Positions 1-64,000 are shown, numbered from the stretch's first letter. The stretch is DNA of 64,000 bases from Dimorphilus gyrociliatus (GCA_904063045.1 CAJFCJ010000076.1:67858-131857), one strand, 5' to 3'. Notes: generated from the letters alone by a model not told the origin. Made by a program: numbers and translations.

Positions 1-1390
1 GTCCAAGTTATAATTCAATTAACTTGCCTAAGGTGTGGCCAAATTATAATTCAATTAACCCTTCCAAATGTTGAATCTTGTAACTTCCTGTTATTACAGA
101 TAAATATGAACTACACATTTCAGCAACTGTAAAGTGATGATTGGATATCAGAGGCAAACCTCAAAGTATATAAATCCTCACTATTTTCATTTTAAGCATT
201 TGTATCTGGATCCAAGAATATAATAGATTGGTGACTGAAATTAAAAGAATTAGAATCACAATTCCACCAGATTTTGGGAAATGGAACACCTCACTCAGCA
301 CAGGACTCAAATTTTGATATCACAATAGTAATTCAGACATTAAGGGCTGGTTGGGATTGCCTTCAAAAAACTCTCCTCAAGCTGTATGATGGACGCAAGG
401 AGTGTTTAAAATTCAAGGAAAACTTTAATCAGGCCTGTCATGCTTATGGTTGATTTGGTGAAGATGCTGTGAAAGCAAACCTTTTAGATTTATTTAACTG
501 GTACTGCAAAGGATTTGGTGTTAGCTGTTGATGACGAGCCTGCTGTAGAAGCAATATGGAAAGCCCTCCATGATGAATTTGATCTTTATTCTATGGAGTA
601 TCAAGAGAAACTGTTTACCTTAAAGCAAAAGAATGGAGAAAGTGTGGTTTAGTTTGTTAACAGAGCAAAGAAATTAATAAAGATGTTTTCTCCACTCAGA
701 CCAATGAAATCATAATTGCTTCCAACAATGAAAGAAATGAAACTGATGGAGTTTTTCAAAGAGGATTACAAAAGCATATTCTACATTTAATGTCAAACAT
801 TGTCAGAAACCTCATTAAAACTAACCCAGAGAAAACCAATCACAATGGTCTCCAAGTTGGAAACTCAAAAGAGAAAAGAGCCCAAAAGGATCCAAGTGAT
901 AAAAAATATTGTACTGTTCTTGCTGGCAAAATCTATGCATTTGCAAGTTATAACAATACTGGTTCTACTCGAACCTTTAAACAAATGTTTAAATTAAAAC
1001 GGTTTATTCGCAATAATAATACTTAAGCAAGTAACAATATGAGAGTTCGATAGCAGAGTAGATAGTTTGTAAAAGCAGGTTGCCAAATTACCAAACTGTC
1101 TTCTAATGTTGAGGAGTAGATGGATGGTTCCAGTGGAGGTTGTTTCCAGATGATTCTCCCAGGTCCTTGGGTCCAGATGGAAGCTGCATGCCAAATGAGA
1201 ATAGTGAGGATTTATATACTTTGAGGTTTGCCTCTGACATCCAATCATCACTTTACAGTTTTGCCGAAATGTGTAGTTCATATTTATGTTTAGTAAGAGG
1301 ATGTTACAAGGTTGAACATTTAGGAAGGTTAATTGAATTATAACTTGGCCACACCCTAGGCAAGTTAATTAAATTATAACTTGGCCAAAC
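1..1390. mobile_element. Long-TIR non-autonomous DNA element (~215-bp inverted arms; left end runs off the window) carrying a decayed gag fragment
   Basis: 1-215 matches the reverse complement of ~1170-1390, including a duplicated GGCCAAGTTATAATTCAATTAAC subterminal motif. Further copies of the arm lie at ~14268-14480, ~16990-17120 and ~10170-10230. Confidence 0.8.
350..690 (+). pseudogene. LTR-retrotransposon gag (capsid) remnant
   Basis: Manual translation gives KLYDGRKECLKFKENF...LTGTAK...IWKALHDEF...LFTLKQKNGESVV*FVNRAKKL, a Ty3/Gypsy-type gag pattern, with stops and a frameshift. Confidence 0.65.
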
Positions 1391-1935
1391 CTTTATTGGT
1401 AATTAAAGATGAGCCTTCAAGCTGACTAATCAGACTTATGTTTGGCCAATGTTATAGCATTTTCTTGCGTAGGTTTTAAGATGTACATGTATATGTTGCA
1501 TCAAATAATAGAGTTCAAGCATGTAAAATATAACCAAAGTTGTACAATATGCTTTTACAGAAACCCCAAATTTTTGGAATAGAAAGCATGGACCTGACTT
1601 GAAAAACACTACTAAAGAAAAGTGGTCCAACCAAAAAATCCAAAACTATACACCACCTTTAACAATATTAAAAGAAAAATCAACCAGCAAAGTTAATCCT
1701 GAAAGAGGAACCTAACGTAAAAAAATTGGAAACATTAGCCAATAACAGCATGTCAGAAAATTATAAAGTTTAAGATATTCTCTGCTTTTCAGATAGTGAA
1801 GAAGCCATTTGTGAGTTGTTACAAAGTAAACAATCAGAATGAAATGTTTCAACATTTATTGGACAATTTAAAACTAACACTGGTTTTAAGGTTTATCCTT
1901 TGACTCTGAAAGTGACAGATCTTTCATTTCAAAAT

Positions 1936-2119
1936 GGATGCGACAGAAAATGTCCACAAATCAGTGCTTTTACCCTAACCCTAACCCAGCCCTTTGCTTT
2001 ACCTAACCTTTTCCTTTACCCTTAGTATAAATCAGTTGCTGTCTTCTTCTTACTAACCATTTCTCAATCGAAAATCTTGTCTTGAAATTTATCATTTGTA
2101 GATGTTTTCTGTTGACCCC
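1936..2119 (+). mobile_element. Mutator-type MITE (family A) containing TAACCC repeats
   Basis: Runs GGATGCGACAGAAAATGTCC to GTTTTCTGTTGACCCC as terminal inverted repeats, with a perfect 9-bp TSD TTTCAAAAT (1927-1935 / 2120-2128). Confidence 0.85.
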
Positions 2120-3199
2120 TTTCAAAATAGGTATTAAGACAAATACAAGGAATAGCATCCTTCCCAGAACAAGCTGGGGCAGAGGGTCTACTGATTGTAG
2201 ATGGTGGTGGACCTCCTATGCTATAGCCTTTCACAATCATGTTTTTCCAATACCTGTCTCTTTTCCATTTTTTTCAAAATTGATCCCAGACTGCTTTCAA
2301 ACAATGATAATGAAAAAGTATAGAGTTCTGACTCTTATTTTTTTTCAATTGTCAACTGATCATTTTTATTCTTTGGTCTATGGTATGGTCAAACTAGAGG
2401 TTCATAACAGAAAATAATAATCTAGTTCACAATATATACATCTGTTAAATTTGATTGCCAGAGAACACTATGATCATCTAAGGATTTAAAAGTTTTAACA
2501 TTACTAATTATTCAAATTCTGTGATCAATTTATCTGTTATATTTCTTGGAAATTTGGATACTAAGCCTAATTAAAGAGCAGTGGATATAAAGTGAATTGC
2601 ATACAAATTGGAATACCTTGAATTTTGACAGGCTGAACATTAATTGCTGACTCTAATTGTTTTTATTTAGAGAGCAAACTGCCAAAGGGATACTGCTTAA
2701 AGAATTCATTGAATGGTCGAGTTCATTACAAATATTCAAAATTCCAGCTCAAAATCTCTCTGTAGTTTCTAATTTTCCCACGATTGTGACTAATATTCAT
2801 GATTAGACTCTTCTAACTTAAATCCTTCTTTGATAGATCTTATTTTAAAGGAATTAGAATAGCGAAACATTAGAAAAAAACCACTTTTTGATGGAATTAA
2901 TAACCGAAACCTAAGAAAGACCTTATTTAGTGGAATTAGATGCTTTGAATTCTAGAAAGGCTTTTAGTTCGCACAAAGTATAATTGTCTGAAGAAAACAG
3001 ATGTTGCCACGGTGGTATAAACAATGGAACAAAGAACAGGAAAAAATGCATGTCAAAATTGTTACATCTTATTGAATAACAGATGCTGAAAACTAAGGCT
3101 TGTTTTCGAAGTACCACATGCATAACCTATATCATATAACTGTTTTTCATACCTTTGTTGTACGTTCATTGTAAGATCGTTACAACTCAACTTTGCGTT

Positions 3200-3470
3200 C
3201 CTTTGAACAATTGAACCGAAGCTTTGGTAAATGTATAAAAGGAAATGCATTTCCTCAGTTCGTCAGTTCAGTTTTAAATGTTAGCTAGTTGTTTAAACTT
3301 GCTTGTTTAGAACTAAAACTCATTATACTCAATACATACTCTTTGCATGAAATACTGGCGGTTCATTGATTAATTTTTGCCGGAATTGCGTTCGTTGAGA
3401 CTACCTGTGGGACGAACTTGAAAGGTTCTATTTGGACCAGTACTTTGGTTTATTGGTAAATGATTGGTGA
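3200..3470 (+). repeat. Dispersed repeat family B
   Basis: The core AAGCTTTGGTAAATGTATAAAAGGAAATGCATTTCC...TTTAAACTTGCTTGTTTAGAACTAAAACTCAT recurs at ~17430-17470 (+), ~40840-41060 (-) and ~63690-63850 (-), with a short piece at ~20320 (-). Confidence 0.75.
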
Positions 3471-3910
3471 GGACGAATTCAATCGTAACGAACTCGAGAT
3501 TTCTACAATTACCATACAACTCTGTACAATAGGATTAATAAAATCTTTAGACAATAACATTTCCTAAAATGAGTTTCTTGACAACATATAAACAATGATA
3601 AGTTGTCAAAAATATCAGCTTTGAAAATATTCTATTGTTAATTTAGACTTTTAATTCACATTGAACATTTTCTAAACGGCACATATTTGGATCAGTTGTG
3701 CTATTGTAAATAGATTAAGCTTCACAACCTATAGAATCGAATTTGAATAATCTTCAGAAAATTGGCACAAGTACAGCTTTCTTGAATGGTATTTTAAAAT
3801 ATCTATGACGATCAGGATTTCAGTGGTATTACATTAAATGGAATTAACTCTCACAGCTCCCACAATTAAAGTAGTGTCTCTGGCAAACAGTAGTAAATTA
3901 GCAATATAAA

Positions 3911-6900
3911 ATGCTATCTACAGTTTGCTTACTTGCTCAAATATTCACAGGTAATTTAAAATTATTATTATCCAAAATTCAATTTTCCTAACCCTAAAAA
4001 TGACCCAAGCCTAACTTTAGAGTTTAAGTATCTTAGGATATTTTGTCTCATCACTTCTCTGCACTATCAATAATTGTTTATACCCTGAAAATAGTTTGTC
4101 AATTGGCAACAATTTCGGAAGACAACATTTATAGCTGCGAAAAAATTCTTCACAGTAAACCCGTAACATCTTGTTGGCAATGCAAGGAAGGAAGTATTCC
4201 ATCAAAAGACAAATTGACTTGTTTAGGTAAGATAAACAAAAAAAATCTTTGTTCAATTAAGCTTTTTTTGACACATACGATTTTTGTAGATTGTCCAGAA
4301 TTTTGTACAAATACTGGATGTCTATTGGATAATCAGGGTAAAACTATATGTAAATCTTGTAAAGAACATTACTACTTAAAGGAAAATACATGTTTTGGTA
4401 AAAAAAATTAAATACTATAACCAATTTATTCTTTGACTATTCTTCAATATTGTATTATGTTTTTCTTACTTGTTTAGCATGTTCCAATGGGTGTAAAAAT
4501 TGTACAAGTTCAAGTATATGTCTAGAATGCTATTCAAATTATGCTGCAAGTGATTCTACTAAAGAATGTATCAAATGTCCCACAAATTGCAACAAGTGTA
4601 CATGGAATTTTAAAACTTCTCTAGTTGAATGTAGTAGTTGTAACCCACTCTATACTCTGAAAGATACTACATGCATAGGTATATCATTATCAATTTATAA
4701 TTATCCCTAGTAACTTGACAATATAATCTTTTAGCTTGCGGATCCAACTGTAAATCTTGCACATACAGCAAAGATAAAGGAGTAAGTTGCAGTTTATGCC
4801 AAAATGATTCGTATAAACAAGTTGATAGCAACAACATAGCAACGTGTAAACAATGTTCCAGTTCTATAGCTGACTGTTTAAAATGTTCGGATAAGGATAC
4901 TTGTACAGAGTGTCTCTCAAAGCAATATGCCATAACAACATCAAAGAAATGCGAAAAATGTAGCTCCATCAATGATCAATGCATTGAATGCGATGCGAGT
5001 AGTGGAACGAATGTCTGCAAAAAATGTAAATCTGGATTCTATGTTAAGAGTGGAAGCTGTGAATCATGTCCGAGAAACTGCGATACTTGCTCTGAAAGTG
5101 GTAATGTTGTCAAATGTACTAAATGCCTTCGTGAGTACATACCAATCAAGGCTAAGATATGCGATAGATGCCCCGATAATTGTCAAGAATGTGAAATATC
5201 TAATAATAAACTTGTCTGTAAATCTGGTCGTTGTTTACCAACATACGCCCTCGATTTGAATGGACTGTGCTCAAAATGTCCAAGTAATTGTAATGTTTGC
5301 AGTTGGAGTTTGTCAAATTCTAGAACTGAGTGTAGTGGTTCGGAAAAGAGTCATTCCTGCATTGAGAGCAGCAGTGGAAATTCTTGGGTAAAAAAGAATG
5401 ATGGAACATGCTCAGGTTAACATTTTAACATTGCTAGAAACAATTAATTCAATTTCTTTATTTACTTATAGCCTGTCCAAATAGTTGTAGTAAGTGTCAT
5501 TTCGAAACAAGTGATCAAACAAAAACTCTCTGTTACCCTTCAAAATGCCACTTGGGATATGGGTATGACGATGAAACCGGAAATTGCGTACAATGTCCTT
5601 CCGGTTGCGACTACTGTAAAAAGAGATCAACTGGTGTAGTTTGCCTGAAATGTAATGGTAAATACGCTCCCAAGTACTCATCGATTTCAACTATAGAATC
5701 ATGTTTACCCTGCTCAATTCAAAATTGCGAATATTGTGAAGTGATCAATGGAGAAGCTCAGTGTTTAAGATCACCTTGTGCTTCTAAAGCAACAAGTTCC
5801 CAGAATAAAAAATATAAATTTTCAACTAAAACTTGTGATTCAGATTGTCCAGAAGATTTAGCTTGTAATACTGGAATGATCAATGATGAACACGACATCT
5901 GCTTTTGTAGATCCTGTCCAAAGGGGAGCGTTGTCATATTAGCTGGTCAATCGGCAGGAATTTGTGCAAGTTGCGGAAATGGATGCGAAGAATGCGTATT
6001 AAATTCAGACCAGACAGATATTGAATGTAAAACTTGTACAGTAGGTCAATGGGTGTCTGTTGAAATTGGTGGTATTTTAAAAAGAGGCTGTTACGGTATG
6101 AATTTGAATATTTAAATTAGAAATTAATTATAGATATTTGTATTTTGATTTTAAAGATTGTAACCAAGCAACACTTCAATGTAAAACATTAGAATTAGTA
6201 GGAAATGTATGCAGGTGTAAAAGTGGGGGTTGTATTGGTGACCAAACAGATATAACAAAACAGACTGTACTGCAAGAAGATTCAATGTCAACTTATAGAA
6301 AATGCAAAGGTTTTTTTCAAGTTTATTTATCCATGTTATCAACTACTCAATAACAATGATTTATTCTTCACTTAAAAGCTTGCTCTGAGCAGTATCCTAA
6401 TGGATTATGGTGCTCTGGAAAATTAACTGGATCTCCAGCCCATGCCCTTGAATTATGTCAGTATAGTTATGTTGAAAATCCAGCATCGCCCAATAGTTGC
6501 TTAGGTATTTCTTGAACAAAATATTCAATTACTATCTTTTACTTTTGATTTGATTGACCTAATTTTCGCCATAGAAATACAAGATTCTTGTATCGACTGG
6601 AGCAATACAGAGGGAGCTTCTGGAAAAGTAACATGTTCATCTTGCTTTAGTTCACATTTGACTACAGGCCAGTGTACACCTTGCACAGACAACTGTGTAT
6701 CTTGCATTGTAGATGGCCCTTCTCAATATTGCTTAAAGTGTATAGATGGTATGTCAGGAAGGAACTGTGCACCTGGTAAGGCCACATGTACAGAGAAGCC
6801 ACCCAATTGTGAGGAAATTTTACAAGAGAAGAGGGGTTCCGTATGTGAGTGCACTAAATGCTTAAGTGGATTTGCAATCAAACAATTTCATGCTCTATTT

Positions 6901-9900
6901 GGTTCTGCTTATAGGATTGGACTGGAATGTGACCCAGAGACCACATCATCAGTAATACCTGGTTGCCATCAAAAGTATAACAGCCCAACAGGAACTATAT
7001 GCACTAGGTGTACTGATAATTATGTTTTAGATTCCGATATATGTCAACCAGGAATTCCCAATTGTAAAGCTTCATATAGCTTTTATAAAGATCCAGCAGG
7101 AGGATCATCAAAAGTTCCTGGATGTAAGGTTGCAAAACCTAATTATATTCTAACTCCTGGAAGTACTAGTTCTATTATTGCTGTTCCAACTGCAAATCAA
7201 GGTGGCACTGCCTGTAAAGGTTATGTAGCTGCCTCCGGTTCTTTTGCAGCAGATAAGAGTAGATGTGGAGCTTGTACTGTTGGGCATGTTCTTGACTCTG
7301 GAAATGCTATTAAATACGAATGTTTCCCTTGTTCTGCCTCAAATCTGGATCATTGTATATTTGCAGTGGTATCAGAAGGTAAATGCCTTTGTGGAAGATG
7401 TAGAGCTGATACAGCCGATAAAATATATTTTAAACATCCAAGTCAACCTGGTTGTATTGAAACTTCAAAAATTACTGATTGCACAACTCACAGCATCAGA
7501 TTGAAAAATGGTCAATACAGTGTGAGTTGTTCTCAGTGCTCAACTGGTTCTGTCGCTAATGACTACTTTTCATGTATTCCATGTACAAAACTATGCACTG
7601 GAGGAACAAAAGTTGGCTGTATTTGCGATTGTTCTGCAGTTGGTTTCGTAAATAGCCAACAGACTGACTGCATCAGTTGCTTAGTAGCTAGTAAACCATT
7701 TTGCGCAGAAGTAGAACTTGATAACAACATATGCAAATGTAAAAAATGTAACCCTAATTATGCACTAACAGCTGATAGGTCAGGCTGTGTTAGCTGCCAA
7801 ACTGGTCCTGGTGGTGCAACATCTAATTGTGAAGTTTGTAATTTAGCTGTGACCAGCCCACTAAATGAAGTTATTGCGTGCACACAATGCAGTAGCGATT
7901 ATACAATATTGCAATCTTCGTCACCTGCAACAAATCCAACTTGTACTAAATGTCACGAAGGCTGTTCAAAATGTAGTGCTGATTCATCTGGCAATACAAA
8001 ATGTACCATTTGTAAAGTTGGCTACATATTGAGCAATTCTGGTACTTGTATTCAATGTCCACAAAGTCCGGCACCATGCACTGAATGTAGGTTGGACCCT
8101 TCAGATCAAACAAGAGCAATATGTTTAGCTTTTGGCTGTTCAACTGGAGCTTTTAGAGATGCAGATTTCACATGTGAATCATGTACAATAAGTGATTGTG
8201 AAATTTGTATTAGAAACATTGAAGGCAATTTAAAATGTCTGAAATGTAATAAAGGAAATTTTTTGGAAAGTAGTGGCTCTTGTCAAAATTGCGTAGCCGG
8301 ATGTGATTTTTGTCTAGATGCTACTTCCTGTATTCCTAATGGCTGTAAACTTGGATTTACAAGGCACAGAACAAATGGACAGTGTATACCATGCTCAACA
8401 GATAATTCTGTTGCAAGATGCTCTTATAAAGATGCAGTTAATGAAACACTCATACCAGAAGAGTGTATGAAAGGATACAAATTGAACACAACTCAATCTC
8501 CAGCATCGTGTAACAGTGTGTATTTTACTTTTGGCATTTAAAACAAACAGTCGAAAATTAAAAATTTTTTGAACAGGTTGTAGTCCAAATTGTGAAAATT
8601 GCGAAATAAATGGACAAGGTAGATGCGATTCTGGAAACTGTAAATCTGGTTATTTTTACAATGATGACGATCAACAATGCTACGAAAAAAGATACGGTTG
8701 CTTAAATTCAGTAAGAAAGAATGATCAGACTGTGTGTACTTCTTGCGATCTATCAACTCGTGTTTTGGTTGGTAATTCTTGCATTTTCTGTCCAACTGGC
8801 TGTAATGGATGCTCCTATGATTTCACAATAAAAAAATTTACTTGCTCCAATTGCAATTCTAAATATTACAAGACAGATGAGAATTTATGTTCATTATGTC
8901 CAGAAGGATGTGAAGATTGTTCATTAAGTGATGGAACTGTTACCTGTACAAAATGTCTTCCTAAGTACGGATTGAAAGGTTCAATTTGCAGTAAATGCGG
9001 ATATAAGGAATGCCAATCTTGCGAAATGATTTCCGGTAGCACAACTCTAGTATGCTCAACATGTTCAAACAGTTATTATTTAAATGATGTTGAATGTGGA
9101 CAATGTCCAAAATTTTGTCAGGAATGCTCCTATAATGAAGAATATAAATGCTCTCAATGCTATGATAAATATGTTCTGGCAAATGATGGTAAATGTCTAC
9201 CTTGTCCATCAAATTGCCAAACTTGTATAGTTGACTCGACCAATACTGTAAAATGTACAAAATGTCTATCAAACGAGTTTTCACTCCAACCAACTGGGAT
9301 TTGTTTGTCATGTTCAGCAGCAACATTTCCTAAATGCGTTACATGCAGTGAAACTCCTACAAATGGACAAGCAATATGTCATAGTTGCGAAAAAGGTTAC
9401 AATTTATTAGGCAATAATAAGGTTTGTCAATCATGCGAAATTGATGGTTGTAATCAATGTATATATGGAAAAGTTTGTGAATCTTGTAAACCAGGTTTTA
9501 ATCTCCATAATTTCAATAGACAATGTTCCAGTGAGTAGTATTTCTTTAAAATTTACCTTTAAACAATAGAATTTTGAATAATTTTATCTTTTAGGGAAAT
9601 GTTTTGAATGTAGAGGAAGTTTGGAAGATTGCGGAAAAGATATATCAAATTTGCAGAACTCAACAGATAAAATTCGCTTAATTGATTGCGGAATAGGGGA
9701 TTGTTGGGCTCACAGAGTATCAACAAATTCATTGTTAACATTTGAAAGGAATTGTTCTATTGATATCTGCACATCTTCAACAACAAATGAGCATTGTAAA
9801 TCTGTTAATGGTGTAACTCAATGTTCCAAGTGTTGTTCAGGAGAGAAATGTAACATTTGGGAATTGGATGGAAAGGCAGGTGTAGAAAGATGTGCAAGTT

Positions 9901-9956
9901 TCTCAATGTTTATAATTTACACATCCTTTATCACTTTTACATATTTATTATATTAA
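3911..9956 (+). CDS. 1770-aa secreted/GPI-anchored cysteine-rich protein: CxxC furin-like/VSP-like repeats plus a C-terminal Ly6/uPAR (LU/Quiver-like) domain
   Basis: Exons 3911-3950, 4095-4226, 4290-4397, 4478-4678, 4735-5415, 5472-6095, 6157-6309, 6379-6504, 6584-8515, 8577-9530, 9595-9956. All introns are GT-AG and phase 1, and all internal exons are multiples of 3. Signal-like start MLSTVCLLAQIFTVCQLA; ends CCSGEKCN...GKAG followed by a hydrophobic tail. Confidence 0.85.
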
Positions 9957-10479
9957 TTTTTGAGATTAAATTTGAGTTAAAATGTCTTCAATGTTGTAGA
10001 AGGAGGACACTTCTCTACGAAAGAGAGATTGTAAATTAACAGTTACTGATTATGTATGTTTTATTCCTTTCAAAAATCCTGCACTGTGATCCATAAAACA
10101 GTAGCCACCTTGATCTTAGAATTTCATCAGGAATTCCAAAGATTTATTTTATGTAGTCATCCTAAAGATAGATAGTTTGTATTAGCAGGTTACCCAGTTA
10201 CCAAACTAGAATCTAACATTAAAGTTTAGATTATTATTAGATTATTAGAGGAATAATAGCAAAAATCTATTACTTATAGTGCAGGAGGAAAACTTTTCCA
10301 TTAACCACCCATTGATGGTGAATCTCTTGCTACGATTAAGTAAAACTGTCACTGTTGACACATATGGAAAAAAAATATGATAATGAATGTATTGAAGAGG
10401 TATTATACTATATGTTAACTAAAGAAAAGAATAGATAATAGCAATAAATACAGTATAAGAAGTCTGGATTAATAATTCA

Positions 10480-11040
10480 TCATATAATATCCTTCCAAGC
10501 CTATAATCATCCCAGAATTAAGATATTTTCTTCTCTATATCACCATATTTTTTCTCTGATATTTGATTATCTTCTTCTCAGAGACAAGTTTTTCATAAAT
10601 GCAAACCATATCAGCCTCTCTTTTCAATTCATCAATCAACAAATAGAATGATCCTTTTCATTGTACTTTATTATTTATTCTATTGTGCCATCCTTCCATA
10701 CTATTATTAGTCCTTATTGATAATCCAAATATTGACCAATTCAATGTTTTCCAAGTAGAATTCAAAATCCAAAGACTTTCAAAATATTCCAGCAAGTCTG
10801 AAAATTTTCTCTTTTCTTCCATCAACCCCTAATTATCTGAAAATTGTAATCCATAACTTCTTGGCAAGTATAAACCGCATTGACTGATATTTCATCATTT
10901 TTTGCATTTGAATCTCTCAGACCATCACTTTTTCTGTTATCTGTTGCCTCTTCCTCAATCTTATCATCTTCATTCTCATCCAATGCAAATCTTTCATTCC
11001 TTGATCTTCTAGTCTCGTCCTTTGAAGAAGACACTGTCTT
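10480..11040 (-). mobile_element. Internally deleted MULE transposase remnant
   Basis: An acidic N-terminal segment ending NFQIIRG is joined to LLEYFESLW...WSIFGLSIRTNNSMEGWHNRIN and ELKREAD...LVSEKKIIKYQRK, homologous to the 17.7-18.2 kb transposase C-terminus. Confidence 0.8.
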
Positions 11041-11229
11041 TTTTCACAATCCAGACAAACTAACAGCCTGGAATCTGAAAGGAAATAAATGTATATTTAC
11101 AATTGACCAGATGAGAGTAGAATATTTTGAAATATTGATTGATAATATTGGTGAACAAAATCTAAAGTTTTATTTATCATGATATTTTTATTTTCTTAAA
11201 AAAATTCATTTAAAGTTTTTTCATCATTC

Positions 11230-11480
11230 TATGAAGTTGTCAATGTCCAAATTTTTTGTTTGGGTTTTTTCTCAAACTCTTTTATTAGATAATTAGCTGA
11301 AAAGTATTCTTGAAATAATAAATAATACAGTTGTAACTCTTTTTTCTTCATATAATTGGAAAAGAGTTTTCTTAAAAATATTCCCTTTCTCTTTCCAAAT
11401 ATAGAAAAGAATCATTGGTAAAAGTGGTACTTGACAAAAATTTTGTTTCTTTGGATATTTCTTGACAACATTTTTAATAA
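11230..11480 (-). pseudogene. NACHT (NLR) domain remnant
   Basis: FCQVPLLPMILFYIW (HD1-like) and, in a shifted frame, LLFQEYFSANYLI (winged-helix FQEYFAA-like motif). Confidence 0.55.
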
Positions 11481-11613
11481 ATTCAAAAACATTTCAGAAG
11501 AGTTTTGAATTGAATATTATTCCAACCTGTTAATTCAAATGCATAGTCTCAAGTTGTTATAATCTGTTTACCTTTCCATTTTCTTTCTAGAAAGCCATTC
11601 TACTATTATCAAA

Positions 11614-12487
11614 ACAGTGTGTGCAATATATTCTATTAAACTATCCATAGATATTGTTATTTGCTACCCAGCATTAGTATCACAGTTTAATAATCTTTAA
11701 ATTTATAAATTTCAATCAAAAGCAGTTCAATTAAATATCAATTATGCTTTAATTCTATTTTCTTTAAAATTCTTTTTTTAAATAAAGAGTGGAGTCTACT
11801 CAAGAGTTTATTTACAAATATATAGATTTTAAATTCTAAAGTGTATTATGTGAAACAAGTAGGCCATATTTTAGGCTTAGTTATTTGTTAAATGTAATAA
11901 TTGTTTTTATTTTTTGCCAAACCGACTTTTATAGAAAAATCTTGCATCAAAATTCTTGAAGTAATTTATATTAAAATGTCTTTGAAATTTTACACCCATT
12001 GATAATGACTTTGTAAGAAGATTTAGTAAGTTAAAGAAAACTTACCCAATTCAGTCCTATATTTACAAGGCTTGTTCTGTTATTGGCAACTAGAATTTGA
12101 ATAGTGTTGATCAACACTGTAGCCATGTCAACACATCAATAGTTGGGAATGTTGACAAAGCACTCCAAAGAAAATCTCTATAGGCCTATTGGTAACAAAG
12201 TAAAAGTAATGTAGTTTGTATACATACATTTGTCAGCTATACCCTACAATAGATAAGTAGTATTGAACCAGTATTGTACTATGCACATAGCACTGATGGA
12301 GATAAGCAGTATTCACCTAATTTAGAGAAGGGCACTGCATATACAGTGTGCAACAATAAAACCTGTTAAATTATATATGGAATATTGCTATTTGCAACCT
12401 AGCATTAATATTACAATTTATTAATCTATAAATTTATGAATTTCAACTAAAAGCAGTTCAATTAAATATCAATTATGCTTTAATTCT
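11614..12487 (+). repeat. Diverged direct repeat of ~140 bp (11614-11757 and 12343-12487)
   Basis: Both copies end in an identical AAAAGCAGTTCAATTAAATATCAATTATGCTTTAATTCTA and are similar upstream. Confidence 0.8.
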
Positions 12488-12549
12488 AAGTTTAGATTAT
12501 ATTCACTATTCAACAGTATTGTATACACAAAATCTCAGAAGAAACAGTG

Positions 12550-12960
12550 AAAAATGCTAGAGAAGCTTCACCCTGACCATTTGGGAGGAGGAAATAAATT
12601 CTTTTTTACAATGGTCCCTGAATTCCATAAAAATAATATTCACAATCACCATGGTCCCAGAATGACATTACAAATAATTACAAAGACCTTTTGGTACCCA
12701 AAATTAAAGATTACGATTGAGAATTCATTAAGGATTGCACTTTGTGTGAACAAATGAATGGTAGAAGTAGAGTATACCCTTTGGTAGAAATATTTCATCT
12801 TACATCACCAATGGAGTGGTGGCCATGGATATAATTGGACCTTTACCCATGGTTATGTCATACAGATTCATATTTGTGGTAGTGGATCATTTCAGTAGAT
12901 ACACAGTTCTATATGCACTAAAACAGCAAACCAGTAAAGAAATTGCAAATCTTCTTTTCA
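12550..12960 (+). mobile_element. Gypsy integrase fragment
   Basis: HHG...TLQIITKTFWYPKL (zinc-binding region) and AMDIIGPLP...IFVVVDHFSRYT...LKQQTSKEIA (rve start). Confidence 0.75.
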
Positions 12961-13089
12961 ACATATGTGAGGAAGGAAATTAATCAATTAGTGGAGGAAG
13001 AAAATCAGCAAACCTATCCTTGATTCAAGAATTTTTGAACCAATCACCTGTAGGAAGTACAGGACTATCACCACAAAAAAATATTCTGC

Positions 13090-14260
13090 TACCATCATCC
13101 AAAAAGAAAAAAATTTCCATTGTGGAAGAAAAAGCCACGACCACTCACAAGTGAAAATGTTGAAAAGCAGATTGTCATTAGAAATGATATCAAAGAGAAA
13201 TCTGCTAATGATATTAAATCATCTGGAAAAAGACTAGCTGAAGAAATTCTTTTCAACATTCTCATGGAAAGTGAAGTTTGCACAATTGCAAAGAAGTGGC
13301 CAACTACACAGGAGAAAAAATACACTAGCTGAACCAAATGATTTAAATTTTCAACTTGATTTAACTTTTGTGCCATTTGAATTTTTGAAGAAAGATATTT
13401 ATTCTGGCAATGAAAGAAGATTAGTTTTTGCAAGTGATCATCAGTTAAAACTCTTGTCTATGGCAAAGATATGGTACATGGATGGTACTTTCAAATTTGC
13501 AAAAGATATATTTTTCAAATGTTTTCAATGGCTTTTTAAAGAAAAATGGAGAGTTGAATCAGGTGCCATTGCTTTTTTCATTCCTAAGCTCAAAAAAGAA
13601 AAGATATAAAGTATAAATTACTTTTCAAGATAAATTAGGTTTATAAATACTTGAATCAATGATAATCTGTGCATTTAGGCTGTAAATGAGCTAATTGACA
13701 ACGTTTCTGTTCAAAATATTGTTTTGGACTACAAAAAGGCAATATAGAAAGGTATCAGAGATACTTGGACAGATAGTTTAATGGTTGGTTGCTCTTTTCA
13801 CTGGTCACAAGCAATATTCCGAAAAATTCAGGTTAGGAAAAACATTGAACAGTGTAAAAATGTAATCTAACTTTATTGTTTTATTTAAAGGATCTAGGGT
13901 ACAGTTCAGAATTTGAAAAGAAAGGAGAATGGAAATTGATGAAAATGAATTTGGCCTTACCCTACCTTCCTCATACTTTGATTGCAAATCAATTCAGCAA
14001 CATAAAATATGACTTAGTGGAAAGAAATAAACTTGTTGATTTGATTGAATATATTGAAGACAACTGGATTAAAAGTAGCTTTTGGCCTCCAGAGACTTGG
14101 TCTATCTTCAACCAAACAATAAGAACTAACAATGATTTAGGGGGTTTTCATCATAGATGAAATAAAAATTTAGGTTTAAATTTGTCATTTTATTTAGTTG
14201 TCCATGAACTAAAAAGAGAAACTGACTTAATTATTAAGTGAGAGAATTATTGTAAGATAT
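13090..14260 (+). mobile_element. Decayed MULE transposase with two introns
   Basis: WYMDGTFK, FHWSQAIFRKIQ|intron|DLGYSSEF, LALPYLP and RTNNDLGGFHHR; contains stops and frameshifts. Confidence 0.85.
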
Positions 14261-14267
14261 CAAAAAA

Positions 14268-14480
14268 GTTATAATTCAATTAACCTCCCTCAATATTGAA
14301 CCTTGTAACATCCTGTTACTAAAGATAAATGTGAGCTACACAGTTCAGCAACTGTAAAGTGATGATTGGATATCAGAGGCAAACCTCAAAGTATATAAAT
14401 ACTCAATATTTTCATTGTAAGTGTTTCTATCTGGACCCAAGGACCTGGAAAGATAACCTGGAAACAACCTCCACTAGAAT
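14268..14480 (+). repeat. Copy of the TIR arm of the 1-1390 element
   Basis: TTATAATTCAATTAACC...GATGATTGGATATCAGAGGCAAACCTCAAAGTATATAAAT...GGAAACAACCTCCAC matches both arms of that element. Confidence 0.8.
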
Positions 14481-15222
14481 TATTTACTCTAACAAACCTA
14501 TCTCTAATGTTGTGAGAAAATGCTATTATCATCAATAATAATTCATTTACCTTTATTTTATAAACAATTAATTATTATTGGTGGGGTAGAATATAAAAAC
14601 TTTTTCTTTTTCTTTATAAAACACCATTTTGCTGCTTCATTACATCTCTTTGGTATTAAATGCATTACTACTGTGTAGGATTAAAAAGTTTCATCGACTG
14701 TTTAAGCCTTTCGTCACTTCCAAAAGGATTTTTTTAGAAAATAGGCCAAGGTTAGCTGCTATAAACACCTTAACCTCTCTCCTCTATATTAACAAACACA
14801 TACATATGGAATTGGGATGTGTACATACAGTGGAAATTTCACTTTCTGAAATAAATTTTCATTTTACAAGATTGGCTAACCACTCACAGCTCACAAATGC
14901 AAGATGTATTGTTACAATAAATGTGACAGTGAATTGTACTCATTCAATATATTGAAAAGAAAAATATATTAATTGAACAACAACAGCAAAAATGAATGAG
15001 AAGGCAAAGACAAAAAAAAAGGAAAATTGAATAGAAAGACAAATATAAATGACAATGACATTATGTTAAAATTGGAAATATTAATAATTATAATAATACT
15101 TTAATTTCAATACAAACCTTACTATTGTCAAAGATATTTAGTCAATAAAATATTATCTTTAAAACAATTTTAGCCAAGTAGATTTATTCTCTTCTTTTTC
15201 TTCTTCTTCTTTATAACTCAAA

Positions 15223-16440
15223 ATGGCTAAATATTTCTTGTATCTTTTCTTCTTATCATTCTATTTTAAACCTCATTTTTCAAGTAAAAAAAATTAAAGT
15301 ATTTCGATTTCAATTTACTATTTTTCTTTTCTTGTTTTTAAAGGAGGCTGCTCTTCGGACAGTGATTGTATATTCTTTTATGAAAAATGTGTTGGAGAAC
15401 ATTGCCAATATGATAAACTTTCCCATAGTTTAATGTATAATGGAGGTAATTTTTGAATATCATTAAGAAAAGAAACACTGTTTTTTATTTCTGTATTAAA
15501 TTCTAGATTATATAATTTCAAAGTTAGATTGCATTGGAAATGAAATTCCCCCTGAAACTACTATAACAGAAGAATCTGGTTCAATTTTAAATGCAACCTT
15601 TCAATGTCTTAATAAATGTCTGAATACATCAAATTGTACAGTCATTTCATTGGCATCCATTCAAGGAAATGATAAAACTTTTACCTGTTATTTTAAAACT
15701 TCTTGTTATGTTAAAACATTTGAACCAACTGATTTTCATTCAAGTATTTATTCTTTGGTTAAAACTGGTAAAAAAAAAACAATTCATAAACATATTCAAA
15801 ATAGTAAACTTTTCTTGTATTAGATGAGTTTTGCAAGACGTATTCTTCTGAGTTTAGGGATATACAATCTAAATTATGCATTATTACTTTGTGGAGAAGA
15901 TATTCAAAATGCTCTTCAAGTGATTTCTGGTTAAGAAGATATTATGATAATTTGACGCAGGCAACTTCAATAGACCAAATAAAACAATATATTAAAAACT
16001 TTTCAGTCATCAAATTGCAACTCCTGAAAATGTCTATGCTAAACATCATTTAACTGATGGCCTACTCAACTCCAATCTTAATTTAGGTGGTTGTACACAA
16101 ATAATTAATTTTGGCCCTGGTTCATCAGATTCTAATAAAATTTCGATTGCTATTGATTTGGTTAAAAAATATATAATAAAAGAAGTAATTATATATCCTC
16201 CTAATATTCCAGGCTATATTTTTGATATCTCTATCTCTCACTTATTCAATATTTATCTTCTAGGATACAAGAGAACTATTGAAATATCTGTTACAAACTC
16301 TTCTTCTCAAAATAATTCTCCTAATTTATGTCTTGAAGATTATGATGATGACAGCATAAACATAAAAAATCCATCTTTAACAACATCATTCTCAGTGATA
16401 GCATCAGGGCTTGAATTTAAACTTACCTTTAATACATTTC
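15223..16440 (+). pseudogene. Secreted mosaic gene: signal peptide, small Cys knot, PAN/apple-like domain and F5/8-fucolectin-like domain; probably frame-disrupted
   Basis: Spliced exons read MAKYFLYLFFLSFYF | GCSSDSDC...KCVGEHC | QCLNKCLNTSNCTVIS...TCYFK | ...LTDG...GCTQ...IAIDLVKKYIIKEVII. The frame is inconsistent near 16000 and the 3' end is uncertain. Confidence 0.5.
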
Positions 16441-17520
16441 TTATGAATCATTATCAAATGGTGGCATACTTGGCATTTTTCTTTATGCTATCTTCCAAAC
16501 ATTTTTTCCTTGCATTTATAGCAATATCCCATTATCTCTCAACAAGAAGTGAAAGTTATCAAAAAATTGTTTGCTCAAAATTTTCAAAAACCTGATTTAG
16601 TTAATGATAAACTTACCTTAAATTGATAAATATTTAAAAGACCTATCCAAAGATACTCAAATTTTTCCATTATTGCTATGTTTTGTAATTAAACTTAGTA
16701 AATATCTTTTACAGATAGTATTTTAACAAAACTATTTTTTTGAAAGGAACCAAAACCAGGTAAACATAAACAAGCAATAGTTCCTCAACAAAATGGCGGA
16801 TCTATCATTGCATAATTTTTATAATCTCAAAAGCTTAAAATAACATTTAGACCTAATTATCTATACCAAATATTAATCTCTAAACCATTGTTCATATAAA
16901 AAATTACTGTTGATGTTTTCTCCTGTGGACGTTTTCTCCTGCACACCTAATTTTTGGGCCTGATAACATTCTTTTACAAACATACATAAAAATGTAAAGT
17001 GATGACTCGATAAAAGAGGCAAACCTCAAAGTTTGAGTGTTTAAACTTACTATTCTACATCTGAGTGGCATCATAATCTAATTATTGAGGAAGATCGCCT
17101 GGAAACAACCCTCAATGAAACAAACTCTCTAGATATTGCCAATGAAATTTGCATGGTACAGGAGAAAATGTTCACTATAGAAATTTAATGTATTAAAGGA
17201 AATATTTGATGTAGGAGTTATTATGATAATTTAAATAAGAAGAATTGAAAATATTTCAATCTGAAAAAAGTAAACTTCATAAAAAAATGGACACCATAAA
17301 ATTTGATAGGCTAACTTTCAATTTTTTTTCAAAATATATTTTATATATAACAGTTTTTCATATTTTTGTTACATGAGAATTATGAGACCATCAGATTTCA
17401 ATATTGTAATCCTTTGACCACTAGAACCCAAGCTTTGGTAAATGTATAAAAGGAAATGCATTTCCCCAGCTTATGTCATTTCTCAAATTGCTCTTAATTG
17501 GATAATATGTATATTTTATG

Positions 17521-19993
17521 GGATCAACAGAAGTCGCCCAGAACTAAAGCAGAACTCGCCCTGTACATTTATTACACTTCCATCTAGTGAAGATTGTTTA
17601 AGTGAATAGTATATTTAGACAAAGTTGAATAAAGACTATTTTTCCTTGTACATTTTAAACAGAACAATACCAAAAAAATATTGATTACAGTTGAAAGTGC
17701 AACAATTATTTGCAATTATTCATTTAATTTCTGAATAAAGTATAGAACATTTTTCCAAAACTTCTGATGAAGTCAGCTGATGATTGTCAAATCTCTGCCA
17801 AATTTTAAATATCTCACTTTGCATATTTTTGTAATGCTTTCTCTGGTACCTCAATATCTTTTTCTCAGATAGCATTCTCTGATAAGCTGGAATAAGATCT
17901 GCTTCTCTTTTTAATTCGTCTATTACTGAATAGAATGATGAATTTGCTCTTAAGTTTCCATTTAATCGATTATGGAATCCCTCCACATCATTATTAGTTC
18001 TAATTGCATTTTGATACACTGACCACTGCTTTGGTGACCAAATATTATCTATAATCCAAGTTCTCTCAAAGTACTTTATTAAGTCACCAAGTTTATTAAT
18101 GGATTGAAGGTAATCTTTTATTCTTCCAAATTCTATTGGAGTTATGTGAGATGGAAGAAATGGTAATGCCATAATCTGTCTCATTTCAAACCATTCTGCC
18201 CTTTTTCTATTGAAATCTGATGAATATCCAAGTTCCTAAAAAGTTAACAACTATAGATTAAATATATATTTTATTTTACTTTTCCACCTGTATTTTTCTA
18301 TAAACAGCTTGATTCCAATGAAACAAACAACCAGTTAGTGTAACATTTTCCCAATTGTTTAAAACAGCTTTCCAGATAGCTCTTTCAAAATCCATCACAA
18401 TTTTCTTTGGTGTTTTGAATTCCAAAAGTTCATTTATTGCCTGCAAATGAACTTTATCAATACCAATAATTCTTTAACTATATTTTACAAACCTTAAATA
18501 GTATATTGTAAGCTTTCTTCTTCTTTGATGTCATAAATGCAAACATTAAGGGGACCTGTTTCATTTCTCCTTCTTTTTTCAAAAATGAATGCAAAGAAAA
18601 TAATTGTTTGAAAGGATGTTTTACAATTTTAAAAGTTCCATTCATATACCAAATTTTGGATGATAAAAGCAGATCAAGTTGTTTTGATGTGGAGAAGATA
18701 ATAATCCTTTCACCATTTTCAAGAATATCTTTTCTTAAAAAGTCATCTGGTATGTATGTATTATTTATGAGAAATTTTTGTCCAATTGGTTCATTAGGTT
18801 GATTTTTTCTTCTATGATAATTAATCATTTCTTTGCAAGTGTTTACTTTTACAACATTTCCCATATTTGCATATGGAAGTATTGCATTTTCAGCTAACCA
18901 TTTGCCACTAACATTACTTTTAGACTTTCCATTATGTTTTGCATTTACTTAAATTTCAATGTTTTGTTCTAAATTCTTTTTTGGTGGATGGATGTGTTGT
19001 TTAGAACCAAATTGAAAACTGTTACATCTTTGAATAACGCTGGCTGGGCATCTCATTTTCTTATTTCATACACTACATATCCAAATAGTACTATTCTTGT
19101 ACTGTCCTTTTACAGTAAAAGAGTTACCATTGTGTACAAGTAGTTCTTTTTCTCTTTGGCTTCCATTTGGAAATATTTTGAATTTACCATCTCCCTCATA
19201 GTTTTCTTCTGCTATGCTTTCAAATGAATCTTCATTCATAGTTTCTGTTATGAGATTTAGATTTGGAGCTTGGTTGATTTCTGATATTTCATTATTCTTT
19301 GACAGCAACTCATCTGATTCAATATTGCCAACTAGAATGTGAGTAACAACTTCCTCTTCATGATCAATATCCATGGAAGACATTTTGAAATTTTCTACTT
19401 CATTGGATTTGTTGGTGATATTATTTAGAGGCTCTTTGTCATTTTCTTCAACAGTTGACTCTTCAACCATATCTTGAGTTTTAGAATGCTCATCACACCT
19501 TCTCAAACAAATTCTCAATGTTTGATTAGTAATAGATGAGCATATAGAACATAATCCATCTACAATAAAAAAATCTTAGATATTGATATTAATCAGTAAA
19601 TATCTAACCTGATAAACACATCTAGTGGAGTTTATGTAAACAAAGAAGGCATTTGCCTTGCTTTTTTTTGTTAATTATCTTACAGCATCCATAGCAGAGT
19701 ACAGGGATTTTCATAACATTCTTTCTTCTAGCACCTTTTGGAAGAAAAAATGTATAACCTATTTAACAACCTCAAGACCAACAATTGTATTTGAAGATAA
19801 TAGGATGGTAAAAATGTCCTATGTAAAATAGAAACTGGTATAATCATTTCTTGTTTTATCACTCAAAAACTTAAATAAAACAACAAGAAAAAAGATATTT
19901 TCTCACTCACTGGGGCAACTTCTACCTTTGCTCTGGGCGACTTCTGCCTTAGTTCTGGGCGACTTCTGTCCTGGGCAACTTCTATAGTATTCA
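17521..19993 (-). mobile_element. Full-length Mutator (MULE) element: PHD-FLYWCH-DDE transposase with 3 introns, inactivated
   Basis: TIRs contain CAGAAGTCGCCCAGAACTAA (17528-17561 / 19935-19968) and the TSD is TATTTTATG (17512-17520 / 19994-20002). ATG at 19714; PHD CYGC..CLLC..H*MC|CSIC; FLYWCH WICSV..C..H.H; WYMNGTFK; RTNNDVEGFHNRLN. Introns at 18236-18286, 18441-18492 and ~19560-19610; several stops. Confidence 0.9.
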
Positions 19994-21100
19994 TATTTTA
20001 TGATAAGTGAAAGTAAATGATTTTAATATGAAATGAAACAATTATGAGGAAAGCATGTATTCCATTAAGGAGAAAGTTTGAATTTAGGAAATATTTAAAA
20101 ATTTCTAGACAAACTTGATATTCTATTTCTATGAGTATTTTGGTGTGTTACTAAATAAGGAATATAGATTTTCTCAGTTGGAACAAGAATGATATTTAGA
20201 AATCTTCAAGAAGGAACTCTACACTCTACATTTTCACTCATTTGAGGTCAAGTACTTTCTTGTACTGTAAGTGAAGGAATTTCTGTTTTGTTACAAGTGT
20301 AATTGCCTTTCCAATTTGCCAAAGTACTGGTCCAAATAGACATTGAGTTTATCCATAGAATGAACACTTGCAAAACCTCAGTATCTAGTTGAATATCAAA
20401 AAGTTGAACCCTAACTCTACTACTCAATTCCTCAATTGTTGCTCTAATGTTACTTACTTGAAATGCTTTTGACTTCCAAAATTGGTTCCAAACTAGGGCT
20501 ATAGGGTGAATTTAGAAATAATGACCATCTTTGACCTCTTGTAAAAATCTTTTGTTTAAAAAGCTGAGAAGCTATTGACAAAAATAAAAATAATAAATCT
20601 GGATTTAGTTGTTTGCTAGTGGCGCCCCCTGTGCAGAAAATTTAATCCATATCTGAGCAACCTGATAAAAAATCTAATTTGTGCAGCAACATTACAGAAA
20701 TTGTAATCATATTAATTTCTAAAGTAGTGAAATGACTGTAAATTTACAGATAATAAACTGGAAATAATATGATATGGATGTATGCTCATGGTAAATATTT
20801 GATCAGTAATTGATCACTGCAATTTCTTAATAATGAAAAATTTGCATTAATTATCAACTTTTACTAATTTATTATATTTTTTATGTCAAATTTCTGAAAC
20901 AAAAAACTTTTCATTATTGTTTAGATTTAATTTGTGTGAGGTATTCAATAGTATCTATGTTTGTTTCTTAGGTTTGTCGTAATTCTATATTGATATTCAA
21001 AAATTATGTTTTAAACAATAGAATATTAGAATTCTATTGAATAGGATATAATTTTAAACTATATATAACACAGTTTTGTTTGACAAACAGATTGAAGCAA

Positions 21101-21951
21101 TGAAAAGACAAGATTTTACAGTTACTCTTTCTCTGAAATACCTTCTTTTGGTTATGCAATTTCATTGTTTCCATAGCAATATTTGTAATATACCCAAAAA
21201 TTTACGGGTAAGAGTTGGTGGTAAGTAGAATTATTAATTTATTTATTCAAAATTTTCATTCATTTTTATATAAAACAAAGATAAAACAGATACTTTATCC
21301 ATTTGCCAATCTGGAGGATTATGCTACGAAGCAAATTATGGATGTTTCCCTAGTAAATACTACTATTGTTTTTTAATTCTTAAATTTTAATAGGGAAAAT
21401 ATTTTCAGGCACTAAATTTGAAAACTATGAATAAAAACTATGGAGAAACAACATGCATTGTTGCTAATTTGATTGAAGATGAACAGAGTACATTAATCAA
21501 TTTTACACTTGAACATATTGCTTTTGATAATAGATACGAAACTTGTCATAATGCCAGTAGTTTTCCATTTAAAGTAAGATTCCCTTGGCCTACTTATGCA
21601 AATAATGTAAATGATATCTTCAATGTGAATATAACTGGTAGTAATTTAATCTGTGACCGAAAGGATAATGTAATTTTAAAACAAAATTTATTTGTCTATG
21701 TTCTATTAGATCATCAAATCAATGCTGAATTTTCAGGAAATTTTTACCATTGTAATTTGAATATTAACACCAAAACTTTTTGTCAATTTGAATGTAATTG
21801 TAAAGGAGAAATGTGTCAAGCCGTTTATATTAAATATTGGGATGAAAATGAAATTCTGAGTATATGCGAAATATCAATAAACTTTCAATTTGTAGAAATA
21901 ATAATACTTTGGTTTATTGTTAATTATCTGGCACCTTGTTTACCATTTTAA
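21101..21951 (+). CDS. Small secreted protein with an uncharacterised 'PWP...CxFxCxC...CQAVY' domain
   Basis: Exon 1 MKRQDFTVTLSLKYLLLVMQFHCF... ends at a GTAAGT donor; exon 2 ICQSGGLCYEANYGCFP; the last exon is ORF 21418-21951, homologous to domains at 41.7 kb and 45.6 kb. Confidence 0.65.
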
Positions 21952-22799
21952 ATACAAGTAGGATTTGGTCAGTAATTACTCTTTACCAGCATATTAAAAC
22001 ACCTTCTTATCTAGGCTTTACCTCAATAGCCCTTATAAAAAAAAGTCAATTGTACAGAACATTTCTTTCAGGATTGTAAAAGTCTTTTATTGAGGTAAAT
22101 CACGGATAATTCATACAAATTATTCTGTCTTCTACTGTCAATTGTCTTTGGAAGTTACTTAACAATATAGTTTTTGTTTGGATTAACCTTTTAATTGTTT
22201 ATTAAAAAGCAGAGATGTTAATTTTTTAAATAGTTTACAATTCAGAATAATTTTTGACCTCTTAAGCTCATTATTTCTAATACAAAATACTTTTCAACAG
22301 GTAAAATAAGATATAGGGAACAATGAACTTTTCCTCATAAATTTGTAGACAGCTAATAATGGATTTTGTTTGATGATTGTTGGTTTGTGTTAACTCATTG
22401 TATTATGGACAGGACTGACTACTTCTAGGATAAAAATATTGATTGTAATAATATCTTAAATACATTGAGCTGGTTTTATGACAAAGTTTCAAAAATTAAA
22501 AAAAATGTCAACATACTTCCTGCTGCGGGTAGTTCTCTCACTTTCTCTTGTGCATTTTACTGCTTTAACCTCTAAATCAGCTGTGTTTATTTTGTACACA
22601 TTGGTTAATATGTTTGTCACAGGTTGGTTCAATACTTGACATTCCCTTTGATCTGTTAAATCCAATGCTTGCTGTCTTGCTGTCCATTTTAGTATTGAAT
22701 AGGAGGTACAAATTTTAAAGTGACGTTAGCACCAGTTGTGAATTGGTTTGTCATTGTCAATGGTAATAACATAAATATTATCATGATGAGAGGTATTAC

Positions 22800-24470
22800 C
22801 TCTATAATTGGAAATAACATTTATGGCTTTATCCTATTTTCAGTATCAACATGATTAACTGTCACATCTATTTCTTGGTTATTAGCCAATTTTAATCTTG
22901 TTGCATAATATTTTCTTCTGCCATCTTCATATAATTCTACTTCATATAAACATTTGGTTACATCTGCAGCTGTTATCTCATATGGTCCATTCCATTTAAA
23001 CTTGGTATCCTTTCTATACATCTGTGAATATTTTCTCTCCTAATATGTACCTACCTAATTGTCATCTTTATAGGTTGGTGGTTTTCTCATCAGGGTTATA
23101 TTAGCTCTATTCCTGTATTCCTTTTTCTTTATTACTGATTTACATATTGCAGTTGTCCTTAATTCATCCATGTCTTGCTTTCTATCAAATAAGAATTTGG
23201 TTGTTGGCTCTATTCTTGGAATTGTTAGCAATGTATCCAACATGTTTTGATTTCTAAGCCCATATAGTAATTCATGGGGAGTTTTTCCTGTACTTACAAC
23301 TGGAATTTGGTTGAGGCAGCCTTGAATAATTGGTAACTGCTTTACCCAATTGGTATACCCTTCTATTACCAGTAATTTATGTAGTGCTCCTCTTACTTCC
23401 AAGTTTCTTCTTTCTACTATGCCATTGCTTTGGCTATGAAAGGCTGTAGTTTTGATTTTCCTTACACCCAAGGATGTGACAAGCTCAGCAAATATCTCAC
23501 TTAAGAAGTTTCTTCCTTGATCAGTTAACATTTCGTCTGGTAGACCAAAATTAGGAAAATAATTATAAAACAAGTGTTTTAGAATCTCTTCTGAAGTTTG
23601 TCCCTTAAGAGGATACTGGTTTGTAAATCTTGACATATGATCTACAATAACCAAAATGTGCTTGAATGTATTATGTCCATTAAGAGGTCCAATAATATGC
23701 ATGGTAATTCTTTGTAGAGGCTCAACAGGATGTTGTGTTTCCATCAACTCATACCTATGGCTTGGTGCTCTTTTCTCTTGATTTGTTCCAGTACTTTTGT
23801 CAAAGCCACTTTATGTTCTTCTAAAGTGTTATTAAATATGATAATATCATCTATATAATTGAGGTAAAGTTTATCCATTCCATTTAAAACAAATGCTGCC
23901 ATAACATAGCTGAAGTGAGGTGGGGTATTTGCAAAACTAAATGGCACTCTATTAAACTCAAAGAGGCCAAATGGAGTTATAAATGCTGTTTTCCCTTTAT
24001 CTACTTTTATCTTAATGTGGTGGTAAGCACTTGTGAGGTCAAGTACAGAGACATATCTATTTTCTCCACCTAGTTAATCAAATAAATCTTCTTGATGAGG
24101 GACTGGATATCTGTTTTTCTTAGTCTGCTTGTTGAATTTTCTATAGTCAACACAAAAACTTTTTTTGTGTTCCTTCTTTCTTTTGTGCAAACACTTTTAC
24201 CTATTCTAATAATTCCACTATTCAGTAAGTCATTAACTTGCTCTTTACATTCATTCATGTTTATAGGTGGTAATCTGTATGGTCTTGAATGGGGTGGCTT
24301 CTTCAAAAAGAGAGGTGGTAAATCAAGTGTGCCAATATCTGTTTGATCTTTAGCCACAATCTCTTGAAATTCTGTAACAATAGTTATCAACTTTCTTCTT
24401 TCTTTTTCAATTCTGGTTAATTGCACTACCTTGTCTGAATTCTTTTGATTTCTGATCACTTCCATTGAGG
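22800..24470 (-). mobile_element. Ty3/Gypsy pol remnant (RT directly joined to the integrase core; GPY/F motif)
   Basis: VLDLTSAYHHI...KTAFITPFGLFEFNRVPF and YIDDIIIF; HIIGPL...IVDHMSRF...LTDQGRNF...SNGIVER; WNGPYEI. No RNase H between RT and integrase. Confidence 0.9.
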
Positions 24471-25345
24471 TTTTATCCTTAAGAGTAAATAATGTTTTTA
24501 AGTAAGTTTCTTTTCCATTCTCTTCTGTATATTAAATAATAATTTTTCGAAATTAGAATCATAAACAATTATTTTTTCTGGAAAAAAGAATGGTGGACAA
24601 TGATAGATGGAGCCACTACTGAATATACTGCCCATGCAACAATTGTAAAATTTTACTATAAATTGAAATTATTTCTTTCTCTCTTCTTAACACAGTAAAT
24701 GTGATGTTTCTATATCTTTTAAGTCTTTCTTTATTAAATGGTTTGTTCCAATTTTATTTTTTAACATTTGACAATTTTTATGAAAATTTTTTAATAATTC
24801 TTTAAACCTAGTTGGCGGCATTCAAAAAGGTTAGGCAAAAGCAAGGTCTAGATTAGGGTTAGGATAAAATCATACATTTATGGCCACTTTCTACTACATC
24901 CAAAATACATGCCACCACTCTCCATATTTCATCACCTGAAGTCCTTTTCATTATTGGTAGTCCATGTCCTAAAATCATCAGGTCTACTTAAAGAGAATCT
25001 AGCCTCATCCTAAAAATAAGTCTTGACCACTCTAGATTTTCACTAATTTTTTTGGGATAATAATATTTTCTCCATTTACAATCTTTAGAGGTGAGATCTG
25101 TTCTTTGCCTGATTCTTTTGTATTTGTAGTACAGATGTCTCTTAAGCATTTGATAAAATTTAACTGCCTAATATATAACCTTAAAAAGTTTCAAATCAGA
25201 AGGAATACATTCATTTATCTTTGTTCTTTTATTGTTAATAACTGCTGTTTTTATAATTATAATTGAACTTCTCTATCCAAAAAACATTATGCAGAAATAA
25301 TAATCCCATGGACATTAGATGACAGAAATATTCCATTTTTAACCG

Positions 25346-25441
25346 GATGCGACAGAAAACATCAATAAATCACTGCTTTTACCCTAACCATAATCCAGCC
25401 CTTGTCTGTACCTAAACATTTTCCATTACCCCTAACCCTTA
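25346..25441 (+). repeat. Half copy of MITE family A
   Basis: GGATGCGACAGAAAACATCAATAAATCACTGCTTTTACCCTAACC...CCCTAACCCTTAG. Confidence 0.7.
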
Positions 25442-25936
25442 GATGAGACTGAACAATGAAGATTAACAGATTTTACAGTTGTTATTAATCTTTGCTTTTC
25501 AGCAAAAATTTGAGTTCCTTGATTTACATAAAAGATTTACTTCTTTAACTCTAATAAATTTTGGATTAACATTTTTAAAAATGTTGTTGAAGGAAGCTTG
25601 AATGATTCCTGAAGAATTCTTTGCCTTCAGATTTTTTATTATAATGTTGATGAATATCATTCCTCTGTAGTCTTATCTTAACAGAATGCGGGAGAAGCAA
25701 ATACCCAAATCTAGCTAGGGTTAGAGAAAATACTGAAAGAAGAGCAATTCAGATAAAATTATAAAATTATTCTATATAATATAACATATAATACATTCCA
25801 TATGTTCATATTTCATATTAACTTTGTAATGTTAATTTAAAGGGGATAATCAACCTAATTTTATGATATTGCTTAGGTATTTCATGACTAGCCTTCTGCA
25901 GTGAAAATTTTGATATTTTATTTAACAACATCAATA

Positions 25937-28900
25937 ATGACAACAAAATGGTGCTCTTATCAATTTGGTTTATTTACTCTTCTATTTCCTTTAATTGATA
26001 GTTTTCTCTGTGACTTCAAAGGAAGAATATTGTCGCACAACCTAGACAGCGAGACTACAGCAAATTATTCAATGAGAATACTAAAAGAAGACAATGTATC
26101 TGTCTATGGCAAGATTTACATAAGTGTAACTCCAGCAAGGGAAAAGCAAAGTCTGGCCTTTGGTGTTGACATAACAGCTGAATTTCATAGAAAACTTTGT
26201 AGACATTTAGGTTATGATACTATACATTTTATTGCTGAAGTATGTGATCCACAGAATGGAAAGTATCACCTCGTCTTTTCACTTTTTTTATATTAAATTT
26301 TTAAAAATTAATTAAATAGAAACTTTAAAACTGATAATAGTAAATACTCAAGGAAAGCATGTTTTGTAAGATATCAGCAATAGAATATCTTATCTCTCAC
26401 TCTATAGATATATAACTGTTTCTTGTTTTTAACAGAAGAGCAATTGTCAACAAATATAGAACCATTGCTTCGTATTGTTTAAAATGCTTTAAAATTAAAT
26501 CTCCAAGTAAGAGTAGTATTATTGAATGTTTGGCAACAGGAAAAAATGTCCACTAGAATGCAAAATAGTTTGTCACCTGGTAGACATTTTATTCTGGATT
26601 CATTGAATTTTTGAATTAAGACTACTTTGCTATTTCTTGAATTTTGCAGTTGTGTTTGCAATTCTTAATACTCAATATCAAAAATACCTGCTTTTTGTTA
26701 GATATAAAATGAAAATCTATTTATTATTACAAAAAAAACATTCAAATAGAAGAATTTGTGACAAAATTCAATTTTATAAAAATAGATTGGATTTTGCAGT
26801 AATTGAAAACAAAAGATTTGCTGTACAGTTTACCAATGAAACAATGTTCTTGAAACTTGTTGAAAATTCTTCACTCACCTATGAAGTCATAAAATGCAGT
26901 AAAAATGAACTTCAAGGTGATTAAGCTATTGAAAAATAAAAAAAGACTGTCATTAATATAATAATTACTTTTTTTTAGATATTACGTCACTTCCTATGTC
27001 AGAATTTCATAAATTATTTATTTTTGAACAAAAATTACAAAATAGAATATCATTTATGTTTTTGTCAAAAACTCTTGGTTATTTTCCAGTTATAATTAAA
27101 GATTTAATTTCACATTCTCACAACAGCATTCGTTTGATGTGTAATATTGGAGGGAAAATACACCTTCCATTTTCAACAATTGTTGAAAGAATTGCAGAAA
27201 CATTTGGATCAAAATGCCCAACATTAAGTTACAATGTTGAGAATTTACAAGTTGGAATATTACGCAATTGTAAATGGAATACTGAACCATACAGTGGTTG
27301 CGAAATGCATTATGGATTTAAGATGGGTTATGTTATTGCTGGATATTGTCAAGAACATTTTAAAAAAAATACCAGTTTGAACATTAAATTCAATTTGTAT
27401 TTCTTTTGTAGTTTGTAAAAAAAATATGTCAGATGATACTTTTATGTTGTTCAACTCTATAAAAGAATATACATTGGCGGGAAACGAACGGGACCGAGAC
27501 ATCCTTCGTGGAATGCTCTTCCTATACCATAATAATTCTTGGTTCCGGCCAATCATTAAGAATTTAAAGAGTTTTGAGGTTGAAGCAGTCTGCGTATTGT
27601 TTGGTTATAAGAATGGTCTATTAATAAAGGGCAACAATTCTCTTGATCTAAGAATCAGGGCCCATTATGCTTTCACTTTATCTTGTCCAAATCCTTTGAG
27701 TATATCAGAATGTGTTAGAAAAGTTAATTATTCCTTTACAAGGTAAAAAAATAAATTCTAAATTTAAAGAAAAGACAAACTTTTTGATAGTCAGGATAAA
27801 TTTGGAGGTTCACCAAGCCTATACTCCCACTATAATATAGAGTGTAATGATAACGAAAGTAAAATGAGAAATAAGACAGATTCTTCAAACTAATAATCAA
27901 TTTTTTAATAGATATTAAATGCCAAAATAGAAATGCCTTTAATTTTGATAGTGGCTGTTACATTCATGTTGAATATAATAGAACAATGTCAATTGATGAT
28001 TCAGTAAAAGAATGTGAAAAGAGAAATTCATTTCTACCATATTTATCATTCAAAGAATATTCACTTTTACATTGGTTAACGAAAGGTGTTCAACAATCCA
28101 TTTTCACAATTAGCAGGATTATGCCCGGAAGTACGTAAACAGTATATATTTATATATATATATATATATAACTATTTCTTTAACAAACATATTGAAAGTA
28201 TTAAAATTGGTCAACGATTCAAGAGAACAACAGCATCTTGTATATGACGACATGAAACCGTACAACTTTCATGGTTTTACTCTCAATTTTCAAACAAGGT
28301 AAACAGTAATTTTGAAATAAAATATGATTAATTAATTAGGATATATTTTTCAAGATTTCTCGATTCCTGCTTCTCGTTATTCAGGCTAAAACCTTTCCAA
28401 ATGTTTTTTTATCCAAAATCCGATTTAAAATGCTTTTATTTAGAAAATATCAACAATCCTAGTTTAATATCATATATAACAGTCGATTTTAGTTGCCATC
28501 AAAGAATAATGAAAGATACTTTTTGTAAATTTCCATGTTAGTATGATTTTAGATTATGTTTTTTATGGAAAAGTAGACGCCTAATCCTTCTTATCGTAAA
28601 CAACAACAAAAAAATAGACGACTTCAACTTTTCGCTATCAATAGAAATGGAGAATAAAACTTTTGTTGGATGTAATGGAAATTTTTTTCATTGTATTGAA
28701 GATGGTCTATGTGTCAATTCGATAAATGTTTGCGATGGTGTGAAAGATTGCTTTTCCGGTGAAGATGAGAGAAATTGTTCAGATAATTCCGTATTCTTTT
28801 GCGATTTAAATACAACAATTCCTAGCCGATACGTTTGCGATTACGTCTACGATTGCCATAATAAACTGGACGAAATTTTTTGCAGTATGATATTTAAATT

Positions 28901-31900
28901 GTATAATCTATAAAACTTGTTTTTTTTTTTTCCATTTTCCATAAGAAATGACAGATTGTAATCTTCAATTTCGGTAAAAAGATAATATGAATACGTTGAT
29001 AGATTTTATATAAACTCACCATTTTTTTTTTTTAACACAGATGCGATAATATGCAATGTATCGATAAAAATCTAGTTTGCGATGATGAGAAACACTGTTT
29101 CGATTCAAGCGATGAAAAATGTTCAATAGAAGATTTTAATACTAATCATTTACCAAAAGAAGGTTTTCAATTGTAAAAAGTTCATTTTTATATTAATAAA
29201 ACATTTTCTAACTCACAAGTTTGTGAAAAATACAACAAATTTCAATGCGATAATAAGTGTATATCGAAGAGTAAAGTTTGCGATTTTTATTCTAATTGTT
29301 ACGATGAAAAAGATGAAAAGACTAGTGAATGCCAATCTTTGGATAAATTCAATAATTTTGATTGTTCCGCTTTAAAAAATTTGACAGAATTCAAATGTCA
29401 AGTTGTTTATACTTCGATGGGAAAGCTTTTAACTAAAGTACACTTCCCTTTCTTAGCTTTGGATGAATGTAATAGAAAAGATTGTCCAATTGGTCAATAC
29501 TTGTGTAAACTTAGTAAATACTGTATATCTATTAAACAAGTATGCGATGGAATTGTACATTGTACTCATTACGATGACGAATTTAATTGCGGTACAATCC
29601 TTTTACATAGTTTTTTTTAGCCAAACATCGCAAATAATACAAAGTACTCAATTGATAGAAAATTTTAGACCAAAAGGCTACTTAAAATGTAGAAATGAGC
29701 ATCTTTTTGTTCCTTTAAACAACATTTGCAATGGTATAATTGATTGTAAATTTGGAAATGATGAATTATATTGTAATTTAAGCATAAATTGCCCAAGTAA
29801 TTGTCTATGTAAACAATTTCACAGCATTGAATGTTCAATGAAAACTAATGAATTAAATCTAAAGACAATTCTTTCAAGTCATTTTAAAACTATAGAAATT
29901 TCAGACAAAGCCAATAATGTAAAATTTCCATCAATTGAAAATACTTTTGCAACTGTGTTGTCATTTCAAAATTCTTCAATTTTCAATTTTCAAATATCAA
30001 TTAATTTTCCAAATGTTATTTATCTGTCTTTTAAAGATTGTAAATCATTGAACATATCTAGAATACTTTTAAATCCATTAAACAATTTACAACAATTATA
30101 TATTAGAAATTCAATTATAAAAATGGATAATTTTACATCATTAAAAAATGCTAGAAATTTATTATCCATTAATTTTTATTCAATAAATTTGAATTATTTA
30201 AATGAAAAATTTTTGTTAAATTTAAGAAAACTTGAAAATTTAACAATTGAAAATTGTATTATAAATGATTTTCATAGAAATATATTCAATTCTTTAACGT
30301 CTCTTCAACGTTTATTATTAAAAAATACGAAAATACCAATGAAATATAAAAGTGCGTTGATAAAACCATTGAAATCTCTTCGAGTATTGCATAGTGAATA
30401 TTTTTCATTTTGCTGTTTTTCCTGGCAATATACAAAACATATTAAAAAGTGTTATCCAACGCAATCTTTATTCAATTCTTGTAGCGATCTCCTCGAATCG
30501 AAATCGCTTCGTTCAGTTCTTTGGATTCTATCAATTTGCGCTATCATTGAAAATTTTATATCAATTTGTTTTAGAGGATTAATTTCGAAAAAGCAGAAAA
30601 ATTGGTTTCATTTGACCTTGTCCCTTGCTGATTTTTGTACATCAATATACTTGCTTATTGTTGGAAGTGTTGACGCATTCTACAGAGGTGAATATATAGA
30701 AAATGATTACAATTGGAGAAATAGCGTCTTCTGTAAAGCAATTGGATGGTTTTGCAGTTGGTCAATATTACTATCATCTCAGAGTCTTTTTCTAATAACA
30801 GTAGAAAGATATGCAATTATCGTTCATCCATTCAAGAGAATATTTGCAAGACCAATAATATTTATATTCATTGCTATTATGTTTATAATTGCAGGACTGA
30901 TATCGGCAATTCCATTATTTGCATATAATGTAAGGGCTAGAAATACTGGAAGATAAATAAGTTATGATATTTTATGTCCAATATATTAGACGTTCTATTC
31001 CAAAAGTCCAGTTTGTTTTACCTTGCACATCTCTAGTGAAAAGGTAGAAGGATGGCTGTATTCTTTTCTAGTTTTTGGGATATTAATGTCCGTTACGTGC
31101 TTAGTCATTTTTGGTTTATATTTAAGAATTTGGAGAGAGACGCTCAAGGCAAAACAACTAATCAATAACAAAGAATTTTATAAAAATCAGCAGAAAAAGT
31201 TCAAATTAAATATATTTTTAATAGTAACAACAAATTTATGTTGCTGGTTTCCGGTTTCAGTTTTAGGTATACCCCTTTTTTAAACATCTTATGTAAAGTT
31301 ATTTCACCTCAATTAACTCAATTCTCTTCTATTACATGAAATGGAACAGGAGTATACACTACATTCTTTAATTTAATTATTAAGAAAGATATCTATGTTG
31401 CCATAGTGATTGTTATATTACCTTTAAACTCTGTTATAAATCCACTATTATATACTCTAAGAGATATAAAGCTCTATTACTCATCATTGAGACAGAAGGG
31501 AGAAAAGAAGATGTAATTAAATATAGATTTTATTAAATGATAATTAATCTTAACTTTTACAGATTGAATCAAATTAATGACGTCGTAGCGTTAAATCTTT
31601 CAAATTGTTTTTATTAGAATAACATAAAAATAAAACTAGTTAGGAAATTTCAATACTGTTTTCTCTTTTCCAGATTTATCATATATTCAATTATTGAATA
31701 ATTGCTTAGTGGATAAAAATTCACTAATCTTTTTAGAAAGACTTAGGAATAATCAAAAATTTTACAAAATGGAAAATATTTATGAAATTGGAAGAGATAT
31801 TTGCAAACTTTTAAAAGTTGCTCATAAAAACAATCTCTCTTACAATGGTTTTATTGATTTTTCAAATATTTACCTAATTGTTTGTATATTGTTTTATTTA

Positions 31901-32079
31901 TTCATTTTAGAATGACTTTTCTCCATATTATATCTTTGTAGGTAAATAGAAATGGTAAATTTTATAATTTAACAACTAAACATCTGGTTTCCGCAAAGGA
32001 AGAGGAATTAAAGAAAGATATGATCAGTTTTGGTACATTTTTAAAGAAAGTCCTTCAAAAACGGATACACTTCATTTAG
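25937..32079 (+). CDS. GRL101: GRL101-like receptor 1: signal peptide, divergent SRCR-like domains, C-type-lectin-like domain, 6 LDLa, LRRs, class A 7TM, and a kinase-like cytoplasmic tail
   Basis: Signal-like MTTKWCSYQFGLFTLLF; SRCR-like LCRHLGY and VCVLFGY; CTLD-like GCYIH...KECEKR; six LDLa (e.g. VCDGVKDCFSGEDERNC); LRRs; 7TM motifs LADF, ITVERY, LCCWFP, NSVINPLLY; three tail exons 31563-31606, 31674-31879, 31942-32079. The N-terminal exon boundaries are approximate and the symbol denotes the family only. Confidence 0.8.
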
Positions 32080-32149
32080 ATTATAATTTTGCTGATATGA
32101 CAAATTTTTTCATTTAATAAATAATTAATGTCATTAGTAAAATAATTTA

Positions 32150-32510
32150 AATTAGTATAAAAAGACTCCAAATAGACTTCTTCCAATTCCTTCTAAAAAC
32201 CATAAAAGACAAATATATCCATATATGAAATATACTTATCAAATTTTGGTACCAAAGAGAATTTTCAACTTTTCAAGCTCATTCGTAAATGTCATGATAA
32301 AGAAGAAATCATCAAAGAAAACATTTCTTAAAATTAGAGTGCTTTCTAAAATATCTTGCTTTGCTCTGTTGTCCTTTGTAGTTTTAAAGAATTCTATCAA
32401 GTATTTAGCCTTCTAAGGGAAGAATTACAGGGGACCAATGATTTAAAATCATTAAACATTGAAATGTTTTCCCTCTTCCAGTTTCAGTAGATTATTGTTT
32501 TCTTTTTAAA
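32150..32510 (-). pseudogene. Possible NACHT P-loop remnant
   Basis: ETGRGKTFQCLMILNHW (Walker A-like), with a weak Walker-B-like LLWFLEGIG downstream; multiple stops. Confidence 0.4.
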
Positions 32511-32829
32511 AATGCGAGCCTGCAGCAATATAAGAAAGATAAGAAAGGTCTAATTCATCAATTATTCTTCTTCTAATGTCAACATACACCATTCTCTCTT
32601 CAATACTAGCAATAGAACTATACATCTATGTGAGCTATTATTTGAACAATCCATCAACAGAAGATGTTGTCTTTTTGAAGAAAGAAGCCCTCCTCAATTT
32701 CATTTATTCTTACCAAAATTAAGGCTTAACAAAAGCTTAAGGACTAGACAGGAGAAAAGACTTTATGGACTGTATGGTTAGGGCTAAAAATTTAGAAAAT
32801 GTACTTTTTACTTGAAATTAAATGATAAG

Positions 32830-33900
32830 CTAATCATAGAATTTGGCAAACTGAATGTAGACTTATTTCTCCATCTGGATAGGGTGTCAGTAATGTAGTA
32901 TCAAATTGCATTGGTTCTGCTTCTGCTGTTCTCTGTCCCCTAATTCTGTCTTGAGGCATTCGTACACTTGAACTACCAACTTGCATTTCATGACTTGAAT
33001 TTCCATACTTAGTGGAGTTTTCAGGAGATTTTAATAAAACATACTGGTCGTGTTTCATAACCAAAGCTTCACTATCAATAGTAGCACCAAAATTCTTTGT
33101 TCTCTCTCTGTATATTCTTCCATTTTTAGCATTAACTCACTAATTTCCTTGTCATCTTTAATTGTTTTATTGGTAGAGGGGTCATTTCCTGCACTAGACA
33201 TAGTAAGAAGATGAGGATCCTGCAACTGCATCAAGTATGTGCTTTCCTGAAGTAGGGTTGTAGGTAAGTATTGATCCAAATAGAGCGAAATTATAAATGA
33301 ACCCCTTGGAAAGGATATTTGAGTGTGCCCACTTTATACAATTTGAGCTATTCTGACAAACTTTTCCCAGTCATAAGAGTATGGCCTAAGAAGAAGGATT
33401 TGAGTTGTCTATAATATACCTTATCCTATTCCTTGTGAAGGCATTTGGTTTGGCATCTGTATTTTGTATCTGTCTGAATACTGCATTGTTGTCTGTGTGA
33501 AAGGTAACCTCTATTCTTTCATAATGAATTCACATGGTTGACACAATTCATCTGGATTTTTTAATAGAAAATACTATTACAAATATAATTTTTATCATCT
33601 TTCACTTCATAATAATGTGACACTTTCATTCAGAGCTAAAGGAAATATAAATCTACAATTGAATACAACTGTTGATGAGCATCCTGAATAAAATGGTACA
33701 CTAAATATGAAACAGTTTTCTTGTTGAATATTTATATATTAACTCCATTTCAGAATCAAATAAAACCACTTCAACAGTTCCATTTGAAAAAACAAAGTCA
33801 TCTATAGTATCTTCTCTAATTCCAGAAAGATCAACTAATCGTCTAATAGGTACTATTTTTGAGAATACATTGGAAACAGATGCCATGGCATAACCATCAA
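32830..33900 (-). mobile_element. BEL/Pao LTR-retrotransposon remnant
   Basis: IVPIRR...VLFDSE and FHTDNNAV..IQN...FTRNRIRYI (Pao RNase H-like); HDQYVLLKSPE...PYPDGEI (integrase C-terminus-like). Confidence 0.6.
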
Positions 33901-34005
33901 CTCAAAGATATATAACGTCACATGATCATGGTGAAAATGAATGAATTTCATTGTATCTCTTGCATTTGAGAATGTGACAGGCAAAGTTTATCAATTACCA
34001 TGCAT

Positions 34006-34212
34006 GGATGCGACAGAAAACGTCCACAAATTGGTGCTTTTACCCTAACCCTAACCCAGCCCTCGGCTGTTTCTAACTTTTTCCATTAGCCCTAACCCTT
34101 AGAGGAGACCCTCCTAAGTACAAATCAGTTGCTCTCTTCTTCTTCCTAACCATTTCTTAATCCAAAATTTAGTCTTGAAATTTCTCATTTGTGGACATTT
34201 TCTATCGACCCC
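34006..34212 (+). mobile_element. MITE family A
   Basis: Same TIRs and TAACCC core; degenerate 9-bp TSD ACCATGCAT / AACATGCAG. Confidence 0.85.
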
Positions 34213-34481
34213 AACATGCAGATATAATATCATAATGATAAAGTCAAAAAATGTACTCTCTGTAATGGAAGACTCCTCTGTTGCATTGAAATATCTGTCA
34301 AGATGCAATATGATAATCTTTTCACAAACGCAGAAATCTTTTGCAGAAATGAAGAGATAACAATAAAATCCATTAGCCATATGATAATATGGAATAAGCT
34401 ATTGTTGAACTTCTGAAAACAAATAAATGTAAACTGTTAAACAAACTTACTTTGTTTAAAGCAGCCTATTAATTTACAGTT

Positions 34482-35207
34482 TTGCCTGTGAAAACAGATT
34501 CTCTGCCAAATGTTGATTATTCGAAAAGAGTGGCTAATTTTACAAGGCAAAAACTAAGGCCAAGTGAACCAAAAGAAGTACACTTTTATTTAAATACAGA
34601 TTTCATCCCAGATGATTTTTTGAAAGATGCCATCTGTGAAAATAAAGAGAGAATTCTTATTTTTGGTAGCAGCCATCAACTTAATTTGCTTGGTCAGTCA
34701 AAACACTGGTTCATTGATGGGACATTTAAAATGGTAAAGGATCCTTTTTATCAGCTCTTATCTATATGCAGCTATGTCCAGAAAGATGGTGAAATGAAAC
34801 ATATTCCATTGGCATTTATTTTTATGACATCAAAGAAAAGAAAGAGTTATAAAAAAGCATTTAAGGTATCATTTTGAGAAATTCATTCTTTAACTACTTT
34901 CAGATGAATGTTTCATTCTTCAGAGTGTCAGACACATGACTGGTATGCCACAGCCTGAGAAGATGACAATTAATTTTGAGATGGGTCTGTGGAGAGCTGT
35001 ATCCAAAATATATTCGGAATCACAAATTCATGGATGTGTATTCCATTTTATATAGCAAGCAATATATAGGAAAATACAGGTAAAACATTTAATTTAACCT
35101 TTAAGGTTTGTCTTTACAATTATGATCCATCAAGTCCCTTGGATACTCTGGAAAGTATATGGAGAACGGAGAGGACTGGAGAGACATGAGAAAGCTGATG
35201 GCTTTAC
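34482..35207 (+). mobile_element. MULE transposase fragment with two introns, cut by an assembly gap
   Basis: WFIDGTFKMVKDPFYQL...KKAFK|gt; GCVFHFI*QAIYRKIQ|gt..ag; MRKLMAL followed by Ns. Confidence 0.85.
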
Positions 35208-35217
35208 NNNNNNNNNN
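35208..35217. other. Assembly gap (10 N)
   Basis: The run of n joins the MULE fragment to receptor 2. Confidence 0.99.
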
Positions 35218-35249
35218 ATTTGACTCAAATATTTCCCTTCTTCCAGACT

Positions 35250-38043
35250 GTAATCCGGTAAACCAGTATAAATGCAATGAAGAGTGTTTCCCAAGAACTA
35301 TAGTTTGTGACCAAATCCAGAATTGTATTTCTTCAGGAGATGAACAGGAAGATATTTGCAAAAACTTAATCCATCCAAATTCTTATACAGATAGAGATTT
35401 TCATTATAGCTCTTTTGGAAATGTTTATGTTAAAATTCCAAATATTTATAGATTTGCCCTAACAGAAAATAAAACCTGTAAAATTGGTTTCTATAAATGT
35501 ATATTTCAAGAATTTTGCATTTCAATTGAGTTGCTTTGCGATGGAATTAATCATTGTTTTTTAAAAGATGACGAAACTAGTTGCGGTAGATAAAAAAAAT
35601 CAATCAAAACAAACCAATGTGAAATATAATTTTTTTAAGAAAACTTACATTTTTATGGTTATTTCAAATGTCAAAATCAGAGTTATTTTCTAGAAATATC
35701 AAGGATTTGTGACGGTATCGTTGATTGTCGGCTTGGAAGCGATGAAATTTTTTGTGGAAATGAATCAGAATTACCTAAAAATTGTTTACAATTGTTGCCT
35801 TTTGAATTGGAATGTCAACTTTTACAAACAAAAGAAAACAAAAATAAACTAAGTGTTGTCCCAGAAATTTTTTTAACTGATTTTTTCAAAAGAGTCAACA
35901 TTTATGGAAATTTCAATATAAAAAATAAAAATAGATTAATTAATTTAATTATTTTAAAAATTGAAAACAACTTCCGGTTGCAAAATCATAAATTATCAAT
36001 TCCAAATCTGGTTTTCCTTTCTTTAAAAATGAATAACATTACAAACTTGAATTTCATCATAGATAAATATCATAATAATCTTTTACAATATCTTGACGTA
36101 TCCCATAATCCAATTTATTCAATTCAAGAATTAAATAGTCTGTTTAGTAAATTTCTGCTATACTTGGATATTTCATATACAAAAATTTCAGTATTATTAA
36201 ATCACCATTTTAATGGCACAACTCATATAAAAGTGTTTAGAGTTAAACATTGCAATATAAAAAAAATTGAATTAAACAATGCAAAGTTTTTAGAAAGTTT
36301 ATTTGAATTGAATTTTCAACATTCAAAATATTCTTTTAATATTGAGTTTCCTTTTCAAAAAATGACAAATTTAAAAATTTTCTACGCAAATAATTTTCGT
36401 ATTTGTTGTAAAATTTGGAAAGTAATAGGCAATTTTGTAAAATGTCAACCTTCTACTTCACTATTTAGTACATGTTCAAATATTTTAAGTTCAAATTTAT
36501 TGAAATATATGTTTTGGGGTTGTGGATTAATTGGGAATATTGCCAATATATTTTCATTATTTGTCATTATATTTTCAAAGTTTAAAGGAAAATTTTACAA
36601 GTGTAGTTTAACAATTGGAAATTGTTTCACCTCTGTCTATATGATTTTGATTTCAATTGTTGATTCTTACTATAATGAACGATATTTGGAGAATGAAAAG
36701 TATTGGAAAAATAGTATTTTATGCCAATTTTGCGGTGTTTTAATGACTTCCGGTTTACTTATATCCAGTTGTAGCCTATTGTTTATGTCAATTGACAGAA
36801 TTTTAGTGATAAAAAATCCATTTCAAATTTCAAGATTTTCAGATTTTTCAATAATAATATCAATTTTAATTATTATTCTTAGTTGTTTACTAAGTCTCTT
36901 ACCAGTTTTCATATATAAAGTTTCAATTTTTTGTTCTTTTGCTTTAAATAGATTATAATAGGCAACTTTTCTTTTTTTCCAGGATTATCATTCTCAATAT
37001 TCAATTTGTTTTAATATTCAAATTGGTGGTAAAAATTTTACTGGATGGATATTTTCAACTATTGTTTTTGGTTTTTTTGAATTTTTAATAAATTTAATAA
37101 CTTTAATAATTAATTTAATCCTATTAAAATAATTATTAAATCATTAAAAATGAAAAATAGTATTAAGAATAGAACTGTTAAAAAATCATTTGTTTTTGCT
37201 ATACTAACAAATGTTTTATGTTGGTTTCCACTTTCAATTTTAGGTTGATATAACATTTTTTTTTTAAAAAAAACAAAAGTAAACTTTTTTGTTTTTTTTT
37301 TTTTGTCAATAGTTTTTTCATCAACACTAAAAGAATTGACATTGCGTAATAACGCTAAAGTTTTACTTGTTATATTCCTTATTCCTATTAATTCTGTAGT
37401 AAATCCATTTATCTTTACAACAACTTCAATATATCAATTTTATAATATAAAGAAAGATGAATTATTAAAGAGAGGGTTTGATAATTTTTTTTCTCTATTT
37501 AATCATATAAAAAATTATCCTACTACTAAACAGGAAGGAGAATGTAGAAGATGTTGAATTGGCAGTTAGAAAAAAATGTTAGTAGGCCTAGTTTTGTTTT
37601 TGTCAATTCACCTATCAATTAGAAATTTAATTTTTTTTTAGTTATCTCATGCTTAAATGATTATGATGATTTTCATATATGTTTTACACAACTATTTAGA
37701 AGGTTACCATCTTCCAACTCCTCAATAGAGTACTATTTATTTAAAGATAACAACTATTTTCAATGTATTAAACAAATTTCGATTGCCTGTTGCTTTTTAC
37801 ATTCACAACTGGTATCATTTGGAGGATTATTAACATTGGATAATATCATTTATCATGTAAAATAAATACAAAAAAAATGAAAGAAAAAAAAATTTTTTTA
37901 TTTTTTAGACAGAAAAACGGAAATTTTATGTTTATTGGAAAAAGTATAAAATTTTTGGTAATTTTCATGAAATTAATGATATTTATGCATTTGGAAAATT
38001 CATTCAACATATTCTATATTTGAGAAAACAACTTTTAAATTAG
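35250..38043 (+). CDS. GRL101: GRL101-like receptor 2 (5' part lost in the gap): at least 3 LDLa, LRRs, 7TM and a kinase-like tail; one apparent 1-bp frameshift at ~37130
   Basis: LDLa units (VCDQIQNC..GDE, LCDGINHC..DDE, ICDGIVDC..SDE); LRRs; MSIDR, LCWFP, NSVVNPFIF; tail exons 37534-37577, 37642-37856, 37909-38043. The frame shifts in an A-run of TM5-ICL3. The symbol denotes the family only. Confidence 0.75.
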
Positions 38044-38692
38044 CAAGAAATTTCTGAACAAAAAAAGTTTTCTCTGATTATTTTCTAAAATTTTTTCTTT
38101 TTGTCTTTTGTATGATTCTTTTGATATAATACAAAACTTTTTTCTGTTGGTATCAGATAGTGTTTAGTCATATCTCAACTGAATGTTTGCAATTTTAGGT
38201 TACTTATTGTATACTGTGTAAATTAGTAAACACAGAACAATTGCTCATTTTTTAAACAATATACTCAGGGCTATGTTTAGTATTTGTTTTTTTTTGTTGA
38301 TTTCCTACCTACAAGACCTACGGTGTTTTCATCTCTTTCATAATTTATATAATACTCTTTAGGGTCAGTTACTGAAATGTTTTAAAGAGGTTTTAGGGTC
38401 AGGTATCCAAAAATGGTGTCGATTAAGGCATAACAAGTATATTTGAAGCTTTGATAATTCTTTGTATTTGGTCTCAAAAGTATATACTGGTCCCATCAGG
38501 CGTACGCAGAAAAGACTATACTGCAACAGAATCCAATGGAAGATAATTCACCTTTCCACTCACTCAATGTACAAAGAAGAACTGAAACAGTTCTTGATAT
38601 TTTCAATAGGCTTGTTAGTGTTATACTGTCAGCATCATTCCATTTCTTTGAAATATCACCCAATACTGCACCCAGGCGCAGCAAACACATAT

Positions 38693-38858
38693 GGGGTCGA
38701 CAGAAAACGTCCACAACTGAGAAATTTCAAGACTAGATTTTGGATTGAGAAATGGTTAGGAAGAAGAAGACAGCAACTGATATATACTTAGGAGGGTCTC
38801 CTCTAAGGGTTAGGGTTAGGGTAAAAGCACTGATTTGTGGACGTTTTCTGTCGCATCC
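38693..38858 (-). mobile_element. MITE family A (internally shortened, inverted)
   Basis: GGGGTCGACAGAAAACGTCCACAA...TAGGGTTAGGGTTAGGG...TTTGTGGACGTTTTCTGTCGCATCC. Confidence 0.85.
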
Positions 38859-39254
38859 ATTTTAAAATTTTAAGGATAAGGGTCCTTTGAGATTTTCATC
38901 CCGAAGTGTGGAGATTTTGTCCAAATTATTCTTTTTATAACTCTGAATACTAACAAACTACCAAAACCCTTTTTTTTTAATTCAGTAAATTTAAAGGAAA
39001 TCATAGCAGAGCAGGAAAAAAGAACTGTGAGAAGAAGATAATATGTGGAATTTTATGACATAGTTCCTGATGTGCAAAACCAGATTCAATAAAATTTGTA
39101 AACAATTCCTTTTTCAAATTTTTCTTCAACTTATTATTGGATGATAATATTTTCCTTGTTCTGCTAATTCCAAATCAGATTGTTTTTCAAACAAAGTTGA
39201 TGGTGAGAGTGGTTGCTGAAAACAAGTGTCTGTTAAAAAAATACAACTATTTAT

Positions 39255-39719
39255 CTACTTTTGAAAAAAATTCACAGTATTCAATATATATATATATATT
39301 CTAAAATTATGTTTGTTTTCTTTATGAATGAAAATAATTTTTTCCCAAATTTCTATAGTATTTAAAAAGAAATTTGCAGAATGAAGAAATAGCGAAATTG
39401 ACCTTTCATAACTTTCAATATATTGTCTTGGAATTTCCAAATACATTGCCAAATTATTATTAAAATCAGTTTTATCTTTTGAATAAAGTATATGGCACAT
39501 GTTATTCTTGAACAATTCCATTTCTGATGTAGCATTCAATAAAAATGAATAACTCTTCAGAGGAATTAGTGTCTTTATTAATTGTTTGTTTTTATTGAAA
39601 GAGGAAATAAATGTATCAATAGTTTTATCATTCTGGAAGAGAAAACACATTGTTTGAATAGAAGAATGTAATGATTTCAAAACCAGCTTTGTATGATTGT
39701 AGTATTTTGCTAATTTCAT
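39255..39719 (-). CDS. Unknown protein exon (154-aa ORF)
   Basis: Open frame with an ATG start and a plausible splice to downstream sequence; no recognisable motif. Confidence 0.3.
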   Translation of the reverse strand: MKLAKYYNHTKLVLKSLHSSIQTMCFLFQNDKTIDTFISSFNKNKQLIKTLIPLKSYSFLLNATSEMELFKNNMCHILYSKDKTDFNNNLAMYLEIPRQYIESYERSISLFLHSANFFLNTIEIWEKIIFIHKENKHNFRIYIYILNTVNFFQK

Positions 39720-41656
39720 TTTCTGATTTTGTTCTTACTAAATTAAGAGCATCTATTAGCAGATATTTGTATTTGTCGACATTAGAATTGTCAGTGACAT
39801 TAAAATATTTTGCTGAATGAATGGAATGAATGAGAAGACAAATAATTGAATAAATTACTAATATATAATACCTATAACTTGTGAAATAGACTTAGTAATT
39901 TCTTTTACAATTGTACTCTATTGTAGTTATATTGCTGGAATAGGGTTTGTAAAGGTTTTTTGTTGACTATGTTGAAAAAGAGAAACATAATTCTCACATT
40001 TCAAGAGTGCCAATTGATTTTGGGTAGCAGTCAAAGAAAAAATACACACCAAAATCAACATTTTAAGAAATTTCAAACAGAAAAATTCTTCTTTTCAAAA
40101 AATTTTAATAATTAATATTAAAGTTAATTTTTACATGACAATCTTAAAGATATACCAGTTTATATGTGAACATAAAAACAGAATTTGACAGTGCTATAAC
40201 TTTTAAACTGTAACGGATAATTTAGTTCTGTAAAATGATTTTTGATTTTTATATAACAGTGTTAAAATATAACCTTCAAAGAAAATCATAGCTCAGTTAT
40301 TACTTGGCTAATTTTGATAAAATTTGAAGCAAAATCATTGGTTCTGAAATAGATTTTGTAACTAAATGACAATCAGCTTATTGTGGAAACTATTTCTCCC
40401 AACAATCCAAAAAATTGGAACCACATTATATTGAAACTGAAGATGAAATCTCCATTGAAAATGAAAATGTTCAAAATAATGAAAAGTTAGCCAATCTAGC
40501 CAAAATGGATGTTGAAGATGTTTCTGATGTATCAGAAAGTGCCGTTTGGAAAACTTTACAAATTAATTGATGCTGCCTTGATGATGCTAATCACCACTAC
40601 TATGTTAAAAAATCCAACATTTAGTATGGCAAATTAAGTTTAAATTTGGCATGATTTCAACAGATATCACTTTTGTTTACTTTATTTCCACAAAAAGGTT
40701 GTATCATATTTTGAAAACATAAATTAAATTTTTTGGGCGCAGGAGAAAACATTCACCAGAGGTGTACTTTGTTGTATTTTAATTATAGGAAATTCTGCTT
40801 CTTCAGAACGGTATTCATCATTTCCAATCATTTATCAACTCACCAAAGTACTCAAACAAATAAAACCTTTTTAAGTTTGTGCACAATTAGACTTAAGAAA
40901 TGTAATTTTGAAAGAAATTAATCAACAAAACACCAGTATTTTGTGCAAAGAATATGTATTGTGTAAATGAGTTTTTAGTTCTAAATAAGCAAGTTTAAAC
41001 AGCCAGCTAATCATTAGAGAACTGAACTGACAAGCTGGGGAAATGCATTTCCTTTTATGATGGTCTTATAATTCTCAAGTAACAAAAATATGAAAGCCTG
41101 TCATATCAGACATATAAAATATAATCTTCAGATTAGGTCCATGTGGCATTCAATACATTTTATCTTTCTTTGTCATGAAATACACCTGGTAAACCAGAGT
41201 TTGATATCTACAAGTTTTCCCAAAAGCAGAGCTTTAGTTTGCTAACTAGTATAACTCCAAATAAGGTTTCTCATTTTATAGTAAACAAATTATACATAAT
41301 TTTTTCTATTTCTTTTAAAAATGATAAAACTTGCTCTTGGAAAAAAGGGATGAGTTATCCCAAAAAGGGAACAATTTTTTCCAGGGAGAAGTATTCCCGG
41401 ACCTGATAAAGGAGAGGAATGAAAGTAGAAATAAATATATATTGTATATTGAGAATACAATTCCACATAAATGCACACAAACAGATATTGATACGTCTAT
41501 AAAGAGGAAACTGCAGGAGAATAGTATGCAAGTGAGTGACTGTCAAAAAAACTGGTAACAAAGTTGAAATCTTATGGTCTTATAATTCTCAAGTAACACA
41601 AAAATGTAGTTTAAACAGTTGGTCAAATTGATTAATTAAGATTTCTCTTTGTTTGT

Positions 41657-42500
41657 TTAAAAATTTGTTATCTGATAATGACAAATTTTCATATTTTCAC
41701 TTGAATTTTCAAATGCTTTGACATAAACAGCTTGACAATATTGTAATTTACAACCACATGAATATGTACAAAATGAGTTGTCATCTCCAGATATTAATAA
41801 ACAACTGAGGAATTTTGCATTGAATATTGGGTCAGGTTGAGGATCCTCTGCAACATATACTAAAATTTCAGCTGTAGGTAATTCTTCCGTTTTGTTACAC
41901 ACTTTTTGAAATGATGTCCTGAAATTTCAATTTCAAAATCAGGATATAAATGATCAACAGATGGCCATGGTATTCTTAAGGTAAATTCATTTGCTAAAGT
42001 GACATCAATGCAAGTTTCAGAGTCTTTATTATCAGTAATTCATATCAATTTTTCGTCCTTTTGTCTATTGGTGTCTTTAAATATTGGTCCATCAAAACAG
42101 CTAAAAACATAATTATTATATTTGATTGAATTGGAAGAGAGGTCACAAGTATTATCATTTTTAGTGGTACATCGGATTGGACGATAATCATTTACATAAA
42201 CAAAATATTTGCAATAATTCTCCGATTGGCATTTATCTCTACAAGCATATAGATCTGGCTCAGCAAATTCATTGTTTGAACCACAGTCTGATGCAAAACA
42301 AGTTATTGACTTGAATGCAACTCTGTCATAGGAAACACTTGCAGAATTACCCTGAGCCATGCATACTTGAGAACTTAAAACACACTCAATAGTTTGAAAA
42401 TTGTAACTAAAACATTTGCAATTTGACAATGATAAACATTTTGCAGAACATTCTTCCAGACTTACAGAAATGTCAACTTTCAAAATTGTTGTGAATTGTG
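41657..42500 (-). pseudogene. 2x PAN/apple plus 'PWP...CQAVY' domain gene with one in-frame TGA (42040) and one frameshift (~41895)
   Basis: EECSAKCLSLSNCKCFSYN, ACRDKCQSENYCKYF, then KLI*ITD...TLRIPWPSVD...FCTYSCGC..YCQAVYVK. Confidence 0.7.
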
Positions 42501-42993
42501 CTTTTCTTCTGGAAAACAGTTTTTATCCATGTGATTTTAAAACTAATAGATTTGCCTAATAAAGAATACATAGACTCTAACTTAATCATATATTCAATAA
42601 TCCATTTCTATTGCTTGTCATTGTTTACGTATTATTGCTTTTTGATCTTTTCAAAAATCCATATTCAGTTTTTTATTTAAGTACAATTTGAATCAATAAA
42701 TTACTGTTACAGCATTTTAATTTATTCAAACTTTAACTTAGTACTTTTTTGAAAGAATAACTGAATGATTAACAATAGCCTTTAAAGTTCTTCTAAAAGA
42801 ATACACTGGATGGCGCTTACCAATTGATTTATTCATTAGGTTTTAGAGTTGTAATATTATGCCAAAATAATTCATCATCATTAAAAAGTTGCACAAATTT
42901 AAATTCAGAAGTAAAATAAAAAAAAATTTACTTTCAGCAACAATTGAAGATTGACTTTGCTTTATATTTTTGCCAAAAAAAACACATAAATCA

Positions 42994-44790
42994 TTAATCT
43001 GAGTCATATTCAAGCTCTATAGAATTTCTTGATAATTGAAATTTATGATAAATACCAAGAATACCATTTCTAATATTTGGATTTGATGTTAGATTTATTC
43101 TTTTTAGTTTTGGACATTTCGCTGCCAGATTCCCAATATCAACACATATTTTCTCATCTAAATTACAATCGGATAAATGAATTTCCTGTAGGGTGTCTGC
43201 GGAATACATCAATCCTTTACATATTTTAGACAAACCCTCTCCCATATTTCTGTTCATTGTTAAATCTATTGTTTGAATTGTAGAGAAATTCTTCAGACCT
43301 TTTCCAATATCTTCACATAATTCCTCATTCAAATCGCAATAACTAATAATAAAATCTTTTAAACCAATTGATAATTGAGAGAGGTGATGAAAAAATGAGG
43401 AAAATGTAAGTCCATTATGGTATTTGTCTGTCAAATGTATAGTTTCAACTTTTGAGGATTTACATAATAACATTCCAAAATTTCTCCACAAAGCTTCATT
43501 TGCAATAAAGCTACAGTGAAACCCTACTGCTTGTTTTTTACGAGACATATTAATCCATTTAAAAAGAAATGAAATTCCATCTCGAAGACCACTATTGCCT
43601 ACTAGATTTATTGAGGGATTATTGGACAGTTTACTTCTCAATAGATGTTTAATATAAAACCAAATATTCCCATCTAGGCCACAATATGAAAAATCAATTT
43701 CCTTTAGAGAATGACACAATGTTTCAAGCCCCATCACAAATTTTTGAAATGGAATGTTTTAATTTTGAATTCTTTGATAGTTTAATGATTTGAATGTTTG
43801 TACATTTATTCAAAAGATTTCCCAAACTCTGGCACATATTCTCATTTAAATTACATTCTACAAAATTGATTTCCCTTAAAGTATCTGATGCTTTCTCAAG
43901 CTTATCGCAAATAAGCAAAAAATCATTTTCTGTATATAGATTCATACTCAGGTCAATTACTTCAAAGTGGCAACCTAAAGCTGAGAAGTCATCAATACAT
44001 TAAAGGATATTCTTGGAGGAGAGGCAGCCTCTAAAACCAACTTCTTTAATGACTTTTGAAGACATTTGAAGCTTTCTCAAAATAGCTGCTAGTTCAATTG
44101 ATCCATTTTCATTTTCATTTAGGCGTATTATGTCAAGATGTTGACAATTTACTAACAAATTTCCAATATGAAAATACAAAGTTTTGTCAATATGGCACTT
44201 TGAAAAAGTGAGTTCTCTTAAAGAATTTGAAAATGATAACAGAACTCGACATATATCAATTGATTCATCAGCTGGAAAAGAACTGTCAATTATAATGACC
44301 TTTTCAACTTTAGAACATTTTATCAATACACTCTCTAACAGTTTTCTCTCTTTTTCATCCATGGTCAAATTTTCAATTTTGATTTCCTTAAGAGTATCAG
44401 ACCACTTAGAAATCACATTATAAACACTTGATAGCCAAACATTATCATTCCATATGTATCTTAGATGTATTGTATCAATTGGAAATTGATCAGTTAAATC
44501 CATTAAGGAGTTGACAATATTTAATTCATCCAAAGAAACACACAAGATGCTATCATTCACTTTTTTTAGAATAATGAATACATCTCTTATCCTGTCATGG
44601 AAACAGGAGAGTAATGATTGAATATCATCATTTCCATTAAGTTTTATTGTTTCAAAAGTTGAAAAATTTGTCGACAAATTCCCAGTATATAACTTTATCT
44701 GTATATAGAATTTGTTTTGTTCATAATCTACTCTTTCTAACGATTTCGATGAGTTGTGTAGACCTTTACCAACAAGTGTCCGGATAAAAT
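42994..44790 (-). pseudogene. RNase-inhibitor-like LRR gene with one nonsense codon (44000-44002) and one frameshift (~43730)
   Basis: The three track ORFs join into one LRR protein (LREINFVECNLNENMCQSLGNLLNKC..IKLSKN), paralogous to the LRRs at 60161-62554. Confidence 0.75.
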
Positions 44791-45174
44791 ATCTATATAA
44801 AGTTTAGGGCTAGGAAAAATTCAATTTCATTATTTTTAGTCTATGTTAAGGCCAAACAGAAGGTTAAGGACGGAAAAGGAGAAAAAATGTTAACCATTTT
44901 TGGGTTAATGTTAGGGTAAAAATACAAAACACGGGATTACATCTTGTGTTTATCAATTGAAATATAAAATTAAATCTATTTAACATTCAAACAACATGGC
45001 GTCGAATAGTTTATTTCGAAAAAGATTTGACTTGATAAGAATGAGGAAGCACTAGAAACTCTGAGCAATACTGAAAGATTGAACTAAATTTCTGGTGGAA
45101 AATCCAGACATTGAAAATTATAACAGAAGAAGATAATGAAGAGAAGAGATATGTCATTATCTAAAGAACAGCAT

Positions 45175-45870
45175 TCTGAGTTCTCAAGCTTGTCTAGCCC
45201 GAGGTGCCACTAATAGCACCTCTTCATACCAAAGAGTCGGGTTCCAATCAATTCACTTGCTTTAATTCAAACTGTGGTGTTAAAAATGAGCATGATACTA
45301 TAGATATACCTGGCTGTAGGGATTTTTGCGCTACTGAGGGCTGTGATTACTTTATGAATGTCCATGACGATTGAACAAAGAGATGTACTACTAGTGATAA
45401 TTTTCAATGTGAACTTTATCTAGACTAGGCCCAGATGGACAATTCTATATTTACATGTTTTAGTGGTCCTATCCTATAAGATATCATCACTCAAGAAGAT
45501 CCAAAATTAGTAGCTGGTACTGATAGCAAAGTACCAGAAACTTGTTTTGATGTTGCCTTGAAGTTGGAATTTAGTCTACGAATACCTTGGCCATCTGTTG
45601 ACAATGTCAATCATGATTTTGAAATTGAAATTTTAGGATACAATTTCAAAAAGTGTATTGATAGATTAGACATTTTGTAACCAGCTGGAATTTCTGTCTA
45701 TCTTCCAGTAGGTACTCAAGTTGATCTAATTTTTATGGATCATTTTTAGGTTGTTCATTAGTATCTGGTGACAATAACTCCATCTGAAAATATTAGTGTA
45801 GCTGTGAAATATTTTCAGGCGGTGTATATAAAAGCATTCGACGATATAGACGAAAATATGAGAGTTTGTT
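45175..45870 (+). pseudogene. Decayed paralogue of the 41657-42500 PAN + PWP-domain gene
   Basis: LSSQACLARG...RVGF, TCFNSNCG...GCRDFC, FSLRIPWPSVDN...FQAVYIKAFDD; several stops. Confidence 0.75.
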
Positions 45871-46424
45871 TTCAACGATCCTGATTTTTCAACGGATTGT
45901 CTAATTTATGCAAGATATTCTAATTAAGGGTTAACTAAGATTAACTAGTTAATCCTTATTGTGTTATTACTCTTTTCTCACAATATAATGTAGTTTTCTC
46001 CAAAAAATTGCAAAACATTCTTGAATAAATGGTTTTAAAATATCATCAACATTAATTAGGCAACATTCTTGTTTGTTTCTCTCTAATTTTTTTCCCTTTA
46101 TTAATTTGTTATCAATGTCAATTGATATATAATTTGATCCAATTTTACCATCAGATTGAACTTGTGAGTGAAATTTAAATGTCTTTTTCCCAATATCACC
46201 AATAAGTCCATCCATTTTGTCATAATCTTTTGGTGAAAGTTTAAAACTTGTATCCAAGTGAATTTCAGATAAACATTGGATGGATTTCTGTATTTAAATT
46301 ATTTTTTCTGCATGTTCTAAAGATTTTATAAAGATATGATTTCCATTGATCAAACATTCAATTTTTTTTTATTCAAAAGTGAACCAACTTTAGATACTAC
46401 AACAGTACTATCATAAGGTAGCAG

Positions 46425-47485
46425 GTGAAACCGTACCCGAGTGAAACCGTGCCCATAAAAATATTATATTTTTTTAATTTTATTATTTAGAATTATAATA
46501 ATGGAACCTACAAAAATAAAAACATTGTTGAAATATAAACTGACAGCCATTTTAAAAATGAAGAAACTGAAGTTAACTTTCACTTTGGAAAGAATTTACT
46601 TTGGAAGTTAAGCTTTTTTTGATAATTATATTTGGGCAAAGATTATCATTTTAGATTTAACAGAGGTAATTTCATGTGGATTGTAATCTAGATTAATGTT
46701 ATATTCATATTTTGAATACATGTTTTTTAATTTTGTGAAAAAATCCAATTTATTTGAAAAATAATTTTCAGCCATTTTGAATAATTGTAAGTATACCTTT
46801 CCAATACTCATTTCAAATCAAAATATTATTGTTCTTTTATTGATGTGTTCAATAATATTATTTTTCATTTATTCACTAATTACATTTAATATTTTCAGTC
46901 TGGTATAGAGAATTATTCATAAAACATGTCAGTCAAATGTAAGAATTGTAAGCTTTTTGTATATGAAAGACAGAAGAAAATGTCTTGTGTGCTTTGCAAT
47001 GAAATTATTCATCAAAAATGTGTCATAAGTATGATTCTATATTCAATATGGCATTTATAAATATTCAGCTATTTCAATCAGATTCTAAGGTGTCAGTTTG
47101 TCTTGATTGTGAAAAAAACAGATTCCTTCTTCAGATGAAGAGACCAGACTATCAAATTGTAGAAACTGGTGATGTGTATGGAAAATTACAAAATTCAACT
47201 AATCTTCAAAATGAAGATGGAGAAAGTCACCAAGTTTCAAATGAGCCAGAGTTTTGTGATGATGGCAATTTTGATAACTGTCATATGAATGGAAATGAAA
47301 TGAATGAAAATTTAAATGAAGATGTGGTTGTAGATGCAAATGAAGGTGTGATGGATGCAAATGTGAATGACAATGGAATATTGAGCAATGAAAATATTGA
47401 ACACTTGCAGGAACTGATCCATGACAACTTTCAAATAGTTAAAGGTGGAAGTCAAAAATATTTATATTTTTCCCATTTTTGGTAA
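46425..47485 (+). mobile_element. 5' part of another PHD-MULE element
   Basis: Tandem GTGAAACCGTRCCC TIR-like motifs at ~46430-46460. ATG at 46926 begins a C4HC3 PHD (CKNC..CVLC..HQKC|intron 47029-47068|CLDC), followed by an acidic linker and FQIVKGGSQK, then truncation. Confidence 0.65.
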
Positions 47486-47600
47486 CAAATCTGGCTGCAG
47501 TTTTATAACCTTTTAAGAGCATTTGTTTATTCTTTTCCAAAATTCATATTCAGATTTGAATTGTGGACTGTCATATACCAGGTTTTTGGTAAGGTGGCAC

Positions 47601-47807
47601 GAATACAACAGAAAACGTCCACAAATGAGTGCTTTTACCCTAACCCTAACCCAGCCCTTAGCTGTACTTAACCTTTTCCATTACCCCTAACCTTTAGAGG
47701 AGAACCTCCTAACTACAAATCAGTTGCTGTTTTCTTCTGCCTAACCATTTCTCAATCCAAATTTTTGTCTTGAAATTTCTCATTTGTGGACGTTTTCTGT
47801 CGACCCC
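47601..47807 (+). mobile_element. MITE family A
   Basis: Perfect 22-bp inverted repeat (47608-47629 / 47779-47800) and perfect 9-bp TSD AGGTGGCAC (47592-47600 / 47808-47816). Confidence 0.92.
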
Positions 47808-47949
47808 AGGTGGCACATGTTCTCAATTGAGCTGAGATTGATGCCCTTTGCTGGCCATTCAAGAGAATGGATTTCTTTCATTTCAAAGGCTCTTTTAATC
47901 GTCCATCCTTACACAAATAGAATCTCCAGTTCGTCCACAAAATACTAAC

Positions 47950-48185
47950 CTTTTACAATGCATTTGTCTCCTTTACAGCATATTACACACTACACTCTGT
48001 TTTTCCATCTGCAGTCTTGCAAGTTTCATTTGAACATCCTCTAATATATTCTATCTGATCAGAGATTGCAGTTCTATATGCCCAACAATCTCCAATGGAA
48101 CAATCATTAATTTGCATTTTAGATGTATTATTGTTAATACTGGAAATCTCTTTTCCACAATCAGCTTTATTTCCTTTGCGCTTAT
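47950..48185 (-). pseudogene. Decayed paralogue of the LU-domain exon of the 3911-9956 gene
   Basis: DCGKEISSINNNTSKMQINDCSIGDCWAYR...CKTADGKTECSV*CCKGDKC aligns with DCGKDISNLQNSTDKIRLIDCGIGDCWAHR...CKSVNGVTQCSKCCSGEKC. Confidence 0.8.
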
Positions 48186-50610
48186 AAAAGAATTGAATGA
48201 GATAAGAGACATTTGTTTACCCATTCTTTCTTACCCTTTACAAATTCTACAAGAATGTTTTCTCTTTCTAATTGACAATTTGAGGCTAAATTTTGTAAAT
48301 TTATATCCACTGAACAATTGATAATACTATGAAGAATATTTTCCATCAACAATGGAGAAATTCATAAATGGGTTAATTAATGACCAATTTCTTTTGAATA
48401 TTGTAAATTATGAACTGCATAGCCAACTTTATAAATTACACCTGGAATTTGTTGTTGACCAATTGAAGGAACTGCACTAAAAGTGACAATATTCATAATA
48501 ATATGTGTCTGTTGAAAGCCTATCCTGGTAGATAACGACTTAAAAATTTTATCTTTTGCATATTCTCTGAACTTATATAGGCCTATAGATTTTTATAAGA
48601 ACTTTAAAAGCCTTGGTTTTCTCTCCATATGTTGTACTCATGTTTAAGTTATATCCTTAAGTATTTACCAGAGAATGATCCTGAACATATTAGTTAATAA
48701 ATGACCAAATAGCTTTCAAGTTAAAACATGAAGCAAAACGTATGGGTAAGCCAGATATAACTTCAAGAATAGCTTTATTAGAGCTAAAGACTTGAGATAC
48801 CTGTAGAAGAAGATATAGAGGTTGTTTACAACATGAAGAAATGACAACTTCATTCATCATATTTTCTCTACCCGTGGAAAGATAGCATTGGTGTAATTTT
48901 AATAGTTAAGAATACTATTACCCATTATTCTTTCTTGAGTACTTTTCTCATACTTCACATACAAGCTTTAAATATGAATTAAATATTATTTTTGGGGTTG
49001 GGTGCAAAAGCACCTAATAGGTCTCCCTAAACGTTATAGGTATAGCTTCTTTAATAAAGAACATAAGGGTTCTAGTATCACATAAGGCAATGAGCTCTCT
49101 TCCATTGTGGTTTTTCATTCCAAATTGAAAATGTTCTCTCCCTTTTACCTGAAATGTTCAAGTTTGTCCTCTCTAAGGTTAAAGATTGCCACTGTTCCTT
49201 TAGAAGTTTCTCTATCAGTGGGTTCCTTAGGTTTAGTATGTATCAGTCTGTTGAAGGTGCCTCTTTCCATTCCTGTGTCTCCCATTCTTTGATGTGGTTG
49301 AAATCTATTTTGGGTAAAATTTATGTTTGGATTAATTAGCTTGTTGTCTAATCTTCTTTTAAATTGTTTGAATTCCTTTTCATCTTCTTTTCATCTTCTT
49401 TTCTTGCATTGTCAAAAACTTTTAAAGATTGTTCAGCATTGGAGGATGTTGATTTTACTACAAATTTTTGGGAGATCAATCTACAGAGAATATGAAATAT
49501 AGCCAAATATCAATATCTGCATCAACATTTAAAAAGCAATACTTTTTTTCCCCACTAAAGAAACAAGAAAAGAAATCAGACATTGTTTCTTGACATTCTC
49601 TTTATGATTATATTCTTCAATATCTGAGTATTTAATTTTATATTATTTTTGATTTAAGACTACTCTGCAATCAAATTCATTTTCTCAAAGTTTATATAGC
49701 TGTTTGGACTTTTCATAATTAACCAATTTAGTTTTTTTATGACGAATATTTTTGATTGGTATAAGCCAATAACAGTGTCAAAATGGAACATTAAAGAGAA
49801 TCCATATCTCAGCAAACCACTGGACCGATTTTGATCAAATTTGAAGAAAAATTAATGGCAAGAAATAATATTAACAAATGGTTATATTTTTCTTACATGA
49901 AATAAATAAATTGTAAGTTAAATATTGAAAACATTATTTTTTTTGTGAAGAATATTTTTTTCTATACATTTAAAGGCTGAAGAAAATTTATTTTTTGCTA
50001 CAATTTTTTGATGGGTAAGAAAAAAAGATGAAGAAAAGAACACATCACTGCATATTTAAATAATATATATATATATATATATAAATTTTATGTGTTTTTT
50101 TTAAATATTAGTTGGGGTAATTACTTAGTATTATTTTTCTTTTAAAAATATATGTAAAAAAAATTGTCCACTGTGATTTAATAATTTAATATTTCTGCCC
50201 AAAGCATTTAAGTATTAATTTTAAATATAAGTAATTTATGGAATTAACTAAAGTCAAGTTTTGAAGGAGAACTAAACTACTTTGTAAGTTTAAATTAACT
50301 TTGTTTGACAAGAGTGAATGTATTCAATAGTTAATAGTTGTTTTGTGAGTGCTTGCATATTATGTAATAAGGTGATCAATGGAAAGATCACCAAAAGCCT
50401 TTTCAATTGTTTGGTTAATTAAATTGTTTACAGAAAAAAACTCTTAAACAAGAAGATATATATAAATATAACTGGGTTTTTTTAATATTCAATAAATCAG
50501 TCTGAGGTTTGACTTTGGAAAATTGGTTTACTTTTTTCTGGAAATTTTTTTGTAAGTTGTACAAATACACTTAGAAATTATTCTAAAAATTTTTTTTACA
50601 CAGCATTACA

Positions 50611-52130
50611 ATGGAAATTAATAGATGGTGTATTGCAATTTTTGAAGATCCTACTCAATCAATTGATTTTACTGAAAAAAATTTAAAACTTCAAATTAGT
50701 TTTCTATTTCATTGTTACTACAATGCCTACTATAGCAGATTTCATGTAACTTTTGATTCTGCTATCTGTAAACAATTCTTTAAGTATCAATTATTAAGAG
50801 GATGTTGTATTAAAGAGGCATTAGCTGACCCTTCAGAAAATGTGGAAGAGCTAAAAGTTATTTTTAAATATATTCAAAAACTAACATCTGTATCAAAAAA
50901 ATCTATGAGAAAATTTTATAAAAAGCAGTTAGACTTAAAAAATTATAGATTCTTAAAAGATTTAATGAAAACAGTTAAAGAGGAGGATGCTTTTAAAAAT
51001 ATTTTGGACTTTTATGAAAAGAAAGTGTTAAATATAAATAAAAAAAATTGGAAATCATTGGAGAAAGAAGTGATAAAGTGTTCAGCAACTGGAAAAAAAG
51101 TTACTTAAGTTCTATAATGACTGCCATGCTCCAACTCCATCTAAAGAAACAACAGCAACAACAACCAACCCTATCCCTCAATCATCTGCAACTGAAAATG
51201 AAATGGAAAATGAAACAACTCCAGCAGAAAACACAGACATTATTGTACCTGCACAGCCAACTGCTACTACTGCAAGAAGATTTTCAGAGGAAACAACAAT
51301 TATTGAACATAGACAACAATCTGGAATTGAAACTGTTACACCACAACTATTTGAATCAAGATAAGAATATTTTCAAGAACAAGAAATGGCTATATCAGCA
51401 CTGCAGTCAGAATTGGAACCACTTACAACAGAAATTGAATCTGCACAACCAACAACTGGAATTGAATCTGCAGCACTATCAACTGGAATTGAACCTGCAC
51501 CACCAACAACTGGATTGGAATCTGAGTTACCATCTACAAATTGTGAAAATATTGAGGAAATGCATATGGAAATCTACAATCAGATGGGTCTTGGGGAGAA
51601 TTTGGAAGTTGGAGAAATGATGCAGTTGGATGAGGATGTCCAGAATGATGATGCTGTAAGTAGACAGGATTTTTTTTTAAAGAGTTGCAAAGAAAGAATG
51701 AAAGGAAATATAAATTATGTTAATTATTCCAAGAACAATCAATACTTTCAATGATCCTGATTTTTCACAAAAAACTCAACAGAACTTCCTTAAAGAAACA
51801 AAACCTTTCCATGATATTTTATCAGATTATACAATTTTAACAAATGATTTTCTAAAATTAGAAAATGGTAAATTCTTAAAGGCTAAAAATATGCTAAAAA
51901 TTGATAAAAGCTTTCAGGTGTTTAGTATTGAAAATTTAACAATTCAAGATGTCTTTTGTATAATTAAGGGATGGAATTTAACAACAAATATTTTAATTTA
52001 CTTGAAAAATATTTCTGTAGATTTTGATATAAAAAAAGCAGTAAAGCAATTGCCTTTTTCCAATCATCATTTATTTTTTGTTAAAAAATCATTTAACAAG
52101 GAGATAACAAATGATTTAAAATTATTATAA
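50611..52130 (+). pseudogene. Disrupted ~500-codon intronless ORF of unknown family with a central Thr/Glu/Pro-rich repeat
   Basis: ORFs 50611-51108, 51110-51754 (one internal stop) and 51717-52130 abut with frameshifts; tandem (P/L)(T/S)TG(I/L)E(S/P) repeats. Confidence 0.5.
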
Positions 52131-52889
52131 TGTAAATTTATTTCTGCACCAAATGAATTGTGTAAAAGAGGAAACAGCTTTTATCAGAATGATGAAGGAG
52201 TTTATTAAAGTAGCACATTAATAACATATAGCTTATATATATATTTTCTTGAAGTTTTTTTCTTATAAAAAAATATTGTATTTTTGTCTATGTCTAATGT
52301 ATTTTCATGTTTTTCATTTTGCAAATAAATTTGAAAATTTGAAAATTTTGAAAAAAAAAATCTTGTTTTTTTTTGATAATACAAAATACTTGGAGTGAGA
52401 AAATTATTTAAACATTGTACAAAGCAAAAGAAAAAATAATCACCTATTGACCCATTCATCTAGACATATCACTTTCACTTGCAAACAGATTAAACAAATT
52501 ATGTAACATTATGTAAGAGTGAAAGTATTGTTTCCTAACCTTTGTTTAACCTTTGACTTGTTGAGGATTGTGAAATTTTTCAATTTTATATATACTTATA
52601 TACTTTTATTTGAATTTAAATATACAAGAATCTACCTTAACTATGTCTTTTGTTACTTTTCTATTTATTGTAAGATATAAATTGCTTAGATTTTGAAAAT
52701 TTGAAAATATTTTTTTGACTATAATTCTTTATATATTTGGTATCAAATTAAAGTATATTTTGTCAGGAATTATTATTGATATATATAACTTTATTATTAT
52801 TTTCAAAAAATAAATTATTTTAGAAAATAAATATTTAACATTATTTCTTTTTAATTCCAAAGTTGACTAATAGGTGGAGGTGGTGTAGG

Positions 52890-53010
52890 GTAAGAGCCAA
52901 TCACAGTAGAGAAATTCTCAACAGCCAATCAGCACCCAGCTTTCATCAGTGTAAGAAAAATTATGGACCAGGAAGGTTCATTTCCCAACAAGCCTTTATT
53001 GAGGTAGGAT
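52890..53010 (+). promoter_or_regulatory. Double CCAAT-box promoter with a downstream splice donor
   Basis: AGCCAATCA at 52895 and 52923 (28 bp apart) in a locally GC-richer patch; GAG|GTAGGA donor at 53004; lies just upstream of the hairpin array. Confidence 0.4.
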
Positions 53011-53326
53011 GTCTGTGCATTTTTTCAAAGAAAATTTTTTAATTGTGATTTTTGTGTTTTTGTGTTTCATGTTTCTACCTGGACTATTACCACTACGTAT
53101 GGACCAGTGCTTGGAGAATACATTTGTTAACTACAACTTCTTTAAGGTTATGTACTAATGTAATTAGGTTGTAACTTAAATAAATTTAAGTTTAGGATTT
53201 AAATTGTAAATGGTAAAAAAAAAGTAGGAAACTTAAGTTTAGGTTAGGGATCAGTAATTTAAAGGTAAATTAAAGTGTAACTTGTATATTTAAAGTAAAA
53301 TCTTCTTTTAATAAGTAGGGTTTCTT

Positions 53327-54176
53327 GCATTTTGAGTTGTAATCTTTTTTTGAGGTAACCACTCCTAATGCTAATTTTTTAAGAGTTCCTTAGGATAGGA
53401 TTTGTAGGATTTCCTGCATTGTTGAGTCCTAATCTTTTTTTGAGGTGAGTACTCTCAATGCAATTTCTTTTGGTTTTAGGTTAGGTTAGGCTGTGTAAGG
53501 TTTTCTGGCATTTTTGAGTTTTAATGCAAATTTTTTTCAATTTCTTTTAAATTAGGCTATATAAGGTTGTTAGCAAACTGGGTTTTAATCCTTTTTTGGG
53601 GAGACTACTCTTTTTGCAATGTTTTTCTGGTATATTAGGCTTTGGTATTTAGGCTGATTTATAAATTTTAAGATAGGTTTAAAGGTTAAAAAATATTTGA
53701 GGTTTAGGTATGACAACATGAATTTTGATCCTGTATGGGAAAACTATTCCATGTTGATGAAAGGGTTTTTTATTTAAAACAAATTAATTTTAAGTTTAGG
53801 TATTACAAAAAAAATTGTATTGTAAGGTTGGTGCAAACTGGGTTGTAATCTTGTTCTGAGGTAACTACTCTGATTGCAAATTTTTCTGGTTTTTAGGTTT
53901 TGGTATTAGAACTTAAATTAAAATTAAAAGAATAGGGTTAGGTTAGGTTTAATTTTGGCTTTGTAATTTAATTTTAACTTAGGAGTTAAAGTAACTAGGT
54001 TTTTTAAATATTTTTAAATATTATTAAGTTTAGAAATTATTTTAAAGTGTTCTTGCAAGTGGGGTCTTAATCTTTTTTTGAGATGATTACTCTAATTGCA
54101 CTATTTTTCTAGGTATTTAACTTAAAATACAGCAACAGGGATTTTAATCTTGTATGAGGAGACTATTCTATGTTGC
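53327..54176 (+). ncRNA. Putative polycistronic miRNA-like hairpin cluster (7 related hairpins)
   Basis: Hairpins at 53327-53371, 53415-53462, 53573-53618, 53714-53756, 53832-53878, 54054-54100 and 54132-54176. Stems of ~21 bp with G:U pairs and compensatory changes between copies. Confidence 0.55.
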
Positions 54177-54734
54177 AAAAAATTAAAATTAAGAACTGTT
54201 AGGACTGCAGGTTGTGTAATATTTTATATAGATTATATTTTTTTTCAAAATGAGGAGTTGTAGTTGATAAATAAACTTGTTATGCTAAGTATCTTTTGGA
54301 AAAAAAAATCTCCGAAAAAAAGGTCAAGTATTTTTGTTAAATGTTGATGTAAAGGAAAATATTCAACTTAATTTTATTTTTCATAAATGGAAGCTATATT
54401 GGAATTTGAAAGAGAAGACTGCTGGATGGACTGAAAAGAAATTTGTACCTTTGGACTTGGCTATCTACAAGAATTATCCTTCTCTTCCACTATGCTTAAG
54501 AAATATCTTCAAAGAAAATGTCATGTGATATGTTTTGTAAAATTTTTTTGTTTATACTATGTTTTACTTGAAACAAATCTATCTGTGTGACTTAAAAATA
54601 TCAATGTGCCAATAAAAAAGTGAACTTACTTGTTGTGCTAAAAAATTAAAAAATAAATGTACATTTTGTTTTTTTGAATTTGAAAAAAATATATATGAAT
54701 TGTGATAAAAAACAAATATCTCTTCAAAAGATGT

Positions 54735-55170
54735 AAAAGTTTAAAAACTAAAAATAATGTTTTTCTATGGTTTTAAAATTATACAAAACTTTAATGCCAA
54801 ATGTCTCAAAAATGATAAAAGATAATTAAATTCTGTAAACAGATTTAGGATTGGCAGGTGTAAATTAGTCTATATACAAAATTTCAAAACCCTATCTTAA
54901 TTAATAACAAAGTTAATTTTTGCATGACGAATGTTTTGTATTGGCTTATATGCCACAATATTGACCAAACTTTACGGCGTCATAACTCATGAACCATAAG
55001 AGATAATTGAATTCTGTAAAAAGATTTGACATCAGTGTAATGAAATTGAGCTATATATGAAATTTCAAATTCCTACAATTATTAACAACCAATTTAGTTT
55101 TTACATGACCAATATTTTTTATATAGGCTTGTATACCAAAATATCAAACTTTACGGTGCCATAACTGAAC
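54735..55170 (+). repeat. ~180-bp diverged tandem repeat (about 2.5 units) followed by (GA)n
   Basis: AAACTTTA...CATAACT units start at ~54786, 54967 and 55146; a related segment lies at ~49715-49775. Confidence 0.7.
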
Positions 55171-56384
55171 TGCGAGAGAGAGAGAGAGGAAGAGATAAAG
55201 GGGAAGATTGTGGTTAAAAGCTTTTAACTGAACCTATCTTAAAGTTCTTTTTAGCTTTTTGTTGAACATCATAAGATAGATTACAATCTGAAAGTTTAAT
55301 AAAGTCTTTTGGACTATTTTTAGGTCAATTACCAAAGAATTTCAAACTATTTCTCATCAGTTTGTTTTTTTGCCATTTTTTTTCATCTAAATTAGTACTG
55401 TACAGAGGCGCAACCAATTTGGCTCTGTTAAGAACTGTACTAATTATTTTAGAGTCAGAAAATTGTATATAAAAAATGTTTAAATCTGAAAAATAAAACA
55501 AATTAGTCTCACGATCAAATATGAATATTCAACTGGCTTGAATTCATTTTTGCTTTTTCTGTTGTTTTTTCTTAAAATCGAAATATTTTGATTTAAAAAT
55601 GGATTGTATGGTTGTGAAAATTTTTTTCTGTAGGATAAATGATTTGTGAAACATCATGCAAAATTTCAGATAAATATCTATATTTTTAGAATCAGTTTTG
55701 AACCCTGTTCATTTTACCTTGTTGAAAATACCTATAGCCAGATCTATTTGTAATAATCTAATAAAGAAATACAAAGTAAATAAACTTGTTTATTACTTAA
55801 AGATGGTGTTGGCTCTAGCTTATCTTTTATGCTTTATACAGAGTGCACTACACAGATATGAAATTCAACCAGACGAAATCTATAATCTTGATCCTCAAAG
55901 TCCTTTTAAAGTATCCTTTGATGTAGCCGAATACATATCAGATGTTGATGGTATGGGTGTACTAAGTTTTTTTGAAGCAATTAGAGCTTGTAAATTAAGT
56001 TGTAAACTTAAATTTTATCAAGCTTCCTTGAGTGAATTATATGGAAAAGTTAGAGAAATTCCACAAAACGAGTATCTTGAATAGTCTATTAAGTGAGTAG
56101 TTTTAATCTAAAAGCTAGCTTTCTTATAAAGATTTATGAAAGAAAATCCTGCAGCTTAGAGTCTCCTTCAGCATATCCTTCTATATTAATTGATTTATTT
56201 CAGAATATTTCAAAATCAATTTTACAATTATATGAAATATCTCTTCAGAATCTTTCATTTGAAAATGGAGAGCTCAATGAACAAAGGGCAAACTTTTGCA
56301 ATAATCAAAAACAATTAAAAATTGATCTGTAAATTATTAGAATAAAAGAAAGAAAGAAAACTACTCCATTATCAGAAAATATCA

Positions 56385-57542
56385 ATGTTTAAAGTTTTAA
56401 AACAATTTGAATCTGTTGAACTGTCACACATATGGCAAGTCAAACCTTCAACGATTGGCACAATTTACTTTAATTCACCCGACGATAGCGTTGCAGGTGT
56501 ACAAAATAGGTTTGAAAACAATTCTTTTTTTCAATGAAATACACGGGATAATCTACATTTTTCATTCTCCATTATACAGAGTTGGAGTTTTTTTCTTCTT
56601 AGCTATGAATCAAGCGTTTATTAATTTATCGGCGCTAGAACTTTTTATTAGGGAACGCGTTATTTTTAAGTAAGTATTAGAATTACTAAAATCCTGTTAT
56701 CTTATCATATACTCTTCGTACTCTTCAGACACGAAAACGTTAGCGGCTTCTATAGATGTTCGACTTATTATTGTTTGAAAATTATCTGCGATTTACTGCC
56801 AATAAGAGCTTTGCCGTTGATTGTTTTCAGTGTCATAGTATATTGGATGCTTGGTAAGAATCTGAGAAGCAGCTGTTTTGGATTCTGACTTTACTTTTTA
56901 TTTTTTGCATAGATTTATCTTCTGATGCTGGAAAATTCTTTTTCTTCTTACTTACCCTCTATTGTACTACTATTACCGCTTGCGCCATCTGCTTTGCATT
57001 CAGTGCAACGTTTGAAACTTTTGCTATTGCGAATATTGCAACTGCAATGTCCTTTGTCATAATGATGGTATGATAAACACTGTTTCCATTATATCTGTCT
57101 CATTTCTTGTTTTAATGTTTATAGTTATTCAGTGGAATGCTTGTAAAGTTGGATTCTATTGGTAATTGGCTGGAATGGGTTAAATATCTATCGCTGATGA
57201 GATATTGTCTAGCGGTTTGTTAGCTTTATTTTATTTATTGTCAAAATTTTCATGATCTATTATGTTTACAGGCCTTGATTATTAACGAATTTAAAGGATT
57301 GGAATTGCAGAAGAATGGCACTAGTGAAAAGTAATAGATAAAATTTAATTAAAATGTTGTATTTAATTACCATAACCTTTCAACTTTAGGGCCTTAGCAG
57401 AGAGATTTACCTACAAGAGCAAAAGATTGACTATGAAACGGATTGGGATAAATGGGTCAATATCCTAGCTTTATGCCTAGTGGCCACTGGATACTTTATT
57501 ATTGGTTATATCCAATTGAGAAGAATGAAGAAATTGAAATAA
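56385..57542 (+). CDS. ABCG: ABCG (ABCG2/White-type) transmembrane-domain-only gene fragment
   Basis: Spliced exons IGTIYF..GVQNR|VGVFFFLAMNQAF..LELFIRERVIF|HENVSGFYR..KIICDLLPIR|...|LFSGMLV..W.EWVKYLS..RY|ALIINEF|...LRRMKKLK*. No Walker A/B or signature motif upstream. Confidence 0.85.
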
Positions 57543-57599
57543 CTGAAACATTAGACATTGTATTTGCTTGAAACTATAATTAGACTAGTGTACAATATT

Positions 57600-58720
57600 C
57601 GAATTTACCATCAGAACACTTGTATACAACGTATTTAATATATATGTCATATGTATAATAATATGTAAAGCCTATCATCTGGTTTGAAGTGTATACTTTG
57701 ACAAACAATACATGAATCAGGAAAACATTCCATTACAGTTTCTGTAACATTTTCACCCTGTCCTACATTGAGGACAGAATCTGTTGAAACAAAATAATCA
57801 TCATTTAAAGATACATGTTTCCAGATAGCCTTGCCATAAACTCCATTATTTTGTCCAACATAATTTATATCCATTTCTTGGAGAAAAGCTATTTTCAAGA
57901 AAATATTTCTTCCACAATCCCTTCAAGTTCCCACTTGGATGTACTGTTTTTATTAGCACAACTTACAATGTCTTTCCTCTGGCTGGAGAGCATTTGAGAA
58001 TTACAACAGGACAAAACATCCGCTGAGGGTAAAGTTTAGGGCTCGGTTTGGGGTATTTTTATGATTTGGAAAAGGTCTACTTGTCAACATTATATCTTGG
58101 AGATTGATTTCTTTATACTCTAAAAAAGAGGGTACTGCTTTAAGAGAAAAGATAAAACTTTAGATTCTCCTCAACCTGTTTCACTGTGAAATGTTCCATC
58201 AATATCAATATCACATAATTCCAAAGGTGATCCATTAATTGTTTTTGTTATAGTTAGAAAAGAACCAATAACATTTTTTTCTCTGCAGTCAAAGCATTGG
58301 TAGTTTGAAAATGAGTTGGATACAGGATTTTTTATTGGACCTTCCACATAATTACAAAATGAATTGTCCTCTTGTAAGAAGTTTTCCACAGTGATATTAA
58401 ACTTTTCCAGAAAATTTTTTTAAATGGGTTAAAACTCTAAAACACTTAAAATTTCAATCTTTTCAATATAATAGTAAAACTAACCAGCCTTTCCACTTAA
58501 AAGACATACTTTGCCAATGTTGTAATTATTATCCAAATCAACTGCAAACCAAGAGAAACCTTCTAGGTCAGACTCAGTTTTTGAGCAACCATAATTATTC
58601 TTTTTCAAAGATTATCATCTAGTTTAAGAGGATCATTAAGCTAAAATTATAAGAATATTCTTACCCCTGTTGCTGAATTATCAATAGAAATTTCTGAATC
58701 AGTTGCATACAATGGCTGAG
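57600..58720 (-). pseudogene. Fucolectin/F5-8 (FTP) plus PAN mosaic gene, probably decayed
   Basis: GCSKT..FSWFAVDLDNNYNIGKV|...C..VIGSFLTI..LELCDIDIDG (FTP-like) and TVMECF..SCIVCQSIHF (PAN-like); stops present. Confidence 0.55.
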
Positions 58721-59279
58721 AACAAAGTTTTGTTTAACTAAATTGAGTTCTTAAAAACAATGGAAAATGATATACCAGACTGTGAATATGTTATTATTCT
58801 TATTATTTTTGTTCATAATCTCTAATCCTTAATCCTCCATTATCTAAGGCAATTGGACAAAAATAATATATGGACAAGAAAAAGGTACAAAATCAACATT
58901 GTACCATAATTATGGAGTTTGTTTCTATCTATTTGAATTGGAAAAGAATAAATTCACTATAAATGAGATTATTAATTAATGTACAGAGAAAAATTTGAAT
59001 ATTTTAGATTTGGCTTTCAATGATGTACATCTCATATTTTATAAGTATTTAATGTCTTATACAAGCCATTCTTTTGAATATTCATTTCCAAGTGGTAAAT
59101 ATAACTATCTAAATAAATAGCACATATATTATTATATTCTATATAGCCAGTGGTTATGTCAACATTTCTAGTGTAGAGTATACTTGTTCTTCAGTTTCTT
59201 CACTTTATCCTGTACAATACATGAGACAAATGTACAAATTTGGAACAACAGGTGTTGAAGACAAATGTAAATATTTCTA

Positions 59280-59640
59280 TAAGAATATTTAAAATATTTC
59301 CATTCAACCTAAAAACATCAACTGCTTTTCAACAATATTGGATTTGGTTATGTAAACTTCAACTATTGTGAAGCACGTCTAAAATCTTCAAATACATTGA
59401 AACATCTTTATTTGCAGTCATCTACTTTGAATAAAAAACAAAGTGAAAATCTGAGAAAACTTCTTACAAAATTGTTCACATATAGAAACTTTAAATATAT
59501 CTAAAAGTTTTGGAATTGGTATGGGAAACTTCAACTTTTGTGAAACACTTCAAAATTCTTCAAATACTTTAAAGCACCTTGACCTACAATCATGTAATTT
59601 GAATGAAGAACAAAGTAAAAATTCAGGATTTAAAAAGGAA
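59280..59640 (+). pseudogene. RI-like LRR remnant
   Basis: SSNTLKHL.LQSCNLNEEQ motifs like those in 60161-62554, frameshifted. Confidence 0.6.
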
Positions 59641-60160
59641 AATCTATTATCTTGAAAAATGAGTCTGACACTACTCATCACATTCTTAGTTGGATGGTAA
59701 AAATAAAAAAAAGCACTGCAAAGAAATACATCAACATGTGAAGGGAAGAGAGCAGAGGGGAGAATCTACAAATCTACAATCTACTTGTATAGAAATTTGA
59801 CATTTGCCAAAACCAACCTACCACTTGACAAAAGACTTTCCATTTCAAAGTGTCTAACTCCAATTTTAACCCTAACCCTAGTCAGAGTGTGATCAGATTA
59901 TAATTTTCCTAACCCTACCTGATCTCGAGTTGTTGACCTGTCTTTCTCTCAAAAATACTGAATATTTTTGAAATCTTAGAATAGATTTATAAAATTTCAT
60001 AAAACATAATCACAATTTTATTATCAATCAACCTATAAGCATTAAAAAATATTCAAATTTTTCATTTTTTTGGTTTTAAATTAAACCTAAGATTATGAGT
60101 TTTTTTAAAAATCAAATTTAAGAATAAGAATGTTTATAATATTCCAAAACAAACAACTTT

Positions 60161-62554
60161 TTAAAAAACTTGTTTTTTTAATTTCATCAAATTTTCTATA
60201 TTTTCAATTTCTTCTTCACTCAAGTTACATAGGCTTATATTAATATATTGTAATGTATTTACTGCTATTAAAAGCCCTTCAGCAATATTCTTAAATCCAT
60301 TTCCAATATTTCTATTCCATTTTAGATCAATTGTTTCTATTTTATTGCAAATTTCTAATAAATTTCCGATATCATTAGCTTGATTTTTATCTAATTCACA
60401 AAATTCAAAACTGATATGTTTCAATGTGTTTGATGATTGTTGAAGACCATTACAAATATTCTTTACACCAGTTTTCATATTTGAATTATAGCCCAAATTT
60501 ATTTTTTCAATTTTTGAACATTTTTCCAAAAGTTTTCCAATTGAAAAACATTGTTGTTTACTAAAATTGCATGAGTTAAGATTAATACTTTTCAATGCCT
60601 TAACTGAAGGTAAAAGTCCATTACAAATATGTTCTACAGCATCTGATATATTTCTATTCTCTTTTAAGTTAATTGTTTCTATCTTGGAACAATTTTTTAA
60701 AAGCTCTCCCAAGTTTATACAACTTTCTTTGTCAATTTGGCAACATTCCAAATTAATATGTTTCAAGCTATTTGATGATTTAACAAGTCCTTTACAAACA
60801 TTCTGAAATCCATGTTCCATTTTTGAGTTACTTTTAAAATTAACTGCTTCTATTAAAGAACAATATTTAAATAGGTTTCCTATATAATTACATTGTTCTT
60901 CATTTAGATTACATTGCTCAAAATTAATAATCTTTAAACTATTGATGGATCTTTGAAGCCCATGACAAATGCTTTTTATTCCATTATCTCCCAATTCAAA
61001 ATTACCTTTTAAATTGACATTTTCTATGTTTGAACTTTTACTAAACAGGTGACCTATCCAATAACATTTTTTAGCATTTAGATTACAGTTCTCAAAGTTA
61101 ATTTCTTTCAAGTTAGTTGCCGATTCTATAAGCCCCTGACAAAAATTTATTATGCCATTTTTCATATTTAAATTGAATCCTAAATCAATCCTTTCTAGTT
61201 TGGAATAATATTTCATTATATTTCCAATCTTTTTAAACTGGTTTTCATCTAAATTACATTGATTCAGATAAATATTCTTTAATGTGGATTGTGAATAAAA
61301 TAGTCCAATACAGAACCTTTCTAAGCCATTTCCCATTCTTTTATTCCAATCTAGATTGATTGATTCGATTACGAAGCAATTTTTAACCAAATTCCCAACA
61401 TTTATGCATTGATCTTCATCTAGATCACATAGTCTAAAATTAATGTGCTTCAAAGAATTTAATGAATTTAAAAGTCCTGTACAAATATCTGCTAATCCAT
61501 TTCCCATTTTGTAATTTCCTTCCAGCCTTATTGTTTCAATTTTGGAACACTTTTTAAGTAGGTCACCTATCCAAGTACATTGTTCTTCATTTAAATTACA
61601 CCATGCTAGGTTGAAATTTTTTAATGAATTTTTTGATTGGGTAAGTCCATTACAAATGCTACTTAATCCATTTCCCATTTTGGAATTCCATCCAAGATTA
61701 ACATTTTCAATATTGTTAGAGATTTGAAATAGGATACCTATCCTTATACATTCATGCTCTCCTAAGTTACATTGGCTTAGATTAATTTTTATCAAATGTC
61801 CATTTGTTGATTGTATTTCTTTGTTAATAATTTCTATTTGTTTATCTTGAATGCAATTGCGTGACAAATCAATCATTTTGAATGCCTTACCATTATCTTC
61901 CTTTTGGTTTAAGAAAGAATTCTGAATTTCAAAATCAATTAGGATTTCATCAGAAATTTGTATATCTAAATTATTAATGTTTCGCTCCAATTGATACAGT
62001 TCATCAGTATTAGTTTTACTTAACATTTCATTGAAATATTCTTCTCTCTTTCTAATCACGTGTTCAACCCTTTTTTGGATAATTTCAAATTGTTTGTAAA
62101 AGTTACCAAGAGCTTTTAATTCAGCTTGCTCAATTTTACGCATAATAATTTTGTTATGTCTTTTCTCTTGAGCAAGACAATTCTGAATTCTTTCCTTTGC
62201 CTCTTTAAGAGTTTCATTTGACATAACTGAGCAACTTTTATGACTTTCCTCCCAACATAAAACACATATACTTCCATGCTCTTTGCAGTATAAACATAAT
62301 TCTCTTTCATGCTTTTTACACAAATGTGTATTCACCGATTGTGTTTCTGATAATTTTTCAAACTTATACTTTCTTAGCCAAGCAATGCCTCCTTTTGGCA
62401 ATTTGTGATTTTTTTTGCATTGAGGACAAATGATGTAGTTATTCTGTGATCCCAATTTTCTTAGACAGTTATAGCAAAATATATGTCCACAAAACAGTTC
62501 TCTTAAATCACTGAAAACCCATAATTTTAAGCAAAGTGTACATTTTGGGTTCAT
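60161..62554 (-). CDS. Intronless TRIM-like protein: RING, B-box, coiled coil and ~19 RI-type LRRs
   Basis: 797-aa ORF with C3HC4 RING (CTLC..CGH.FC..C..CPQC), B-box (CKKH..C..C..LC..SH), a helical region, and alternating LKxINLxxCNL (10) / IExINLxxN (9) repeats. Confidence 0.9.
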   Translation of the reverse strand: MNPKCTLCLKLWVFSDLRELFCGHIFCYNCLRKLGSQNNYIICPQCKKNHKLPKGGIAWLRKYKFEKLSETQSVNTHLCKKHERELCLYCKEHGSICVLCWEESHKSCSVMSNETLKEAKERIQNCLAQEKRHNKIIMRKIEQAELKALGNFYKQFEIIQKRVEHVIRKREEYFNEMLSKTNTDELYQLERNINNLDIQISDEILIDFEIQNSFLNQKEDNGKAFKMIDLSRNCIQDKQIEIINKEIQSTNGHLIKINLSQCNLGEHECIRIGILFQISNNIENVNLGWNSKMGNGLSSICNGLTQSKNSLKNFNLAWCNLNEEQCTWIGDLLKKCSKIETIRLEGNYKMGNGLADICTGLLNSLNSLKHINFRLCDLDEDQCINVGNLVKNCFVIESINLDWNKRMGNGLERFCIGLFYSQSTLKNIYLNQCNLDENQFKKIGNIMKYYSKLERIDLGFNLNMKNGIINFCQGLIESATNLKEINFENCNLNAKKCYWIGHLFSKSSNIENVNLKGNFELGDNGIKSICHGLQRSINSLKIINFEQCNLNEEQCNYIGNLFKYCSLIEAVNFKSNSKMEHGFQNVCKGLVKSSNSLKHINLECCQIDKESCINLGELLKNCSKIETINLKENRNISDAVEHICNGLLPSVKALKSINLNSCNFSKQQCFSIGKLLEKCSKIEKINLGYNSNMKTGVKNICNGLQQSSNTLKHISFEFCELDKNQANDIGNLLEICNKIETIDLKWNRNIGNGFKNIAEGLLIAVNTLQYINISLCNLSEEEIENIENLMKLKKQVF

Positions 62555-64000
62555 AATGTTGAGAAGGTTGATTTTTCCGCGGCTATATTAAAATGTCTGT
62601 CTACTTTCGTTCTCCAATTGTATTTGTTGATTGAGGCTGAATCATATTAACTTTCTTTTTATCCAAATACTGATAGTCTATATTTTCAATATGCTAAAGA
62701 TAAGATAACCAAACTTTCTATTGTTTAGTAGCAGTATGCAATGTTGTATTACAGCCTTAGGTTTTAAAGTTAGGGTTTTACACCCTGGAGTTGTATACTC
62801 TCTTTGCTCTAGTGTGATAGACCTGGATGGAAGAAGTAATTTCTTTGAAAGGAATGCCTGCTTTTGTCAATTAGGCTTAGCGCCTGGTCTGTTCACTCCT
62901 GTTTGGAGACGGGATGAGATAACTCCAAGCAATGGAAAATTGCGTCCATTAAAGGCAAAAATGGATTTTCAGTTGACAACATGGTGTATTGAGGGATTTC
63001 AACTCACGCCTTGTCAAATTTATGGAATCATTATCCGTGAACTGTTTAGCACATTTGATTCTAAATGTTAGCTGTTGCTTTCTATAAATTACTGGTTAAG
63101 AGGTTCAGGCATAAGCCATAGATATTAATTTTTTAAAGCCTATTAACATTAAAATCTTGATGTATTTTAAAATACTCTTTTTCATTACATTGGAAATGTA
63201 AGTCATACTATAAAATGACTTCCTTGGTTTTAAGATTTTTGAAATGATGTATTTCTGCCATGTATTTTCAGTGGGTTTGTTCAAAAGTTCTTACAATTCC
63301 AATAGCAAATATTAAACTTTTTTTTACAGAAAAAACATGTAAAAAAATATTTTGATAAACAGTGGGTGTTCACTTTATATGAAAGTTAACATCAACAAGG
63401 CAAGCATAGGGAGGGAATGAGCTAAAAAAACATTAAATTCAAAACATAACAATAACCTTGGATATTAATTCTTATTTTACAATTGTGTTTAAAAAAAATC
63501 CTTCAACTTAAATATTTATTAATTGATTAAAATAGAATCAAGTAAAATCAATTTTGCTCTAAATTACAAAAATATAATATAGCTAAGTGTATCTTTTATG
63601 ACATGGCTATTGTACTTTGTTGTATTGTAATTGTAGGAATTTCTGGCTCATTATAACTGCAATCATCCTTTTCAATTATTTACCAACTTACCAAAGTACT
63701 GAAACAAACAGAACGTTTAAAGTAATTTAGGTAGAAATTAATCAACACAACCCCAGTATTTCATCCAGAAGTATCTGTATTAATAAGTAAATGAGCTTCT
63801 AGTTGTAAACAAGCTAGTTTAAAGAACTAGCTGACAGTTAGAAAACTGAACCATCAACTGTTAATTTTGTAGTGTTTATATACTCTTTAAAGGGTTGATA
63901 GTTCACAAATTTCAATGTTCACAAAAACAAAAGTAACATTTTAAGACAAAAAAAACTGTAATCAAATTGGAAATTGTATTGAAGAAGCATTTGGATAACA

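What the first reader, a model, noticed from the sequence alone, without database searches (positions are those of the whole stretch)
31440..38043. Two tandem LDLa-LRR GPCRs carry a conserved, spliced mini-pseudokinase as their cytoplasmic tail
After NPxxY/helix 8, both receptors splice into three extra exons with matching phases and lengths (44/44, 206/215 and 138/135 bp), giving ~130 aa. These trace a protein-kinase fold in the correct order. Receptor 1: VVAL (beta3) - YIQLLNNC..LIFLERL (beta4-hinge) - IGRDICKLLKVAHKNNLSYNGFIDFSNIYL (alphaE, catalytic loop) - KDMISFG (alphaF). Receptor 2: LAVRK - HICFTQLF..IEYYL - IKQISIACCFLHSQLVSFGGLLTLDNII - NDIYAFG. HRD, DFG, the Gly-loop and the activation segment are absent. 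A GPCR with a fused dead kinase could be a built-in scaffold or a G-protein-independent output. I do not know this as a described GRL101 architecture, but could not search. Conserved exon structure despite low identity suggests selection.
Basis: partly seen in the sequence, partly recalled or inferred. Interest (0 to 1): 0.85.

Follow-up and report, generated by a model that had tools for sequence, protein, structure and literature searches.

The report
Receptor genes with kinase-like spliced tail
Two neighbouring hormone-receptor-type genes of an AT-rich worm genome carry three extra small exons coding for a conserved 130-residue inner tail that may be a shrunken, dead remnant of a protein kinase; that origin is not proven, and the second gene looks broken as assembled.

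Summary
After helix 8, both LDLa-LRR-7TM receptor genes have three exons of 44/44, 206/215 and 138/135 nt. All have GT..AG borders and the same phases (2, 1, 0), and they give tails of 129 and 131 aa.

The same tail, including the 44-nt exon, sits on two receptor genes in an unrelated public contig (L001). One of those genes has the first two exons fused into one ORF, so this is a real, old coding module.

The kinase reading is only partly supported.
- Against: Pfam, HMMER against PDB sequences and an exhaustive HMMER search all found no kinase. AlphaFold was uninformative, and the tail is half a kinase in length.
- For: protein-language-model neighbours of both large exons are about 85% kinase fragments. 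Coral LGR-type 7TM receptors carry a roughly 270-aa tail that passes Pfam's PK_Tyr_Ser-Thr threshold. The worm tails align to it collinearly (alphaE, catalytic loop, alphaF), but weakly: hhalign E 0.11, shuffle p about 0.02.

No RNA run was listed, so splicing is inferred. Receptor 2 has a 1-nt frameshift in TM5/ICL3 and loses its 5' end at the gap, so only receptor 1 looks intact.

The scan has reported the same tail on paralogues elsewhere in this genome. I found no paper describing it.

The parts
28647..30929 (+). Receptor 1 ectodomain and TM1-4. Exons are about 28647-28884 (2 LDLa), about 29326-29591 (LDLa) and 29659-30929 (LDLa, LRRs, TM1-4). The 5' end and signal peptide were not located.
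   Evidence: Pfam Ldl_recept_a E 1e-11 and 2e-4. 7tm_1 scores 40.6 bits against a cut-off of 30.5. Splice combinations were checked.
30990..31266 (+). Receptor 1 exon with ECL2, TM5, ICL3 and TM6. It is 277 nt, phase 0 in and phase 1 out, and intact.
   Evidence: 7tm_1 positions 149-222. Junction 30929|30990.
31350..31512 (+). Receptor 1 exon with TM7 (NPLLY) and helix 8. The donor GAT|gtaatt overlaps the stop codon that an unspliced reading would use.
31563..31606 (+). Receptor 1 tail exon a: 44-nt mini-exon, phase 2 in, phase 1 out.
   Evidence: A 44-nt exon of the same size occurs in R2 and in the L001 minus-strand gene.
31674..31879 (+). Receptor 1 tail exon b (206 nt, 68 codons). It holds the alphaE-like helix and the catalytic-loop-like motif H-K-N-N-L-S-Y-N-G-F-I-D-F-S-N-I.
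   Evidence: (kinase fragments among nearest clusters)
31942..32079 (+). Receptor 1 tail exon c (138 nt, including the stop). It holds the alphaF-like motif K-D-M-I-S-F-G.
35208..35217 (.). Assembly gap upstream of receptor 2's first visible exon. Receptor 2's 5' end is unresolved.
35247..36919 (+). Receptor 2 exons 35247-35585 (2 LDLa) and 35640-36919 (LDLa, LRRs, TM1-4).
   Evidence: Pfam Ldl_recept_a E 8e-7. LRR_8 E 0.001 and 7tm_1 30.2 bits. Junctions.
36983..37243 (+). Receptor 2 TM5-ICL3-TM6 exon with a 1-nt frameshift located within 37113-37129. This is either a real disabling mutation or an assembly error in an A/T run.
37313..37475 (+). Receptor 2 TM7 (NPFIF) and helix-8 exon.
37534..37577 (+). 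Receptor 2 tail exon a (44 nt).
37642..37856 (+). Receptor 2 tail exon b (215 nt), with the motif L-H-S-Q-L-V-S-F-G-G-L-L-T-L-D-N-I-I.
37909..38043 (+). Receptor 2 tail exon c (135 nt, including the stop), with the motif N-D-I-Y-A-F-G.

Best explanation
Both genes are LDLa-LRR rhodopsin-type (LGR/GRL101-like) receptors. Their mRNA is spliced past the apparent stop at the end of the helix-8 exon into three small exons, which add a structured 129-131-residue cytoplasmic tail. The tail is an old, selected module of this receptor family.

Its most likely origin is a tyrosine-kinase-like pseudokinase domain of the kind still recognisable on coral LGR-type receptors. In the worm it would have shrunk to the segment from about beta4/5 through alphaE and the catalytic-loop region to alphaF. 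It has no Gly-loop, no VAIK lysine, no catalytic Asp, no DFG, no activation segment and no alphaG-alphaI, so it cannot phosphorylate anything.

By inference only, it works as a folded docking or regulatory module on the receptor's inner face. It stands where related receptors have a disordered Ser/Thr-rich tail, and it would bind a partner or pair with another tail when the receptor changes state.

What is shown: the exon anatomy, the conservation across four genes in two genomes, and the absence of catalytic residues. What is inferred: the splicing, the kinase ancestry and the function.

Only receptor 1 is intact as assembled. Receptor 2 is either a recent pseudogene or carries an assembly error.
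For: - Exon sizes, phases and GT..AG borders are identical in plan in R1 and R2 and in the L001 minus-strand gene.
- Exons a and b are fused in one ORF in the L001 plus-strand gene, which shows the a-b reading frame is real.
- All four tails stop about 15 residues after the alphaF-like motif.
- An HMM of the foreign tails picks three of the four large window tail exons (b and c) into the top 6 of 1922 segments.
- The receptor cores are only 27% identical, so frames this old would not stay open without selection.
- ESM-Atlas nearest clusters: for R1 exon b, 85 of 100 carry Pkinase/PK_Tyr, best named score 0.92. For R2 exon b, 86 of 100, best named score 0.88.
- The coral receptors P0119, P0123 and P0125 combine an LGR-like 7tm_1 with a tail that scores 25 bits on PK_Tyr_Ser-Thr (cut-off 23.1, E 1.4e-5). 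That tail hits almost only kinases in the PDB, with HRD replaced by HNN and DFG by GGF.
- hhalign aligns the worm tails to the coral tail collinearly from alphaE to alphaF. The score is 16.3 against a column-shuffle null of 11.2 +/- 2.0, and 6 of 300 shuffles reach it.
- All four exon-c peptides align to the coral alphaF region. Target ranks are 3 to 86 of 615 length-matched segments for seven of eight exons.
Against: - No kinase match by Pfam on single exons, even at E 10.
- No kinase match by HMMER against PDB sequences, with a profile or with single sequences.
- The coral-tail HMM does not beat shuffles for R1 or R2.
- The exhaustive HMMER search of 1.84 billion representatives found only L001's own ORF.
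- hhalign E 0.11 is not significant by its own statistics.
- The rank test counts related sequences as if they were independent.
- Shared feature counts with the Atlas kinase clusters (95-110 of 256) fall in the range the tool assigns to chance hits or distant relatives.
- Exon c gave no kinase neighbours.
- AlphaFold on exon b gave pLDDT 55 and on the coral tail pLDDT 42, so there is no structural evidence.
- Intron positions in the coral tail are near but not the same as in the worm.
- No RNA run was listed, so splicing is unproven.
- R2 is frameshifted.
Confidence: 0.5

Rival explanations
1. The tail is a real, spliced, conserved cytoplasmic domain but is not derived from a kinase. It would be a lineage-specific, mostly helical module, and its two short motifs resemble kinase subdomains VIb and IX by chance or by convergence.
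For: - All sequence and profile searches for kinases were negative.
- The low-confidence AlphaFold model of exon b is three helices with no strands.
- The motifs are not invariant: the L001 plus-strand gene has Q, A and D where the others have H, G and N.
- The best coral-HMM match of L001's exon b is out of register.
- The Atlas documentation says a third of shuffled proteins also get ten of ten top hits in one family.
Against: - Two peptides only 30% identical both land on the same kinase-fragment clusters.
- The alphaE-to-alphaF alignment with a bona fide receptor-attached pseudokinase is collinear and beats 98% of shuffles.
- The same position behind an LGR-type 7TM is occupied by a recognisable pseudokinase in corals.
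Confidence: 0.33
2. The tail exons are not part of the mature receptor mRNA, or are used only rarely. The protein would normally end at the stop that overlaps the donor (R1) or 29 codons into the intron (R2), and the downstream frames would be relics or a separate transcript.
For: - No RNA evidence could be obtained.
- Stop-free runs of this length are common in this composition.
- R1 and R2 tails are not significantly similar by BLASTP.
- The R2 donor GTTTGA is weak.
Against: - Four genes in two genomes share the same order, phases and stop position, and three of the four share the 44-nt exon. In the fourth gene the first tail intron is absent and the frame runs on.
- A cross-genome HMM singles out these exons in the window.
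- The 44-nt exon has no room for a start codon and promoter of its own.
Confidence: 0.12
3. Receptor 2 is a dead copy. It would be 5'-truncated at a transposon and frameshifted in TM5, so only receptor 1 can carry a functional tail and the pair is not two working genes.
For: - 1-nt frameshift at 37113-37129.
- The first visible exon needs an upstream exon that is not found before the gap and the MULE fragment.
- Inverted copies of a dispersed repeat flank the gene.
Against: - All seven other exon frames, including the three tail exons, are open and the splice sites are intact.
- The shift lies in an A/T-rich run, where a one-base assembly error is plausible.
- A gap next to the gene signals poor local assembly.
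Confidence: 0.45

Closest known systems
Coral LGR-type 7TM receptors with a PK_Tyr_Ser-Thr-like tail. Examples: Orbicella faveolata LOC110052523 (P0119), Oculina patagonica P0123, Pocillopora damicornis P0125, Desmophyllum pertusum P0124.
   Same: - A rhodopsin-type 7TM of the LGR/relaxin-receptor kind: 44% identity to the Pomacea relaxin-receptor-like 7TM.
- Extracellular LRRs in the longer models.
- A spliced cytoplasmic tail that starts soon after helix 8 and lacks the catalytic Asp and DFG.
- The worm tails align collinearly to its alphaE-alphaF part.
   Different: - The coral tail is about 270 aa with a recognisable N-lobe (a VLLK lysine and an alphaC-like helix) and alphaH/alphaI, and it passes Pfam's threshold. 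The worm tail is 130 aa and passes nothing.
- Corals have CUB and MAM domains, where the worm has LDLa repeats.
- Intron positions are close but not identical.
- The 7TM domains show no special affinity.
- Homology of the tails is therefore plausible, not shown.
GPCR-TKL/K and GPCR-TK fusions of choanoflagellates, sponges, oomycetes and amoebozoans (PMC12716839, section 26).
   Same: A seven-helix receptor is followed by a C-terminal kinase-type domain, and none has been functionally characterised.
   Different: - Those carry full kinase domains found by InterProScan.
- Their 7TM domains do not cluster with LGRs.
- The paper found GPCR-TKs in sponges but in no other metazoan lineage.
- Here the receptor is an LGR-type rhodopsin GPCR of a bilaterian, and the domain is a dead fragment.
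Lymnaea GRL101 and the relaxin/Lgr3/Lgr4-type receptors (PMC8286064; hits).
   Same: LDLa repeats, LRRs and a rhodopsin 7TM with NPxxY and helix 8. The best named hit of receptor 1 is Pomacea 'relaxin receptor 2-like'.
   Different: - The 120 nearest relaxin-type receptors end in disordered Ser/Thr-rich or low-complexity tails. None matches the worm tail HMM or the coral tail HMM.
- The papers on GRL101 that I read do not mention a kinase-like tail.
Kinase-homology domains of receptor guanylyl cyclases and JAK JH2 (from general knowledge, not tested here).
   Same: A catalytically dead kinase-derived module inside a receptor that regulates output by contacts, not by phosphotransfer.
   Different: Those are full-length bilobal pseudokinases, most of which bind ATP. 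The worm tail lacks the whole nucleotide pocket.

Membership tests
LGR/GRL101-type GPCR (LDLa + LRR + rhodopsin 7TM) | LDL-receptor class A repeats in the ectodomain | tested here: met
   PF00057 E 1.1e-11 and 2.2e-4 (R1) and 8.4e-7 (R2). A motif scan finds 3 LDLa in R1 and 2 in R2; a further LDLa in each gene, missed by the pattern, was read by eye or found by Pfam.
LGR/GRL101-type GPCR (LDLa + LRR + rhodopsin 7TM) | Leucine-rich repeats between the LDLa repeats and TM1 | tested here: inconclusive
   LRR_8 is below the Pfam cut-off (R2 19.1 bits, R1 10.3 bits, cut-off 27). The region does align to LRR-bearing relatives P0001 and P0002.
LGR/GRL101-type GPCR (LDLa + LRR + rhodopsin 7TM) | Rhodopsin-family 7TM with NPxxY | tested here: met
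   7tm_1 scores 40.6 bits (R1, cut-off 30.5) and 30.2 bits (R2). TM5-6 matched. NPLLY and NPFIF read.
LGR/GRL101-type GPCR (LDLa + LRR + rhodopsin 7TM) | Uninterrupted reading frame through all seven helices | tested here: not met
   Met for R1. Not met for R2, which has a 1-nt frameshift at 37113-37129. The cause, mutation or assembly error, is unknown.
Protein kinase-like domain / pseudokinase | Significant profile match to Pkinase or PK_Tyr_Ser-Thr | tested here: not met
   No hit on single tail exons at E up to 10. No kinase in PDB sequence searches. The spliced whole tail could not be submitted because it has no reference.
Protein kinase-like domain / pseudokinase | Bilobal fold: N-lobe (beta1-5, alphaC) plus C-lobe (alphaD-alphaI), about 250 aa | tested here: not met
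   The tail is 129-131 aa. Only about 30 residues precede the beta5-like stretch and about 15 follow the alphaF-like motif. The AlphaFold model of exon b has low confidence.
Protein kinase-like domain / pseudokinase | Collinear similarity of the alphaE, catalytic-loop and alphaF core to a recognised kinase-like domain | tested here: inconclusive
   hhalign to the coral pseudokinase tail gives E 0.11 over 71-110 columns in the expected register. Six of 300 shuffles reach the score. Atlas neighbours are mostly kinase fragments.
Protein kinase-like domain / pseudokinase | Catalytic residues (VAIK Lys, HRD Asp, DFG Asp) | tested here: not met
   In the hhalign register the HRD position reads N-G-F, G-G-L or K-G-K, and no DFG is present. 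If the tail is kinase-derived, it is dead.
GPCR-kinase fusion receptors (GPCR-TKL/K, GPCR-TK) | 7TM followed by a kinase domain detectable by Pfam/InterPro | tested here: not met
   Not detectable in the window's tails. Met by the coral relatives.

The most novel reading that the evidence does not exclude
LGR-type hormone receptors acquired a pseudokinase tail before cnidarians and bilaterians split. Corals keep it nearly full-length, and this annelid keeps many paralogues in which it has been pared down to a 130-residue core of alphaE, catalytic loop and alphaF. That core would still be selected as a phosphorylation-independent signalling or docking module, making this a class of bilaterian GPCR-pseudokinase receptors absent from the literature.
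Probability: 0.35. Interest if true: 0.75.

Novelty: new variant of a known kind. Interest (0 to 1): 0.55.

Why it matters
GPCR-kinase fusions are reported from oomycetes, amoebozoans, choanoflagellates and sponges, and none has been characterised (PMC12716839). If the worm tail is a kinase remnant, an LGR-type receptor family of a bilaterian carries a built-in pseudokinase-derived module. It occupies the place where ordinary GPCRs have a disordered, phosphorylatable tail.

That would bear on three things:
- how these orphan receptors couple to GRKs, arrestins or other partners;
- a natural example of how small a kinase-derived interaction domain can become;
- gene annotation, because gene models for this receptor family would end too early, at the helix-8 stop.

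If the tail is not kinase-derived, it is still an unannotated conserved domain of an expanded receptor family.

Tried and rejected
- RNA evidence: the look-up of sequencing runs listed no run and its cap is one, so read laying could not be used.
- Exhaustive HMMER with a 3-sequence exon-b profile returned only L001's own 36-aa ORF.
- Receptor 1's long ORF found only two relatives in 5.8 billion proteins. This receptor family is very diverged, or longer models fall outside the length filter.
- The 120 relaxin/Lgr4-type receptors have no such tail. I had hoped to find intermediates there.
- The coral-tail search found only scleractinian corals.
- Intron positions of the coral genes were compared to test homology. 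The intron after the catalytic loop lies about 5 residues further downstream than in the worm, which is not decisive.
- AlphaFold on exon b (pLDDT 55) and on the coral tail (pLDDT 42) were both too poor for a fold search, so no fold search was run.
- The whole spliced tail could not be given to Pfam, AlphaFold or the Atlas because a spliced sequence has no reference.
- dN/dS between R1 and R2 was not computed, because at 27-30% identity synonymous sites are saturated.
- Pack-MULE capture of receptor 2 was considered because inverted repeats flank it. The repeat has five copies in the window and no target-site duplication is visible, so I do not claim capture.
The 29.4% G+C also fits Osedax frankpressi (29.08%, PMC10192322). 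I could not decide between them.

Full report
ANATOMY

The window is 70.6% A+T. It holds two same-strand genes with Pfam LDLa repeats, weak LRR matches and rhodopsin-type 7TM segments.

Receptor 1 can be joined without any frame break:
- about 28647-28884
- about 29326-29591
- 29659-30929
- 30990-31266
- 31350-31512

Its TM7 reads NPLLY. After helix 8 the frame meets a stop that overlaps a good donor (GAT|gtaatt).

Receptor 2 has the same plan: donor at 37475, then 37534-37577 (44 nt), 37642-37856 (215 nt) and 37909-38043 (135 nt). All six introns are GT..AG, 50-67 nt long, with T-rich acceptors. The phases are 2, 1, 0 in both genes. The tails are 129 and 131 residues.

THE GAP AND THE STATE OF RECEPTOR 2

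The gap at 35208-35217 sits between a MULE-transposase fragment (34482-35207; PF10551) and the acceptor of receptor 2's first visible LDLa exon (35247). That exon starts in phase 1, so it needs an upstream exon that I could not find. The gap is 2.3 kb from the tail and touches none of its junctions. Continuity across it could not be tested, because no sequencing run was listed.

Receptor 2 also cannot be read through TM5/ICL3. The exon 36983-37243 is 261 nt, but phase 0 in and phase 1 out requires a length of 1 mod 3. The frame has to slip by one base within 37113-37129, an A/T-rich run. Receptor 2 is therefore either a young pseudogene or mis-assembled. Receptor 1 is the safe example.

IS THE TAIL REAL?

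Open frames alone are weak evidence here. Shuffled versions of the window hold about 50 stop-free runs of 65 or more codons. The two tails are not significantly alike by BLASTP (E 3.9). However, the receptor cores themselves are only 27% identical, so the duplication is old.

Independent support came from a public contig. Receptor 1's long ORF hit a 521-aa protein (P0001, 29% identity) on a 17-kb Logan contig (L001). That contig carries two convergent LDLa-LRR-7TM genes.
- The minus-strand gene has a 44-nt exon, a 185-nt exon and a 138-nt exon after helix 8, with the same phases.
- The plus-strand gene has exons a and b fused in a single 214-nt exon, followed by exon c. An intron-free version of the a-b junction is direct evidence that this frame is coding.
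- All four tails stop about 15 residues after the same motif.
- An HMM built only from the two L001 tails, searched against all 1922 stop-free segments of the window, ranks R1 exon b, R1 exon c and R2 exon c 3rd, 5th and 6th. The individual E-values are poor (0.4-1.2), but three of the four large tail-exon (b, c) target segments reaching the top six by chance has a probability of about 1e-7.

I conclude that the tail is a conserved coding module. Its splicing remains inferred.

IS IT A KINASE REMNANT?

Negative results:
- Pfam on each exon, no kinase even at E 10.
- hmmsearch and phmmer against PDB sequences, no kinase.
- Exhaustive HMMER of a 3-sequence exon-b profile against 1.84 billion representatives, only L001's own ORF.
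- AlphaFold of exon b, pLDDT 55, three helices.

Positive results:
- The ESM-Atlas feature search puts both exon-b peptides (30% identical to each other) next to the same clusters of 60-70-aa kinase fragments. For R1, 85 of the 100 nearest clusters carry Pkinase/PK_Tyr. For R2 it is 86 of 100. The best named scores are 0.92 and 0.88.
- The shared-feature counts (95-110) are in the range the tool gives for chance hits or distant relatives, so this is a lead of moderate weight.
- Exon c (45 aa) gave only unnamed short clusters. That result is neutral, and it shows that kinase neighbours are not automatic for peptides from this genome.

A BRIDGE FROM CORALS

I searched the 7TM region of the Pomacea relaxin-receptor-like hit. 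The 120 best relatives, which are Lgr4/relaxin-type receptors of molluscs, arthropods, echinoderms, hemichordates and amphioxus, end in disordered Ser/Thr-rich or low-complexity tails. None matches the worm tail.

One hit was different: Orbicella faveolata LOC110052523 (P0119). It has 337 residues after NPILY.
- That tail scores 25.0 bits on PK_Tyr_Ser-Thr (gathering cut-off 23.1, E 1.4e-5) over profile positions 73-137, which is beta5 to the catalytic loop.
- It finds 108 PDB sequences at E below 1, almost all kinases.
- The alignments show HRD replaced by H-N-N. DFG is G-G-F in the sequence. It is a pseudokinase.
- A tail-only search found the same architecture in Oculina, Desmophyllum, Pocillopora and Stylophora, with PF07714 and PF00001 precomputed on the same proteins. 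Desmophyllum and Pocillopora models also carry MAM, and the Desmophyllum model CUB and LRR.
- The gene models splice the tail from six exons.

So an LGR-type 7TM with a kinase-derived dead tail does exist in public data.

LINKING WORM TO CORAL

- The coral-tail HMM does not score R1 or R2 above shuffles. The L001 minus-strand tail does (3 of 500 shuffles), but partly out of register.
- hhalign of the four worm tails against the coral tails gives E 0.11. The 71-110 aligned columns run in the expected order: alphaE, then H..NI(L/Y), then the alphaF motif D-I-x-x-F-G. The score of 16.3 exceeds 294 of 300 column shuffles (null 11.2 +/- 2.0) and the reversed alignment.
- I ranked all stop-free segments of 40-110 aa from the window and L001 with the coral HMM. 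Seven of the eight tail exons fall at ranks 3-86 of 615 (Mann-Whitney p 2.5e-4). All four exon-c peptides align to the coral alphaF region.
- The eight targets are relatives of each other, so that p-value overstates the evidence.
- Intron positions are near but not identical. The 7TM domains show no special worm-coral affinity.
- AlphaFold of the coral tail, with five close sequences, was too poor to use.

READING

The tail is real and selected (about 0.85). Kinase ancestry is more likely than not, but unproven (about 0.55-0.6).

If it is kinase-derived, it is only the middle of the domain. There is no Gly-loop. The 15-residue exon a is too short and too variable to call beta3. There is no alphaC, no catalytic Asp, no DFG and nothing after alphaF. 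The activation segment is shortened, with 31 residues between the loop Asn and the alphaF Asp, against 46 in coral.

It cannot be an enzyme and cannot form a bilobal fold. 'Mini-pseudokinase fold' therefore overstates what is there. 'Kinase-derived remnant domain' is the defensible wording.

The tails have few Ser/Thr (9-11 of about 125). The related relaxin-type receptors have Ser/Thr-rich tails, the usual substrate for GRK/arrestin control. A folded docking module in their place is my inferred mechanism.

LITERATURE

- No paper holds both GRL101 and pseudokinase.
- Veenstra's GRL101 analysis (PMC8286064) does not mention a kinase-like tail.
- Further searches gave nothing relevant.
- The 2025 eLife survey of GPCRs (PMC12716839) describes GPCR-TKL/K and GPCR-TK fusions in choanoflagellates. 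[quoted passage not shown]
- The Osedax paper notes lineage-specific expansions of class A receptors (PMC10192322).

EARLIER NOTES OF THIS SCAN

The scan has already reported this tail on several other paralogues of the same genome, with follow-up agents reaching the same reading. Those notes claim the tail also occurs in molluscs, mites, spiders, echinoderms, hemichordates and amphioxus. I could confirm only corals. The bilaterian relaxin-type receptors I examined lack it. My searches did not reach true GRL101 orthologues, so that claim stays untested here.

Noticed in passing
window 37113-37129: There is a 1-nt frameshift inside receptor 2's TM5/ICL3 exon (36983-37243, 261 nt). The TM5 frame stops at TAA, and the ICL3/TM6 frame opens one base earlier. 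This is either a real mutation or a homopolymer assembly error.
   Followed up: partly
window 34004-34213 and 38692-38860; also 47608-47808, 1934-2119, 25345-25449: A roughly 210-nt dispersed repeat containing a short telomere-like (CCCTAA) run has five copies in the window. Two of them flank receptor 2 and the MULE fragment in inverted orientation (91-96% complementary). No target-site duplication is visible. ORFs on it (34114-34380 minus strand, 38462-38791 plus strand) share a ...RNFKT.FW..KWLGRRR.QLI.T peptide.
   Followed up: partly
window 34482-35207: A MULE-type transposase fragment (PF10551, E 3e-4), split over several frames, abuts the assembly gap just upstream of receptor 2.
   Followed up: partly
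window 23055-24465 (minus strand): Retroelement integrase-like and neighbouring ORFs lie upstream of receptor 1 (read from the ORF list only).
   Followed up: no
window 21418-21951 (+) and 41657-41902 (-): Two ORFs share a Cys-rich end motif, C-x-C-x(5,6)-C-Q-A-V-Y-[IV]-K. They belong to an unidentified repeated gene family flanking the receptor pair.
   Followed up: no
window 42994-44677 (minus strand): Two long ORFs look like ribonuclease-inhibitor-type LRR proteins (NLR-like). They were not examined.
   Followed up: no
L001 6062-8946 (+) and 13805-9320 (-): Two convergent LDLa-LRR-7TM genes on a 74.6% A+T Logan contig (SRR23372229) both end in the same tail. The plus-strand gene has lost the intron between tail exons a and b and has Q/A/D in place of the H/G/N motif residues.
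   Followed up: yes
P0124, P0126 (coral proteins): Coral relatives combine MAM (plus CUB and LRR domains in the Desmophyllum model P0124) with the pseudokinase-like tail. UniRef names P0124 'Protein kinase domain-containing protein'. The architecture is in databases without, as far as I found, any discussion.
   Followed up: partly
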